From Candidatus Binatia bacterium (GTDB lineage Bacteria; Desulfobacterota; Binatia; HRBIN30): DNA of 64,000 nucleotides. A program made the translations under genes and the position numbers. Below the pieces are notes generated by a model. It did no database searches and was not told the DNA's origin. It saw nothing but the letters and a program-made list of their open reading frames with translations. The stretch lies in contig JBBRSP010000031.1 in NCBI GenBank assembly GCA_038245295.1, positions 10,014 through 74,013 on the forward strand, written 5' to 3'. Positions within the stretch are counted from its first letter, which is position 1. Every line of letters begins with the position of its first letter. Shown piece after piece: positions 1 to 64,000 of the stretch.

Positions 1-263
1 CCTCGATAGATAGCTCTGGCATAACCATTCGCGAACGTGCTAAGGCGAGCCCCAACGCGAGAGGGCGGCTACCCACTTGCAGGGCATTTAGACGTAGTTT
101 GGTTTCGGCGGTTTCGGTCTTGGCACGGCCAAGGCTGCCGGAAAATGTGCATCCGAGCGGTGCGGGCGCAGGTTTGTCTCCCATGACAAAGCGGCGGCGC
201 ATCCTTCGGCTGTAGTAGATGCCGTGTATCGGTGGGGCCCTTCGTAGAAAACGAGGGACCGAC

Positions 264-8150
<7,887 letters not shown>

Positions 8151-8181
8151 TCGTGTAGACGTCGTTTTCATCTCTTCACCC

Positions 8182-8218
8182 GGCCGGAGCGGTTCTCGAA
8201 CCACTCCGGCCTTTTTTT
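8182..8218 (+). terminator. Rho-independent terminator
   Basis: GGCCGGAGCGGTTC-TC-GAACCACTCCGGCC hairpin followed by T7, just after the giant CDS. Confidence 0.85.
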
Positions 8219-8267
8219 GGCGCGCGGCCTTGGTGGTCGACGTTGAAATCGTGCTATTCGCCGCCGC

Positions 8268-9923
8268 ATGCGACTGCGGCGACGGGCTGAGGTGATTCTT
8301 GCGTTGGCGTTGTTTTGTTTGGCTGGCTGCGGCGAGGACGACAGCGCAGGCGCGGCGGGCAGCACCGCGCTGCCGCCGGCGGACCCGTCCTTCCAGATCG
8401 CCCGCGAAGCTTGCACGTTCTCGGGCGGGGCCAAGGTCGAAGAGACGCTCGGTCTCACGGCGGCGCAACGCGTTGGCATCCCCATCAAGCACGTTGTCGT
8501 CCTGATGAAAGAGAATCGCTCCTTCGACCACGTCCTCGGAAAACTGCACGAGCAAGGTCAACCCGGCACCGAGCCGATCCCGGCTGAATTTCAAAATCCG
8601 ACCTCCTCGGCGAAGAACAAATTCGTCGCTCCATTTCACGCGCCGACGACGTGTTGGAGTCAGGATCCCGGGCATCAGTGGGCGTCGATGTTCCTTAACG
8701 TGAATGACGGACTCATGGATGGCTTCATTACGAACGCCAAGCTGAGCACGACCAGCGATGGCAACTTCGTCATGAGTTACTACGAACAAACGGATCTGCC
8801 TTTCTATTACTGGCTGGCCTCGACCTTCGCACTCAATGACCGGCACTTCCCGTCGGTGCGCAGCGGGACCTTCCCCAACCGCGACTACTTGATGCTGGGC
8901 ACCTCCGACGGTGTGACCTCCACCGGCGATGGCTATCCGAAGCCAGAGACACCGACGATCTTCGATGCGTTGGACAAAGCCGGTGTGACGTGGGGCGTTT
9001 ACAGTGACGGAGGCCTGCTCTCCGAAAGCCTCAATTGGGACTACCGCCACAAAAACACCGGCCACCTCGCTGACTTTCTCGCGGCTCTCGATGGCGCGAC
9101 GTTGCCGCAGGTCACCTTTGTCGATGGCATCGACAGCGTCGAGGACGAGCATCCGACGGGTGACATGCAATATGGCGAGGCGTGGACGCGCAACATCTAC
9201 GAGCACGCTCGCGCCAGTCGTTATTGGAGCAACATGGCGCTCATCTGGACCTACGACGAGAGCGGCGGCTTCTTCGATCATGTTCCGCCGCCTGAGAATC
9301 TTTGCGTGGCGCGTCCGCAGGACGCGGCCTTCCATCAGGCCGGTGTGCGCGTGCCCCTGGTGGTGATTTCACCATGGGCGCGGCCACACTACGTCTCGCA
9401 TATGGTCGAGGATCACACGGCGATCACGCGGTTCATCGAGACCCTGTTCAATCTGCCGGCCCTGACGGCGCGCGATGCGAACAGCAGCGCGCTGCTCGAG
9501 ATGTTCGACTTCGGTGCGCCGTCTCTGGAATCACCGCCGCCGGCGCCAGCGGTCGGTCGCGATGGTTGCGGTGATCTGACGTTGTCACTCGACAAGACAG
9601 TCTACGAGACCGGCGAGGCGATCGAAGTTCGTTTTGCCAACGCCCCAGCCCTGAATCCGCGCGACCGGATCGCCATCTTCGCCGATCCGGCGAGTGGGGC
9701 TCCGCCGCCGAGCCGCGACACGATCCTGGATTGGGTCTATGTCGGCGGCACGCAGATGCAGACGACGACGCCGATTGCCGGCACTGTCCGCCTCGACGCG
9801 AGCACGATCGTGGTCGGTCAGAGTTGGCCGCTCGCTGCGGGGCGTTATGTCGCCGAGTATCTCCCCAACAGCACGTATGCATCGATCGAAGCGGTGGCGT
9901 TCGAGGTCGTGGAGAATCCTTAG
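8268..9923 (+). CDS. Phosphoesterase / phospholipase C family lipoprotein with an extra C-terminal domain
   Basis: Lipobox LAGC; IKHVVVLMKENRSFDH, TFPNR, TYDESGGFFDHVPPP and GVRVPLVVISPW motifs. Confidence 0.85.
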   Translation: MRLRRRAEVILALALFCLAGCGEDDSAGAAGSTALPPADPSFQIAREACTFSGGAKVEETLGLTAAQRVGIPIKHVVVLMKENRSFDHVLGKLHEQGQPGTEPIPAEFQNPTSSAKNKFVAPFHAPTTCWSQDPGHQWASMFLNVNDGLMDGFITNAKLSTTSDGNFVMSYYEQTDLPFYYWLASTFALNDRHFPSVRSGTFPNRDYLMLGTSDGVTSTGDGYPKPETPTIFDALDKAGVTWGVYSDGGLLSESLNWDYRHKNTGHLADFLAALDGATLPQVTFVDGIDSVEDEHPTGDMQYGEAWTRNIYEHARASRYWSNMALIWTYDESGGFFDHVPPPENLCVARPQDAAFHQAGVRVPLVVISPWARPHYVSHMVEDHTAITRFIETLFNLPALTARDANSSALLEMFDFGAPSLESPPPAPAVGRDGCGDLTLSLDKTVYETGEAIEVRFANAPALNPRDRIAIFADPASGAPPPSRDTILDWVYVGGTQMQTTTPIAGTVRLDASTIVVGQSWPLAAGRYVAEYLPNSTYASIEAVAFEVVENP

Positions 9924-10293
9924 AAACGCGGACGACAGGCGGCCTCGCGGTCGATCCCCTCGCTGGCGTCCGACATGGCATCCGCCATCCAACCCGGTTC
10001 CGGATTCCCCATAGGCGAAAATTTCCGGATCCGAGCCAACGCCTGACGCACCAGGAAGCCCCAGGACGCGCTCTCGCCGACCGGGATGGCTCTACCTACG
10101 CACACAAACTCAACGCTTTTTGGGAGTTTGCAGAGCGACCCCTTGAAATTCCTGGGGAATCTCACCGCCGGCGACCGATTCCATCCGTAACCTTGGCGGC
10201 GCCTGCAAAAGCCCGGGTTTTAGTGCCGCCGTCTGATAGTCGGTGGCGGGATAGGATGGCCCCGGCCGTTTGCCTGGCTCGCCGACGTCGGAA

Positions 10294-11364
10294 TTAATCC
10301 AGGAGTGCGACAGTCTTTACCTGCACCCACACGTCTTTCCCCAGGGCTACATCGAGTCCTGCCGCTGCCCGCTTTGTCAGCCGGGCGACCAGGAGGGCAT
10401 CGCCGACCCGCACCCGCACAAGGGTCAGTGCGGGATGTTCGTCGGCTGCGATGGCATCGACCCGTCCGCGCAGCACATTCTGGATGCTGGTGTCGCCGAG
10501 AGGCTCACGGGCGAGGCTGACGTCGCGCGCCAGAACGCGGACCCGAATTTTGCGACCGATGGGAAAGCCATGATCCTGAGTCCACAAGCTCCCGCCGGGA
10601 AAGTCCACCCTCGCCAGGTGCCAAGGTTCGTCGATCATCCCCACTGTTGCATCCACCACGGCGCCGACATCTTCGCCAAGGCGGATAGGGAGGTCGAGCC
10701 GTGCCAGCGTTTGGGCCAAGGGCCCGTTGGCCATCACCCGACCGCCTTCCATGGCGACGATGTCATCCGCCAAGCGGGCCACTTCGTCCGGCGAATGAGT
10801 GACGTAGAGAACTGGAATTTTCAGTTCGTCGTGTAGTCGTTCCAGGTACGGCAGGATTTCCTGTTTGCGTTTGAGGTCAAGCGCGGCCAGGGGTTCGTCC
10901 ATCAGCAGGAGGCTCGGGTTGACGGCGAGCGCGCGCGCAATGCTCACACGCTGGCGCTCGCCCCCGGATAGAAGATCCGGTTTTCGATTCAGCAGAGGTC
11001 GGATGCCCAGAAGCTCGATGGTCTGATCGAGGCTTACCTGTTGTGTGCCCGTGCTCCGTTTCATGCCGTAGCGTAGGTTGCCGAGTACGGTCAGATGAGG
11101 GAATAGGCTCGCTTCCTGGAAGACATAACCCAAGGGGCGTTTGTGGGTCGGGAGCCAGCGGTCGGCACTCTGCCACACCTCGTCATTCACAGTAAGCAGG
11201 CCCTGCGGCGCGCGTTCCAGGCCGGCGATGCATCGTAGCAACGTCGTCTTACCCGAGCCGGATGGCCCGAAAATCGCGGTCACGCCGCGACCGGGCAGAG
11301 TCAGATCCACGTCGAGGGTGAACCCGTCCCAGTCGAGACGGAACCTTGCCTCGATGCCGGCCAT
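10294..11364 (-). CDS. modC: Molybdate ABC transporter ATP-binding protein
   Basis: Walker A GPSGSGKT, LSGGERQR, LLLMDEP, C-terminal TOBE/Mop-like region; downstream of modB. Confidence 0.95.
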   Translation of the reverse strand: MAGIEARFRLDWDGFTLDVDLTLPGRGVTAIFGPSGSGKTTLLRCIAGLERAPQGLLTVNDEVWQSADRWLPTHKRPLGYVFQEASLFPHLTVLGNLRYGMKRSTGTQQVSLDQTIELLGIRPLLNRKPDLLSGGERQRVSIARALAVNPSLLLMDEPLAALDLKRKQEILPYLERLHDELKIPVLYVTHSPDEVARLADDIVAMEGGRVMANGPLAQTLARLDLPIRLGEDVGAVVDATVGMIDEPWHLARVDFPGGSLWTQDHGFPIGRKIRVRVLARDVSLAREPLGDTSIQNVLRGRVDAIAADEHPALTLVRVRVGDALLVARLTKRAAAGLDVALGKDVWVQVKTVALLD

Positions 11365-11365
11365 C

Positions 11366-12046
11366 TCAAGCTCCCTTTTTGGGACCGCTCCGCCAAGTGT
11401 AGAGCGCGAGCAACACGCAGAAAGAAAACGCGAGCATCACGGCCGCCAACTCGTGAGCCTGCGTATACTCGAGAGCCTGGACGTGGTCGTAAATCTGCAC
11501 CGAAGCGACGCGGGTTACGCCCGGTAGGTTGCCGCCGATCATCAACACTACTCCGAACTCGCCGACGGTGTGGGCGAATGTCAGCGTGCTCGCGGCCAAG
11601 AATCCAGGCAACGCCAGCGGCACAGCCACGGTGAAGAAGGCGTCCAGCGGTGAGGCACGCAACGCGGCGGCCACTTCCAACGGCCGGTCGCCGACTGCCT
11701 CGAAGGCGGTTTGCAAGGGCTGCACCATGAAGGGTAGCGAATAGAAAACTGAGGCCACTACCAAGCCCCAGAACGTGAAGGGCAACGACGCGATACCCAG
11801 CAGCTGGGTGAGATGTCCGACCGGACCGTTTGGTCCCATCGCCAACAGCAAATAGAATCCGAGCACCGAAGGCGGCAACACCAGAGGCAAGCCCACGACG
11901 GCAGCAACTGGCCCCTTCCACCACGTTCGGGTGCGCGCCAGCCACCAGGCGATCGGCGTCCCGATCAGCAAAAGGATGATGGTGACGACGCTCGCCAGCC
12001 GGACGGTCAGCCAGATGGCTTGAAGATCACCACTGCTCAGAGGCAT
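11366..12046 (-). CDS. modB: Molybdate ABC transporter permease
   Basis: Starts [18 protein letters not shown] (ATG 12046); [15 protein letters not shown] and [20 protein letters not shown] motifs. Confidence 0.95.
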
Positions 12047-12051
12047 GGGAT

Positions 12052-12903
12052 TCAATCGGAATCTCCCTGCTTGTCGGCCGATTCGCTCGGCAGGACGAAG
12101 CCGTACTTTGTCATCACCGTACGCGCGGACTTGCCGCTCATGTGCTCGGCAAAACGCTTGGCGAGCGCATTGTCGGTCGCTCGTTTGGTGATGATGTAGC
12201 CTTGTTCGAGTGGCTCGTGCAGGTTGTCGGGAATCAGCCAGTAGCCGCCCTTGCCAGCCAGTTCCGGATTTAGCGCTAGCGCCAGTGCGATGATACCGAC
12301 CTGCGCATTGCCGGTCTGCACGAGCTGGGCAGTCTGGGCGATGTTCTCCCCGTACACCAGTTTGGATTCGACCTTCTCCCACAAGCCGGAGGCGCGCAGC
12401 GCTTCTTCGGCCCGTTTGCCGTATGGCGCGTGTTTGGGGTTGGCAATGGCTATGTGCGTGATCTTCGGATCAGTGAGGCTGGCCAGCGTCATCCTGGTCG
12501 CGTCGGCGATAGCGCTCCACAAAACAATGCGCCCTAGCGCATACGGCCTCACCTCTGTTGAGGCGAATCCGTTCTTGGCCAGTTCGCGGGGGAAGGCGAT
12601 GTCGGCAGAGAAAAAGAGGTCGTAGGGCGCGCCTTCCTGAATTTGCGCGTTGAAATTGCCGGAGGACCCGTAGATGACGTCAACCTCGGCGCCCGGATTG
12701 GCGTCCTTGAAGGAGGTCACGATCTGATCCATGGCAAACTTGAGATCGGCGGCCGCTGCAATGGAAAGCTTCTCGGCGCCCTTTTCGAGAAGGATGTTGC
12801 CGAGATCCCTCGCGGCAACATGTCGCGGCTGCGTGAAGAGCAACATCATCGTTGCGGCGGCCGACAAGAACCGTCTGGGCTCGGCAAGTCGCCTAGCGTT
12901 CAT
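12052..12903 (-). CDS. modA: Molybdate ABC transporter substrate-binding protein
   Basis: [38 protein letters not shown] motifs; GGAGGG RBS before ATG 12903. Confidence 0.93.
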
Positions 12904-12954
12904 CGTGGCCCTCCATTTGCACTTGAGTGACGACATGGGTGAACCACACGTCAC

Positions 12955-13125
12955 CTATCCATCCAGGTGGAATTGCTCACCAGTCATGCTGGCGCCATAC
13001 CCGGGCAACTCATCGACCAGGCGCCGAAAGGGCTGCGACTGCAGGATGCGGATCAATGTCTGGATGCGTGAGTCATACTGTCGATCCGTGCGGTAGCTGG
13101 CAAATGCCTGACATGATCGTATCAG
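12955..13125 (-). pseudogene. 3' remnant of a PBP-like (molybdate-sensing, YvgK/FdsR-type) regulator gene
   Basis: Frame with no convincing start reads ...YDSRIQTLIRILQSQPFRRLVDELPGYGASMTGEQFHLDG*, resembling the C-terminus of PBP_like proteins; lies directly upstream of modA. Confidence 0.55.
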
Positions 13126-13284
13126 TCAAGGAGCTGAGGCTACTTGGGCAGACAGCGCCCGAGTTTGCTCGCAGCGCACCCGGCACGCGACCGCCCTGAT
13201 CCGTCGCGAACCGTCGTCGGAGGCTCGCGAACGGTTCGGATTGTGCTTTCGCCGGACGGCCATCGGTCCTATAGTTCCGACGCC

Positions 13285-13974
13285 ATGCAGCTCAGAGACG
13301 CATTTGGCCATTTGCGCCCCATCCGTTGGGGAATGATCAATCTCGGCGGGTATCTCACCGCCTTGCAGCTGCGCGTCTTCAATCATTTGCGCGTCGAGGG
13401 GGTCGAGAATCTCAAGAACCTACCGGCGCGCGGTGTGCTCCTGGTGTCGAATCACATGACGCAGTTCATGGATCCGATCCTCGTCTGTCACACGGTGAGT
13501 TATCTGCGGCGCCCATATCTCGTCTGGCCGCGCACCAATCTGTACATCGTGGCGGCCCTCGAGACGATGAAGAACAGCTGGCTGCCTCGCCTCATGGCGT
13601 ACAATGGCACCATCCTCATCAAGCGCACGTGGAAAGAGAGCGACAAGCTGATCGAGCGCAAGGTCGACCCCGAAGACATCGAGAAGATCAATGCGGGATT
13701 GAACGACGGCTGGGTGCTCACCTTCCCGCAAGGAACCACCGCACCCGGCGCGCCGGGCCGTATCGGCTCCGCCCACATCATCAAACAATTCCGTCCCGTC
13801 GTTGTGCCGGTGCGCCTCGAGGGGTTGCGCGACGCGTTCGACAAGACCGGGCTCAAGCTGCGCAAGACCGGCATCGATCTGTGCGTTCGCTACGGCCGCC
13901 CTCTCGAGATCGACTACGACCTGCCGCCGGCCGCCATTCTTGGAATGGTGATGGCCGGCATTGGCGAGGAATGA
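13285..13974 (+). CDS. Lysophospholipid acyltransferase (PlsC-like)
   Basis: NHxxxxD motif (SNHMTQFMD), FPQGT, PVVVPV. Start uncertain. Confidence 0.85.
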   Translation: MQLRDAFGHLRPIRWGMINLGGYLTALQLRVFNHLRVEGVENLKNLPARGVLLVSNHMTQFMDPILVCHTVSYLRRPYLVWPRTNLYIVAALETMKNSWLPRLMAYNGTILIKRTWKESDKLIERKVDPEDIEKINAGLNDGWVLTFPQGTTAPGAPGRIGSAHIIKQFRPVVVPVRLEGLRDAFDKTGLKLRKTGIDLCVRYGRPLEIDYDLPPAAILGMVMAGIGEE

Positions 13975-14004
13975 CAACGGCACCCGGCCGGTCCCACATG
14001 AGCC

Positions 14005-14072
14005 GGGCAAGGGCAAGAGTTTGGATCGACGGCCGATCCTTGACCTCGCCTACCTTGCCGTTGCCCTTGCCC
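14005..14072. repeat. Inverted hexamer-repeat hairpin (GGGCAA)n ... (TTGCCC)n
   Basis: GGGCAAGGGCAA 14005-14016 pairs with TTGCCCTTGCCC 14061-14072; inner GGATCG/CGATCC stem. Confidence 0.7.
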
Positions 14073-14139
14073 TCCCAAGTTGGAATCCCAGCCTCTCCAG
14101 CCGATTGATCCGCAGCGGCGATTGACCTAGACGCCGCTC

Positions 14140-14583
14140 ATGCGATTGGCTCCGAACAAACTGCCGCCCACTCGAACGCTTGATCCGATACACCTGGTCG
14201 CCGGGCTCGGTGCGATGCTGTTGATGACCGGCTGTACTTCCATCCAGAAACCCACCAGCGGTTGGTTCGGCAGCGCCACGCCCACTCCTGCGCCGGCACC
14301 CGTCTCGGCGGGCCCGACGGCAGCCACACAGGTCTACTACGCCGCCAGCGCGGGGCTCGAGGTGTTCAGCAAACCTGCGTCCTCGTCGAAGGTCGTCGGC
14401 AGGCTCTACCCGTATCAGCGGGTGACCCGCTCCAAGATCGAGAACGGTTACGCCTATGTCGAGGCCGACGAGACGGCCGTGAAGGGCTGGGTCGACAACG
14501 CGAAGTTGCTTTGGCGCATCCCCGCACCAACGGCAAATACACCGCCCGCTGCAACCCCGGCGCCGGCTACCAATCAACACTGA
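14140..14583 (+). CDS. Small lipoprotein with SH3b-like domain
   Basis: Lipobox-like MTGC; RVTRSKIENGYAYVE...KGWVDNAKL pattern; Pro/Ala linkers. Confidence 0.7.
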   Translation: MRLAPNKLPPTRTLDPIHLVAGLGAMLLMTGCTSIQKPTSGWFGSATPTPAPAPVSAGPTAATQVYYAASAGLEVFSKPASSSKVVGRLYPYQRVTRSKIENGYAYVEADETAVKGWVDNAKLLWRIPAPTANTPPAATPAPATNQH

Positions 14584-14693
14584 TCAGCGCGGTGCTTTGT
14601 CCGCCACCCCAGGAGGGAACTGGGTACTGCGGCAGGTCAACACTCCCTCTCCCAGCCCAAACGGAGTTGCGACACCTGGGAGAGGGTCGGGGT

Positions 14694-14956
14694 CAATGTC
14701 GTCAAGTTAGCGAGGGTGAGGGCCAATGCGAAGCCTCGTCATCCCGGCGGAGGAGACTGTCGTAAAACCAAAGTGGAGCGACGTCATCCCGGTGAAAACC
14801 GGGATCTCCCCCTGCCGGAAGCCGCGAAAGCTGGCGAGATACCGGCTTTCGCCGGTATGACGGGGGTGTTTGCGCTGCTTCAAACGATGAATCAGAGAAA
14901 GTCGACAGACTCGGAGGCCGAGACGACGCACTTTTCTCGCTAACTTGACGACATTG
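14694..14956. mobile_element. Non-autonomous MITE, 21-bp perfect TIRs and ~10-bp target duplication (IS4-like ends)
   Basis: CAATGTCGTCAAGTTAGCGAG 14694-14714 / CTCGCTAACTTGACGACATTG 14936-14956; flanks GGGTCGGGGT and GGGCCGGGGT. Confidence 0.75.
14753..14912. mobile_element. 160-bp MITE (copy 1) nested within the previous MITE
   Basis: Ends GAGACTGTCG / CGACAGACTC, GGAG duplicated on both sides; aligns along its length with the reverse complement of 42768-42926. Confidence 0.75.
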
Positions 14957-15367
14957 GGGCCGGGGTGAGGGTTCACAATCCGGATGCCATCGGCAGGCCC
15001 TTGCGGTCGAACTGTGTGCCGCGATACCCAAACATGGCGCTGCCGAAATTCGATATCGAGGCCATGGGTGGGCTGGTCATCCCGGCGCACCGCCACACGC
15101 GGAGAAGTCGCAGGGGCAATCCATTCGCGACGCGCAGATTTCCCCTGACGAGTATTATCCGGACGGCTAGAAGCCCGATCTGTTGGAGTGTTGGCCGACG
15201 GACAACCCTGTCATCCCGGCGGACAAGGTGCGGCCGGGGCTCTTCTTGCACCCAATGCGTGATACCAACGCGGCGCAAGAGCAGAAAACGGATCACTGAT
15301 GTCGACCATCGCTGAAGGGCAAGACGTGACCAACGCTTTGAAACCACAAGGAGGCCAGGGAGGTTAA

Positions 15368-15494
15368 ATGTTTCACCGCGATCGCCATGGGGCTGGGGAT
15401 GATGATGGCGACCACTGCCATCTTCGCACAGAAGGCACCCAAGGGTCTTCGTCTACCCGGCGAAGGGCAGAGCAAAGATCAGAAGAGCGACCGA
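15368..15494 (+). pseudogene. Frameshifted 5' remnant of a secreted glycine-zipper-family gene
   Basis: Signal-like TAIAMGLGMMMATTAIFAQ, then VFVYPAKG and QSKDQKSD in shifted frames, recalling the YPAKGQS..QQ..D N-terminus. Confidence 0.4.
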
Positions 15495-15511
15495 TGGGAG
15501 GGTGAGTTCGG

Positions 15512-16504
15512 ATGATGCTGAAACGAGTCCTCGCACTACTGTGCGTCGCCGCCCTGCCGTGGTTCGCCGCGGCGGTACAGGCGGAAATTCATGCCGATGA
15601 GGTCCTCACCGATGTGGGTCTGTCGGCGGAGGCAAGACAACAGGTGCTGAGCGGCGAGTTCTTCACCGGCGAGCTGCCGACGATTTCCGACCGTGATCTG
15701 TCGGTGGCGAGTGTGTTCCTGGTCAAGACTTCGCCTGAAAAGCTCAGCCAACAGCTCGTCGCCGGCAATCTAATCCGCAACGACCCGCAGGTGCAATCGT
15801 TCGGCGAGTTCACCGGCAGCGGTCACCTGTCTGATCTCGCGCGCTTGCATCTGACCGACAACGCCGCAAAGGCTTTCGCGAGTGCGCAGGGCGGCTCGGC
15901 GTTGAATCTCTCGACGACCGAGATCAGCGTCTTTCACGCGTTGTCGCCAGCAGCGCCGCAGGCCGTCCAGCAGCAGCTGCACAAGGTCCTATTGAGCCGA
16001 TTCCAGGCATACCAGGCCTCCGGGCTGGCGGCGTTGACCCCGTACGATCGCGGCGGCGGCAGCAGCACCGACGTCGCTGGTGACTTGCATCAAGCCACCG
16101 AGACGGTGCGCACGTTCAAGAAGTATGTGCCGCACTTTCAGCAAGCGCTGGCCAACTATCCACAAGACGGCCATCCCGGGATCAAGCACAAGTTCTACTG
16201 GCTGGCCTACAACATCGATGGGACCATGACCTACGTCCTGACACATTCGATGGTGGCGACCGATGGTGCCGCGCGTATCGCGGTACAGCGCCAGTACTAC
16301 GTCAGCACCGGATACAACGTCGAGCAGGCGGTGGTCGGCCTCCTGCCGGTCGTGGAGGGAACGGTGGTGGTGTACAGCAACCATACGTTCACCGACCAGG
16401 TCGCCGGGTTTGGTGGCTCGGCGAAACGCAACATCGGTCGCCGCGTGATGACCGGCAAGCTCAAGCAAATCTTCGAGACGGCCAGGCAGAACGCGGCGGA
16501 ATAG
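15512..16504 (+). CDS. Secreted hypothetical protein
   Basis: 330-aa ORF, GGAGGG RBS, signal peptide ending VQA-E; no family recognised. Confidence 0.75.
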   Translation: MMLKRVLALLCVAALPWFAAAVQAEIHADEVLTDVGLSAEARQQVLSGEFFTGELPTISDRDLSVASVFLVKTSPEKLSQQLVAGNLIRNDPQVQSFGEFTGSGHLSDLARLHLTDNAAKAFASAQGGSALNLSTTEISVFHALSPAAPQAVQQQLHKVLLSRFQAYQASGLAALTPYDRGGGSSTDVAGDLHQATETVRTFKKYVPHFQQALANYPQDGHPGIKHKFYWLAYNIDGTMTYVLTHSMVATDGAARIAVQRQYYVSTGYNVEQAVVGLLPVVEGTVVVYSNHTFTDQVAGFGGSAKRNIGRRVMTGKLKQIFETARQNAAE

Positions 16505-16615
16505 TTCCCCGCCCGGGTCCACTTGGCAGGAAGGTGCGCGGGACGGCGTCGGAGGGGGCGCCGTCTCCTCGCTTGGCAAACCAATCGAGCAAATGAGGGC
16601 GAAAGGAATGGAGTA

Positions 16616-18895
16616 GTGAGATTACGGCGGGCAGTACGAATTGGTGGAGGGGTGGTTCTTGGGTTGGCGGTGCTCTTGCCCACGACGGGGCTGCTCCAGA
16701 CCCCAGCGCTCGCCGCTCCCACCCCGCCCGTCGAGTTTATCGGCCGCCAGGCCTGTGCCCCGTGCCACAAGCCGGAGATCGAGGGTTATGCCGGATCGCA
16801 TCACGATCTGGCCATGCAGGTTGCCGACGCCAAGACTGTGCTGGGCAACTTCGACGGCGCCACCTTCGAGTACAACGGCCTCACGTCGACATTCACGAAG
16901 AAAAAAGACGGCTACTACGTTCGCACCGATGGCGCCGACGGCAAGCTGCACGACTTCCGCATCGCCTACACCTTCGGCATCGCACCACTGCAGCAATACC
17001 TGATTCAGTTCCCCGATGGCCGGCTTCAGGCGCTCAGCATCTGCTGGGACACGCGGCCTAAGGATGCCGGCGGGCAACACTGGTTTCATCTCTACCCGAA
17101 CGACAAGGTCGACTACCGTGACGTTCTGCACTGGACCGGTCCGGCGCAGAACTGGAACTTCATGTGCGCCGAGTGCCACTCGACCAACGTGCGCAAGAAC
17201 TTCGATGCGACCAAGAACCGGTTCTCCACGAGTTGGTCGGAGCTCGACGTATCGTGTGAGGCCTGCCACGGGCCAGGTGCCAAACACATTGCTTGGGCGA
17301 AGCAGGCGAAGACGGATGGCAGTGCCGCAGACCCGATGCATGGTCTGCCGGTCAAGCTCAGTGTTGGCAGCGGCGTGTGGCAGTTCGACGCCGAGCACCC
17401 GATCGCGCAGCTGTCCGATGCGCGCGATACGCGAGCCCAGATCGAGACCTGCGGTCGCTGTCACGCCCGGCGCTCGCAGATCAGCGAAGCCTACCGCTAC
17501 GGCGAGCCGTTGGCTCAAACCCACGTCGTTTCCTTGCTGGATGAGGGCCTGTATCACGCCGACGGTCAGATTCTCGAAGAGGTGTACGAGTACGGTTCGT
17601 TCCTGCAGAGCCGCATGTATGCGCGCGGGGTGACCTGCGGCGATTGTCACGATCCACACAGCGGCAAGTTGAAGGCCGAGGGCAATACGTTGTGCGCGAC
17701 CTGCCACCGCGCCGAGACGTACGACGTCGAGGCGCACCATCACCACCCGGCCGGCAGCACGGGCACAAGCTGCATCGGGTGCCATATGTTGCAGCGCAAC
17801 TACATGGTGGTGCATACGCGTCACGATCACAGCTTCCGCGTGCCGCGCCCCGATCTCGCCGCGTCTCTCGGTACGCCCGATACGTGCACGTCCTGCCATC
17901 AAGGGCGCACGCCTGGCTGGGCCGCCGAGGCAATCGTGAAGTGGTACGGACCGACACGTGAACGTAGGCCATTCTATGCGCCGGCGTTGGCGGCGGGCCG
18001 ACGGCAACAAGCCGGTGCCGAGACGTTGCTGACGGAGGTCGTCACGGATAATGCCATGCCAGCGCTCGTGCGCGCGACAGCCGTCGGACTTCTAGGCCGC
18101 GGCGGCGACGGTGTTGCCGAGCGGATCCTTGGGAATCTCGGCGATGCGGATCCACTTGTGCGGCGTGCCGCGGTGGAGGCTTCGGCCAGTTGGTCACCGC
18201 AGCGACGCGTCCAGGCGGTGACGCCATTGTTGGCCGATCCGATTCGCACAGTACGCCTTGCCGCGGTCGACGCCCTGGCTGATGTGGCGGCCGCGGCACC
18301 GTTCAAGGACGAACAGCGCAAAGCGTTCAGCGCCGCGGTTGCCGAGTATCGCGACGTGCAGGCGTTGAATGCCGATCGCGCCGATTCATGGCTCAACCTC
18401 GGGGCACTCGATGTGCGCCTTGGTAATCCGACGGCTGCCGAAGCGGCCTATCAGCGGGCCATCCGGGTGCAGCCGGATTTCATGCCGTCGTATGTGAACC
18501 TCGCCGATCTGTACCGTGGCCTTCAACGCGATGCGGATGGCGAACATACGCTGCGCCAGGCGCTGGCGCGGCAAGCGAATTCGGCCGATGTTCACCACTC
18601 GCTCGGCTTGCTGCTCATCCGCCAGAAGCACAATGCCGAAGCCCTCGCGGAACTGGGCCGAGCGGCTGAGCTGGCGCCCGATGTGTCGAACTACGCGTAT
18701 GTCTACGCGGTGGCGCTCGACGGCATGGGCCAACCGGCGCAAGCATTGCGCGTCCTCGAGCAAACCCATCAGCGCTTTACCGGCGATCGCAACGTGCTGT
18801 CGGCCCTGATGCAATTTGCCGCCAAGGCGGGTGACAACGAGGGCGCGGCGCGTTGGGGGCAAGAGTTGCAGAATCTCGACGGCGGTCAGCCGTAG
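16616..18895 (+). CDS. Octaheme c-type cytochrome with HEAT-like and TPR repeats
   Basis: Eight CxxCH (CAPCH, CAECH, CEACH, CGRCH, CGDCH, CATCH, CIGCH, CTSCH); DPLVRRAAV/DPIRTVRLAAV; TPR-like helices; signal peptide. GTG start is inferred. Confidence 0.88.
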   Translation: MRLRRAVRIGGGVVLGLAVLLPTTGLLQTPALAAPTPPVEFIGRQACAPCHKPEIEGYAGSHHDLAMQVADAKTVLGNFDGATFEYNGLTSTFTKKKDGYYVRTDGADGKLHDFRIAYTFGIAPLQQYLIQFPDGRLQALSICWDTRPKDAGGQHWFHLYPNDKVDYRDVLHWTGPAQNWNFMCAECHSTNVRKNFDATKNRFSTSWSELDVSCEACHGPGAKHIAWAKQAKTDGSAADPMHGLPVKLSVGSGVWQFDAEHPIAQLSDARDTRAQIETCGRCHARRSQISEAYRYGEPLAQTHVVSLLDEGLYHADGQILEEVYEYGSFLQSRMYARGVTCGDCHDPHSGKLKAEGNTLCATCHRAETYDVEAHHHHPAGSTGTSCIGCHMLQRNYMVVHTRHDHSFRVPRPDLAASLGTPDTCTSCHQGRTPGWAAEAIVKWYGPTRERRPFYAPALAAGRRQQAGAETLLTEVVTDNAMPALVRATAVGLLGRGGDGVAERILGNLGDADPLVRRAAVEASASWSPQRRVQAVTPLLADPIRTVRLAAVDALADVAAAAPFKDEQRKAFSAAVAEYRDVQALNADRADSWLNLGALDVRLGNPTAAEAAYQRAIRVQPDFMPSYVNLADLYRGLQRDADGEHTLRQALARQANSADVHHSLGLLLIRQKHNAEALAELGRAAELAPDVSNYAYVYAVALDGMGQPAQALRVLEQTHQRFTGDRNVLSALMQFAAKAGDNEGAARWGQELQNLDGGQP

Positions 18896-19065
18896 GTAGA
18901 TCGACTCGGACGGAGGGCGGAATGGTCGGCGTCGCTCCGCCTCAGGCGCCTTTAAGTGTTTGATCGTTATACACAGGCAGGAGCAGGCTTCAGCCCGCGG
19001 AGTGCTCCAACAGTGATGGAATCCAAGCCTGACGCGAGGATTCGCTGCCAACGCTGGGTGTTGTT

Positions 19066-19103
19066 ACACAAAGAGCCCGGGAAGGTCCCGGGCTCTTTTG
19101 TGT
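19066..19103. terminator. Bidirectional intrinsic terminator
   Basis: ACACAAAGAGCCCGGGA-AGG-TCCCGGGCTCTTTTGTGT between convergent genes. Confidence 0.85.
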
Positions 19104-19137
19104 GAACTGGATGCGTTGAAGGGTACTGCCGAGCGGG

Positions 19138-22100
19138 TTACGGACAACCATCGATCGCGGCGATCACGGCACGGATGATCTCCTCCGTTGTGATCGAGCC
19201 ATCACCGTTCACATCACCCGCCAGACAAGCGCTGATAGGCTTCTCTTCGAGGGCGATGTTTACCATCAGGATAACCTCGTCGACGGTTACTTGACCGTTC
19301 ATGCCACAGTCGCCGGGGCAGACCGGAAGTACCGTCGGCGTCGCGGTCGGGGTGGCTTCCGGCGTCGGTGTTTCCGTGGCGGTGGCGGTGGCGGTGGCCG
19401 GTGGTGTCGGAGTTTCCGTTGGCGTCACGGTGGCCGTCGGGCTTGCCTGTGTCGGTGTTTCGGTGGCGGTCTGAGTCGGGGCCTCGGTTGGCGTTTCCGT
19501 CGGTAGCTCGGTTGCTGTTGCGACGGGGACTGGTGTTTCGGTTGGCTCCGCGGTCACCGTATGCGTCGCCTCGGCGACCGGCGTCACGGTCGGCGTTAGT
19601 TCCACCACCGGTGTTTCAGTTGGGACCGCCGTCTCCGTCGGCACCGGCGTTGCAGTGCTGGTTGGCTCCGCCGTTGGCGTCTCGGTTGGCGCGGCGGTTT
19701 CGGTCGCGGTCGGTGCGGTCGTTGGTGTGTCGGTCGCCGTCCCGGTCGCCGTGTTCTGCGGCGTCGGAGTGGCGGTCGTCGTGGCGGTTGCGACGGCGGT
19801 TGGTGTCTCCGTAACGGTGGCCGTGATTGTCGGTTCAGGCGTGGCCGTATCCGTTGCGGTTGCCGTCGGTAACGGTAGCGGCGTGTCGGTTGGTGTCAGT
19901 GTCGGCTGTGGCGTCGACGTGTCGGTCGGAATCGGCGTCGCCGTCGGGGTGTCCGTCGGGGTTTCGGTCGGCGTATCCGTCGGCGTAGCGGTATGCGTCG
20001 GGGTAGCCGTTCGTGTCGGTGTCTGCGTCGGTGTGGCGGTTTCTGTCGGTGTCGGCGACGGGCGCTGGACCGCTCCATTGGCGACCAGACGCAACGTCCT
20101 CACCGAATCTCCCGTGTTCGCGAGGTTGCCAAAGGTGGCGACTAGTTCCAGGCCGGAGAGATCCGGCGGGTTCTGAGCCAGCTCTGAACAGGCGATCAAG
20201 GGTAGTCCCATCTCGGCGAATGGTCCGATGTTGGTGCCGTTCTGGAAGTTGGCGTTGATCACTTCGGCATTGGCGCCGCCGGTGGTGAAGTCGACGGTTT
20301 GCGGCACGCCGCGCTGCGTCGGTGTGTCATTGATCGTGCAGAAATTAGCCGCACAGGCCGACGCGCTGTGGCCGGTTGCGATGGCCGCGAGCAGGCGTGC
20401 GGAGCCTTGCGGGCCGGTGCCGCTTGTCGTCACGGCTGACGGCACCGGTGTCCGCAGGGTGCAATCCGGCGGATTGGCGCAGCCTCCTGCATCAACGAGC
20501 GTATCGACGTCGATGTTGGTCAGGCCATCGGTGCCGCAGCCGAAGGTCCCGGCAGCGGAGAGTGTCGGGCCGAAGACATCAGCGCATGGCTTGCTGTCCG
20601 GGCAACTGGCGCTGCCGGCGAACTCGTCGTTGCATTGTTGTGAGGGCGAGCCGTCCTGGTTGTAGAGGGTTCCACCACAGGTCTTGAGATTGACGGCGCG
20701 CACGCAGCTGCAGCCATCGGCGAGATCGACCGGGTTGAACTGGGCCTGGAAGGCGCGAATAACAAACGGGCGGCTGCCGTCGGCGCTAGGTTTGCCGACG
20801 ACCAGAACTTGCGAGCCATGCAGGGCCGCGGCGCTGGCGCCACCCTGCTCGTGCGACGCCAGATGGCTGTCCGGCACGAGGTTCATCGTTACTTCCGTTT
20901 CGAGGGTGCAGTTGGCGGCGCAACCATCGCCACCGACGGGTTTGCAATGGATGCAGCGGCTGCCGGGGCATTCGCTGTTGTCGGCACACTCGTAACCGGC
21001 TTTTGGCCCGGCTTCGCAGGCGCCGTTGCCGATGCAGAGTGAGTCGGTGGTGCAGAGATCGCCGGCGTTGAGGCCGCCGACGCAGATGCCGCCGTCATCA
21101 CATTCTTCGCCTGGGTCGAGCACAGCGTTGCGGCAGAGCAGGGGGCCGAGTGGTGTCGGCGTATTGGTTGCCGTCGCCGTGTTGGTCTGCGTGCGCGTCG
21201 GCGTGCCGGTGCGCGTGTCGGTAGCTGTGGCCGTCGCGGTCGCCGTGGCGGCGGAGGTTTCAGTCGGTGTCGAACTCTTCGTCGGTGTCGCCGAGGTGGT
21301 GAACGTCGCAGTTTGTGTGGCGCTGGGGCTCGGTGAAGCGGTCTGCGTCACCGACGCCGTGGCGCTCGGCGTGCTGGTATGTGTCGCCGTCTCGGTCGCC
21401 GTCGGAGTGGCTGTGTCGGTTGGTGTCGTCGACGCAGTCGCGGTCCGTGTCTCGGTTGAAGTGTGAGTCGGCGTCGCCGTATCCACCGGCGTCGCCGTCG
21501 GGGTGTTTGTCGGCGTCGTCGTGGCTGTGCTGGTGGCGGTATCTGTCGCAATCGGTGTGGCGCTCGGTGTGGCCGTTTCCGTCGCCGTCGGTGTCGGCGT
21601 GTGTGTTGGCGTTTCCGTATGTGTCGGTGTTTGCGTCGGCGTGTCGGTGACCGTGGCCGTCAGTGTTGGCGTATTGGTTGGCGTGTACGTCAAAGTCGGG
21701 CTCGACGTCGGGGTGTCGGTTACCGTCGCTGTCGGCGTTGCCGTAGTTGTCGAGCTAGGCGTGAAGGTATTCGTCGCGGTATTGGTCGCGGTGCGACTTG
21801 GCGTCTGCGTTGCGGTCGACGACGGGGTCGCGGTCCCGGTTTGAGTCGGTGTGCCGATGCTCGGCGGGAAGTCGATACGTCCAATGCGGTTGGTGAAGGA
21901 TTCAGTGATCCAGAAGTTCCCATCCGTCCCCGTGGCTAATCCGTAGAATCGCGGATTCGGAAATCCGGCCTTCGGTGCCACGGCGATGGTGAACTCTGAG
22001 ATGGTGTTGGGCGCGTTGACGAGGATGCGGCTCAAATGGTTGCCGCTGCCCTGCGTGTACCACAGGTTGCCGTCCGGCCCGCTGATGATGATGGTCGGGT

Positions 22101-22893
22101 TCGTCGAGAACGTTGGCATGGTGAATTCGGTGATCGTCCCGCTTGGCGTGATGCGACCGACCTTGCCGCTCTCGAGGAACCACAGATTGCCGTCCGTTCC
22201 TTTGGTGATGCCGGTCGGCGCGCTGCTCAAGGTTGGGATCGTAAACTCGGTGATAACCCCGGCGGTGGTCATACGCCCGATGCGGTTTCCCATCTGTTCA
22301 GTGAACCACAGGTTGCCGTCCGGGCCGGTGACGATCGAGTTCGGTTTGCTGTTGGCCGTCGGCAGGGAGACCTCGGTGATCGTATTGGGCGCGTTGACAA
22401 GGATACGCCCGATCTTGTTGCCGCCAGCCTCGGTGAACCACATGTTCCCCTCGGGACCGGCGGTGATGCCGTTGGGGAAGCTGGAACCGGTGGGAATCGA
22501 AAATTCCGTGACTGTTCCAGATGTTGTGATGCGGCCGATCTTGCCGACCGATTGCTCGGTGAACCACAGGTTGCCGTCCGGCCCAGCGGCGATGCCGGTT
22601 GGCGTGCTACCGGCGCTCATCACCGGGTAGTTGGTGATGCTACCGGCGGTGGTGATGACACCAATGGCGTTGCCGGTGCTCTGCGCGTACCATAGATTGC
22701 CGTCCGGACCGCTGACGATTTCGCGCGGTTCGAAGGCCCCCGCGAGGGGGTACTCGGTCGCGGGTACCTGCGCGTGAGCCCGTTGAACCCCGATCAGCGC
22801 AACGAACGAGAGCGCGATTGTGAAGAGTAGACACTGCCGATTCAGGCGAATCGGACGATGAAGACACGGATATCGGTGAGGGGAGACGCCCAT
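19138..22893 (-). CDS. Exported modular protein: 7-blade Vgb-like beta-propeller, Thr/Pro linker, Cys-rich DUF4215-like plus unknown domain, acidic Thr/Pro linker, C-terminal dockerin-like domain
   Basis: Seven G(P/T)(D/E)GNxW repeats; signal peptide ending [32 protein letters not shown]-terminus [16 protein letters not shown]...[14 protein letters not shown]. Start placed at ATG 22893 to avoid overlap with the MFS gene. Confidence 0.85.
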
Positions 22894-22964
22894 AGAAGAG
22901 TTGACTACTACGCCCCACATCCGGGGGTCAATATGGCAAAACGCTGTAAGTCTTAAGGATTGTT

Positions 22965-24113
22965 TCAGTGTTTCTGATTGACGAGGCGCTCGAGGCGTAG
23001 GGCGGCGGGTAGGGCGAGGGCGACGATGAGGGCCTCGACGCCGAACAGGCCGCGTGTGCCAATCCGATCGACCAGGGCGCCGGCCATGATCAGGCCCGCC
23101 GAAGCGCCGATGCCCCAACTGATTGCTCCATAGATGGCCTGGCCGCTGGTGCTGCGTTCCGCCGGGACGAGTTGCGGCAGCAGGCGCATCGTGGCCAGGT
23201 GAAAGGCGGCAAACGAGAAGGCGTGCCCAAGTTGCAGTAGGACGACAACTGACTCCTGGGTAGCGACGGCCGTTGCGGCCCAGCGTACTGTCGTGATCAG
23301 CAAGGAAACGGTGATCAGGCGCGCCGGGGAGACGCGTTCGAGGATCTGCCGTCCCCAATAGAGCAAGCCGACCTCAACAATGACCGCTAGAGCCCAGGTG
23401 ATTCCAGGGATGGCGTCAGAGAATCCCAGACGGCTGACGTGGAGAGCAAAGAAGCCACCCCAAGCGCCCGAGCTGACTTGCAGCAGGAGAGAGGCGGTGA
23501 TGAGGGCGCGCACCGGCGGTGTCAGGAGCTTCCATGGCGCGCTGAAGCGCGTCGACATGGGTGCCTGGCCGCGCGGCAATCCGTAGATCGGCACGAGGAG
23601 GACCAGGGCCGGGATCAACAAAAGAATCGGCACCACCTTGGCCGAGCCGAGGTGAATCAGTGGCGCGCTCACGAGCGCCGCCGCGATGAAGCCAATCGAT
23701 CCCCACATACGCAAGCGACCATAGTTGCCGCCCAGTTGGTCGAGGTGATCGAGGACGGTTGCGTCCAGCATCGGCATGATCGTGCCTTGCATTAGTCCGA
23801 GCAACCCCAGGTCGAGCAGCAGCGGCCAGAATCCGGTCAGGAACAGTAACGGGAAAAAGAAGAGGCTGCCGGCTGCCGTCGCGACCATCATCACCGGGTG
23901 GCGAATCCGCCAGCGATCGGCAACGCTAGCCCAAGCAAGAGCCCCGACCCACCGCAGAGCCGGTTGGCAGCCAATCAGTAGGCCAATCTCCCAGCCGCTC
24001 AAGCCGAGGTCGGACAGGAAGCGCGGGAAATACGGCGCCCACACCCCCGGGCCGAAGAGGATGACGGCATAGGCGACGATGACCGCCAAACGTGGGCGTC
24101 GATTTGATTCCAT
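22965..24113 (-). CDS. MFS transporter (MFS_1-like / HcaT-like)
   Basis: About 12 hydrophobic segments; [29 protein letters not shown] motifs. Confidence 0.88.
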
Positions 24114-24121
24114 TCAACCTT

Positions 24122-24192
24122 TGCCTAAGCCAGTGCCCGTGCCTTGGTGTTGTTGGCTCTAAATAGGCAAAGGCACCGGCATAGGCATAGGC
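24122..24192. repeat. Inverted degenerate hexamer repeats (TGCCNN / NNGGCA) in a divergent promoter region
   Basis: TGCCTA AGCCAG TGCCCG TGCCT ... AGGCA AAGGCA CCGGCA TAGGCA TAGGC. Confidence 0.65.
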
Positions 24193-24214
24193 TTGGAAGG
24201 GGAGAATCCGACAG

Positions 24215-24640
24215 ATGACGAAACTGACTACAGGCTGCACGGCCGAGAAGACGTTCCTCGTCACCCACGAAATTACCGCCGCGGCACTGATGGCGCGTGA
24301 CATGCCGGGCGAAGCACCGCTGCCGGCCGTGTGGTCGACGCCCGACATGATCGCCAAGATGGAAGTCGTGTGCGCTGCCCTGGTGGCGCCGCTGCTCGAG
24401 GACGGGCAGATGAGCGTTGGAGCGCGCAACGAGATCAGCCATCTGGCCCCGACCCCCGAAGGGGAAACGGTGCGAGTCCGGGTGCAACTCGACACCATCG
24501 ACGGCCGCAAGCTGACTTTCACCGTCGCCGCGTTCGACACGAAAACCAAGGTCGGTGAGGGGACGCATGTTCGCTTCGTCGTCAATCGCGAAGGTTTCGA
24601 GAAGCGGCTCCGAGAGCGCCGGCCGGATGGCGGATCGTAA
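24215..24640 (+). CDS. Fluoroacetyl-CoA thioesterase-like (FlK) hotdog thioesterase
   Basis: VWSTPDMIAKME, SVG..EISHLAPTPEG, GEGTHVRFVV. Confidence 0.88.
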   Translation: MTKLTTGCTAEKTFLVTHEITAAALMARDMPGEAPLPAVWSTPDMIAKMEVVCAALVAPLLEDGQMSVGARNEISHLAPTPEGETVRVRVQLDTIDGRKLTFTVAAFDTKTKVGEGTHVRFVVNREGFEKRLRERRPDGGS

Positions 24641-24642
24641 GT

Positions 24643-24668
24643 CGGAGCGCGCCACTACCGTGGCGCCC
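24643..24668 (+). repeat. REP-like palindrome, family A (CGGAGCGCGCCAC-n-GTGGCGCCC)
   Basis: Similar units at 30748-30773 and 41501-41569. Confidence 0.6.
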
Positions 24669-24791
24669 AGTGGTGGCCATCACCTGTGGGATCGATCTTT
24701 GGGCGTCATGGAGTGGCCCGCGCTCCGGTTTAGAGGATACCTATTGGCATCCCGCTGAGGCGGTGGTACGAGGTTCGCTCAATTTTCGCCA

Positions 24792-27700
24792 ATGCATACT
24801 GTACGCTTTCATCCCCTGGTCGCGGATTGGTTCAAGGCACGCTTCGGCGAGCCGACGCCGGCGCAGGTGCAGGGTTGGAAGCACATCTCGACCGGCCGCG
24901 ACACGCTGATCGCCGCGCCAACCGGTTCCGGCAAAACGCTGGCGGCGTTCTTGTGGGCGGTCAATCTGCTCATCGAACGCGCCGCGACGGGGACCCTCGA
25001 GGATCGTACCTCGGTGGTTTACGTCTCGCCGCTCAAAGCTCTCGCCAACGATATCCAGAAGAATCTGCGCCAGCCGCTGGCGGAGTTGCAGGACTTGGCC
25101 TTCCAGCGTGGCATCCTCATGCCGGAGATTCGAGCCGCCGTGCGCACCGGCGATACGCCGACCAGCGAGCGCCAGGCGATGTTGAAACACGCGCCGCACA
25201 TTTTGATCACCACGCCCGAGTCGTTCTTCATTCTCCTCACCGCCGACAAGAGCCGGCGTATGTTGGCGCGCGCCGAGACGATCATCGTCGACGAAATTCA
25301 CGCGGTGGCTGCCGACAAGCGTGGCGCGCATCTGTCGTTATCCCTCGAACGTTTGGATGCCCTCGCGACGACGCGCCTGCAGCGCATCGGCTTGAGTGCA
25401 ACGCAGAAACCCATCGAGGAGATTGCCCGCTTGTTGGTCGGCACCGATCGGCTGATTCTCGGCGGCTTGCCGGATTGCGCCATCGTCGACACCGGCCACC
25501 AACGCAAGCTCGATCTGCGTATCGAGATTGCGGATCACGAGCTCGGCCCAATCGCGCCGCTCGAATTGTGGGGCGACATTTACGAACGCATCGTCGAGCT
25601 CAGTCGAGAGCACCGTACGACGATCGTTTTTGTCGGGACGCGCCGCCTCGTCGAGCGTGTGTCGCATCAGCTGAGTGAGCGCCTCGGTGCCGACAAGGTC
25701 GCGGCGCACCATGGCAGCATGTCGCGACAGACGCGGTTGCATGCCGAGGAGGGCTTGAAGAGCGGCGCCATTCCGGTGGTTGTCGCGACCGCCTCCCTCG
25801 AGCTCGGCATTGATGTGGGCCACGTCGATCTCGTCTGTCACATCGGTGCGCCGCGAGCGATTGCGACGTTCTTGCAGCGCGTCGGGCGCTCTGGTCACTG
25901 GCTCGGCGGTATTCCCAAGGGCATCTTGTTTCCGCTGACGCGTGACGATCTCATGCAGGCGGGAGCACTGATCCGCGCGATTCGTGCCGGCGAGCTTGAC
26001 CGCATCACGCTGCCGGAGCATCCGCTCGACATCGTGGCGCAGCAGATCGTCGCCATCGCCGCCTGCGAGACGATCGACGAAGCGGACCTGTGGCAGTTGG
26101 TGCAGCGCGCCTATCCGTTCCGCAACCTGACGCGTAAGGACTTTGAAGATGTTCTGGTCATGTTGTCCGATGGCGTTTCGACGCGTCGCGGCCGGCGCTC
26201 GGCGCATCTGCACCGGGATGCCGTCAACCATACGGTCAAGGGGCGGCGCGGCGCGCGGCTGGCGGCGATCACCAGTGGCGGCGCGATTCCTGATACCGCT
26301 GATTTCGACGTTGTCGCCGAGCCTGATGGTATCTTCGTCGGCAAGGTGAACGAGGACTTCGCCATCGAAAGTATGGCCGGCGACATCTTCCTGCTCGGCA
26401 ATCACTCGTGGCGAATCCGTCGTGTCGAGTCGGGCAAGGTGCGTGTCATCGATGCCGAAGGGGCGCCGCCGACGATTCCCTTCTGGTTGGGGGAATCACC
26501 GGGCCGCACCATCGAGCTGTCTGCCGCCGTCGCCGAATTGCGTCAGGCGGTAGCGGAGCGGCGCAACAATCTTGCCGAAGCCGTTCAGTGGTTGAAGGAT
26601 GAATGCTCGATGGATGATTCGGCGGCGGCGCAGATTGTTGCGTATGTTGCCGACACGTTTGCCATGCTCGGCGCCGTGCCGACGCAGGATACGGTGATCG
26701 CCGAGCGCTTCTTCGATGAAGGTGGCGGCATGCAGTTGGTGATCCACGCGCCCTTCGGGGCGCGCATCAATCGCGCCTGGGGCCTGGCGTTGCGTAAACG
26801 CTTTTGCCGCAGTTTCGATTTCGAGTTGCAGGCGGCGGCCACCGATGACGGTATGGTGCTGTCGCTTGGCGAGCAGCATAGTTTCCCACTCGAGTCGGTG
26901 TTCGCCATGGTGCGTCTCGCCAGTGTCGAGGAGGATCTCGTGCAGGCGGCGCTGCAGGCGCCGATGTTCGGCACGCGCTGGCGTTGGAATGCGACCCGCG
27001 CCCTGGCGCTGCTGCGCTTCGGCGGCGGCAAGAAGGTCCCACTGCAGTTGCAACGCATGCGTTCCGAAGACTTGTTGGCCGCCGTTTTCCCGATGCAGCT
27101 GGCCTGTGGCGACAATCACGCCGGCGGTAACATCGAGCCGCCCGATCATCCGTTGGTAAACGAAACGGTGATCAATTGTCTGCAGGAAGCGATGGACCTG
27201 CGCGGCTTGCGCGGCATTCTCGAGCGTTTGGACAGCGGGCAGATCCGCACCGTATCGGTCGACACCCCGGCACCGTCGCCGATGTCGCACGAAATCCTCA
27301 ACGCCAACCCGTATGCCTTCTTGGATGATGCACCGCTCGAGGAGCGGCGTGCCCGCGCCGTGTCGCTGCGCCGCGTCGATCCCGACATCGCCTCCGGCAT
27401 TGGCTCCCTCGATGATGCCGCGCTGGCGACGGTGCGTGAGCAGGCGTGGCCGGATGTGCGCGATGCGGACGAATTACACGACGTCTTACTGAGCCTCGGC
27501 CTGTTGCCGCTCGCTGAGTTGCCCCCAGCTTGGGAAACCTTCCGCCAACAGCTGCTTACCGCACGCCGTGCAGCGACGGCGCAATGGAACGAACGCCACG
27601 CTTTAGTGGCCAGCGAACGCGTCGAAGCGCTCAAGCTTGCCGTGCCGTCGGTCACGTTCGATCCGCAGCCGCCGGCGCTCGTGGCCGTCGAGATGGACGA

Positions 27701-29153
27701 CGAGACGGCGTTTCGCACCATCGTCCAAGGCTGGATGGACGTAGTCGGCCCGACAACGGTGCCGGCGCTCGCCGAACGCCTCGGCCTCCCGGCAACCAAG
27801 ATCGAAGCAGCCCTGGCCCGCCTCGAGGGCGACGGCATTGTCCTACGCGGCCAATTCACCAACAAAACCCCCAACGCCCTACGCCCGCCGCCCGACCCTC
27901 AGGGCCTCACGGGCGACCCGCACCCCGCACCCCGCACCCCGCGCGACGCCGCGGCGAAGCCCTCGGAAGAGTGGTGCGAGCGGCGCTTGTTGGCGCGTGT
28001 GCATCGACTGACCTTGCAACGTCTGCGTAAAGAGATCGAAGCCGTGCAGCCGGCCGACTTCCTGCGTTTCCTGATGCAATGGCAGCACGTGCACCCGGGT
28101 ACACAGTTGCATGGGCGTGATGGGTTGCTGCAGGTGGTGACGCAACTGCAGGGCCTCGAGTTGCCGGCGCCGGCTTGGGAGCGCGATGTCCTGCGGGCGC
28201 GTGTTCACCAGTACAAGGAGTTCGATCTCGATCAGCTTTGTCTGTCCGGTGAAGTCGCCTGGGCGCGGCTGCGGCTGAATCTGCCGGAGGAGTTGGAAGA
28301 GGGTGCCGAACCGACACGGCGCCGCGTCATCCCAACACGTTCGGCGCCGATTGGCTTGTCGCGTCGTGAGAATCTCGGGCTGCTGCTCGAGCCGTTGGCC
28401 GCCGACACGAATCTGGACGGCGATTTGTCCGGCGCAGCGCAGCGCATCTACGAGCACCTGCAGAAACACGGCGCCAGTTTTCTTTCCGACCTGGCGCGCA
28501 CCCTGCGATTGGTCGGCGCGCAAGCCGAAGACGCGATGTGGGAATTGGTCACGCGCGGCCTCGTGACGGGTGATGGCTTCGCCGGTTTGCGGGCACTGCT
28601 GTCGCCCGAGGCCAAACCGCCGCCGGCGAGTTTTCCTCTACGCCCGTTGCGCGCCGCCCCGACTCGTCGTGCATTACCGAACGGACGCTGGGCTTTGCTG
28701 CGCAGCCAACCGGCGACCGAAACGGACGAAAGCGAAGCTGTCGAATTTTTCGCGCGTCAGATGCTGCGTCGCTGGGGTGTCGTGTTGCGCGAGCTGCTGG
28801 CGCGCGAAGGGCGCGCTCCGGCCTGGCGCCTTCTGCTGACGGTTCTGCGTCGCCTCGAGGCACGCGGCGAAATCCGCGGTGGTCGCTTCGTCGCCGGGTT
28901 TGTCGGCGAACAGTTCGCCCTGCCCGAAGCAGTCGAAGCTCTGCGTGCGGCGCGGCGACAGCAACCCGACACGCAGCCGCTTCTGGTGCACGCCTCGGAT
29001 CCCCTCAACCTGGTCGGTATCCTCACACCAGGTCCGCGCGTCGCCACCAACTCCGGCCAGGTGATCGCTTTCGAGAACGGCGTGCCGATCGACCATGGCG
29101 ACCTCGGCGCCGTCCTCACACGCCTGCGCAATCGCAACCTGGCGCGCGCATAA
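24792..29153 (+). CDS. lhr: Long-form Lhr ATP-dependent DEAH helicase
   Basis: APTGSGKT, SPLKAL, TTPES, DEIH, LSAT, LELGIDVG, QRVGRSGH; Lhr-type TSGGAIPD and C-terminal RGGRFVAGFVGEQFALP. Confidence 0.93.
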   Translation: MHTVRFHPLVADWFKARFGEPTPAQVQGWKHISTGRDTLIAAPTGSGKTLAAFLWAVNLLIERAATGTLEDRTSVVYVSPLKALANDIQKNLRQPLAELQDLAFQRGILMPEIRAAVRTGDTPTSERQAMLKHAPHILITTPESFFILLTADKSRRMLARAETIIVDEIHAVAADKRGAHLSLSLERLDALATTRLQRIGLSATQKPIEEIARLLVGTDRLILGGLPDCAIVDTGHQRKLDLRIEIADHELGPIAPLELWGDIYERIVELSREHRTTIVFVGTRRLVERVSHQLSERLGADKVAAHHGSMSRQTRLHAEEGLKSGAIPVVVATASLELGIDVGHVDLVCHIGAPRAIATFLQRVGRSGHWLGGIPKGILFPLTRDDLMQAGALIRAIRAGELDRITLPEHPLDIVAQQIVAIAACETIDEADLWQLVQRAYPFRNLTRKDFEDVLVMLSDGVSTRRGRRSAHLHRDAVNHTVKGRRGARLAAITSGGAIPDTADFDVVAEPDGIFVGKVNEDFAIESMAGDIFLLGNHSWRIRRVESGKVRVIDAEGAPPTIPFWLGESPGRTIELSAAVAELRQAVAERRNNLAEAVQWLKDECSMDDSAAAQIVAYVADTFAMLGAVPTQDTVIAERFFDEGGGMQLVIHAPFGARINRAWGLALRKRFCRSFDFELQAAATDDGMVLSLGEQHSFPLESVFAMVRLASVEEDLVQAALQAPMFGTRWRWNATRALALLRFGGGKKVPLQLQRMRSEDLLAAVFPMQLACGDNHAGGNIEPPDHPLVNETVINCLQEAMDLRGLRGILERLDSGQIRTVSVDTPAPSPMSHEILNANPYAFLDDAPLEERRARAVSLRRVDPDIASGIGSLDDAALATVREQAWPDVRDADELHDVLLSLGLLPLAELPPAWETFRQQLLTARRAATAQWNERHALVASERVEALKLAVPSVTFDPQPPALVAVEMDDETAFRTIVQGWMDVVGPTTVPALAERLGLPATKIEAALARLEGDGIVLRGQFTNKTPNALRPPPDPQGLTGDPHPAPRTPRDAAAKPSEEWCERRLLARVHRLTLQRLRKEIEAVQPADFLRFLMQWQHVHPGTQLHGRDGLLQVVTQLQGLELPAPAWERDVLRARVHQYKEFDLDQLCLSGEVAWARLRLNLPEELEEGAEPTRRRVIPTRSAPIGLSRRENLGLLLEPLAADTNLDGDLSGAAQRIYEHLQKHGASFLSDLARTLRLVGAQAEDAMWELVTRGLVTGDGFAGLRALLSPEAKPPPASFPLRPLRAAPTRRALPNGRWALLRSQPATETDESEAVEFFARQMLRRWGVVLRELLAREGRAPAWRLLLTVLRRLEARGEIRGGRFVAGFVGEQFALPEAVEALRAARRQQPDTQPLLVHASDPLNLVGILTPGPRVATNSGQVIAFENGVPIDHGDLGAVLTRLRNRNLARA

Positions 29154-29170
29154 GTCGCGGAGGCGCTTTC

Positions 29171-29195
29171 GGTAGGCGCAGGCCTCAGCCTGCGG
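29171..29195 (+). repeat. GTAG-type REP, family B
   Basis: GGTAGGCGCAGGCCTCAGCCTGCGG; near reverse-complement copy at 46728-46752. Confidence 0.7.
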
Positions 29196-29245
29196 TGTGT
29201 TCCGATGCGCTCTGGTGTGCAGAGCTGTCCTGAATCGGCAAGAGG

Positions 29246-29539
29246 CTAGGTCTCGCTGATCGGCTGCTGCAGATCGCGGACTCTGATCAGCTTCTTGTCG
29301 CGGACTTCATACTCGCCGGCGACGATCACGTCGCGAAAGTCGATGCGCAGCAGGTCGACGTAGTAGGCCAGCAGGCGGAGTTCGCCGCGGCTGCCGACGA
29401 GAGCACAACGCAGGCAGCGTGCGTCAGACGGCTTGCCGTCATGCATGACGGCGCATTCCAAGAAACCGAACGCGTCGTCCCACTCGGTTGGCGCGAAGTG
29501 GGCACGCGTGTAGGCGATGACGTCGGCGGGGATCTCCAT
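29246..29539 (-). CDS. Small hypothetical protein
   Basis: 97-aa ORF MEIPADV...IDFRDVIVAGEY with protein-like composition; start uncertain. Confidence 0.6.
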   Translation of the reverse strand: MEIPADVIAYTRAHFAPTEWDDAFGFLECAVMHDGKPSDARCLRCALVGSRGELRLLAYYVDLLRIDFRDVIVAGEYEVRDKKLIRVRDLQQPISET

Positions 29540-29746
29540 TACGTGGCCATCCATGACGCGCCAATGTGCGGGTCCCGGTGATCGCGTCGTGCAAACGGTG
29601 CGTGATCGATCAACGCCATGGTGAGGCAACTCTGCGTCGGTCGACTGCCGATTGCAAGGTTGCCGATTCCACGAGGTTGGTGGAGCGGATCATGGCGACC
29701 GTCTCGACCATGTCCAGGCTCCGCATGGTGTGGTAGGCGTCGACCC

Positions 29747-30739
29747 ATGAGCGCACCGATCGAACCGATGATCCAACTACGTGGCTGCGATGTGCGACTG
29801 CCGCTGCTTGGGCTGGGCACCTGGGCCTGGGGTGACAAATCGACGTGGGGCATGAACGACTACGATCGCAGCTACAACATCGAAACCATCCGCGGCGCCT
29901 TCCAGCGCTCGCTCGACCTCGGCGTCACACTGCTCGATACGGCCGAGGCTTATGGCGATGGCGAAAGCGAGCGCATCATCAGCCAACTGATGCGCGAGGA
30001 TCCTGAACGTGCCGCGCGCGCCGTGATTGCGACGAAGTTCATCCCGTTTCCGTGGCGTATCCCGATGGCGAAGGCTTTGCGCACGTCGCTCGAGGCGTCG
30101 CTCGAACGCCTCAAGATGCCGGCGGTGCATCTGTATCAAATCCACGGGCCGATCAGTCTGCGTTCGCCACAGACGATGGCCGATGCGCTCGCGGCGGCGG
30201 TGAAGGACGGCCTGATCAAAGCGGTGGGCGTCTCGAACTACTCGGAGAAGGAAACACGCGCCATTCATGCGGCGCTGGCCAAGCACGGTATTCCACTGGC
30301 GACCAATCAGGTGGAGTTCTCGTTGCTGCGACGCATGCCTGAATCGCTGGGTCTGCTGGCAGCCTGCCGTGAGCTCGGTGTCACGATCCTGGCCTATTCG
30401 CCGATCGGACAGGGACGTCTGACCGGCAAGTACAGCGCCAGCAACCCGCCGCCCGGCCGTCGCAATTTCTCGGCCTTCCCGATGCAAGAGATCGATCCGA
30501 TCGTCGCCGATCTACGCCGTATCGGCGACCAACACGGCAAGACACCGAGCCAGGTCGCCCTCAACTGGATCATTTGCAAAGGTTGCATCCCGATCCCCGG
30601 CGCCAAGAACGCCAAACAAGCCGAGGACAATGCCGGCGCCCTCGGTTGGCGGCTCAACGACGAAGAGGTGACGCGGCTCGATGCCCTTGCCAAGAGTGGC
30701 CAGCGCACGTTGATGCATCGGGTGTGGCAACACGGCTGA
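29747..30739 (+). CDS. Aldo/keto reductase
   Basis: LGLGTWAWG, DTAEAYG, IATKF, LYQIH, GVSNY, AYSPIGQG, IPIPGAK. Confidence 0.93.
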   Translation: MSAPIEPMIQLRGCDVRLPLLGLGTWAWGDKSTWGMNDYDRSYNIETIRGAFQRSLDLGVTLLDTAEAYGDGESERIISQLMREDPERAARAVIATKFIPFPWRIPMAKALRTSLEASLERLKMPAVHLYQIHGPISLRSPQTMADALAAAVKDGLIKAVGVSNYSEKETRAIHAALAKHGIPLATNQVEFSLLRRMPESLGLLAACRELGVTILAYSPIGQGRLTGKYSASNPPPGRRNFSAFPMQEIDPIVADLRRIGDQHGKTPSQVALNWIICKGCIPIPGAKNAKQAEDNAGALGWRLNDEEVTRLDALAKSGQRTLMHRVWQHG

Positions 30740-30747
30740 GAATTGTT

Positions 30748-30773
30748 GGGCGCGCGCCACAACGTGGCACCCA
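30748..30773 (+). repeat. REP-like palindrome, family A
   Basis: GGGCGCGCGCCACAACGTGGCACCC just after the AKR stop. Confidence 0.5.
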
Positions 30774-30786
30774 CGCCGGAGCCTGC

Positions 30787-31575
30787 ATGATCGCCCGACT
30801 CCATCATGTCGTCGCCCTGGTGGTCATCGGGCTGCCGCTCCTACCCATGCTCGCTCTCGGAGCGGAGTTGTCGCTGAAGTACGACGTCTACTACGGGCCA
30901 CTGCGTGTCGTCGCAATCGAGTCCCGCTCACAACAGGCTGACGGGCGCTTCAAGATGTCGACGCACATGCAGACGGTGGGAATGATTGGGTCGCTCTTCC
31001 CGTGGACGCTGCAGGCTGAGGCCCGCGGTTTGATGGCCGATGGGGACGTGCGATCCGAGAGCCGCGTTGTCGATTCCGTCTATCGTGGCAAGCGCCAGCA
31101 TTTCGAGGTGCGCTACTCTACCGATGGTGCCGTCGATGTGGGTTTCGATCCGGCCCCGGACACGCGCGAAAGAGAACTCGTGCCGGTGGAACTTCGACGC
31201 GACACGCTGGACCCAGACGCGGCACTGATTCATATGTTGGGCGTCCTTGTCACAGGCGGCACTTGCTCAGGCACGTTGCGGATCTTCGATGGTCGGCTGC
31301 GCTACGACCTGCAACTTGCCGAGGCCGGCAAGGCGCAAGTCGCGACCGCAGACGGGTCGATCTACAGCGGTCCGACGCGCCTGTGCGACGCCGTGGTCGA
31401 GCCGATTGCCGGTTTTCCCCTGGCGGAACGTGTGAAAGGCGATGAGCGGGCTCGGCTGCGCTACTACCTGGCACCGGTTCTCGGCGGAGCAACACTCATT
31501 CCGGCGCGTGTCGATCTCTCCGGCCCACGCGGTACGCTGAAAGCCTACCTCGTCGACGCGCAGCGCGGAGGTTGA
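30787..31575 (+). CDS. Exported DUF3108-like protein
   Basis: Signal peptide; YDVYYG, TLDP, IFDGRLRYDL motifs. Confidence 0.7.
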   Translation: MIARLHHVVALVVIGLPLLPMLALGAELSLKYDVYYGPLRVVAIESRSQQADGRFKMSTHMQTVGMIGSLFPWTLQAEARGLMADGDVRSESRVVDSVYRGKRQHFEVRYSTDGAVDVGFDPAPDTRERELVPVELRRDTLDPDAALIHMLGVLVTGGTCSGTLRIFDGRLRYDLQLAEAGKAQVATADGSIYSGPTRLCDAVVEPIAGFPLAERVKGDERARLRYYLAPVLGGATLIPARVDLSGPRGTLKAYLVDAQRGG

Positions 31576-31632
31576 GGAGGTCGTTGTGCTCCGCCTGGCG
31601 AGCCCGGCGCACCGATGCCATAACGAGGCCCT

Positions 31633-32949
31633 ATGCCGAATGCTCCCGCGGTGCCACCGCGCATCCTGCTCGCCTACGGCGCGCCGATCCTCGGCCTCGG
31701 CTTCCTGATGTTCTTCGTGCAGTTCTATTTCCTCAAGTTCGCCACCGATGTGTTGCTGCTGCCGCCCGCCACCGTCGGTGTGGTGTTTGCTGTCGCCAAG
31801 GTCTGGGATGCCATCAGCAACCCGCTCGTCGGCAGCTGGAGTGATCGGACACGCTCACGCCTGGGTCGGCGGCGGCCCTTCCTGTTCGGCTCGTTGCCGC
31901 TTTTGGTCCTCGGTTTCGTGATGTTGTGGCGTCCGCCGGAGGCGCTGAGCCCCGGACTTCTCGTCGCCTGGATGGTGGTGGGGTTGTTCCTGTTCTACGT
32001 CGCCCTGGCTCTCTACACGATTCCGCACGTCGCGCTTGGGGCAGAGATGAGCTCCGATAGCCATCAGCGCACTCGCCTGTTCGGGGCGCGCCAGATCTTC
32101 TTCACGATTGGCATGTTGTGTTCATTCGCGGCGATTCAGTCGGCGATGAATGCCGCCTCGCCGCGTGTCGCCGCCGCGGCAATTGCGATCCCCAGTGCGC
32201 TGATCGCGGTGCTGCTGCTGTCGATTACGCCGCTGGCACTGCGCGAGCCGGCGCGAGCCTGCCACGGCGGCCAAAGTATGATGGCGGGGTTTCGCGATGT
32301 CCTAGGTTCGCGCGCCGCGCGTATTCTGTTGTTCGTCTGGTTTGTCGAGAACACGGGTGTCGGCGCCGTCGGTACGCTGGCGCCCTACGTGGCACAGTAT
32401 GTTCTGCGTCGTCCCGATGTCGTTGGGATACTGCCGGCGGCGTATGTCGTGTCCGGCATCCTGACAATTCCCCTCTGGATTGGTTTGTCGCGCCGCATCG
32501 GCGCGCGCGACACCTGGCTTGCCGCCATGATTCTGGCGGCGATCGCGTTTGGCGGCATGTTGTTCGTCGGCGCCAACGACATCGTGCTGACCATTGCGCT
32601 CCTGGCGCTCGCCGGCTGCTCCATGGGTTGCGGTAGCGTTTTATCGTCCACCCTGATGGCCGAGATCATCGACATCGACGAGCGGCAGACCGGCGAGCGT
32701 AAGGAAGGCGCTTATTCGTCGGCGATGATGTTCGTGCTGCGTATCGGCATCTCGCTGGCGACAGCGGCGAGTGGCTTCGTCCTCGCCAGCGCCGGCTTTG
32801 TGCCGAATGGCGAACAGTCGGCCGCCAGCCTGATGGGTATCCGCATTCTCTTCGCCGGAATGCCGTGCGTCGGGTTCCTAGTCGGAGCGTTTTTGTTCCG
32901 GCGTTTTCCGTTGGGGAAACGCGTCGCCGCGACGGTCGCGGTCGGATGA
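31633..32949 (+). CDS. GPH (MelB-like) MFS transporter
   Basis: WDAISNPLVGSWSDRTRSRLGRRRPF and IDIDERQTGERKEGAY. Confidence 0.92.
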   Translation: MPNAPAVPPRILLAYGAPILGLGFLMFFVQFYFLKFATDVLLLPPATVGVVFAVAKVWDAISNPLVGSWSDRTRSRLGRRRPFLFGSLPLLVLGFVMLWRPPEALSPGLLVAWMVVGLFLFYVALALYTIPHVALGAEMSSDSHQRTRLFGARQIFFTIGMLCSFAAIQSAMNAASPRVAAAAIAIPSALIAVLLLSITPLALREPARACHGGQSMMAGFRDVLGSRAARILLFVWFVENTGVGAVGTLAPYVAQYVLRRPDVVGILPAAYVVSGILTIPLWIGLSRRIGARDTWLAAMILAAIAFGGMLFVGANDIVLTIALLALAGCSMGCGSVLSSTLMAEIIDIDERQTGERKEGAYSSAMMFVLRIGISLATAASGFVLASAGFVPNGEQSAASLMGIRILFAGMPCVGFLVGAFLFRRFPLGKRVAATVAVG

Positions 32950-32985
32950 TGGCTTCGGCTCCGATCTCAGGGCGACGCGCTCCGT

Positions 32986-35900
32986 TCAGGCCGCCTGCGC
33001 CGCCGTGTCGAGCGCCTTCTCCAGACGCTCGACGTCCTCCGGCGAGAGATTGAAGTACTTCGCCTCGGGATGATGCAGCACCAGCGCTGACACCGAACCT
33101 TCGGGTTCCATCATGAAACCCTCGGTGAGCGCGACGCCGATGTGTTTGGTCACTTCCAGCAAGCGGAAGAGTTGCTCCTGGTCTTCGAGACGGGGACACG
33201 CCGGGTACCCGAACGAAACGCGCACGCTGCGATACTTTGCCTTGAACAGGTCCTGCTTGGTCGTGCCGATCGGATCGGCGAAGCCCCACATCTCGCGAAT
33301 CTTTTGATGTAGCAACTCGGCGAACGCCTCGGCGCCTTCGAGGGCGAGGATCTGGAGAATGTGTGAGCGGAGATAGTCGCCTTTTTCCTTCCACTCGTCG
33401 GCCAGGGCGCGTACGCCTGGTCCGACCGTGGTGGTGAAGAGGGCGACATAATCCGGCTCGGCGGCGCTGACCGGCGCCACATAGTCCGCCAGACACAAAT
33501 GCGGCGCCTGCGCCTGGCGCCCGAACAAGAAACGCTCCTGGATAGTCTTGCCGTCGCTCGAGTAGATCAACAGCGCGTCGCCGTCGCTGCGCGCCGGGAA
33601 GAATCGGTACACGGCGCGTGCCTTGATGTCGTCGCGCTGCAACATCACTGCTTCGACGGCGTCGACTTGCTGGCGCAGCTCCTTGGCCTTGGCGTCACCG
33701 ACTGCCAGCGCCTCGTCGAACTTGCCCTTGAAGCCCAGGTGCCTTGTGTACAGCATCGACGGATTGATGAAGGGGAAGATGGCGTCGAGATCGTACGACT
33801 CGATGACATGCGGCTTGAGATCGGGCGGCCGTGGGATGCTCTTTGCCGGCTTGATGTCGGACCGTGGCACCCCGACGGCTTGATCTACGGCCTCGTAACG
33901 CTTCGGCCCCGCCGCGGCGAGTTTCTCCGTCTCGGCGATATGCCTCATCGCCATGGCGTCGCGCTTGTCGGCGTCCATGAGCTGGTTGGCGAGGTCGAGC
34001 CCGGTCATCGCGTCCTGCGCATACGCCACCAGGCCTTCGTACTCCGGCGCGATCTTGAGGCGGGTGAAGCGATTTGACAGCGCGGCCCCGCCGACCAGGA
34101 TGGGGCAGCTGATGCCCGCCGTCTTCAGATCCTGCGCCGTCACCACCATCATCTGCGCCGACTTGACCAGCAGGCCGGACAGCCCGATGGCGTCGGGCTT
34201 ATGCTCTTTGTAGGCTTTGATCAGATCGGCGGGTGGAATCTTGATGCCGAGATTGATGATCTTGAAGCCGTTGTTGCTGAGGATGATGTCGACCAGATTC
34301 TTGCCGATGTCGTGGACGTCACCCTTCACGGTGGCGAGCACGATCGTGCCCTTGGTCGACGTCTCGGTCTTCTCCATGTGCGGTTCGAGATGCCCGACCG
34401 CCGCTTTCATCGCTTCGGCCGACTGCAACACTTCGGCAACGATCATTTCGTTCTTGCCGAACAGACGGCCGACTTCGTCCATGCCGACCATCAACGGACC
34501 GTTGACGATTTCCAATGGCCGCCGCGTTTGCAGTGCCTCGTCGAGGTCGATGTACAGCCCGTCCTTCGAGCCTTCGACGATGTATCTTGCCAGACGTTCG
34601 TCGAGTGGGATGTCCTTGTTGCGCTCGACCTTGGCGCGCGGTGTCTTACTGCGGAAATGATTGGAGAATGAGGCGATCGGATCATCGCCGCGCCACCAGA
34701 TGAGATCTTCGGCGAGACGCCGCTCTTCTTCGGGAATTGACGGATAGCGCTCGAGTTTCTCGGAGTTCACCAGCGCCATGTCGAGGCCCGCCTGTACGCA
34801 GTGGTACAGGAAGACCGAGTTCAGCACCTCACGCCCGGCCGGCGGTAGACCGAACGAAACGTTGGAGATGCCGAGGACCGTCTTGCAGTTCGGCAGTGCT
34901 TCCTTGATCAGGCGAATCCCTTCGATCGTCTCGACGCCGGCACCGATGTAGTTCTTGTCGCCGGTGCCAACCGGGAACACGAGCGCATCGAAGAAGAGAT
35001 CTTCTTCGGGAATGCCGTACTTCGTCGTCAACAGGTCGCGTGAGCGCAGGGCGATCTCGAGCTTGCGCTCGCGCGTGATCGCTTGAGCCTGCTGCTTGTC
35101 TTCATCGATACAGCCGACAACCAACGCGGCACCGAAGTCGCGCGCCATCGGACAAACCCGTTCGAAGCGATCCTCGCCATCTTCGAGGTTGACGGAGTTG
35201 ATGATCGACTTGCCCTGCGTCAGCTTGAGCGACTCCTCGATGACATGGGCGTCGGTGGAGTCGATCATGACCGGGACTTTGATTTTCTTGACCTGGACCT
35301 CGAGGAACGAGGTGACGTCTTCGAGCTCGTTGCGGTCGGGATCCTGCAAGCAGACGTCGATGACGTGGGCACCCTTGCGCACCTGCGCGCGGCCCACCTC
35401 GGCGGCTTGATCGATCTCGCCGGCGGCAATCAGGTCCTTGAACTTGCGGCTGCCCAGAACGTTGGTGCGTTCGCCGACAATCACCGGCCGGGTATCCTGA
35501 TCGATGACCAGGGCCTCGACGCCCGAGACAATCGATCGCCGCACGTTGACGGCCTGGCGCGGCTTGTAGCGGCGCGCCTCTTCGGCAATCAGCCGAATGT
35601 GTTCGTTGGTGGTGCCGCAGCAACCGCCGACGATGTTGATCCAACCGTTGGCGCAGAAGCGACCGATCTTCTCGGCCAGCATCGGCGGCAGCTCGTTGTA
35701 ATTGCCGTCTTCGTCCGGCAGGCCGGCGTTGGGGAAGATCGAAATCGGAAAGCGCGAGATTTCGGCGAGCGTGCGGATATGGTCGGTCATGAAGTCCGGC
35801 CCGGTGGCGCAGTTCATGCCGATGGCGAACAAATCGCGATGCGCCACGGAGACGTAGAGCGACTCGATTGACTGGCCGGCCAGCATGGTGCCCATGACCT

Positions 35901-36501
35901 CGATCGATACAGAAAGTACGACGGGTACCGAGCGCCCGAGCTTGGTGAATGCGTCGTTTATGCCGAAGAGTGTCGCCTTGACGTTGAGAGTGTCCTGTTG
36001 GGTTTCGACGAAGAGGATGTCGCTGCCGCCTTCCACGAGACCGCGCGTCTGTTCTTCGAACGCCGAGCGTACCGCGTCGAAGGTGATGCCGCCGGTGACC
36101 GAGATGGACTTCGTTCCCGGGCCCATCGAGCCGGCGACGAAACGTATCCGCCCCGGTTCGGTGAACTCATCGGCAACCTTGCGCGCCAGCCGCGCCGCCT
36201 CGTGATTGAGCTCGTATGCCTTCTCCGGAATGCCAAACTCGGCGAGCACGATGCGTGTGCCGCCAAAAGTGTCGGTTTCCACCAGGTCGGCGCCGGCTTC
36301 GAAGTAGCCGCGGTGCACGCTCTCGATCACATCGGGGCGCGTGAAGACGAGGTTCTCGCCGCAATTCTCGAACTGCGGGCCGCCGTAATCGTCGATCGAC
36401 AGCTCGTGGGCGTGGATCGCGGTGCCCATGGCGCCGTCGAGGATGAGAATACGTTCACTCAAGGCGCGGCGTAGCGCGCGGTTTCGCTCGTCGGGTGACA
36501 T
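32986..36501 (-). CDS. metH: Cobalamin-dependent methionine synthase
   Basis: LDGAMGT, NCATGP, GGCCGTT, pterin-binding domain, GDVHDIGKN, activation domain SFGYPACP. Confidence 0.97.
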   Translation of the reverse strand: MSPDERNRALRRALSERILILDGAMGTAIHAHELSIDDYGGPQFENCGENLVFTRPDVIESVHRGYFEAGADLVETDTFGGTRIVLAEFGIPEKAYELNHEAARLARKVADEFTEPGRIRFVAGSMGPGTKSISVTGGITFDAVRSAFEEQTRGLVEGGSDILFVETQQDTLNVKATLFGINDAFTKLGRSVPVVLSVSIEVMGTMLAGQSIESLYVSVAHRDLFAIGMNCATGPDFMTDHIRTLAEISRFPISIFPNAGLPDEDGNYNELPPMLAEKIGRFCANGWINIVGGCCGTTNEHIRLIAEEARRYKPRQAVNVRRSIVSGVEALVIDQDTRPVIVGERTNVLGSRKFKDLIAAGEIDQAAEVGRAQVRKGAHVIDVCLQDPDRNELEDVTSFLEVQVKKIKVPVMIDSTDAHVIEESLKLTQGKSIINSVNLEDGEDRFERVCPMARDFGAALVVGCIDEDKQQAQAITRERKLEIALRSRDLLTTKYGIPEEDLFFDALVFPVGTGDKNYIGAGVETIEGIRLIKEALPNCKTVLGISNVSFGLPPAGREVLNSVFLYHCVQAGLDMALVNSEKLERYPSIPEEERRLAEDLIWWRGDDPIASFSNHFRSKTPRAKVERNKDIPLDERLARYIVEGSKDGLYIDLDEALQTRRPLEIVNGPLMVGMDEVGRLFGKNEMIVAEVLQSAEAMKAAVGHLEPHMEKTETSTKGTIVLATVKGDVHDIGKNLVDIILSNNGFKIINLGIKIPPADLIKAYKEHKPDAIGLSGLLVKSAQMMVVTAQDLKTAGISCPILVGGAALSNRFTRLKIAPEYEGLVAYAQDAMTGLDLANQLMDADKRDAMAMRHIAETEKLAAAGPKRYEAVDQAVGVPRSDIKPAKSIPRPPDLKPHVIESYDLDAIFPFINPSMLYTRHLGFKGKFDEALAVGDAKAKELRQQVDAVEAVMLQRDDIKARAVYRFFPARSDGDALLIYSSDGKTIQERFLFGRQAQAPHLCLADYVAPVSAAEPDYVALFTTTVGPGVRALADEWKEKGDYLRSHILQILALEGAEAFAELLHQKIREMWGFADPIGTTKQDLFKAKYRSVRVSFGYPACPRLEDQEQLFRLLEVTKHIGVALTEGFMMEPEGSVSALVLHHPEAKYFNLSPEDVERLEKALDTAAQAA

Positions 36502-36621
36502 TGGACCTGCGTGTCTAGCGCAGGCGGCGCCTCAATTCCAAGCCGTTCCACGCTTGTGGCTGCAGTGCATGTATGGATCGCAGGTATCGCCGTAGCTCTG
36601 TGCTCCGAGTAGCCCGAAGGC

Positions 36622-37059
36622 ATGAACAGAATCGTCGCCGGATTACACCGGCAGTGGGGAGTTGCACGTGTATTGTTGTTCGTCCTCGTTCACTCTTCAG
36701 CCATCACTCTTCACCCTTCCGCCGCGCTCGCCGAGCCGGCGGAGCCGCGCCCCCTCGAACATCAACTGGACGGGCTGAGCGAGCGGGTGCATCAACTCGC
36801 GGCGGTTGTGCGCGACCAATGCGCCGGTGTGCCGATGCAAGATGAACGCATCGACGATGTTTGGGAGCAGCTGGTCGATTTGCGCAACGAGACGGAGAAT
36901 CACCGGCGCAAGGTCAGCCAGCTACTGCGCGCGGTAGCCGCCTTGGCCACGGCCATCGGGACACTCGGTGGTGTTCTCTGGTATCGTCAGCGTCGGACGG
37001 ACGGTCGGGTTCGGGTCATCCGGTTGGCCGAAAACCATCGAAGAACGATCGAGCTGTGA
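36622..37059 (+). CDS. Hypothetical coiled-coil membrane protein
   Basis: N-terminal hydrophobic stretch, heptad-rich middle, C-terminal TM followed by RQRR. Confidence 0.55.
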   Translation: MNRIVAGLHRQWGVARVLLFVLVHSSAITLHPSAALAEPAEPRPLEHQLDGLSERVHQLAAVVRDQCAGVPMQDERIDDVWEQLVDLRNETENHRRKVSQLLRAVAALATAIGTLGGVLWYRQRRTDGRVRVIRLAENHRRTIEL

Positions 37060-37066
37060 CCAAGGC

Positions 37067-37094
37067 TCGTATAGGTCCCATGGGACCCATACGA
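37067..37094. repeat. Near-perfect palindrome with 9-bp periodicity between convergent genes
   Basis: TCGTATAGGTCCCA-TGGGACCCATACGA; related sequence at 44265-44303. Confidence 0.65.
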
Positions 37095-37098
37095 CGTA

Positions 37099-37971
37099 TC
37101 AGCGCAAAGCGCTGGCCGTGCCGACGACGGTCTTCACACCATCGGCCTTCTCGCACCAAACATCACAGGTAACGCGTGTCCTGGGCCCTTCGCCGACTTC
37201 CTCGCGGATCTTGCCGCGCACCTTCAGTTGATCGTTGGGCCACACGACGTTGACCAGGCTGACATTCAGCTTGCCTCCACAGAACCAACCGGGTCCGAAG
37301 TTGCGGGTCATGATCTCCGAGACGAAGCACACCGACATCATTCCCTGCACGACGACGTCGGGAAATCCGAGTGCGCGCGCCATCTCCTGATCGGTGTGGT
37401 AATTCTTGTGTGGTCCGGAGAAGGCCTGGCACATCGCCAGGGTGATGGCTTTGTGTGCCGGCTCGAGCTCAGCGCCATCACCCTCGCCGATGGCAAACTG
37501 GCGATCCGCTTGTTTTTCGCGATTCTTGTCGACGACGTAGCCACTACCGCCGTCCTCGGCGAGGAAGCTCTGATGTGTCCGGCTGCGCTGCAGCCAGCGG
37601 CCGCTCGTGTCGGTGAAGAGGACTTCGTTGATGACGTACTCGCGACTACGTTTGCGGTAACGTTCGACGATTGTCGAGTGGCTGCGCACGGTGTCGCCGA
37701 CGAGCATCGGCTGGAAGATCTCCCATTCTTGTTTGGCGTGCAGGTTGCCGATGATGTTGGGCAGGTACCAGCTGAGATCGCGATACACTTCCGAGTGGAA
37801 CAGCAGTGCCGGGGCAACGGCGCCTCCCAGCGGCGAGGTGCCGGTATACCAGTTGTTGCGATCCTCCGTGCCGTCGCCGTAGGTCGCGATCAGATCGGGG
37901 GTAATCGTGTAGTCGCGACCACCCATGTCGCGGCCGACGTAGACTCCGTGCTCTTCGTGGAACGTTGCCAT
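37099..37971 (-). CDS. Double-hotdog MaoC-family dehydratase
   Basis: LHAKQEWEIFQPM in the N-terminal half; NYHTD..ARALGFPDVVVQGM in the C-terminal half. Confidence 0.85.
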   Translation of the reverse strand: MATFHEEHGVYVGRDMGGRDYTITPDLIATYGDGTEDRNNWYTGTSPLGGAVAPALLFHSEVYRDLSWYLPNIIGNLHAKQEWEIFQPMLVGDTVRSHSTIVERYRKRSREYVINEVLFTDTSGRWLQRSRTHQSFLAEDGGSGYVVDKNREKQADRQFAIGEGDGAELEPAHKAITLAMCQAFSGPHKNYHTDQEMARALGFPDVVVQGMMSVCFVSEIMTRNFGPGWFCGGKLNVSLVNVVWPNDQLKVRGKIREEVGEGPRTRVTCDVWCEKADGVKTVVGTASALR

Positions 37972-38115
37972 GCGTTGCACCTTAGGCGGCGGCCGGAGTG
38001 AAGGTCAATCAAGGTGCTCGCCAAAAGCACAGTCGTCTCTGGTCTTTCTGCCTTCGCCGTCGCCTGCGTTCAGACAAGGCTTGAGCCCTCGCGCGAAAGC
38101 TGCAACCTTCGGCGA

Positions 38116-39006
38116 ATGTCATCACCGTCACAATCAACCGCCGAGTTGCTGGGGTTCGCCTCCGACGCACGCGTGTTGCTCGTCAACGCGGATGACTTCG
38201 GTATGTGTCACGCCGAGAATGCCGCCACGGTGGAGGGTCTCGACACCGGAGCCTACGATTCGGCCACGGTGATGGTGCCGTGTCCCTGGTTCAAGGACAC
38301 GGCGGGGTATGCGCGCCGCAACCCGAAGGCCGACATCGGCGTGCACATCACCCACACCAGCGAATGGGAGATCTACAAGTGGGGACCCGTCAGCGGCCCC
38401 GGCGAGGTCCCGAGGCTGGTGCTTGGCGACGGCTTCTTCCCCCGTGATGTCGAAACCCTGTACCGGCTGGTCGGCGATTCAGGCATCGATGAAATGGAAC
38501 GTGAAACGCGTGCCCAGATCGAACGAGCGCTCGACACGGGGATCGATGTTACCCATCTCGACTCCCATATGGGCACGGTTCAACTCGATCCCCGCTACCA
38601 CGAACTGTATGTGCGCATCGCGGCTGACTACAAATTGCCGATCCGCCGTATGGCGCGCGGTTCACTGATCGACATGGGTATGGAGCGAGTCGTGCAATTG
38701 GCGGACAAGCTGGGTGTCTTGTCGCCGGATAAGCTTTGGGTTGGCGGTCCATCGTCGCCGGCGGAGACGGAAGCCTACTGGAGCGACTTCCTGCGGCATC
38801 TTTCCCCGGGCGTGACGGAGATCTTCATCCATGCGGGGATCGATACGCCGGAAGGCCACGCCATCACCCCGGCGTGGCGGCAACGCGTGTCCGACCACCA
38901 GTTCTTTCTCGCCGACTCAACGCGCCGTTTGCTTGACGACCTCAACATTCAGCGGGTTGGCTACCGCGCCTTGCGTGATCGCCAGCGTGAACTGACGCCA
39001 TGTTGA
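38116..39006 (+). CDS. YdjC/ChbG-family carbohydrate deacetylase
   Basis: NADDFG, MVPCPW, GVHIT, THLDSHMG, EIFIH motifs. Confidence 0.9.
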   Translation: MSSPSQSTAELLGFASDARVLLVNADDFGMCHAENAATVEGLDTGAYDSATVMVPCPWFKDTAGYARRNPKADIGVHITHTSEWEIYKWGPVSGPGEVPRLVLGDGFFPRDVETLYRLVGDSGIDEMERETRAQIERALDTGIDVTHLDSHMGTVQLDPRYHELYVRIAADYKLPIRRMARGSLIDMGMERVVQLADKLGVLSPDKLWVGGPSSPAETEAYWSDFLRHLSPGVTEIFIHAGIDTPEGHAITPAWRQRVSDHQFFLADSTRRLLDDLNIQRVGYRALRDRQRELTPC

Positions 39007-39536
39007 TCTTTCTGATTGCGATCCCACTGGTCCTGGTGGCGATCGCGATCGTGCTCTACCTCAGCACGATTCTGTATGGCGCCATCACCGGCCCGTTCGA
39101 AGGAGTCTTTGAGCGCCGGCGTTTTGCGCGCTACGAGGCACGCGCTAGTCAATGTGATGAGTTGATCAAACACGGCGAGCAGCAACGTGCCTTGGAGCTG
39201 CTGCACGCAGCGTTCTACCCCTACACGGTGCGCCATCGCGAGCTGGCAAGTCGCGTCGTCAATCACCATACGGCGTTGCTGAGCCGCGCCATCGCTCTGA
39301 CGGCGGAAGCGCAAGGCGGCACGGTGCGTCTGCTTTCGTTGGCCAAGGTCGATCGGCTGTTGTCGGAGCGTAGCGCCCTGCAACGTCGGTACTTCTCGGC
39401 GAGCCCCGGGAAGGGCAAGGACAGTCGCCACGAAGTCAACGTGGCGCTGCGGATGAACGGTCGTGATCTCAGCGCCGCGTTGCACCAGTTGGTTACGGAG
39501 GTTGCGGCCATGCAGCGGCCGCCGACACTGCATTGA
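39000..39536 (+). CDS. Hypothetical membrane-anchored protein
   Basis: N-terminal TM; start overlaps the upstream stop. Confidence 0.65.
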   Translation: MLIFLIAIPLVLVAIAIVLYLSTILYGAITGPFEGVFERRRFARYEARASQCDELIKHGEQQRALELLHAAFYPYTVRHRELASRVVNHHTALLSRAIALTAEAQGGTVRLLSLAKVDRLLSERSALQRRYFSASPGKGKDSRHEVNVALRMNGRDLSAALHQLVTEVAAMQRPPTLH

Positions 39537-39603
39537 AGGCCACGGGTCTCGACGCTCCCGATAGCGCTTGGTAGTTAGCGCGCTTCCGTCGAGGAGGTTC
39601 ATC

Positions 39604-40713
39604 GTGGCAATGCGCAAGACGCGACTAGGCAAACATCCGAAGATCGATCCGAAACCCATCGGTCGTGGCATCTCTGTTACCGATCTGGTTGATCGCACGT
39701 TCCTGGCTTACAACGCGGCGCGTTTGCGCGAGGCCTGTCAGTTGTTCGTGCGGCGCATGTTGGAAGAGAATGTGACGATTGGTGTCAGTCTCACGGGCGC
39801 TCTGACTCCTGCCGGACTTGGTATCGCGGCGTTGATCCCGCTGATCGAGCATGGGTTCATCGATTGGATGACGAGCACCGGTGCCAACCTATACCATGAC
39901 ACCCACTTCGGCATCGGCCTGGATATGCACGTGGGGTCACCCTTCGCCGATGACGTCGACCTGCGCGACAAGGGCATCGTGCGTATCTACGACATCTTTT
40001 TCGACTACGAAGTCCTGCTCGAAACCGATTCGTTCTTCCGCAAGGTGATCACCGCCCCGGAGTTCCAGAAGCCGATGAGCACGGCGGAGTTCCATTTCCT
40101 TTGTGGCAAGTACGTTCGCCAGCGCGAACGTCTGCTTGGGCTGAAGCGCCGCTCGGTGCTGTCGACGGCGCACGAGTTCGGTCTGCCCATCTATACGTCG
40201 TCGCCCGGCGACAGCTCGATCGGCATGAATGTCGCCGCCATGGCGCTGCAAGGCAATCAGTTGATGTTCGATGTGTCGCGCGACGTCAACGAGACTGCCG
40301 CCCTCGTGCTCGGTGCGAAGGAGAAGGCCGGCAAGAGCGCCATTATGATCATCGGCGGCGGTTCGCCGAAGAACTTCATGCTGCAAACCGAGCCGCAGAT
40401 TCAGGAAGTCCTGGGCATCAGCGAGAGCGGCCACGATTACTTCCTGCAGATCACCGACGCGCGGCCGGATACCGGCGGCCTCTCCGGAGCGACGCCGGCC
40501 GAAGCGGTGAGCTGGGGTAAGGTTGACCCGGATGCGTTACCCAGCACGGTGGTCTGTTACCTCGATTCAACCGTCGCGCTGCCTATCCTGACGGCGTATG
40601 CCATTGCCAATCACAAGAAACGTAAGCCGAAGCGGCTGTACGATCGGCGCGAGGCGCTCATGGCGACTCTCGAGAAGCGTTACCAACAGGTCCGCAAGCG
40701 TGGGCTGCGTTGA
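39604..40713 (+). CDS. Deoxyhypusine-synthase-like protein (probable homospermidine synthase, SpeY type)
   Basis: [51 protein letters not shown] before GTG 39604 (ATG 39610 is an alternative). Confidence 0.9.
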
Positions 40714-41501
40714 TGTACGAACACGAGCTCGAAGTAGCGGTTGCGGCGGCGCGTAGCGCCGGTGCGGCCGTGAAGTCTTGGTACGACGGCACGGTCACCG
40801 TACAGAAAAAGGAAAACAACAGCCCGCTAACCGAAGCCGACGTTGAATCAAACCGCATCATCCAAGCGGCCATCATGGATGCATTTCCTGACGACGGTTG
40901 GCTCTCCGAGGAGACGCGCGATACCGATGAACGTCTGGGCAAGCAGCGCGCCTGGATCGTCGACCCGCTCGACGGCACGCGCGAGTTCGTCAAACGCATC
41001 CCAGAGTTCGTCGTCTGCATCGGCCTGGCCGATCGTGGCGAGGCGGTGGTTGGTGTCGAGTACAATCCGGTGAGCGAGGAGTTCTTCGCGGGTGCCAAGG
41101 GGCTGGGGCTGACACTGAATGGTGCGGCGGTCCATACGACGGAGCTGGCCGATCTCAAACAGGCGCGAGTGCTGGCCAGTCGGTCGGAGGACAAACGCGG
41201 CGAGTGGGACGAATTTTGCGACGATATGCGTGTCGAGCTCACCGGCAGCGTGGCGTACAAGCTCGGGCTGATTGCGGCCGGGCGGGCCGATGCGACGTTC
41301 AGTCTCACGCCCAAGAACGAATGGGACGTCTGCGCGGGTGCCGCGCTAATCTTGGCCGGCGGCGGTCGCATGACCGATCGTTACGCCAAGCCGCTGCGGT
41401 TCAATCAGAGTGACACCAAGCTCCCCGGGCTGATCGCCTGCGCGGCGTCGCTGTTCGATCCGATCGTCGCGCTTCTGCGGCAGCGCGGGAGGATGGAGTA
41501 G
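40713..41501 (+). CDS. cysQ: 3'(2'),5'-bisphosphate nucleotidase / inositol monophosphatase family
   Basis: PLTEAD, LSEE, WIVDPLDGTREF, EWDVCAG; TGATG coupling with the upstream gene. Confidence 0.82.
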   Translation: MYEHELEVAVAAARSAGAAVKSWYDGTVTVQKKENNSPLTEADVESNRIIQAAIMDAFPDDGWLSEETRDTDERLGKQRAWIVDPLDGTREFVKRIPEFVVCIGLADRGEAVVGVEYNPVSEEFFAGAKGLGLTLNGAAVHTTELADLKQARVLASRSEDKRGEWDEFCDDMRVELTGSVAYKLGLIAAGRADATFSLTPKNEWDVCAGAALILAGGGRMTDRYAKPLRFNQSDTKLPGLIACAASLFDPIVALLRQRGRME

Positions 41502-41569
41502 GAGGGCGCCGCGGGGCGGCGCGCTCCGATTGTGCGCATTCCGGAACACGCCACTCCGTGGCGCCCTTC
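41501..41569. repeat. Inverted doublet of family A REP-like units
   Basis: GGAGGGCGCCGCGGGGCGGCGCGCTCCG ... CGGAACACGCCACTCCGTGGCGCCCTTC between convergent genes. Confidence 0.65.
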
Positions 41570-41581
41570 AGCGGTTAATCC

Positions 41582-42736
41582 TCAAGCCGAGTACTTCGTC
41601 TCCACATCACCCTTACGCAGCCGCTGCGCGATGACGATCTGTTGCACTTCGCTCGAGCCGTCGTAGACGCGCGCCACACGCACGTCGCGCCACAGACGAT
41701 CGATCATGTACTCGCCACGAATGTAGCCGTTGCCGCCGAAGATCTGCATCGCGTCGTCGACGGTCTGCCAGGCGTTTTCCGCCGCCACCAACTTCGCGGT
41801 GGACGATTCGCGAATCGCCTGCTCGCCGCGATCGAGCAGCCAGGCGCTGCGATAGACCAGCAGGCGTGCGGCATCGATGCGTGCCGCCATTTGCGCCAGC
41901 TTGAACGCGATTGATTGATGCTCGGCAAGCGGCTTGCCGAAGGTGTGGCGCTCCTCGGCGTATTGCAGGGCCAACTCGAGGGCTTTCTGTCCGGCGCCAA
42001 CACAGCGCGCCGCCAGGGTCGTGCGTCCTTCGGCGAGTGTGCGCTTGGCGTAGTCGAAGCCTTTGCCTTCCTCGCCGACCAGGGCGTTCGCCGGAATCTT
42101 GCAGTCTTCGAGGACGATCTCGGAAATCTGTGAGCCTTGATGCCCGGTGGTGTCGAAGATCGAGCCGATGCTCAGGCCGGGCGACTCGCGGTCGACGATG
42201 AACGCCGTGATGCCTTTGTCGCCGCGCGCGAACAGCATGTACTGATGCGCAAGCGGTGCATTGGTGATGAACATCGTGCGGCCGTTCAGAACGTAGTGGT
42301 CACCCTTGCGCTCGGCGCGGGTGGTCATGGCTCCGGCGTCGGAGCCGGCCCCCGGCTCGGTCAAGGCGAAGGAGCCCAGCCACTCGCCGGTCGCCATTTT
42401 CGGCAGGTAGTGATCCTTCTGCGCCGGCGAACCGAATTTGCAGATGCCGACGCAACCAATGCCGGTGTGGACGCTGATAAAGCTCGCCAGGCCCCAGGGG
42501 CCACGGCCCAGTTGCTCGTGCACGAGCGCCTTCTGAAACACCGACAGCCCGAGGCCGCCGTACTCAGCCGGGATGCTGAGACCAAACAGCCCAAGCTCGC
42601 CGGCACCGTCGATCAACGCTTGCGGCAGCTTGTCGTTCTTGTCGATCTCCTGCCAGCACGTGTTGGCTTGCTCTTCGACAAAGTCGCGCACCGACCGCGC
42701 GAGCATCGCGTCATCTGCCGAGATTGTGAAATCCAT
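41582..42736 (-). CDS. Acyl-CoA dehydrogenase
   Basis: FALTEPGAGSD, FITNA, ERHTFGKPL, QIFGGNGY, YDGSSEVQ. Confidence 0.95.
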   Translation of the reverse strand: MDFTISADDAMLARSVRDFVEEQANTCWQEIDKNDKLPQALIDGAGELGLFGLSIPAEYGGLGLSVFQKALVHEQLGRGPWGLASFISVHTGIGCVGICKFGSPAQKDHYLPKMATGEWLGSFALTEPGAGSDAGAMTTRAERKGDHYVLNGRTMFITNAPLAHQYMLFARGDKGITAFIVDRESPGLSIGSIFDTTGHQGSQISEIVLEDCKIPANALVGEEGKGFDYAKRTLAEGRTTLAARCVGAGQKALELALQYAEERHTFGKPLAEHQSIAFKLAQMAARIDAARLLVYRSAWLLDRGEQAIRESSTAKLVAAENAWQTVDDAMQIFGGNGYIRGEYMIDRLWRDVRVARVYDGSSEVQQIVIAQRLRKGDVETKYSA

Positions 42737-42767
42737 GATTGCTTCTCCATCCGTCATTCCGGCGAAA

Positions 42768-42926
42768 GAGACTGTCGAGTTTCTCTGCTCGCACGCTTAA
42801 AGCATACAAACAACGCCGTCATTCCGGCGAAAGCCGGAATATCCCCAGCACTTCTAAGATTCCGGCCGATGAGATCCCGGCTTTCGCCGGGATGACGTTG
42901 TGGCATCCGAGTTTATCGACAGTCTC
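42768..42926. mobile_element. 159-bp MITE (copy 2) inserted in the loop of a REP-like palindrome
   Basis: GAGACTGTCGA / TCGACAGTCTC TIRs; flanks CATTCCGGC-GAAA and GAAG-GCCGGAATG; reverse-complement homolog of 14753-14912. Confidence 0.78.
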
Positions 42927-42992
42927 GAAGGCCGGAATGCAGTGCAGTAGGCGAGTGAGGGTAGTCTCATCGCCTTCGTTTCGACCAAGGCT

Positions 42993-43466
42993 TCAAGTCT
43001 GCGGCGTCAGGCGCAGGAGAATCGTCTTCCCCGACTCATTGCGTGACCGACTCGGCCGGAAGAACCCGGCCCAGGCGATCCAGTATTTCTTGTTGTAGAT
43101 CTCCCCGAGCCGGTCGGCTTTTGCGCCGTCCTTGATGATCTCCGCCTTCATGGTGACGAACGGACCATCCTCGCCCTTGGTCGACAAGAACACCGGGCTG
43201 CCGCGTTTGATGCGTTTGGCTTTCCAGCTTGTCGGCGACGTGGTGAACCAGATCGCATTGTCCATCAAGCCGAACCATACCGGCACCACCTTGCTGTGGG
43301 AGCCGTCTTTGCGCTGGGTGCCGACGTAAATATAGGAGCCGTCGCGCAGCGCGGCCATTGTTGGTTGATCGAGTCCTGGCACAGTTTCCTCCGCACTGGC
43401 TGTGCGCGGCACGGCGCTTCCCAGCGACGCACACAGCAGAAATACACCGGCGAGACCGATTTTCAT
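42993..43466 (-). CDS. Split-barrel (pyridoxamine 5'-phosphate oxidase-like) protein with signal peptide
   Basis: YIYVGTQRKDGS..VPVWF, SWKAKRIKR, KKY motifs; leader MKIGLAGVFLLCASLGSA..ASA; AAGGA RBS. Confidence 0.75.
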   Translation of the reverse strand: MKIGLAGVFLLCASLGSAVPRTASAEETVPGLDQPTMAALRDGSYIYVGTQRKDGSHSKVVPVWFGLMDNAIWFTTSPTSWKAKRIKRGSPVFLSTKGEDGPFVTMKAEIIKDGAKADRLGEIYNKKYWIAWAGFFRPSRSRNESGKTILLRLTPQT

Positions 43467-43518
43467 GCTGGAGTTCCTTCCGGCGCGCCGACTAGCCCGA
43501 ATCGCTGAACGTGACAAC

Positions 43519-44262
43519 CTACCACTTGGCGCCGCGGGTGATTTGGATCGGTTGGCGCGCGTCGCGTTTGCGTCGCAGCAACACATAGAGCGCCCCAACG
43601 CCACCATCACACGGCCGCGCCGAGGTGAAGGCCAGCACCAGGCGGGCGCGTTGGCCGCGCGCCAACCAGGTGGTCGTCCAGTTCTTCAGCACCGGCACCT
43701 GATCCTTAGAATTCATGCCGCGCCCGTGGATGATCAACACACAGCGCTTGCCGGCCTGGAAGGAGCGCGTCAGGAACGCATCGAGGTCGACCTTGGCCTG
43801 ATCGATCGTCAGCCGGTGCAGGTCGATGTAGGCTTGATACGAGAATTCACCGTTGCGCAGACGACGCAGCAGACGACGGTCGAGACCGACCACGAAGCCC
43901 TCGATTGACTCATCGCTCTGCGAGACATCGAAGTCGGCGTTGCCGCTGACCAGGTCGGAGAGCTCCGCCAGTGCTTCAGCCTCCGGATCACTGAGCTCGC
44001 GTGGTGGTGACGCCGGCGGTGGCGCGGCAACACGCTGGCGTTCGGCCGCCTCGAGGCGCCGCGCGCCATCCATGGCGCGCAAGAACAGCTCGTGGTCATC
44101 GGGGATTTCCGCCGTAGGCGGCGGTGGCGGGGCAGGGGGAGGCACCGGCTTGGCGGCGGGCACCGCGACCCGCTTCAGCTCTTTGAAGGGCCGATTGATG
44201 AAATCGACTGGCGCCGATGAGGCGCCACCCGGCGGCGCGCCGCGCTTCTTCTTGTGTTTCAT
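43519..44262 (-). CDS. Smr-domain protein
   Basis: LFLRAMDGAR, LRRLRNGEF..IDLH, IIHGRG, DGGVGALYVLLRR. Confidence 0.9.
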   Translation of the reverse strand: MKHKKKRGAPPGGASSAPVDFINRPFKELKRVAVPAAKPVPPPAPPPPPTAEIPDDHELFLRAMDGARRLEAAERQRVAAPPPASPPRELSDPEAEALAELSDLVSGNADFDVSQSDESIEGFVVGLDRRLLRRLRNGEFSYQAYIDLHRLTIDQAKVDLDAFLTRSFQAGKRCVLIIHGRGMNSKDQVPVLKNWTTTWLARGQRARLVLAFTSARPCDGGVGALYVLLRRKRDARQPIQITRGAKW

Positions 44263-44264
44263 GC

Positions 44265-44303
44265 GTCGTACGAGTCCTATGGGTCCTATACGACCCATGA
44301 GTC
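44265..44303. repeat. Degenerate 9-bp tandem repeat
   Basis: GTCGTACGA GTCCTATGG GTCCTATAC GACCCATGA GTC. Confidence 0.55.
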
Positions 44304-44306
44304 AAA

Positions 44307-45473
44307 CTAGCTGCGACTGCGCGGCAACCCCAGTACCCGCTCAGCGATCACATTGCGTTGCACTTCCGAAGTTCCGGCGAAGATCGTGCACGACCGATAG
44401 TAGAGATACGAGCGTGCCCAACGGCCATTGTCGACGGAATGTGAATCGCCGCGCCACAACTGGGCACGCGGCCCCAAGAGGTCCATTGCCGTGTCGTGCA
44501 AGCGCTGGCTCATCTCGCTCCAAAAGAGTTTTACCAACGAGCTCTCGGGCCCGGGTTTGCCGTGGCGCAGGACACTCGTCAGCACGCGCCAGTTGTGCAG
44601 CTTGAACAGCTCGAGCTCGATCAACGACTGAGCGATGCGTTGCCGCAGCAACGGATCATCCGCCGAGTCGCGCGCCAGCTGCAACAGCTCGTCCATCAGG
44701 ATGCGATGAATGACGAGCTGCCTTGGGCTGGTGCCGCGTTCGTGACTCAGCGTCGTCTGCGCGATGTCCCAGCCCTGGTTCAGCTCGCCGACTAGATGTT
44801 CGGCTGGAATACGCACGTTCTCAAGGAAGACTTCGTTGAACTCTTCGGTGCCGGTCATCTGGCGCAGCGGTCGGATGGATACGCCGGGGCTGCGCATGTC
44901 GACGATGAAGAAGCTGATGCCCTTGGCCTTCGGGGCGGCGAAGTCGGTGCGCGCCAACAAGATGCCCCAGCGCGCGAACTGGGCATAACTCGTCCACACC
45001 TTCTGGCCGTTAATGACGAAGTCGTCGCCGTCGCGTTCCGCGCCACAGCGCAAGGCGGTGAGATCGGAGCCGGCGTTCGGCTCGGAGAACAACTGGCACC
45101 AGATTTCTTCGGCCGACAGGATCTTCGGCAGAAAGCGCTGCTTGATGGTTTCAGTAGCGTGGCGGATGAGGGTTGGACCGACCAGATTGATGCCGATGCG
45201 CCCGATCAGCTCGGGGGCACGGGCACGCGCGAACTCTTCCTGGAGGATGTAGTTCTCAATGATCGAGGCGCCGCGGCCGCCATACTCGCGCGGCCAATGC
45301 ACGCCGACCCAGCCACCGCTCGAGAGATGGCTCTGCCACTTGATCAACCAGGCAACTTCGTCGCCGAGATCGTCGGACTCCGGTGCCGGTTCCGGACGGT
45401 TCAGCATCAGCCAGGCGCGCAATTCGGCGCGGAAGGCTTCTTCGGATTCAGAGAAGGATAGGTCCATCTTCAA
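44307..45473 (-). CDS. Acyl-CoA dehydrogenase (FadE-like)
   Basis: WPREYGGRG, WCQLFSEPNAGSDL, NGQKVWTS, FNEVFL, IFAGTSEVQRN. Confidence 0.95.
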   Translation of the reverse strand: MKMDLSFSESEEAFRAELRAWLMLNRPEPAPESDDLGDEVAWLIKWQSHLSSGGWVGVHWPREYGGRGASIIENYILQEEFARARAPELIGRIGINLVGPTLIRHATETIKQRFLPKILSAEEIWCQLFSEPNAGSDLTALRCGAERDGDDFVINGQKVWTSYAQFARWGILLARTDFAAPKAKGISFFIVDMRSPGVSIRPLRQMTGTEEFNEVFLENVRIPAEHLVGELNQGWDIAQTTLSHERGTSPRQLVIHRILMDELLQLARDSADDPLLRQRIAQSLIELELFKLHNWRVLTSVLRHGKPGPESSLVKLFWSEMSQRLHDTAMDLLGPRAQLWRGDSHSVDNGRWARSYLYYRSCTIFAGTSEVQRNVIAERVLGLPRSRS

Positions 45474-45491
45474 TCACGGATTCGATTGCCG

Positions 45492-46682
45492 CTAGATGGC
45501 TCCAGCAACGCGCCATGCGCGGATCTCCTCATCGGTTGCGTTGGCCACCCCGCGTAGGATCTCCTCGGTATCGGCGCCCAGCGCCGATGCGGCGCGGTAG
45601 GCCGGCGGCGTGGCGTCGACTCTGATCGGGCAGCCGACTTCGCGCAGTACACCGAATTGCGGGTGCGGAACGTCAATCACCATCTGTCGCGCCGCGACGT
45701 GTGGATCAGCCAGGGCTTCCTCCACGGTGTAGACGGGGGCGCAGGGTACTTCGCCCTGGAAGAGATCCAGCCACTCGCGCGTCGTGCGTTGGCGTAAGTC
45801 CTTCTCGACAATGGCGAGGAACTCGGCGCGATGCGCGAAGCGATCGGCGAAGGTGCGGAAGCGGGGTTCGTCGAGTAGATCTGTGCGACCCATCAACTCC
45901 GCCATGCGACGCCAGAACTTTTCCTTCATGCACATGATGACGAGATAACCGTCTTTGGTCGGGAAGTTCTGTGACGGCACCAACGTCTGATGCGCCGAGT
46001 TTGGCAAACGCTCGAGGTGGTGACCGTAGTTCAGATTCCACGCCGCGAGGTAGTTGAGCATCGACAGCGAAGTATCAAGCAGGCTGACGTCGAGATCACA
46101 GCCGGTACCCCTCTGGCGCGCCTGGAGGACCCCGCTCAGCACCGCGACGGCTGACATCAAGCCGCCGGAAAAGTCGGCGATCGACACGCCGCAGCGTGTC
46201 GGCGGGCTGTCCGGTTCGCCGCTCAGGCTCATGAACCCGGCGAGGCCTTGTACGAGGAAATCATAACCGGGGTCGGTGGCGCGTGGGCCGGTCTTGCCGA
46301 AACCCGACAAGATGCAACAGACAATGCGTGGGTTGACCGACTTGAGACTGTCGTAGTCGAGCCCGAGCTTGGCCGGCAGATCGCCGCGTGAGTTGGCGTA
46401 GACGACGTCGCTGGCGCGCACGAGGCGGTGGAAGACCTCGCGTCCCTCGCTGGTGCGTAGGTTGAGGGTCAGTGACTTGGCGTTGCGATTCATCGACTGG
46501 AAGTACGGGCTGTCGCCGTCGATCGCATACGGCGGCACCGTGCGCGCCTCGTCGCCGCCGATCGTTGGGTCTTCGACTTTGATGACCTCGGCACCGAGAT
46601 CACCCAGTGTCATCATCGCATAGGGACCGGCGCCGAGTTGGGTGAAAGCCAGGATGCGGATTCCTTCGAGAGGCAGCGGCAT
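45492..46682 (-). CDS. CoA-transferase family III (CaiB/BaiF)
   Basis: PLEGIRIL, AGPY, LGAEVIKVE, NRNAKSL, GYD motifs. Confidence 0.93.
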   Translation of the reverse strand: MPLPLEGIRILAFTQLGAGPYAMMTLGDLGAEVIKVEDPTIGGDEARTVPPYAIDGDSPYFQSMNRNAKSLTLNLRTSEGREVFHRLVRASDVVYANSRGDLPAKLGLDYDSLKSVNPRIVCCILSGFGKTGPRATDPGYDFLVQGLAGFMSLSGEPDSPPTRCGVSIADFSGGLMSAVAVLSGVLQARQRGTGCDLDVSLLDTSLSMLNYLAAWNLNYGHHLERLPNSAHQTLVPSQNFPTKDGYLVIMCMKEKFWRRMAELMGRTDLLDEPRFRTFADRFAHRAEFLAIVEKDLRQRTTREWLDLFQGEVPCAPVYTVEEALADPHVAARQMVIDVPHPQFGVLREVGCPIRVDATPPAYRAASALGADTEEILRGVANATDEEIRAWRVAGAI

Positions 46683-46727
46683 GTCCGCGTTGGTTTACTA
46701 GACAGCCGCGGGTCGCGCCACTCTTGG

Positions 46728-46813
46728 CCGCAAGCTGAAGCTTGCGCCTACCCGAACGCCGCCCCTTAGACTGGCATCGTCCACGACGGAAGCCGCAGGC
46801 TTTTAGCCTGCGG
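46728..46813. repeat. Family B REP units (pair)
   Basis: CCGCAAGCTGAAGCTTGCGCCTACC (46728-46752) and CCGCAGGCTTTTAGCCTGCGG (46793-46813, overlapping the exonuclease stop). Confidence 0.65.
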
Positions 46814-47675
46814 AGCGCGGCACACGCTTGGCAAGCTCGCCGAAGCCCAGGCATGCGCACAAGGCTTCGAAGCGCGGCCGATCGACGCCTTGCCAGCGCA
46901 GCTCGTCGAGTGACTGGTGCGGCAACGTCGCATCGGTACGCAGCGTGGTGAGCAACTTGTAGAGCGTCGCGTCGGTGCGCTGTGCCGCCAGGGCTGCTGC
47001 GAGACGTTCGGCACCGCGGACTTTGACGGGCCAAGCCCGCGGGTCATCCGGGATCGTCTCGAGAGAGCCGCAGGCGTTGAGGACCGTGGCGGCGCTCTTC
47101 ATGCCCCAGCCCGGGATTCCGGGTACGCCATCGGCGGTGTCACCGACCAGCGCCAACAGGTCAGGAATCAGTTTCGGCGGCACGCCGAATTTCTCGCGCA
47201 CGCCGATATCGTCGTAGATTTTCTCGCGCCGCCGATCGACAGTTACGATGTGGCTGCCGTCGACGCATTGGCACAGGTCCTTATCGGGCGACAGAATCTG
47301 CACCTGCTCAACCTCGCCGCCCCAGCGCGCCGCGCCGGTGGCGAGGCCGTCGTCGGCCTCGAACTCCACCATCGGCCACACCGCGATGCCGAGAGCCGCG
47401 AAGGCCTCCTCGGCAAGGGGGAATTGCGAGAACAGATCCATGTCGATGCCTTCACCGGTTTTGTACCCGGCGAACAGCTGATTGCGGAACGATTCGATGA
47501 CGTGATCGGTGGCGGCGGCGACGTGTGTGAGCCGAGGGTTGCGCAGCAGCGCCGCCATGGAGCCAATCAATCCCCGCACGGCGCCGACTTCCTGGCCATC
47601 GCGAGTGCGCTCGCTCGGCATGGCGAAGAAGGCGCGGAACAGCTCGTAGGTGCCGTCGATCAGGTGGAGCAACAT
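46803..47675 (-). CDS. Stand-alone 5'-3' exonuclease / flap endonuclease
   Basis: LIDGTYELFR, YK, FEADD, SPDKDL, LVGDTADGVPGIPGWG. Confidence 0.92.
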   Translation of the reverse strand: MLLHLIDGTYELFRAFFAMPSERTRDGQEVGAVRGLIGSMAALLRNPRLTHVAAATDHVIESFRNQLFAGYKTGEGIDMDLFSQFPLAEEAFAALGIAVWPMVEFEADDGLATGAARWGGEVEQVQILSPDKDLCQCVDGSHIVTVDRRREKIYDDIGVREKFGVPPKLIPDLLALVGDTADGVPGIPGWGMKSAATVLNACGSLETIPDDPRAWPVKVRGAERLAAALAAQRTDATLYKLLTTLRTDATLPHQSLDELRWQGVDRPRFEALCACLGFGELAKRVPRSAG

Positions 47676-47884
47676 GCGGCATCCCTGAGCACACAATGCC
47701 CAAGCGCGCTACTCGGCCCCCCTCGACGCAGGGCCGGCACAGGAGGACACCAAAGTAGTCATGCCGTCGGCTTGTCCGAAATGGTGTTCCAACCGATACC
47801 GAACGATATCACCCTCATCATCCAACCAGTTAGCAAAGCGCTGATCGGGTGTGGGGGCTGAACGGGAAAGTGGAGGGTCTGGTC

Positions 47885-48268
47885 ATGTCCTTGAGTGCTG
47901 GCAGCAACCAACGAGTTGGCCGCGATGTCGAGGCAGCCGCCCTGCGGGATCTGCTCGATCAACCGCGGCGTGCGACGGTGACATTCGTGGATGGTAACGC
48001 TGTGGAGGCAATCCCCGTGCGCGCTCGTTGCCAAGGCGACAGCTACGCATTCGGCACCACGGTCGATGATCTCGCGGCGCGCGAGATCGTCCTGCTGCTC
48101 GATGATGGACGGTACTGGTGGGAGTTGCGCGGTATTTCGGTGCGTGGCCTGGCCAGGCGTATGGATGCCGTGGGTCTGCGCGAGGGCGACGTGGAGCAGC
48201 TCACCTGGTATGCAGTCGAACCAACGCGGGTGCTGGCGTGGGACTATGGCAGCATGCGTCAGGTCTGA
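47885..48268 (+). CDS. Split-barrel (PPOX-like) protein
   Basis: DDGRYWWELRGISVRG and PTRVLAWDYG patterns; GGAGGG RBS. Confidence 0.65.
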   Translation: MSLSAGSNQRVGRDVEAAALRDLLDQPRRATVTFVDGNAVEAIPVRARCQGDSYAFGTTVDDLAAREIVLLLDDGRYWWELRGISVRGLARRMDAVGLREGDVEQLTWYAVEPTRVLAWDYGSMRQV

Positions 48269-48274
48269 ACGCCG

Positions 48275-48733
48275 ATGCCTACGCTCAACGATGCCGCGGT
48301 CCGCACCTCCTTGAAGCGATCGATGATCGTCGAAGTCGCGACGCGATCGGCGAAAGGCCATCCGTTTGTGACGCCATTGTGGTTCGTTGTCGACCGTGGC
48401 GTCGTTTACATCACCACGGGCCCTGAGTCGCGGGCGGGCCGGAACGTCGCGCAAAACCCGGAGGTGACGCTGCTATTTGACGGCCGCGGCAACGCTTCCT
48501 CTTACCAGATCATACGCCTGCACGGCTCGGCGACTTGCCACCGGGTGCTGCCGTCCTGGCGCGTGATCCTGCGCGTCGCTCTGAAGTACTATGCCGCGCC
48601 CCACGCTATTGCGGTGGAGCTGCGCAACCTGCGGCTCTGGCCCCTGCGCCGTCTCTACTACGCGCAAAACGGCGGCGCGTCTGGGCATCTCCAGGTCGTA
48701 CCGACGTCGGTGGAATTTCTGCCTAGGCCGTAG
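48275..48733 (+). CDS. Pyridoxamine 5'-phosphate oxidase family protein
   Basis: VATRSAKGHPFVTPLWF, RNVAQNPEVTLL. Confidence 0.8.
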   Translation: MPTLNDAAVRTSLKRSMIVEVATRSAKGHPFVTPLWFVVDRGVVYITTGPESRAGRNVAQNPEVTLLFDGRGNASSYQIIRLHGSATCHRVLPSWRVILRVALKYYAAPHAIAVELRNLRLWPLRRLYYAQNGGASGHLQVVPTSVEFLPRP

Positions 48734-48759
48734 GACGGGCGCCGGTCATCGACGCCGGT

Positions 48760-49206
48760 TTAGCGCCGCCCTTGGCGCAGCCAATCGACCACCTCGGCAT
48801 ACGGCCGTGCGCCGCGATCGCAGCGTAGAATTTCGGCGAGCGCCGCGTCGACGGTGAGACCTTCATGGCAGACGATGTGCGCCAGGGAGACGCTGGGGGC
48901 GCGGTTCACCCCCTCGCTGCAATGGACGTATACCGTCCGCCGCTCGTTGATGAGCTCATCCAGACGCTCGAGTGCCTCCGGCAGCCGCGCGATGATGGCG
49001 TGCGGATCGTGATCGTGGATGGGTACGTTGACGAAACGAATGCCCGGCTCACACGCGGCGCGCATGCGTTCGACGGCGGCGGTAAGCAAATCGACGCCCG
49101 GCTCCTGCAGCGACAGGATCGCTGAGATCTGCGCTCGCCGGAGGTGTTGCAGGTCGGGCGGGTGAACCGATGCTCCGAAGTACAGATGCGGGCGCAGCCG
49201 CCTCAC
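48760..49206 (-). CDS. Dual-specificity protein phosphatase family
   Basis: VYVHCSEGVNRAPS (CX5R); GTGA overlap with the upstream stop. Confidence 0.88.
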   Translation of the reverse strand: MRRLRPHLYFGASVHPPDLQHLRRAQISAILSLQEPGVDLLTAAVERMRAACEPGIRFVNVPIHDHDPHAIIARLPEALERLDELINERRTVYVHCSEGVNRAPSVSLAHIVCHEGLTVDAALAEILRCDRGARPYAEVVDWLRQGRR

Positions 49207-51437
49207 GCCGCCTCGACGGTTACCGGGATGTTGTTGAGCACGGCGTTGCCGGACAACGGATCTATCTCGGCTTCGTCCGTCAGCAGGTTCGAGTTGACGC
49301 CGGGCTGCTTGGCCGCCGTGTTCAGCCGCATGTCGGACTCGCTGTGGCCCCAGCCATGTGGCAGCGAGACGACACCCGGGCGAATCGTGTCGGTGATCTC
49401 CACGTCAACAGTTACGCTGCCGGCCCGCGAACGGACATGCGCCGCGGCGCCATCCTTCAGGCCTAACCGTACCGCATCGTGCGGATGAATCATGAGCGTA
49501 CAGCGCGGCCGACCGCCGGCCAGGATCGGCACGTTGTGCAACCACGAGTTGTTCGAACGCAGATGGCGCCGGCCGATCAGCACGAGGCCGCCGTCCTGTG
49601 GTCGCCGCAAAGCCGCGCGCATGCGCTCGACATCGGTAATGCACATGGCCGGGGCCAGCTCGATTTTGCCGCTGGGCGTGCGCAAGACCTCGGGCACGCG
49701 CGGCTTGAGTGGACCGAGGTCAATGCCGTGTGGATGCGACTCAACCTTCGTCAGGCTCACTCCTGTTGGATTCGCTCCGAAACCGTCGCCGTAGGGACCC
49801 GAGCGCAGCGCCAGATCGATCAGGCGCTCCGGCCCAACCCGTGGCTCCAGCGCCTTCATGATCTCGCCGACGTCGCGACCGTGGATTGGCGAATTGGGAT
49901 CGCCGACGGCGCGTTGCACTTGTGTCGTGGCCACGAACTCGTCGAGTCCGGCCACATCGGCGCCGGCACCTTGGCCACTGACGATCGCTGTCAAGCGCAG
50001 CAACGTCTGCCACTCGGCCGGTTGATCACTCGGCGGTGCAAACACCGGCGGTGAGAAGCGTACCGCGTTGCGAAACGCGAATAACGGGAAGGTGGCGTCG
50101 AAGTGCGGTGTTTCGAGCGGTGAGCGTCCCGGCAAGATGACATCGGCGTGGCGCGATGTTTCGTTCAGATAGATGTCGAGGCTGAGCATGAAGTCGAGTT
50201 GCTCGAAGGCGGCTGCCAGTCGTCCGCCGTTTGGTGTGCTCAGGAGCGGGTTGCCGGCGATGGCGATCAGGGCGCGCACCTGATCTTTGCCTGGTGTCTC
50301 GATCTCTTCCGCCAGGCACGCCACGGGCAACTCACCCATGACTTCCGGCGCCTGGCGCACGCGGCTGCGCCGCCGACCGGTGATGACGCCGCGGCCAATG
50401 CCCGGCTGTCCGTGCGTGTTGGCGCTGAAAGCCGGCGGCATCGGGAACATCGCGCCGCCCGGACGATCGAAGTTGCCGGTCAGGATGTTACAGGCGTCGA
50501 CGAGCCAACTCGCGACCGTGCCAAACTCCTGCGTACATGTGCCGATGCGGCCGTAGACCGCGGCGTGGTCGGCTTTAGCCAGGCATCGCGCGACATCGGT
50601 GATCGTCGCGGCGTCGATACCGCACATTTCGGCAACGGCGGCCGGTGTGAAGTCAGCACTCGCGGCGCGTAGGTCGTCGACGCCGTTGACGTGGTGGGCG
50701 AGGTCGCCCAGTCGCACCAGGCTCTCGCTGAAGAGAACGCTGATGATGGCCATGAGGAACTGGGCGTCGGCGCCGGGGCGAATCGCAAGGTGCTGATCGG
50801 CCGCCGCCGCGGTGCGGGTACGACGCGGATCGACAACGACACACTGTCCGCCGCGCTGGCGCAGGTCACGCAGCTTCCCCGGGAAGTCGGGCACCGTCCA
50901 CAGGCTACCGTTCGAATCGAACGGATTGGCCCCGAGGACAAGCAGGAAGTCGCAGCGTTCGATGTCAGGTACGGCAACGGTCGTGAACGTGCCGAACATC
51001 AGGCCGCCGGCGAGTTGTTTGGGAATCTGGTCGACCGTGCTGGCGGAGTAAATGTTCGTCGTGCGCAGCGTGCGCAGCAGCGCCTGGCCGTAGAGGGTGA
51101 GTGCCACGTTGTGGACGTTCGGATTGCCGAGATAAACGGCCACGGCGTTGTTGCCGTGTTCTTGTATGATCGGCAGCAGGCGCCGCTCAATTTCGGCGAA
51201 GGCGTCGTCCCAAGTCGTTTCGACCAGCACCCCGTCGCGCCGCACCAGCGGCTTGCGCAAGCGATCCGGATCCTCATGCAGTTGGGGCAGCGCCGCGCCC
51301 TTTGGGCAGAGGAATCCATGGCTGAAGACGTCGTCATCGTCGCCGCGCACGGAGGTGACCTTGTGATCTTCGACTTCCAGCGTGAGCCCGCAGGTCGCCT
51401 CGCAGAGCGAACAGATTCTGTAGTGTGTTTGCGGCAT
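49203..51437 (-). CDS. Molybdopterin-dependent oxidoreductase with N-terminal 4Fe-4S site
   Basis: CSLCEATCG..CPKG, DPDRLRKPL, GNFDRPGG, C-terminal RRHLRSNNSWLHN and PGVVSLPHGWG. Confidence 0.92.
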   Translation of the reverse strand: MPQTHYRICSLCEATCGLTLEVEDHKVTSVRGDDDDVFSHGFLCPKGAALPQLHEDPDRLRKPLVRRDGVLVETTWDDAFAEIERRLLPIIQEHGNNAVAVYLGNPNVHNVALTLYGQALLRTLRTTNIYSASTVDQIPKQLAGGLMFGTFTTVAVPDIERCDFLLVLGANPFDSNGSLWTVPDFPGKLRDLRQRGGQCVVVDPRRTRTAAAADQHLAIRPGADAQFLMAIISVLFSESLVRLGDLAHHVNGVDDLRAASADFTPAAVAEMCGIDAATITDVARCLAKADHAAVYGRIGTCTQEFGTVASWLVDACNILTGNFDRPGGAMFPMPPAFSANTHGQPGIGRGVITGRRRSRVRQAPEVMGELPVACLAEEIETPGKDQVRALIAIAGNPLLSTPNGGRLAAAFEQLDFMLSLDIYLNETSRHADVILPGRSPLETPHFDATFPLFAFRNAVRFSPPVFAPPSDQPAEWQTLLRLTAIVSGQGAGADVAGLDEFVATTQVQRAVGDPNSPIHGRDVGEIMKALEPRVGPERLIDLALRSGPYGDGFGANPTGVSLTKVESHPHGIDLGPLKPRVPEVLRTPSGKIELAPAMCITDVERMRAALRRPQDGGLVLIGRRHLRSNNSWLHNVPILAGGRPRCTLMIHPHDAVRLGLKDGAAAHVRSRAGSVTVDVEITDTIRPGVVSLPHGWGHSESDMRLNTAAKQPGVNSNLLTDEAEIDPLSGNAVLNNIPVTVEAA

Positions 51438-51440
51438 GAC

Positions 51441-52262
51441 CTACTCCTTCTTGGCGCCGGCGAGCAGCGGATTGTGGGCGTGGTTGCGAGCGATGAGGTT
51501 GACCGTCTGCTGTGGGAACAGGCGGTAGAGGAACCAGGCAATGCGCGCAAACGGTGTGTACGGGATGATGGCCCGATTACGCGTCACCCCGCGCAGCACG
51601 GCGACGGCCAGGCTGTCCACATTTCCCAGCGGCAACATGTTCATCGCGATATCGCGGTCGACGTTGATCAACGGTGAATTCTCGAGCAGCGGCGTATTGA
51701 TGAAGCCCGGGCAGACGACGCTGACGTTGACGCCGTAGCGTCGCGCCTCGCCGCGCAGCGAGGTCGACAAGCCGACGACAGCGTGTTTCGTCATGCCGTA
51801 GATGGCCATGCCCGGCACCGGTAACAGGCCGGCCGCGGACGCCGTGTTGATGATGTGTCCGGAGCTTTGGCGGATCATCACCGGGTAAGCGGCGTTGACG
51901 CCGTGGATGACGCCGCGGACGTTGACGTCGAGCAGGCGGTTCCAGTCGGCGAGTGTCATCACCCTTACCTCGCCGCCGATGGCGATACCGGCGTTGTTGA
52001 ACAGGTAGTCGAGATGCCCACGCGTTGCGGCGATCTCTTGCACGACGCGCTCGAAGGCCACCGGGTCGGTCACGTCGAGTGTCACCGCCGTCGCTTGACC
52101 GCCGGCAGCGACGATAGCCGCGGCTGCCGCGGCGGCACCCTCGGTGTTGCGATCGGCAAGCACGACAAACGCGCCCTGTCGGCTCAAATGCTCACCGAAA
52201 GCTTTGCCGATCCCGGAAGCCCCACCGGTGATCAGGGCAACCTTGTTTTGGAAGACACTCAT
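51441..52262 (-). CDS. Short-chain dehydrogenase/reductase
   Basis: TGGASGIG, NNAGI, YGMTK. Confidence 0.93.
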   Translation of the reverse strand: MSVFQNKVALITGGASGIGKAFGEHLSRQGAFVVLADRNTEGAAAAAAAIVAAGGQATAVTLDVTDPVAFERVVQEIAATRGHLDYLFNNAGIAIGGEVRVMTLADWNRLLDVNVRGVIHGVNAAYPVMIRQSSGHIINTASAAGLLPVPGMAIYGMTKHAVVGLSTSLRGEARRYGVNVSVVCPGFINTPLLENSPLINVDRDIAMNMLPLGNVDSLAVAVLRGVTRNRAIIPYTPFARIAWFLYRLFPQQTVNLIARNHAHNPLLAGAKKE

Positions 52263-52399
52263 AGGGGGAGCGATGCCATGGGCGCGCTGGAAGAACAACT
52301 GTGGGCTCGCGCCGTTCTCAGAACGGAGTCGGGCTGCCCCCAGCCCGCGACCTGTTGATCGCCCTGAGCGGCGTGGGGGCACGCCGACTCCGTCCCAAC

Positions 52400-53608
52400 C
52401 TAGCGCCGCCAGCCCGGCCCGCCGGCTTTCGCTGCGTTGCGCGAGATCGGTAGTTTGAGCAGGCGGCATTCGATGGCGCCGTTGTAGAGAACTGTACGCC
52501 GCACCGGCTTGAGGCCGATGCTGCGTGCCAGTTCCGGGTTGCCGGCGAGGATGTACGCTTCCCAGCCGAGGAAGCGGCGTCGCAGGATGTCACCGAGCTC
52601 AGCATAGACACGGCGGAGTTTGTCGACCTCGCCGAGGCGCTCGCCGTATGGCGGGTTCGTGACGAGGATCCCCTGCGGTTCGAGGGGCACGCCGAAGTCG
52701 ATAGGCTCGCATTGTGCCAGTTGACGCTTCTCGACGTGCACCCAGCCGCGCGCGCCGATGCGTTCGATATTGTCGATCGCCGCGGCCACGGCGGCGGGCA
52801 AGGCATCGTAGCCACGCAGGACCGGTAGCTTCTTACGATCGCTCAGCACCTGCGCGTCAGCCTCGTCGAGCAGGGTCTGCCAGAGCTTGGCGTCGTGTCC
52901 GAGCCACTGCGAGAAACCAAAGTGGGTACGCATTCGCCCCGGCGCCGTGCGCGTGGCGATCAGCGCCGCCTCGGTGAGGAAGGTGCCGGAGCCGCACATC
53001 GGATCGAGAAGGGGGATGCGGTTGGCGGCGTGCGTCGGCCAATCGAGCAGCAGCAGGATTCCGGCGGCGAGAGTTTCCTTGAGCGGCGCCGTCATGCCTT
53101 TCAGGCGGTAACCACGCCGGTGCAAGCTATCGCCGGAAAGGTCGAGGCTGATGCTGGCGCGGCTGCCGTCGAAGTAGAGATGCGCGCGCACGTCCGGTTG
53201 CTGCGGATTCACCGACGGACGGCTACCGAGCTCGTCGCGGAACTGGTCGACGATGGCGTCTTTGACCCGCAGCGCCGCAAAGTGCGAGTGGGCAAAAGAG
53301 GGATTTGTGGTGGCGCAATCGACGGCCAGCGTCCCGTTTGGCGCCAGGTGTTCGCGCCAGCGGATCTCGCGCACGCCGGCGTAGAGGTCCTCGGGTTTCA
53401 GTACTTTGAATTCGGCGAGAGGAAGAAAAATGCGGCTGGCGACACGCGACCACAAGCAGGCACGGTAGGCCGCGACGAGAGGGCCACGAAAGCGCACGCC
53501 GGCTCGCGCCGCTTCGACACCCTCCAGGCCAATCGTCGTCAGCTCCTGCGCCAGGACCTCTTCCAGCCCTTTGGCGGCAGTGGCAAAAAATTCATATTCG
53601 GCAGCCAT
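52400..53608 (-). CDS. rlmL: THUMP-domain 23S rRNA m2G methyltransferase (RlmL half only)
   Basis: YRACLWSRVASR, SLHRRGYR, APLKETLAA, DPMCGSGT, NPPYGERL. Confidence 0.85.
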   Translation of the reverse strand: MAAEYEFFATAAKGLEEVLAQELTTIGLEGVEAARAGVRFRGPLVAAYRACLWSRVASRIFLPLAEFKVLKPEDLYAGVREIRWREHLAPNGTLAVDCATTNPSFAHSHFAALRVKDAIVDQFRDELGSRPSVNPQQPDVRAHLYFDGSRASISLDLSGDSLHRRGYRLKGMTAPLKETLAAGILLLLDWPTHAANRIPLLDPMCGSGTFLTEAALIATRTAPGRMRTHFGFSQWLGHDAKLWQTLLDEADAQVLSDRKKLPVLRGYDALPAAVAAAIDNIERIGARGWVHVEKRQLAQCEPIDFGVPLEPQGILVTNPPYGERLGEVDKLRRVYAELGDILRRRFLGWEAYILAGNPELARSIGLKPVRRTVLYNGAIECRLLKLPISRNAAKAGGPGWRR

Positions 53609-53694
53609 GTGCCTGCCTGACTCAGGAGCATCAGCTGGTCAACCCCGACGATACCTCTGGAACCGCGGAGTCGTCGGTGGCAAGAGGCAGGACC

Positions 53695-54315
53695 ATGACC
53701 CTCACTCCCGAAGAGATGCGCCGCGCCATCAAACACTTGAAGCGGGCTGACAAGTGCCTGGCCCCCGTCATCAAGCGCAGCCAATCATGTGACATCAAGC
53801 GTAGAGGTAACGTGTACCAAGCCTTGTTCCGCTCGGTGCTCTATCAGCAGCTGGCCGGTAATGCGGCGGCCGCCATTGAGCGCCGTGTGCATGGGTTGTT
53901 CGGCGGCAAGTCGCCCGCGGCCGCGGATTTCGCTGCCATCCAGGACAATGCGTTGCGCGGCGCCGGCTTGTCACGGCAGAAGTCGCGCTACCTGCGGGAG
54001 CTTTCGGCACACTTCGCCGACGGCCGGCTCGAGGCGCGGCGCCTGGTGCGGATGAACGACGAAGACCTGATCAAGGCAGTCACGATTGTCCCCGGTATCG
54101 GTGTGTGGACGGCGCACATGCTGCTCATGTTTTCTCTGGCGCGGCCCGACATCTTGCCGGTTGGCGACTATGGCGTGCGCAAAGGGATGCAGGAGCTCTA
54201 CGGCCTCGGGGATTTGCCGAAGCCGGCGGAGATGGAAGAAATCGCCGCTCCGTGGAAGCCGTACCGCACGGTGGGGTCGTGGTACATGTGGCGTGTTCTG
54301 GAATCCAAGGCGTAA
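53695..54315 (+). CDS. DNA-3-methyladenine glycosylase II (AlkA-like HhH-GPD)
   Basis: YQQLA, GLSRQK, PGIGVWTAHM, DILPVGDYGVR, WKPYRT. Confidence 0.92.
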   Translation: MTLTPEEMRRAIKHLKRADKCLAPVIKRSQSCDIKRRGNVYQALFRSVLYQQLAGNAAAAIERRVHGLFGGKSPAAADFAAIQDNALRGAGLSRQKSRYLRELSAHFADGRLEARRLVRMNDEDLIKAVTIVPGIGVWTAHMLLMFSLARPDILPVGDYGVRKGMQELYGLGDLPKPAEMEEIAAPWKPYRTVGSWYMWRVLESKA

Positions 54316-54360
54316 TCCCCGCCCGTGCCCCCTCCCTGCGCCGGGCACGGGCCCGGGGTT
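54316..54360. repeat. GC-rich hairpin between convergent genes
   Basis: GCCCGTGCCC (54321-54330) / GGGCACGGGC (54343-54352) with outer CCCCG/CGGGG. Confidence 0.6.
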
Positions 54361-55264
54361 AGAGGAACTCCTGCACGGCCTTCAGGAACAGATCGAGCTG
54401 ATCGTGATGCACCCAATGCCCAGCCTTTTCGATGTTGATCAGTTTGTAGTCTGCAAAGGCGGTGGCTCGCCCGTCCTTCTCCGGATCCGAAGCCCACGAG
54501 TCGCAGCCACGCACGAGCAATGTCGGGCATGTGATTCGACTCCACAGCTCACGGGCCTCGTTCATGTTGAAGAGATACGGTGAGGCGGCGCGCACGTAGT
54601 TGTCGAACTTCCACAGATAGGTGCCGTCTTCGTCGCGATACGAGCCGTGGACGGTGAGATGCCGCGCCTGCTCGGGGCTCAGTTGCGGGTTGGCATCGCG
54701 CATGCGTTGGACCGCTTCGTCAAGACTCTTGTACCGGTGCGGATGGCGCAGCGACAACCCCTGCATCTCGCCAATCCACGTACGCATTCGTTCCTGGGCC
54801 GGAGTTTCTTTGATCAGCCCCGGTGGCGGGCCGAGGCCTTCGATCGCCACCACCTTCTTAACCAGCTTCGGATAGGTGCCGGTGTATTGCAGGGCGACGG
54901 AGCCACCGAGAGAGTGACCGATGATGGTGATCGGGAAGCTGAACGAGTCGAGAGAGTTGAGGAGCTGCGCTACGTCGAGCGTATAGTCGATCATCGCATA
55001 CGAGCCGCCGACGGCCCACTGCGAGTCGCCATGGCCGCGTAGGTCGGGCGCGATGATGTGGTAGTCGTCGCGCAGTGCGTGCGCCACCCAATCCCAGTTG
55101 CGCGCGTGATCTCGGCCGCCGTGAATCAGCAGAAGGGGCGGCTTGCCGGGATTGCCCCAGTCGACGTAGTGCAGCTTGAGCCGCTGCGAATAGAAATAGT
55201 GGGAGGTGGGGCCGACAATGCTCGGTGAGCTGGTGATGTCGCGCTGCGAAGATTTTTCCGACAT
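54359..55264 (-). CDS. Alpha/beta hydrolase
   Basis: LIHGG, DLRGHGDS, GHSLGG, AGHWVHHD. Confidence 0.92.
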   Translation of the reverse strand: MSEKSSQRDITSSPSIVGPTSHYFYSQRLKLHYVDWGNPGKPPLLLIHGGRDHARNWDWVAHALRDDYHIIAPDLRGHGDSQWAVGGSYAMIDYTLDVAQLLNSLDSFSFPITIIGHSLGGSVALQYTGTYPKLVKKVVAIEGLGPPPGLIKETPAQERMRTWIGEMQGLSLRHPHRYKSLDEAVQRMRDANPQLSPEQARHLTVHGSYRDEDGTYLWKFDNYVRAASPYLFNMNEARELWSRITCPTLLVRGCDSWASDPEKDGRATAFADYKLINIEKAGHWVHHDQLDLFLKAVQEFL

Positions 55265-55401
55265 GCGGCGTTCAAATCACGAAACCACCTGCACCACCAG
55301 ACGGCGTCGTAACGCGGAGGTCCCGTTTGGGAGGATGCCGCGAAGCAGCGCGCCCACGTGCCGGGCGCGCCGCTCCGCGGCGCAACAAAATGCTGGACAG
55401 A

Positions 55402-55725
55402 TCAGACGACGGCAGTGATGGCTTTGATCAGCTGTGCCTTCGGCACGGCGCCAACGATCTGATCGGCGACCTGGCCGTTCTTGAAGAGAATCAAATTCGG
55501 AATGCCTCGCACGTTGTAACGCGACGGCGTGCCGGGGTTGTCATCGACGTTCATCTTCACGACTTTGAGCTTGCCGGCGTATTCCTTGGAGAGCTCTTCG
55601 ACCAAGGGCGCGATCGCTTTACACGGGCCGCACCACGGCGCCCAGAAATCGATCAGGACAGGCGTGCTTGCCTTGAGTACTTCTTGTTCAAACGTTGCGT
55701 CGGTTACTTGATTCACATCCGACAT
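55402..55725 (-). CDS. trxA: Thioredoxin
   Basis: [31 protein letters not shown]. Confidence 0.96.
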
Positions 55726-55832
55726 GTGGTCCTCCTTCTGACGTAGCGGCGAACATAAGACCACCCCAGCACTCAATCAAGCTGCGGCGTGGAAGATCGC
55801 ACGAAGAGTTGGTTGCGTCCAAGCTCGCCGAC

Positions 55833-56975
55833 TCAACGCGCGGCCGACAAAATGCCGGAAACGCCAACGTTGAAGGGGCTAAGGAGGGGCAGAACCGCGA
55901 GGACTTCGCCGCCATCTTCAAGGACGACTTCGCCGATTACCTGATGTCGTTCCAGGGGTGCGACGACTTCACTCGGCACCTGGTAATGCAACTCGACGTG
56001 GCGTTCCTCGCCGCGTGGCCGGATCAGTGACCACCCCTTCGCGGTGATCGGCTGGATCGAGTCGACGGTGCCGCCCGAAATCTGCACCGGCATGTTGAGG
56101 CGTTCGCCCTCGCGCACAATTTCGACTCGTTCGTAGCCGGCGAAACCCCAGTCCAGCATTTCCTTGGCAACGGCATACCGTGAGATCGGGTCGGGCGCGT
56201 CCAATACCACGGCAATCAACCGCATGCCGCCGCGGGTTTCCGTCGCCACCAGGTGGTGCGAAGCCGGATGTCCCAAAGGATCACGGGTGGCGCCGGCGTG
56301 CAGACCGTCGATTCCGGGCACACTGCCGACGAGGCGGTTTGGATTGCGCAGCAGGGTCGTGCCGCTGTCGAAGGGGGCGCCGCTCAGAGATGTCCACTCG
56401 ATGAGTGTTTGGTGTCCCACAAGCGCCTGCGCCAGCCGCGCGATGTCCTGAGGGTTGGACAGGGCGCTCATTGTTTCCGTGTTCTTCGCGCCGCTGGCCG
56501 AGCTGAAGTGGGTGGAGGTCATACCGAGGCGCTCGGCGCGCGCGTTCATTTGATCAGCGCACATGGCCACGGAGCCGGCGATGACTTCGCAGATGGCTAG
56601 AGCCGCCTCATCCGAACCGCCGACCGCAACCGCCTTGACCAACTCGCGCAACGCGTAGGCGCGATCAGCGCGCAGGAGCAGTTGTCCGTCCTTGGCTTCA
56701 CGCGGTTCGCGGATCGCCGCGGGGCCGACGATGACGGGAACATCTAGCTTGAGGGTGCCAAGTTCTTCTTGTTCGATGGCGAGCAAGAGGACCATGAGCT
56801 GCGGTAAGGATCCGACCGGGCGACTTACGTCGGCTTGTGAGGCGCGCAGGACCTGGCCTGTGGACGCTTCGATGAGAACGTTTGCGGGTATAAACTTTTT
56901 CGCTGAGGGAATCGGAGCGGCCAAGGCCACCCCAGCCAACAGAAGCGAACTTACCACTCCACGCCACCACCACAT
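55833..56975 (-). CDS. D-alanyl-D-alanine carboxypeptidase-like protein (peptidase S11 + PBP5 C-terminal domain) with degenerate catalytic motifs
   Basis: MNARAERLGMTSTHF, RLIAVVL, MLDWGF and a PBP5_C-like tail; SxxK, SxN and KTG appear altered. Confidence 0.82.
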   Translation of the reverse strand: MWWWRGVVSSLLLAGVALAAPIPSAKKFIPANVLIEASTGQVLRASQADVSRPVGSLPQLMVLLLAIEQEELGTLKLDVPVIVGPAAIREPREAKDGQLLLRADRAYALRELVKAVAVGGSDEAALAICEVIAGSVAMCADQMNARAERLGMTSTHFSSASGAKNTETMSALSNPQDIARLAQALVGHQTLIEWTSLSGAPFDSGTTLLRNPNRLVGSVPGIDGLHAGATRDPLGHPASHHLVATETRGGMRLIAVVLDAPDPISRYAVAKEMLDWGFAGYERVEIVREGERLNMPVQISGGTVDSIQPITAKGWSLIRPRGEERHVELHYQVPSEVVAPLERHQVIGEVVLEDGGEVLAVLPLLSPFNVGVSGILSAAR

Positions 56976-57004
56976 GGGTGGGGCTGTATCACAGGCGACA
57001 TGAC

Positions 57005-57616
57005 TCAGGAAGTTCGCCGCGCCACGGATCGTAAAGATGCCTGCGACCGCTTCTTCGCCTGGCGGTGGTGCAGTTCACCCACCTGACGCTCCACCAGATG
57101 GTCGGCGCGCTCCAGGAGGAAGCGGTTGCGGGTGTATTTTTCAATCATGTAGCTGAGGTCTCCGAGGTCGTGGATGAGGAGCTTTACGGCTCGCTCACGC
57201 TCGGCTTCGCCCTTGAGGGCGCGTAGGAGATCGAGGACGACGTCCTCGACTTCCGAGTCTTCGACCTCCAGAGCAATTTCGAAGGCGCGCTCGACGGTGA
57301 CACCTTGAGTGGCTTCCTCCTGGGCCGCAGCCAGCAGCTTGCGCAGGTGCCGAATGCGCGCTTGTGGCAGCGTAAGAACGCTCCCCAACGAGCGTTCGGG
57401 GGCGCTATCCAGTAGCCCGGCGACGAGCGCCAAAGCGCCAAAGTGCCGCGATTCGTGCTGCGCCATGTCGAACCAAAACGAACGTAATTCTTCGGGTTTG
57501 TTGAATTGTGTCTCGAACGCGCAGTAGAGCTGCATGCTCTGGCGCTCGAGATCCATCGCCGCCTCTATCAGTTTGCGAACGGCGGCTTTCGCCGCCTTGC
57601 CTGCTGGTTTTGCCAC
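57005..57616 (-). CDS. Ferritin-like / rubrerythrin-like protein
   Basis: AMDLE..SMQLY, MAQHESRH (ExxH), ALEVEDSE. Confidence 0.65.
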   Translation of the reverse strand: MAKPAGKAAKAAVRKLIEAAMDLERQSMQLYCAFETQFNKPEELRSFWFDMAQHESRHFGALALVAGLLDSAPERSLGSVLTLPQARIRHLRKLLAAAQEEATQGVTVERAFEIALEVEDSEVEDVVLDLLRALKGEAERERAVKLLIHDLGDLSYMIEKYTRNRFLLERADHLVERQVGELHHRQAKKRSQASLRSVARRTS

Positions 57617-57826
57617 GGGGATTCTCTACGGTCCGGGATGGTCGGAAGTCAAACCGGGCGTCGGCGAGGGGGCAGTTTGAAAATGGGACGACGGCGCCCG
57701 ACCGCTGCGCCTTGCTGCGGAGTCGGCAGGCGGCGGCCTCGTATTTCCCCGTGGCCCTTGATCTGATCTCAGGCACTCGTTTTATCCCGGGGATCTGTCA
57801 TTCAATCGAGCCAAGGAGACTTTCTC

Positions 57827-58162
57827 ATGACCCAACTCGCCGATCGTTCCTGCATCCCCTGCAAGGGCGGCGTCCCACCCCTGACGGCTGAACAGATCGC
57901 CCCGCTCCTGGCACAGGTCCACGGCTGGGAAGTGGTCGAAAACCACCATCTAACGAAGCGCTATAAACTGGCAAATTTTGTCGAGGCTCTTGCGTTGGTG
58001 AATCGCGTCGGCGCCATCGCCGAAGAGCAGAACCATCATCCGGACCTAGTCCTGGCTTGGGGAAAGGTGGAAGTGACCATCTGGACCCACAAGATCAGCG
58101 GGCTTACCGAGAGTGATTTCGTTTTCGCCGCCAAGTGCGACCGTGCCGCCACGGCAGGTTGA
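57827..58162 (+). CDS. phhB: Pterin-4-alpha-carbinolamine dehydratase
   Basis: CIPCKGGVPPL, AEEQNHHPDL, WTHKISGLTESDF; AAGGAG RBS. Confidence 0.93.
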   Translation: MTQLADRSCIPCKGGVPPLTAEQIAPLLAQVHGWEVVENHHLTKRYKLANFVEALALVNRVGAIAEEQNHHPDLVLAWGKVEVTIWTHKISGLTESDFVFAAKCDRAATAG

Positions 58163-58268
58163 CTTCGGCCCCGTCGCGTTGGATACGCACCTGCGCACCG
58201 CTGCGGCTTCATAGGCGGTGTTGTGCCCGTATTGGCCGGTTGGGAAGTCTCTGTTCTGGGAGGGAATT

Positions 58269-61200
58269 ATGTTGGCGAAGAACCTCGTCCGAGCACGTGT
58301 GGCGTTTTCTCTACTGTCGACGATCGCGTTTGCTGCCGGTTGTTCGGAGGAAGCCGGGCCACCTCCGGCGGTCCAACCGAGCGCTACGGCCACATTGACG
58401 TCGGTGGCGCAGCCGCAAACACCAACGAGGACTTCGACGGTTTCGAATCCTGAAACCCCGACTCCAACGCTCACGAGCACGCTGCCAAGCAGCACCGCGA
58501 CGCCAACCCCGACGACGGCGACCGCGCAGTGCGCTGATCCGCGCCCGGCGCCGAGTGGGCCGGCGATCTATATTGAAGACGTCAACCTTACTGCTGGCGC
58601 CACGACGGCGGCCATCACCGCCAAGCTGGTATCGGGTGTCGATGTCGCCGGAACACAGAATGACATCACCCTGTCGGCCGCGCTGCGCATCAAGGCCAAG
58701 GCGAACGGCAAACCGGATTGCGCCGTCAATGCGGCGATCGACAAGACCGGCACATCGTTCGCGTTCCGCCCCAATGGATGCACGGGTGCTGCCTGCACCG
58801 GTGTACGAGCCCTGGTACTGTCGACTGAAAACGTCGATGCCATTCCTTCCGGAGCGGCACTCTACAGTTGCAACGTCGATGTAGTGGCCGGTGGTGAGCT
58901 TCCGGTGACCGGAGTGATCCTCAGCACGCCGGCTGGCCAACAGGTAAGCGGCGCTACAGGCCGTGGCGGCATCGTCTGCCTGCCGGGAGCCCAACCCTCG
59001 GCGACACCGACCCCGACGCAGGCCCCGGCGACGGCGACCACAACGCCGACCACGAGCAGCGGCCAGGTCTGCGCCAATCCGCGCCCGGCGCCGGCTGGTC
59101 CCGCCATCTATCTTGAAGACCTCAACCTGCCGAAGGACTCGACGGCCGGCACGATCACCGCAAAGCTGGTTGCCGCGACGGGTGTCGCCGGCACACAGAG
59201 CGATATCAACTTCCCGGCCGGGGTAAGCATCAAACGCAAAGCCAACGGCAAGCCTGACTGCACCGTCAATCCAGACATCGACAAGACTGGCACCTCCTTT
59301 GCCTTCCGCCCGAACGCCTGCACCGCCGAAACGTGCACCGGCGTGCGCGCCCTGGTTCTGTCGACCGAGAACGTCGATCCGATCGTTAGCGGGTCTACCT
59401 TGTTCACCTGCAACATCAGTGTGACGGGTCCCGGCGGCGAACTGGTCGTGTCTGGCGTAATCCTGAGTACCCCTGGTGGCCAGCAAGTCAGCGGCTCCTC
59501 CGGGCGCGGCGGCATCGTCTGCGTCGAGGGCGCACAGTTGCCGACAGCGACGCCGACTCTGACCAGCACGCCGACTGCTCCGGCGTTCACCGCGACACCG
59601 ACGAATGTCGAAGCAACTCTCACCCCGACGCCCGCCGTTGCGACGGCGACACCAACGCTGGTTGTCTCGACCTGCCCCAGCCCGCGTCCCGCACCAGCCG
59701 GACCGGCGATCTACCTCAACGACATCAGCGTCGCCCAGGGCGCAACGAGTGCGGTCATTACCGTTAAGCTTGCGTCGGGCGGTTCCATGGTTGCCGGCAC
59801 GCAAAACGATCTTGCCCTGCCCAGCGGCATCCGCATCAAGGCGAAGGTCAACGGCAAACCGGATTGCGCCGTCAACGTGGCCATCGACAAGACGAGCACC
59901 TCGTTCAGTTTCCGACCAACTGCTTGTCAGGGTGACGCGTGCGACGGCGTGCGCGCCATTGTGTTGTCGACCGAGAACCTCGACGTGATTCCGGACGGCT
60001 CGGCCCTGTATTCGTGTAACGTCACTGTGACTCACGGCGGCTCGATCGCCGTCATAGGGGTGATCCTTAGCGATCCTGACGGTAACCGGGTTGCCGGGGC
60101 GGCCGGACGCGACGGCAACGTTTGCGTCGAGGGAGAGGTGCCGCCGACAGTGACACCGACGTCCACCCCCACCTCGACGAACACTCCTGTCCCGACAGCA
60201 ACCGACACGCCGACGGTGGTGATGAACACCCCGACCGCGACACCGACGGAGTTCGTCTCGACCTGTCCTGCACCGCGTCCGGCCCCGACCGGGCCGGCCG
60301 CCTACGTCGCTGATACGATCCTGCCGATGGGCTCGACCGCCGGCGCGATCACCGTCAAACTGGCCACTGGCGGTAAACTGATTGCCGGCGCGCAAAACGA
60401 CCTCGCCTTGCCGAGCGGCATGGCGATCCTCGCCAAGGGCAATGGTCGTCCCGACTGCAGCGTCAACCCAGCGATCGACAAAGCCGGAACGTCGTTCAGC
60501 TTCCTGCCGATCGCCTGCGAAGGCAGCGCCTGTCGCGGCGTCCGTGCCATCGTTATTTCGACCGACAACCTCACGGCGATCGCCGATGGCGCCGTTCTCT
60601 ACACCTGCAGCGCCACTGTCACCTTCGGAGGAATCGTCGGCGTGAGCGAAGTGTTCTTTGGTGATCCGGATGGCAACCGCGTGCCGGATGGCAGCGGGCG
60701 CGACGGCAGCATTTGCATCGAAGGGCAGCTGCCGACACCGACCGTTACGGCAACGCCGACACCTACCGACACGGCGGCGCCGGTACCATCGTCTACCGAT
60801 ACGCCAGTTGCGGGTGAGACGGCAACGCCGACCCCGACGGCGGCCTTGGAAGCGACGGGCACAGCGACGCCGACCAACGCACCGGAAGTGACCGCCACGG
60901 CAACGGCGAGTCCATCCCCGACAATCGCCATCGCTGGATGCGAACAGGTTCGTCAGGGCCCTGCTGGGCCAGCCGTCTGGATCGTCGATTCGTCGGCCCT
61001 GCCGGGGACGGAGACCTCGATTACGGTCCGCCTCGCTACCCTTGGCCAAACAATCGTCGGCACGCAGAATGAAATCGCCTTCCCGGCGGCGGCGACGATC
61101 GTTGCGTTGGGCAACGGCCGCCCCGATTGCACCGTGCCCAGCGAGCTGAACAAGGGCGCCAGTTACTTTGGATTCACCCCAACGGGTTGTTCGGGAGCGG

Positions 61201-62174
61201 AATGCACGGGCATCAGCGCGATTGTTGTCGCCACCGACAACATCGATCCTATTCCCGACAACAGCATCCTCTACAACTGCCGGGTTGCGGTTGCGGCGAA
61301 CGCGACGGGCACACTCGATATCACGGTCGGCGAGGTCATTCTGAGCGACCCCAACGGTAACCGTATTGCCGAGCCGGGATCGCAAGACGGCCGGATCTGC
61401 ACAGGGCCGGCCCCTGTGGTTTCCGAAGCGACCTTGGCCGGCAAGAATGAAGTGCCGGCCGTCGATAGCGATGCCACCGGCCACGCGTCCGTTGTGCCGA
61501 CGGCCGACGGAATCAGCGTGACGCTGACGACTTCGTTCACCGCAGCGTTGGCGGCTCACATCCACTGTGGACCGGTCGGCGTGAATGGCGGCGTCGTCTT
61601 CGGCTTGTATAGCCTTGCTGACGGACCCATCCCGGCGACCTTGACGAAACAACTGACCTCGGCCGACCTCATGCCGGTCGGATCAATTTCGACGATGGCC
61701 GAAGCCATCACGGCCATTCAAAGTGGCGACTGCTACGTGAACGTTCACACCCAGGCTCACCAGGGCGGCGAGATCCGCGGCCAACTGAGCATGTCGGAGT
61801 TCCACGCGACGCTGACCGGTGACGGCGAGTCGAGCCCGGTGGCGACCGATGCGACAGGCACGGCAGCCGTCGGCTTCACGGCCAGCAAGATCGTCGTCAC
61901 GTTGAACACGACCGGTCTCGTCCAGCCTCTCGCGGCGCACATTCACCTGGGTCCGATCGGCGTCAACGGCCCGGTGATCTTCGGCTTGTACAGCCTGGCA
62001 GACGGCGCGTTGCCTGCGACATTGACGAAAACCCTGACAGCGGCGGACCTCATGCCCACCGCCGGAGCCAGTACGTTCAGCGAGGCTACCGCAGCGATTG
62101 CGGCGGGCGGAACCTATGTGAACGTCCATACTCAGGCGAACCAAGGCGGCGAGATTCGCGGCCAGGTACAGTGA
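58269..62174 (+). CDS. Lipoprotein with 5 Cys-rich cohesin-like repeats, Thr/Pro linkers and 2 C-terminal CHRD domains
   Basis: GGAGGG RBS; lipobox AAGC; five ~150-aa repeats (VAGTQND..NGKPDC.VN..IDK..F.F.P..C....C.GVRA.V.ST.N...I..G..LY.C); CHRD motifs AAHIH and YVNVHT...GGEIRGQ twice. Confidence 0.85.
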   Translation: MLAKNLVRARVAFSLLSTIAFAAGCSEEAGPPPAVQPSATATLTSVAQPQTPTRTSTVSNPETPTPTLTSTLPSSTATPTPTTATAQCADPRPAPSGPAIYIEDVNLTAGATTAAITAKLVSGVDVAGTQNDITLSAALRIKAKANGKPDCAVNAAIDKTGTSFAFRPNGCTGAACTGVRALVLSTENVDAIPSGAALYSCNVDVVAGGELPVTGVILSTPAGQQVSGATGRGGIVCLPGAQPSATPTPTQAPATATTTPTTSSGQVCANPRPAPAGPAIYLEDLNLPKDSTAGTITAKLVAATGVAGTQSDINFPAGVSIKRKANGKPDCTVNPDIDKTGTSFAFRPNACTAETCTGVRALVLSTENVDPIVSGSTLFTCNISVTGPGGELVVSGVILSTPGGQQVSGSSGRGGIVCVEGAQLPTATPTLTSTPTAPAFTATPTNVEATLTPTPAVATATPTLVVSTCPSPRPAPAGPAIYLNDISVAQGATSAVITVKLASGGSMVAGTQNDLALPSGIRIKAKVNGKPDCAVNVAIDKTSTSFSFRPTACQGDACDGVRAIVLSTENLDVIPDGSALYSCNVTVTHGGSIAVIGVILSDPDGNRVAGAAGRDGNVCVEGEVPPTVTPTSTPTSTNTPVPTATDTPTVVMNTPTATPTEFVSTCPAPRPAPTGPAAYVADTILPMGSTAGAITVKLATGGKLIAGAQNDLALPSGMAILAKGNGRPDCSVNPAIDKAGTSFSFLPIACEGSACRGVRAIVISTDNLTAIADGAVLYTCSATVTFGGIVGVSEVFFGDPDGNRVPDGSGRDGSICIEGQLPTPTVTATPTPTDTAAPVPSSTDTPVAGETATPTPTAALEATGTATPTNAPEVTATATASPSPTIAIAGCEQVRQGPAGPAVWIVDSSALPGTETSITVRLATLGQTIVGTQNEIAFPAAATIVALGNGRPDCTVPSELNKGASYFGFTPTGCSGAECTGISAIVVATDNIDPIPDNSILYNCRVAVAANATGTLDITVGEVILSDPNGNRIAEPGSQDGRICTGPAPVVSEATLAGKNEVPAVDSDATGHASVVPTADGISVTLTTSFTAALAAHIHCGPVGVNGGVVFGLYSLADGPIPATLTKQLTSADLMPVGSISTMAEAITAIQSGDCYVNVHTQAHQGGEIRGQLSMSEFHATLTGDGESSPVATDATGTAAVGFTASKIVVTLNTTGLVQPLAAHIHLGPIGVNGPVIFGLYSLADGALPATLTKTLTAADLMPTAGASTFSEATAAIAAGGTYVNVHTQANQGGEIRGQVQ

Positions 62175-62176
62175 GA

Positions 62177-62279
62177 CCATCTGGCCATTTGGCCATTTGA
62201 TCATCTGCTCATTTGGCCATTTGGCCATTTTCGGAATGCCCAAATGGCAAGATGGCAAGATGGCAAGATGGCCAAATGG
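62177..62279. repeat. Inverted octamer tandem repeats between convergent genes
   Basis: Seven CCATTTGG-like units (62177-62232) facing five CCAAATGG/CAAGATGG units (62240-62279). Confidence 0.85.
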
Positions 62280-62280
62280 A

Positions 62281-63081
62281 TCAGCTTTCCGTGTAGCTGG
62301 GTTTGCGTTTCTGCAAGAAGGCCATGATGCCTTCGCGGAAGTCATTGGTCTGGGCGCAGAGGATCTGGTTGCGATCCTCCATGGCGATCACCTGATCGAG
62401 GCTGCCGGCATCGACGCTCGCATTCAGGCATTCTTTGGTGAGACGTAGGCCGAGCGGGGATGTGAGTAACATGTCGTCGACCAATCGTTGCGCCGCCGCG
62501 TCGAGTTGATCGTCGGGGACGACTTCGGAGACCAGGTTGGTTGCCAGAGCCCGCTGGGCATTGATGAAGCGCCCGGTCAGTAGCAACTCCGAGGCGACCG
62601 AAACACCGACAAGGCGTGGCAGGAAGTAGCTGACGCCGACATCACACGCGGACAGACCGATCCGAATGAACGCCGCGTTCATTCGCGCACTCTCGCCGGC
62701 GATGCGCACGTCGGAGGCCAGCGCCAGCGCAAAACCTCCGCCACAGGCTGCGCCTTTGATGCAGGAGATGAAGGCCTGTGGTGCGCGGCGCATCATCAGC
62801 ACGAGCTCACTGATGCGCCGCTGACTGCGCAGGCCCGCTTGCACCGAGCCCGACGCTCCATCGCCGCTCGGCGCTTCTTTGAGATCGAGCCCGGCACAGA
62901 AGGCGCGTCCTTCGCCGCGCAACACGACGATACGCGTGGCGCGATCGTCCGGCAGTGCGGCGAAGTGTTGGCGCAGTTCGGTGACCATTGTCGAGCTCAA
63001 GGCATTGAGCGCTTCCGGCCGGTTGAGCGTCAGCCATTGCACCGGGCCATCCTGGCGAATCGACAACGTTTCGTACGTCAT
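62281..63081 (-). CDS. Enoyl-CoA hydratase/isomerase
   Basis: LNRPEALNAL, AFCAGLDL, GGGFALALASD, DFREGIMAFLQKRKP. Confidence 0.95.
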   Translation of the reverse strand: MTYETLSIRQDGPVQWLTLNRPEALNALSSTMVTELRQHFAALPDDRATRIVVLRGEGRAFCAGLDLKEAPSGDGASGSVQAGLRSQRRISELVLMMRRAPQAFISCIKGAACGGGFALALASDVRIAGESARMNAAFIRIGLSACDVGVSYFLPRLVGVSVASELLLTGRFINAQRALATNLVSEVVPDDQLDAAAQRLVDDMLLTSPLGLRLTKECLNASVDAGSLDQVIAMEDRNQILCAQTNDFREGIMAFLQKRKPSYTES

Positions 63082-63171
63082 GCACGTATCCTTTCGTGAA
63101 GTGCGAGTAGAACAGGAAAAGCCTGAGCCTCGGTCTAAGCCTCTGCATCTGCCTCTGCCCGTGGGGGGGGC

Positions 63172-63798
63172 TCAGCCCGGCTCTGACTCGGGAAACTCGG
63201 CAGCGTAATCGGCGCGCGCGGCATTGAGCACGGCGCGTGCTTCCATGGCGTTGTAGACCGGATCGACCGTGATCGTGCTGGCCGCTTCTCCAGGAATCGC
63301 CTTGTAGGTGAGGAAGTAGTGGCGCAGGCGATCGATCACCGGACGCGGCACCTGGGTGATGTCGGCCATCTCGCCGTACGATGGGTCGCCAAGCAACACC
63401 GCGATGATCTTATCGTCGGCTTCGCCGCGCTCGACCATCCGCAAGCCACCAATAGGCCGTGCCTCCAGGATGATCTCGCCGCGCGCGATGGGACGGTCGG
63501 TAAGCACGCAGATGTCGAGCGGGTCGCCGTCGCCGTGGGTGACGGAAGGAGATCCGGCGATGCTGTAGGCCGCGACATGGGTCCCACAGAACGTCTGCGG
63601 GACGAAGCCATACAGCGTTGGACAGAAGTTCGAGAACCGTTGCGGCCGATCGATCTTGAGATAGCCGGAGTGTTTGTCGATCTCGTACTTCACGCCGTCG
63701 GTGGGGACGATCTCGATGTAGGCGCGGACGATCTCGGGAAAGCGCGAGCCGGGATCCAGACCGTGCCAGGGGTGCGGTCGAAACGAGAGTGGCTGCAT
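63172..63798 (-). CDS. ppa: Inorganic pyrophosphatase (family I)
   Basis: HPWH, KYEIDK, YGFVPQT, GDGDPLDI, EADDKIIAV, YFLTYK. Confidence 0.94.
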   Translation of the reverse strand: MQPLSFRPHPWHGLDPGSRFPEIVRAYIEIVPTDGVKYEIDKHSGYLKIDRPQRFSNFCPTLYGFVPQTFCGTHVAAYSIAGSPSVTHGDGDPLDICVLTDRPIARGEIILEARPIGGLRMVERGEADDKIIAVLLGDPSYGEMADITQVPRPVIDRLRHYFLTYKAIPGEAASTITVDPVYNAMEARAVLNAARADYAAEFPESEPG

Positions 63799-63859
63799 GG
63801 GCGCGACCCTACCAGCGTCCTCTCGGAGCGCAAGCCGCCTTGGCCCGACGGGTGGGCTA

Positions 63860-64000
63860 GGGTGTGCGTCGTAGATGTGGGTAATTGCAACGAGGGCTTG
63901 CCTGTGTCAAGATTCTACCAGTATATAAGGCTGGTAGAGGAGGTGGCGGGGATGGCAAGGACGATCGAGGAGCTGGAAGGCAAACGTGCAGAGGTGCTCA
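63860..64000 (+). mobile_element. Probable left end of an ISKra4-like insertion sequence, cut by the window edge
   Basis: GGGTGTGCGTCGTAGATGTGG resembles ISKra4-type termini as I recall them; followed by a promoter-like region and a DUF6788-like ORF start. Confidence 0.4.
63952..64000 (+). CDS. Partial ORF MARTIEELEGKRAEVL..., possibly a DUF6788-like IS accessory protein
   Basis: GAGGAGG RBS; TTGCCT-18-TATATA upstream, overlapped by a CTACCAG/CTGGTAG inverted repeat; only 16 codons visible. Confidence 0.5.
   Translation, partial: MARTIEELEGKRAEVL

Follow-up and report, generated by a model that had tools for sequence, protein, structure and literature searches.

A predicted lipid-anchored scaffoldin with five cohesin-fold repeats and two CHRD domains in a Binatia bacterium

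Among Firmicutes, degraders of plant fibre, starch or mucin are established hosts of multi-cohesin scaffoldins with more than 100 dockerin-bearing clients. The locus described here raises the question of whether a Binatia bacterium uses such a scaffold for another purpose. The window, the whole 64,000-nucleotide stretch of DNA that was analysed, contains an open reading frame on the + strand at 58269..62174 (1301 aa counted from the ATG). With a probability of about 0.66, this gene encodes a lipid-anchored scaffoldin whose five cohesin-fold repeats bind the tags of ~120 other proteins of the bacterium, and these tagged proteins would need no separate anchor to stay at the cell envelope. The original prediction had described a lipobox, five ~150-aa repeats with six cysteines on Thr/Pro linkers and two CHRD domains, an architecture confirmed by sequence and Pfam:

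58258..58263, + strand, Shine-Dalgarno-like GGGAGG preceding the ATG at 58269 (from sequence)
58269..62174, + strand, whole gene, predicted lipoprotein scaffoldin with five cohesin-fold repeats and two CHRD domains
58269..58343, + strand, predicted lipoprotein signal peptide with lipobox Cys25 (pattern match; putative lipidation)
58344..58523, + strand, Thr/Pro-rich tether from lipobox to repeat 1 (from sequence)
58524..58991, + strand, cohesin-fold repeat 1, sharing 68% identity with one repeat of a MYXO-CTERM-type scaffold (genome G000, contig C12)
59064..59534, + strand, cohesin-fold repeat 2, sharing 72% identity with that repeat of the C12 scaffold
59667..60137, + strand, cohesin-fold repeat 3, chosen for modelling
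60258..60728, + strand, cohesin-fold repeat 4, deviating at some predicted binding-face positions
60933..61412, + strand, cohesin-fold repeat 5, the most divergent (36-45% against the other repeats), without the conserved face Arg
61413..61787, + strand, CHRD domain 1 (Pfam)
61794..62171, + strand, CHRD domain 2 (Pfam; best stretch residues 1178-1300)

Cys25 (58341) terminates the segment ...STIAFAAG-C, which matches a regular expression for the lipobox modelled on the PROSITE rule. The repeats are joined by Thr/Pro linkers, five modules where an anchoring scaffoldin is expected to carry at least two cohesins on flexible linkers. Their pairwise identity is 36-69%, and with six cysteines in each repeat, disulfides are probable, as had been proposed. 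CHRD is matched in two stretches by Pfam PF07452 (E 6.6e-44; 150 bits against a cut-off of 24.1). Although no single piece covers the whole gene, contigs from a second sample of the same study (run X2) match it in part: they are identical over 58242-58804 (start, lipobox and part of repeat 1), with no differing letter, and over 60267-61527 (repeat 4 to the start of CHRD domain 1). The gene is solitary among housekeeping genes; no sigma-70 promoter was matched, and terminator-like sites occur only at chance level. A VOC family assignment for the repeats was rejected, the NCBIfam matches being weak and far under cut-off.

The proposed cohesin likeness of the repeats was borne out at the level of fold. 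The predicted model of repeat 3 (pLDDT 96.7) is a nine-stranded jelly-roll beta-sandwich like that of solved cohesins. In the VIA comparison its ranks 1-20 are all cohesins (Z 15.3-10.9), the best being 6kgc_A (Z 15.3, rmsd 2.4, 131 residues aligned), and the first other fold stands at Z 9.1. In Foldseek, 37/37 rows among the matches listed are cohesin entries, led by 2xdh, with a best E of 1.9e-7. A family profile searched against PDB sequences matched a Ruminococcus scaffoldin cohesin (E 4.3e-9); a profile built from the five repeats only gave 0 matches in the same search, so the deeper profile is needed. Pfam PF00963 (Cohesin) matched neither the whole protein nor any single repeat, while 27 of 75 family members matched it at E up to 1 (best 1.4e-8). 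As Pfam does not call the repeats directly, their identification rests on homologues and structure, which support a cohesin fold. The sheet of strands 8-3-6-5 was taken, after known cohesin topology, as the presumed dockerin-binding face. It is more conserved at predicted outward positions than the other sheet (2.36 versus 3.02 bits, permutation p 0.016), with sheets and in/out positions set by rule from hydropathy alternation and cohesin topology rather than from coordinates. Repeats 4 and 5 deviate at predicted face positions.

The candidate partner module was noticed on a second gene of the window:

19138..22893, - strand, Vgb-lyase-type beta-propeller protein, predicted secreted, with Thr/Pro stalks and, at its C terminus, a dockerin-fold tag (start codon uncertain)
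19141..19320, - strand, dockerin-fold tag with two calcium-loop-helix halves and four Cys

This protein of ~1250 aa combines a propeller (Pfam E 4.6e-86) with a long Thr/Pro stalk. A reading as the Vgb resistance enzyme was dropped (234 against a cut-off of 600 bits); the match denotes a propeller, not a resistance call. The dockerin likeness claimed for the tag was upheld by structure comparison: VIA ranks 1-13 are dockerins (Z 6.7-4.4) and the next fold stands at 3.2, the best match (Z 6.7, rmsd 2.9 over 59 residues) being weak by the tool's own scale, where Z is below 8. Foldseek gave a TM of ~0.6 to dockerins against ~0.3 to EF-hand proteins, at E 0.05 or worse. The predicted arrangement is that of a dockerin rather than an EF-hand pair, with modest absolute scores. 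By sequence, the tag scores higher to EF-hands, and a dockerin profile searched against PDB sequences put EF-hand proteins first; structure comparison favoured dockerins. Pfam Dockerin_1 matched 22 of 34 tag-family members at E up to 1. The loop D-x-N/D-x-D-x-x-V-T-I/V-D-E is present in both halves across 113 tags, with predicted helices at 18-28 and 50-62, giving a duplicated loop and helix; in 93 of the 113, loop positions 10 and 11 are I/V and D/N/E in both halves. The predicted structure supports a dockerin fold for the tag.

The two genes lie 35.4 kb apart, and a specific pairing between them, as first suggested, was abandoned. The tagged protein is one of 123 dockerin-tagged ORFs in the genome, about one per 64 kb, so that the chance of at least one in a 64-kb window is ~0.66 and its presence is expected. 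When repeat 3 was modelled together with the tag at 19141-19320 and two calcium ions, the complexes scored 0.30 and 0.27 against a mark of 0.32, values that, read without controls, weigh neither for nor against binding.

Genome census placed the gene in a larger repertoire. Besides the 123 dockerin ORFs, the genome encodes 29 cohesin domains in 19 ORFs. The anticipated co-occurrence of the modules was found in all same-order genomes (46/46): in 41/41 relatives searched and in 26/26 same-order genomes of a class sample, 5 of them new. These genomes carry 11-150 dockerin matches each and up to seven cohesins per protein. Among 175 genomes of other orders, cohesin was found in 5, dockerin in 4 and both in 2, in one or two copies each. 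As the co-occurrence tracks a single clade, it amounts to little more than one evolutionary observation. Further scaffolds carry MYXO-CTERM-like anchors at their ends and adjoin dockerin genes, and GspD and a myxosortase-family protease were detected in the genome above their cut-offs.

The gene is one variable member of this order-wide system, and a more conserved scaffold sits on another contig. Lipobox multi-cohesin proteins recur, with eight further proteins carrying 2-4 cohesins among 173 homologues; the cohesin-CHRD fusion is seen only in this gene among the homologues examined. No second fusion was present among the 173 cohesin homologues, at the loci, cut 1.5 kb from the match, of the 10 further genomes out of 52 that were CHRD-positive, or in 119 CHRD-region homologues drawn from the best 120 of 616 matches. 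On the main reading the gene is one accessory scaffold, which probably arose when cohesins already present in the genome were placed in a protein of lipobox-linker-CHRD type. The tree of the repeats, like that of MtrC below, is a quick tree. Adhesion of the CHRD tip to a polymer would be a guess.

Tags are carried by proteases, beta-propellers and redox proteins, a ten-haem MtrC-type cytochrome among them, and many of the domains in the cargo are unknown. A crude signal-peptide rule picked out 84 of 113 tagged ORFs but also 45% of background frames, and is too loose to be of use. MtrC orthologues offer a view of what the tag may do. Six carry a dockerin and no signal-peptide lipobox, and 13 carry a lipobox and no dockerin; the remaining 11 of 30 loci were left out (another cytochrome ORF picked in 5, a different N-terminal module in 5, neither feature in 1). 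Because the two are mutually exclusive, these sequences suggest that the tag replaces the lipid anchor on MtrC. The swap may be a single event: the MtrC tree needs two changes, and its well-supported branches force only one.

Alternatively, the repeats could have the cohesin fold but serve as a stalk or as adhesin domains, holding the two CHRD domains away from the membrane. The tags would then act in calcium binding, as an export or retention signal, or in binding a divergent cohesin-like protein of a conserved operon. Cohesin-like domains do occur singly with CHRD in unrelated secreted proteins (4 of the 120 matches listed, and P0195), lipobox-linker-CHRD proteins without cohesins exist (L142, P0174 and P0176), and pilin and adhesin folds follow the cohesins in the VIA ranking of repeat 3 at Z 8-9. 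Yet adhesin folds trail the cohesins by as much as 6 Z units, and one sheet is the more conserved on its predicted outer face. Tandem cohesins are also found in the eight lipobox proteins and in many MYXO-tail proteins with no other recognised domain to project, and cohesin genes are linked in operons with dockerin genes: of 29 best-match loci, 13 have a dockerin gene immediately upstream of the cohesin gene, in three families. We consider this explanation unlikely.

A real pairing could also build a periplasmic or released matrix, in which adaptors with both modules polymerise into a mesh that the lipoprotein only nucleates or tethers. Of the 19 cohesin ORFs, 9 encode a dockerin as well, in most cases one showing the common recognition pattern, which would permit such chains; anchored sockets are few, at ~10 cohesins on predicted anchors against 123 tagged ORFs; and several cargoes, the di-haem peroxidases and MbnP, are of periplasmic types. 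The lipoprotein itself could face the periplasm. Against a mesh, long Thr/Pro stalks suit surface display, and MtrC/OmcA cytochromes are outer-surface proteins in studied organisms. The same is described for MYXO-CTERM proteins in the cited part of PMC11980579, and a mesh is judged quite improbable. Least probable, at long odds, is an ordinary cellulosome-like polysaccharide-degrading complex with unrecognised enzymes. One GH10, one heparinase II/III-like protein, one CBM96 and three beta-helix proteins are tagged, and in 77 of the 132 ORFs scanned, Pfam recognised nothing other than EF-hand, cohesin or dockerin. A cellulosome, however, would bring many dockerin-bearing glycoside hydrolases, CBM3 on the primary scaffoldin and GH9/GH48 cellulases; here the GH10 is the only glycoside hydrolase among 123 tagged ORFs, GH9 and CBM3 gave no match in the 96.6% complete genome (their controls did match), and the three GH5 genes all lie outside tagged ORFs. 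GH48 was likewise not found, a blank that is uninformative as no control matched. Pfam matched no glycoside hydrolase family in either the scaffold protein or the 19138..22893 protein, as first noted, and the non-cellulolytic purpose proposed for the scaffoldin agrees with this cargo.

The predicted scaffoldin shares with cellulosome scaffoldins (Acetivibrio, Ruminococcus, Clostridium; type I-III pairs) tandem cohesin-fold modules, Pro/Thr linkers and a cell anchor, together with duplicated calcium-loop-helix dockerins and adaptors with both modules; the G-x-Q-x-N/D strand aligns with that of the R. flavefaciens ScaB cohesin. It differs in its diderm host with secretins, a lipobox or MYXO-CTERM-type anchor instead of an SLH or sortase motif, Cys-rich modules, Glu at loop position 12, the lack of CBM3 and near-lack of tagged glycoside hydrolases, and in that binding is predicted. 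Cohesin-dockerin modules outside cellulose breakdown are known from Archaeoglobus (2xdh), C. perfringens (2vo8) and the mucinolysome and amylosome, the latter two described as glycan-degrading complexes of Firmicutes in a 2026 paper according to which cellulosome systems are described only from that phylum (PMC12997984).

Non-cellulosomal scaffoldins are already in the literature as genome-based proposals, from ANME archaea and from Planctomycetes; no Binatia scaffoldin of this kind was found in the literature searched. The section on scaffoldin-like proteins in PMC9012536 gives ANME proteins up to five cohesins each and many dockerin-tagged non-cellulolytic cargoes, with function inferred from genomes; the hosts are archaeal, the scaffolds carry dockerin, ABC substrate-binding and S-layer proteins make up most of the cargo, and no lipobox-cohesin-CHRD protein is described there. 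The cited parts of two further papers propose non-cellulosomal assemblies in diderm bacteria with peptidase and redox cargo: the 'Planctosome' of Nemodlikiaceae (PMC6461901) and a Limihaloglobus scaffoldin-like protein (PMC11557425). Limihaloglobus has one or two cohesins per protein and 13 dockerin fusions, whereas the Binatia order reaches seven cohesins per protein and has 11-150 dockerin matches per genome.

A wider proposal, which we hold tentatively and at somewhat less than even odds, is that one Binatia order uses cohesin-dockerin pairing to address proteins to the cell surface in general. One class of dockerin would take the place of lipid anchors on 10-150 secreted proteins in each genome, including the ten-haem electron-transfer cytochrome, and would plug them into scaffolds of lipoprotein and MYXO-CTERM type and into adaptors that extend themselves. 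The Gram-negative cell would in this way wear a protein coat that can be reconfigured. If true, a whole diderm order would carry cellulosome-scale tag numbers on non-cellulolytic cargo, the extracellular cytochrome MtrC would sit on a protein scaffold, and the pair would be usable as a general envelope-display code. The lipobox-or-dockerin alternative in MtrC is a direct test of whether the tag replaces the anchor, and the modules are small and expressible in E. coli, so that work on the question does not depend on culturing the host. Designer enzyme assemblies could profit from a disulfide-stabilised pair with a different specificity.

The protein encoded at 58269-62174 probably works like an anchoring scaffoldin, a reading given a probability of about two in three; it is not part of a cellulosome. 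The window features bearing on this reading or lying beside them are:

219-8150 (+): 2643-aa protein with GEVED and SdrD_B domains, absent from the cohesin and dockerin matches, probably a large adhesin
16523-18895 (+): multihaem cytochrome c that also contains HEAT and TPR repeats; its gene adjoins the dockerin-tagged one
19138-22893 (-): protein with a Vgb-lyase-type propeller (Pfam scan) and a 60-residue terminal tag at 19141-19320
58269-62174 (+): scaffold gene, a 1301-aa ORF with an ATG start and GGGAGG upstream
62177-62279: intergenic 8-bp units between converging stops, resembling CCATTTGG at first and ATGGCAAG afterwards, in a roughly inverted arrangement; similar DNA occurs at ~17-19 genome places, and the element looks like a REP-type repeat

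Contigs from a second sample of the same study (run X2) are identical to the scaffold gene over its start and over the stretch from repeat 4 to CHRD1. Cys25 of the protein matches a lipobox pattern, a regular expression built on the PROSITE rule, and is the putative lipidation site. Five repeats of ~156 aa follow, with six Cys apiece and mutual identities of 36-69%, and the C-terminal part consists of two CHRD domains (Pfam E 6.6e-44). The repeats lie where the original prediction had them, and no glycoside hydrolase family matched either the scaffold or the tagged window protein in Pfam, as had also been claimed. Around the scaffold gene are genes for pterin dehydratase, enoyl-CoA hydratase, pyrophosphatase, carboxypeptidase and thioredoxin, so it stands alone.

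Both modules are assigned by prediction, the repeats to the cohesin fold and the tag to the dockerin fold. Pfam makes no direct cohesin call on the scaffold repeats. PF00963 is present in 5/31 of their homologues and matches 27 of the 75 aligned family members at E up to 1, and the family profile retrieves a Ruminococcus scaffoldin cohesin (E 4.3e-9). The likeness to cohesins noticed earlier is borne out by an AlphaFold2 model of repeat 3 (pLDDT 96.7): among the Foldseek matches listed there are cohesin entries only, led by the Archaeoglobus cohesin 2xdh (E 1.9e-7), and against 48,161 chains cohesins fill ranks 1-20 (Z 15.3-10.9), with the first other fold at Z 9.1. Cys 67 and Cys 117 are co-present in 373/373 cohesin domains and Cys 87 and Cys 92 in 358/366, while Cys 3 and Cys 153 occur together in 55, are both missing from 125 and appear singly in 12; this co-variation suggests three disulfides.

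For the tag (model pLDDT 92.4), dockerins occupy structural ranks 1-13 and come first in Foldseek with weak E values, in favor of the proposed dockerin-like identity, though at Z scores of 6.7-4.4 (next 3.2) and with EF-hands scoring above dockerins by sequence alone. The 113 tags compared show two-fold symmetry and little variation: in 93 of them both halves have I/V at loop position 10 and D/N/E at position 11, and V17, A20 and L21 are conserved in both helices. They would constitute one specificity class. Low-scoring tags were seen in this bacterium's genome (G000) at C2:48166-49107, C41:39655-40872 and C19:18034-18825; the first two are single-half dockerins with the first and last Cys only, fused to Lcl_C or YHYH domains.

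Profile searches of G000 identified the tag in 123 ORFs; 19 ORFs, 9 of them tagged as well, hold a total of 29 cohesin domains. One tagged gene is expected per 64 kb (P about 0.66), so the specific pairing of the scaffold with the 19141-19320 protein was arbitrary and does not exceed chance expectation. The suggested co-occurrence of the modules fared better: both are present in 41/41 related genomes (1-37 cohesin and 11 to at least 150 dockerin matches each). The relatives that have names are 'Candidatus Binatia bacterium' and 'bacterium HR30', and the order is probably HRBIN30. In a class sample (18 and 31 candidates per genome were scored), both were found in 26/26 same-order genomes, five of these new; the other 175 yielded cohesin in 5, dockerin in 4 and both in 2. 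A phylum sample gave matches in 3/251 genomes. The 46 same-order genomes form one clade and are not independent observations.

Cargo was classified by a Pfam scan of 132 ORFs (123 tagged and 9 cohesin-only). One GH10 and one heparinase-like protein are among them, alongside proteases of the M10, S8, trypsin and M23 types, numerous propellers (FG-GAP, BNR, Kelch, NHL, Vgb), di-haem peroxidases, MbnP and multihaem cytochromes; one is an OmcA/MtrC decahaem above cut-off, and 77 have no Pfam family besides EF-hand, cohesin or dockerin. GH9 and CBM3 were not found in the genome, its three GH5 genes are untagged, and the GH48 search was blank, as were its controls. This profile agrees with the non-cellulolytic purpose originally suggested.

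Conservation is consistent with binding between the modules. Across 376 cohesin domains, predicted outward positions of strands 3/5/6/8 show stronger conservation (2.36 bits at 14 positions) than their counterparts on the other sheet (3.02 bits at 16 positions; p 0.016, faces assigned by rule and known cohesin topology), and Gln46, Asp48 and Arg96 reach 76-79%. Repeats 1-3 keep this predicted binding face; repeats 4 and 5 depart from it. Among 19 close orthologues of the ten-haem extracellular-type cytochrome MtrC, the N-terminus is a signal peptide plus dockerin in 6 and a lipobox in 13, and none combines the two; four lipobox forms come from a family without cohesin or dockerin match. A quick tree requires two changes for this alternative, and the dockerin form may have a single origin. 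A general surface code in which tags substitute for anchors is the boldest reading, held somewhat less likely than not. In orthologues L196, L199, L200, L203 and L207, from a family of another order of the class (f7), lipobox and dockerin are both missing; the N-terminus is instead a Cys-rich module of one of two further types, followed by a Thr-rich linker, and may represent another surface-tag system.

Precedents include the scaffoldin-like proteins of ANME archaea, which contain as many as five cohesins (PMC9012536), the proposed planctosome (PMC6461901), a Chlorobium cohesin-dockerin pair (10.64898/2026.03.19.712371) and the mucinolysome (PMC12997984). No cohesin or dockerin paper on Binatia, Binatota or HRBIN30 was found in the open-access literature searched; the main text of the Binatota genome paper (PMC8262859) lacks the words "dockerin", "cohesin" and "cellulosome", and the excerpted text of a 2025 review (PMC12484212) has nothing on such lineages. 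A cellulosome survey of 305,693 genomes is described as RefSeq based, excluding metagenome-based genomes and requiring a dockerin-GH gene (PMC11557425).

A more conserved scaffold than that of the window is encoded on contig C12, with a signal peptide, three cohesins, a linker and a MYXO-CTERM-like tail; two dockerin genes lie ahead of it. A dockerin gene directly precedes the cohesin gene at 13/29 best-match loci, in three families. TIGR03901 scores above cut-off for a single-cohesin protein on C11 and below for the C12 scaffold. GspD is encoded in the genome, as is a myxosortase-family protease that barely clears its cut-off, and Myxococcus MYXO-CTERM proteins are described as reaching the surface via the type II system (PMC11980579); a surface location is presumed here. 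Directly upstream of the C12 scaffold, L089:2020-3009 (C12:35317-36306) appears by eye to encode a dockerin fusion whose other part resembles a divergent, enlarged cohesin, with orthologues in L016, L018, L020, L029, L031 and L035; its cohesin-like part has no Pfam or profile match.

In a quick tree, repeats 1-4 group with C12 scaffold repeats 2-3 (ten domains, SH-aLRT 95), and repeat 2 is 72% identical to a C12 repeat. Besides the window protein, eight of 173 homologues combine 2-4 cohesins with a lipobox judged credible, leaving out five pattern matches judged spurious by eye and P0160 (single cohesin):

P0035, P0042, P0065, P0071, P0108, P0110, P0112, P0161: lipobox and 2-4 cohesins

Set against 62 multi-cohesin proteins with a MYXO-like tail (simple pattern) among the same 173, these indicate that lipoprotein scaffolds recur but are in the minority. 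CHRD also occurs in lipobox-linker-CHRD proteins that lack cohesins (L142, P0174, P0176) and in six dockerin-propeller-CHRD proteins; no further protein joining CHRD to this type of cohesin was found among the homologues examined. The scaffold gene is probably a recent shuffle. Human chordin CHRDs bind sulfated glycosaminoglycans and fold like Cu,Zn superoxide dismutase (PMC13382577). A ~1550-aa family (L139-L141, P0178-P0180, P0182, P0197, P0223) combines a propeller, a cytochrome c-like region and four to five CHRD domains, with an N-terminal dockerin in six database members.
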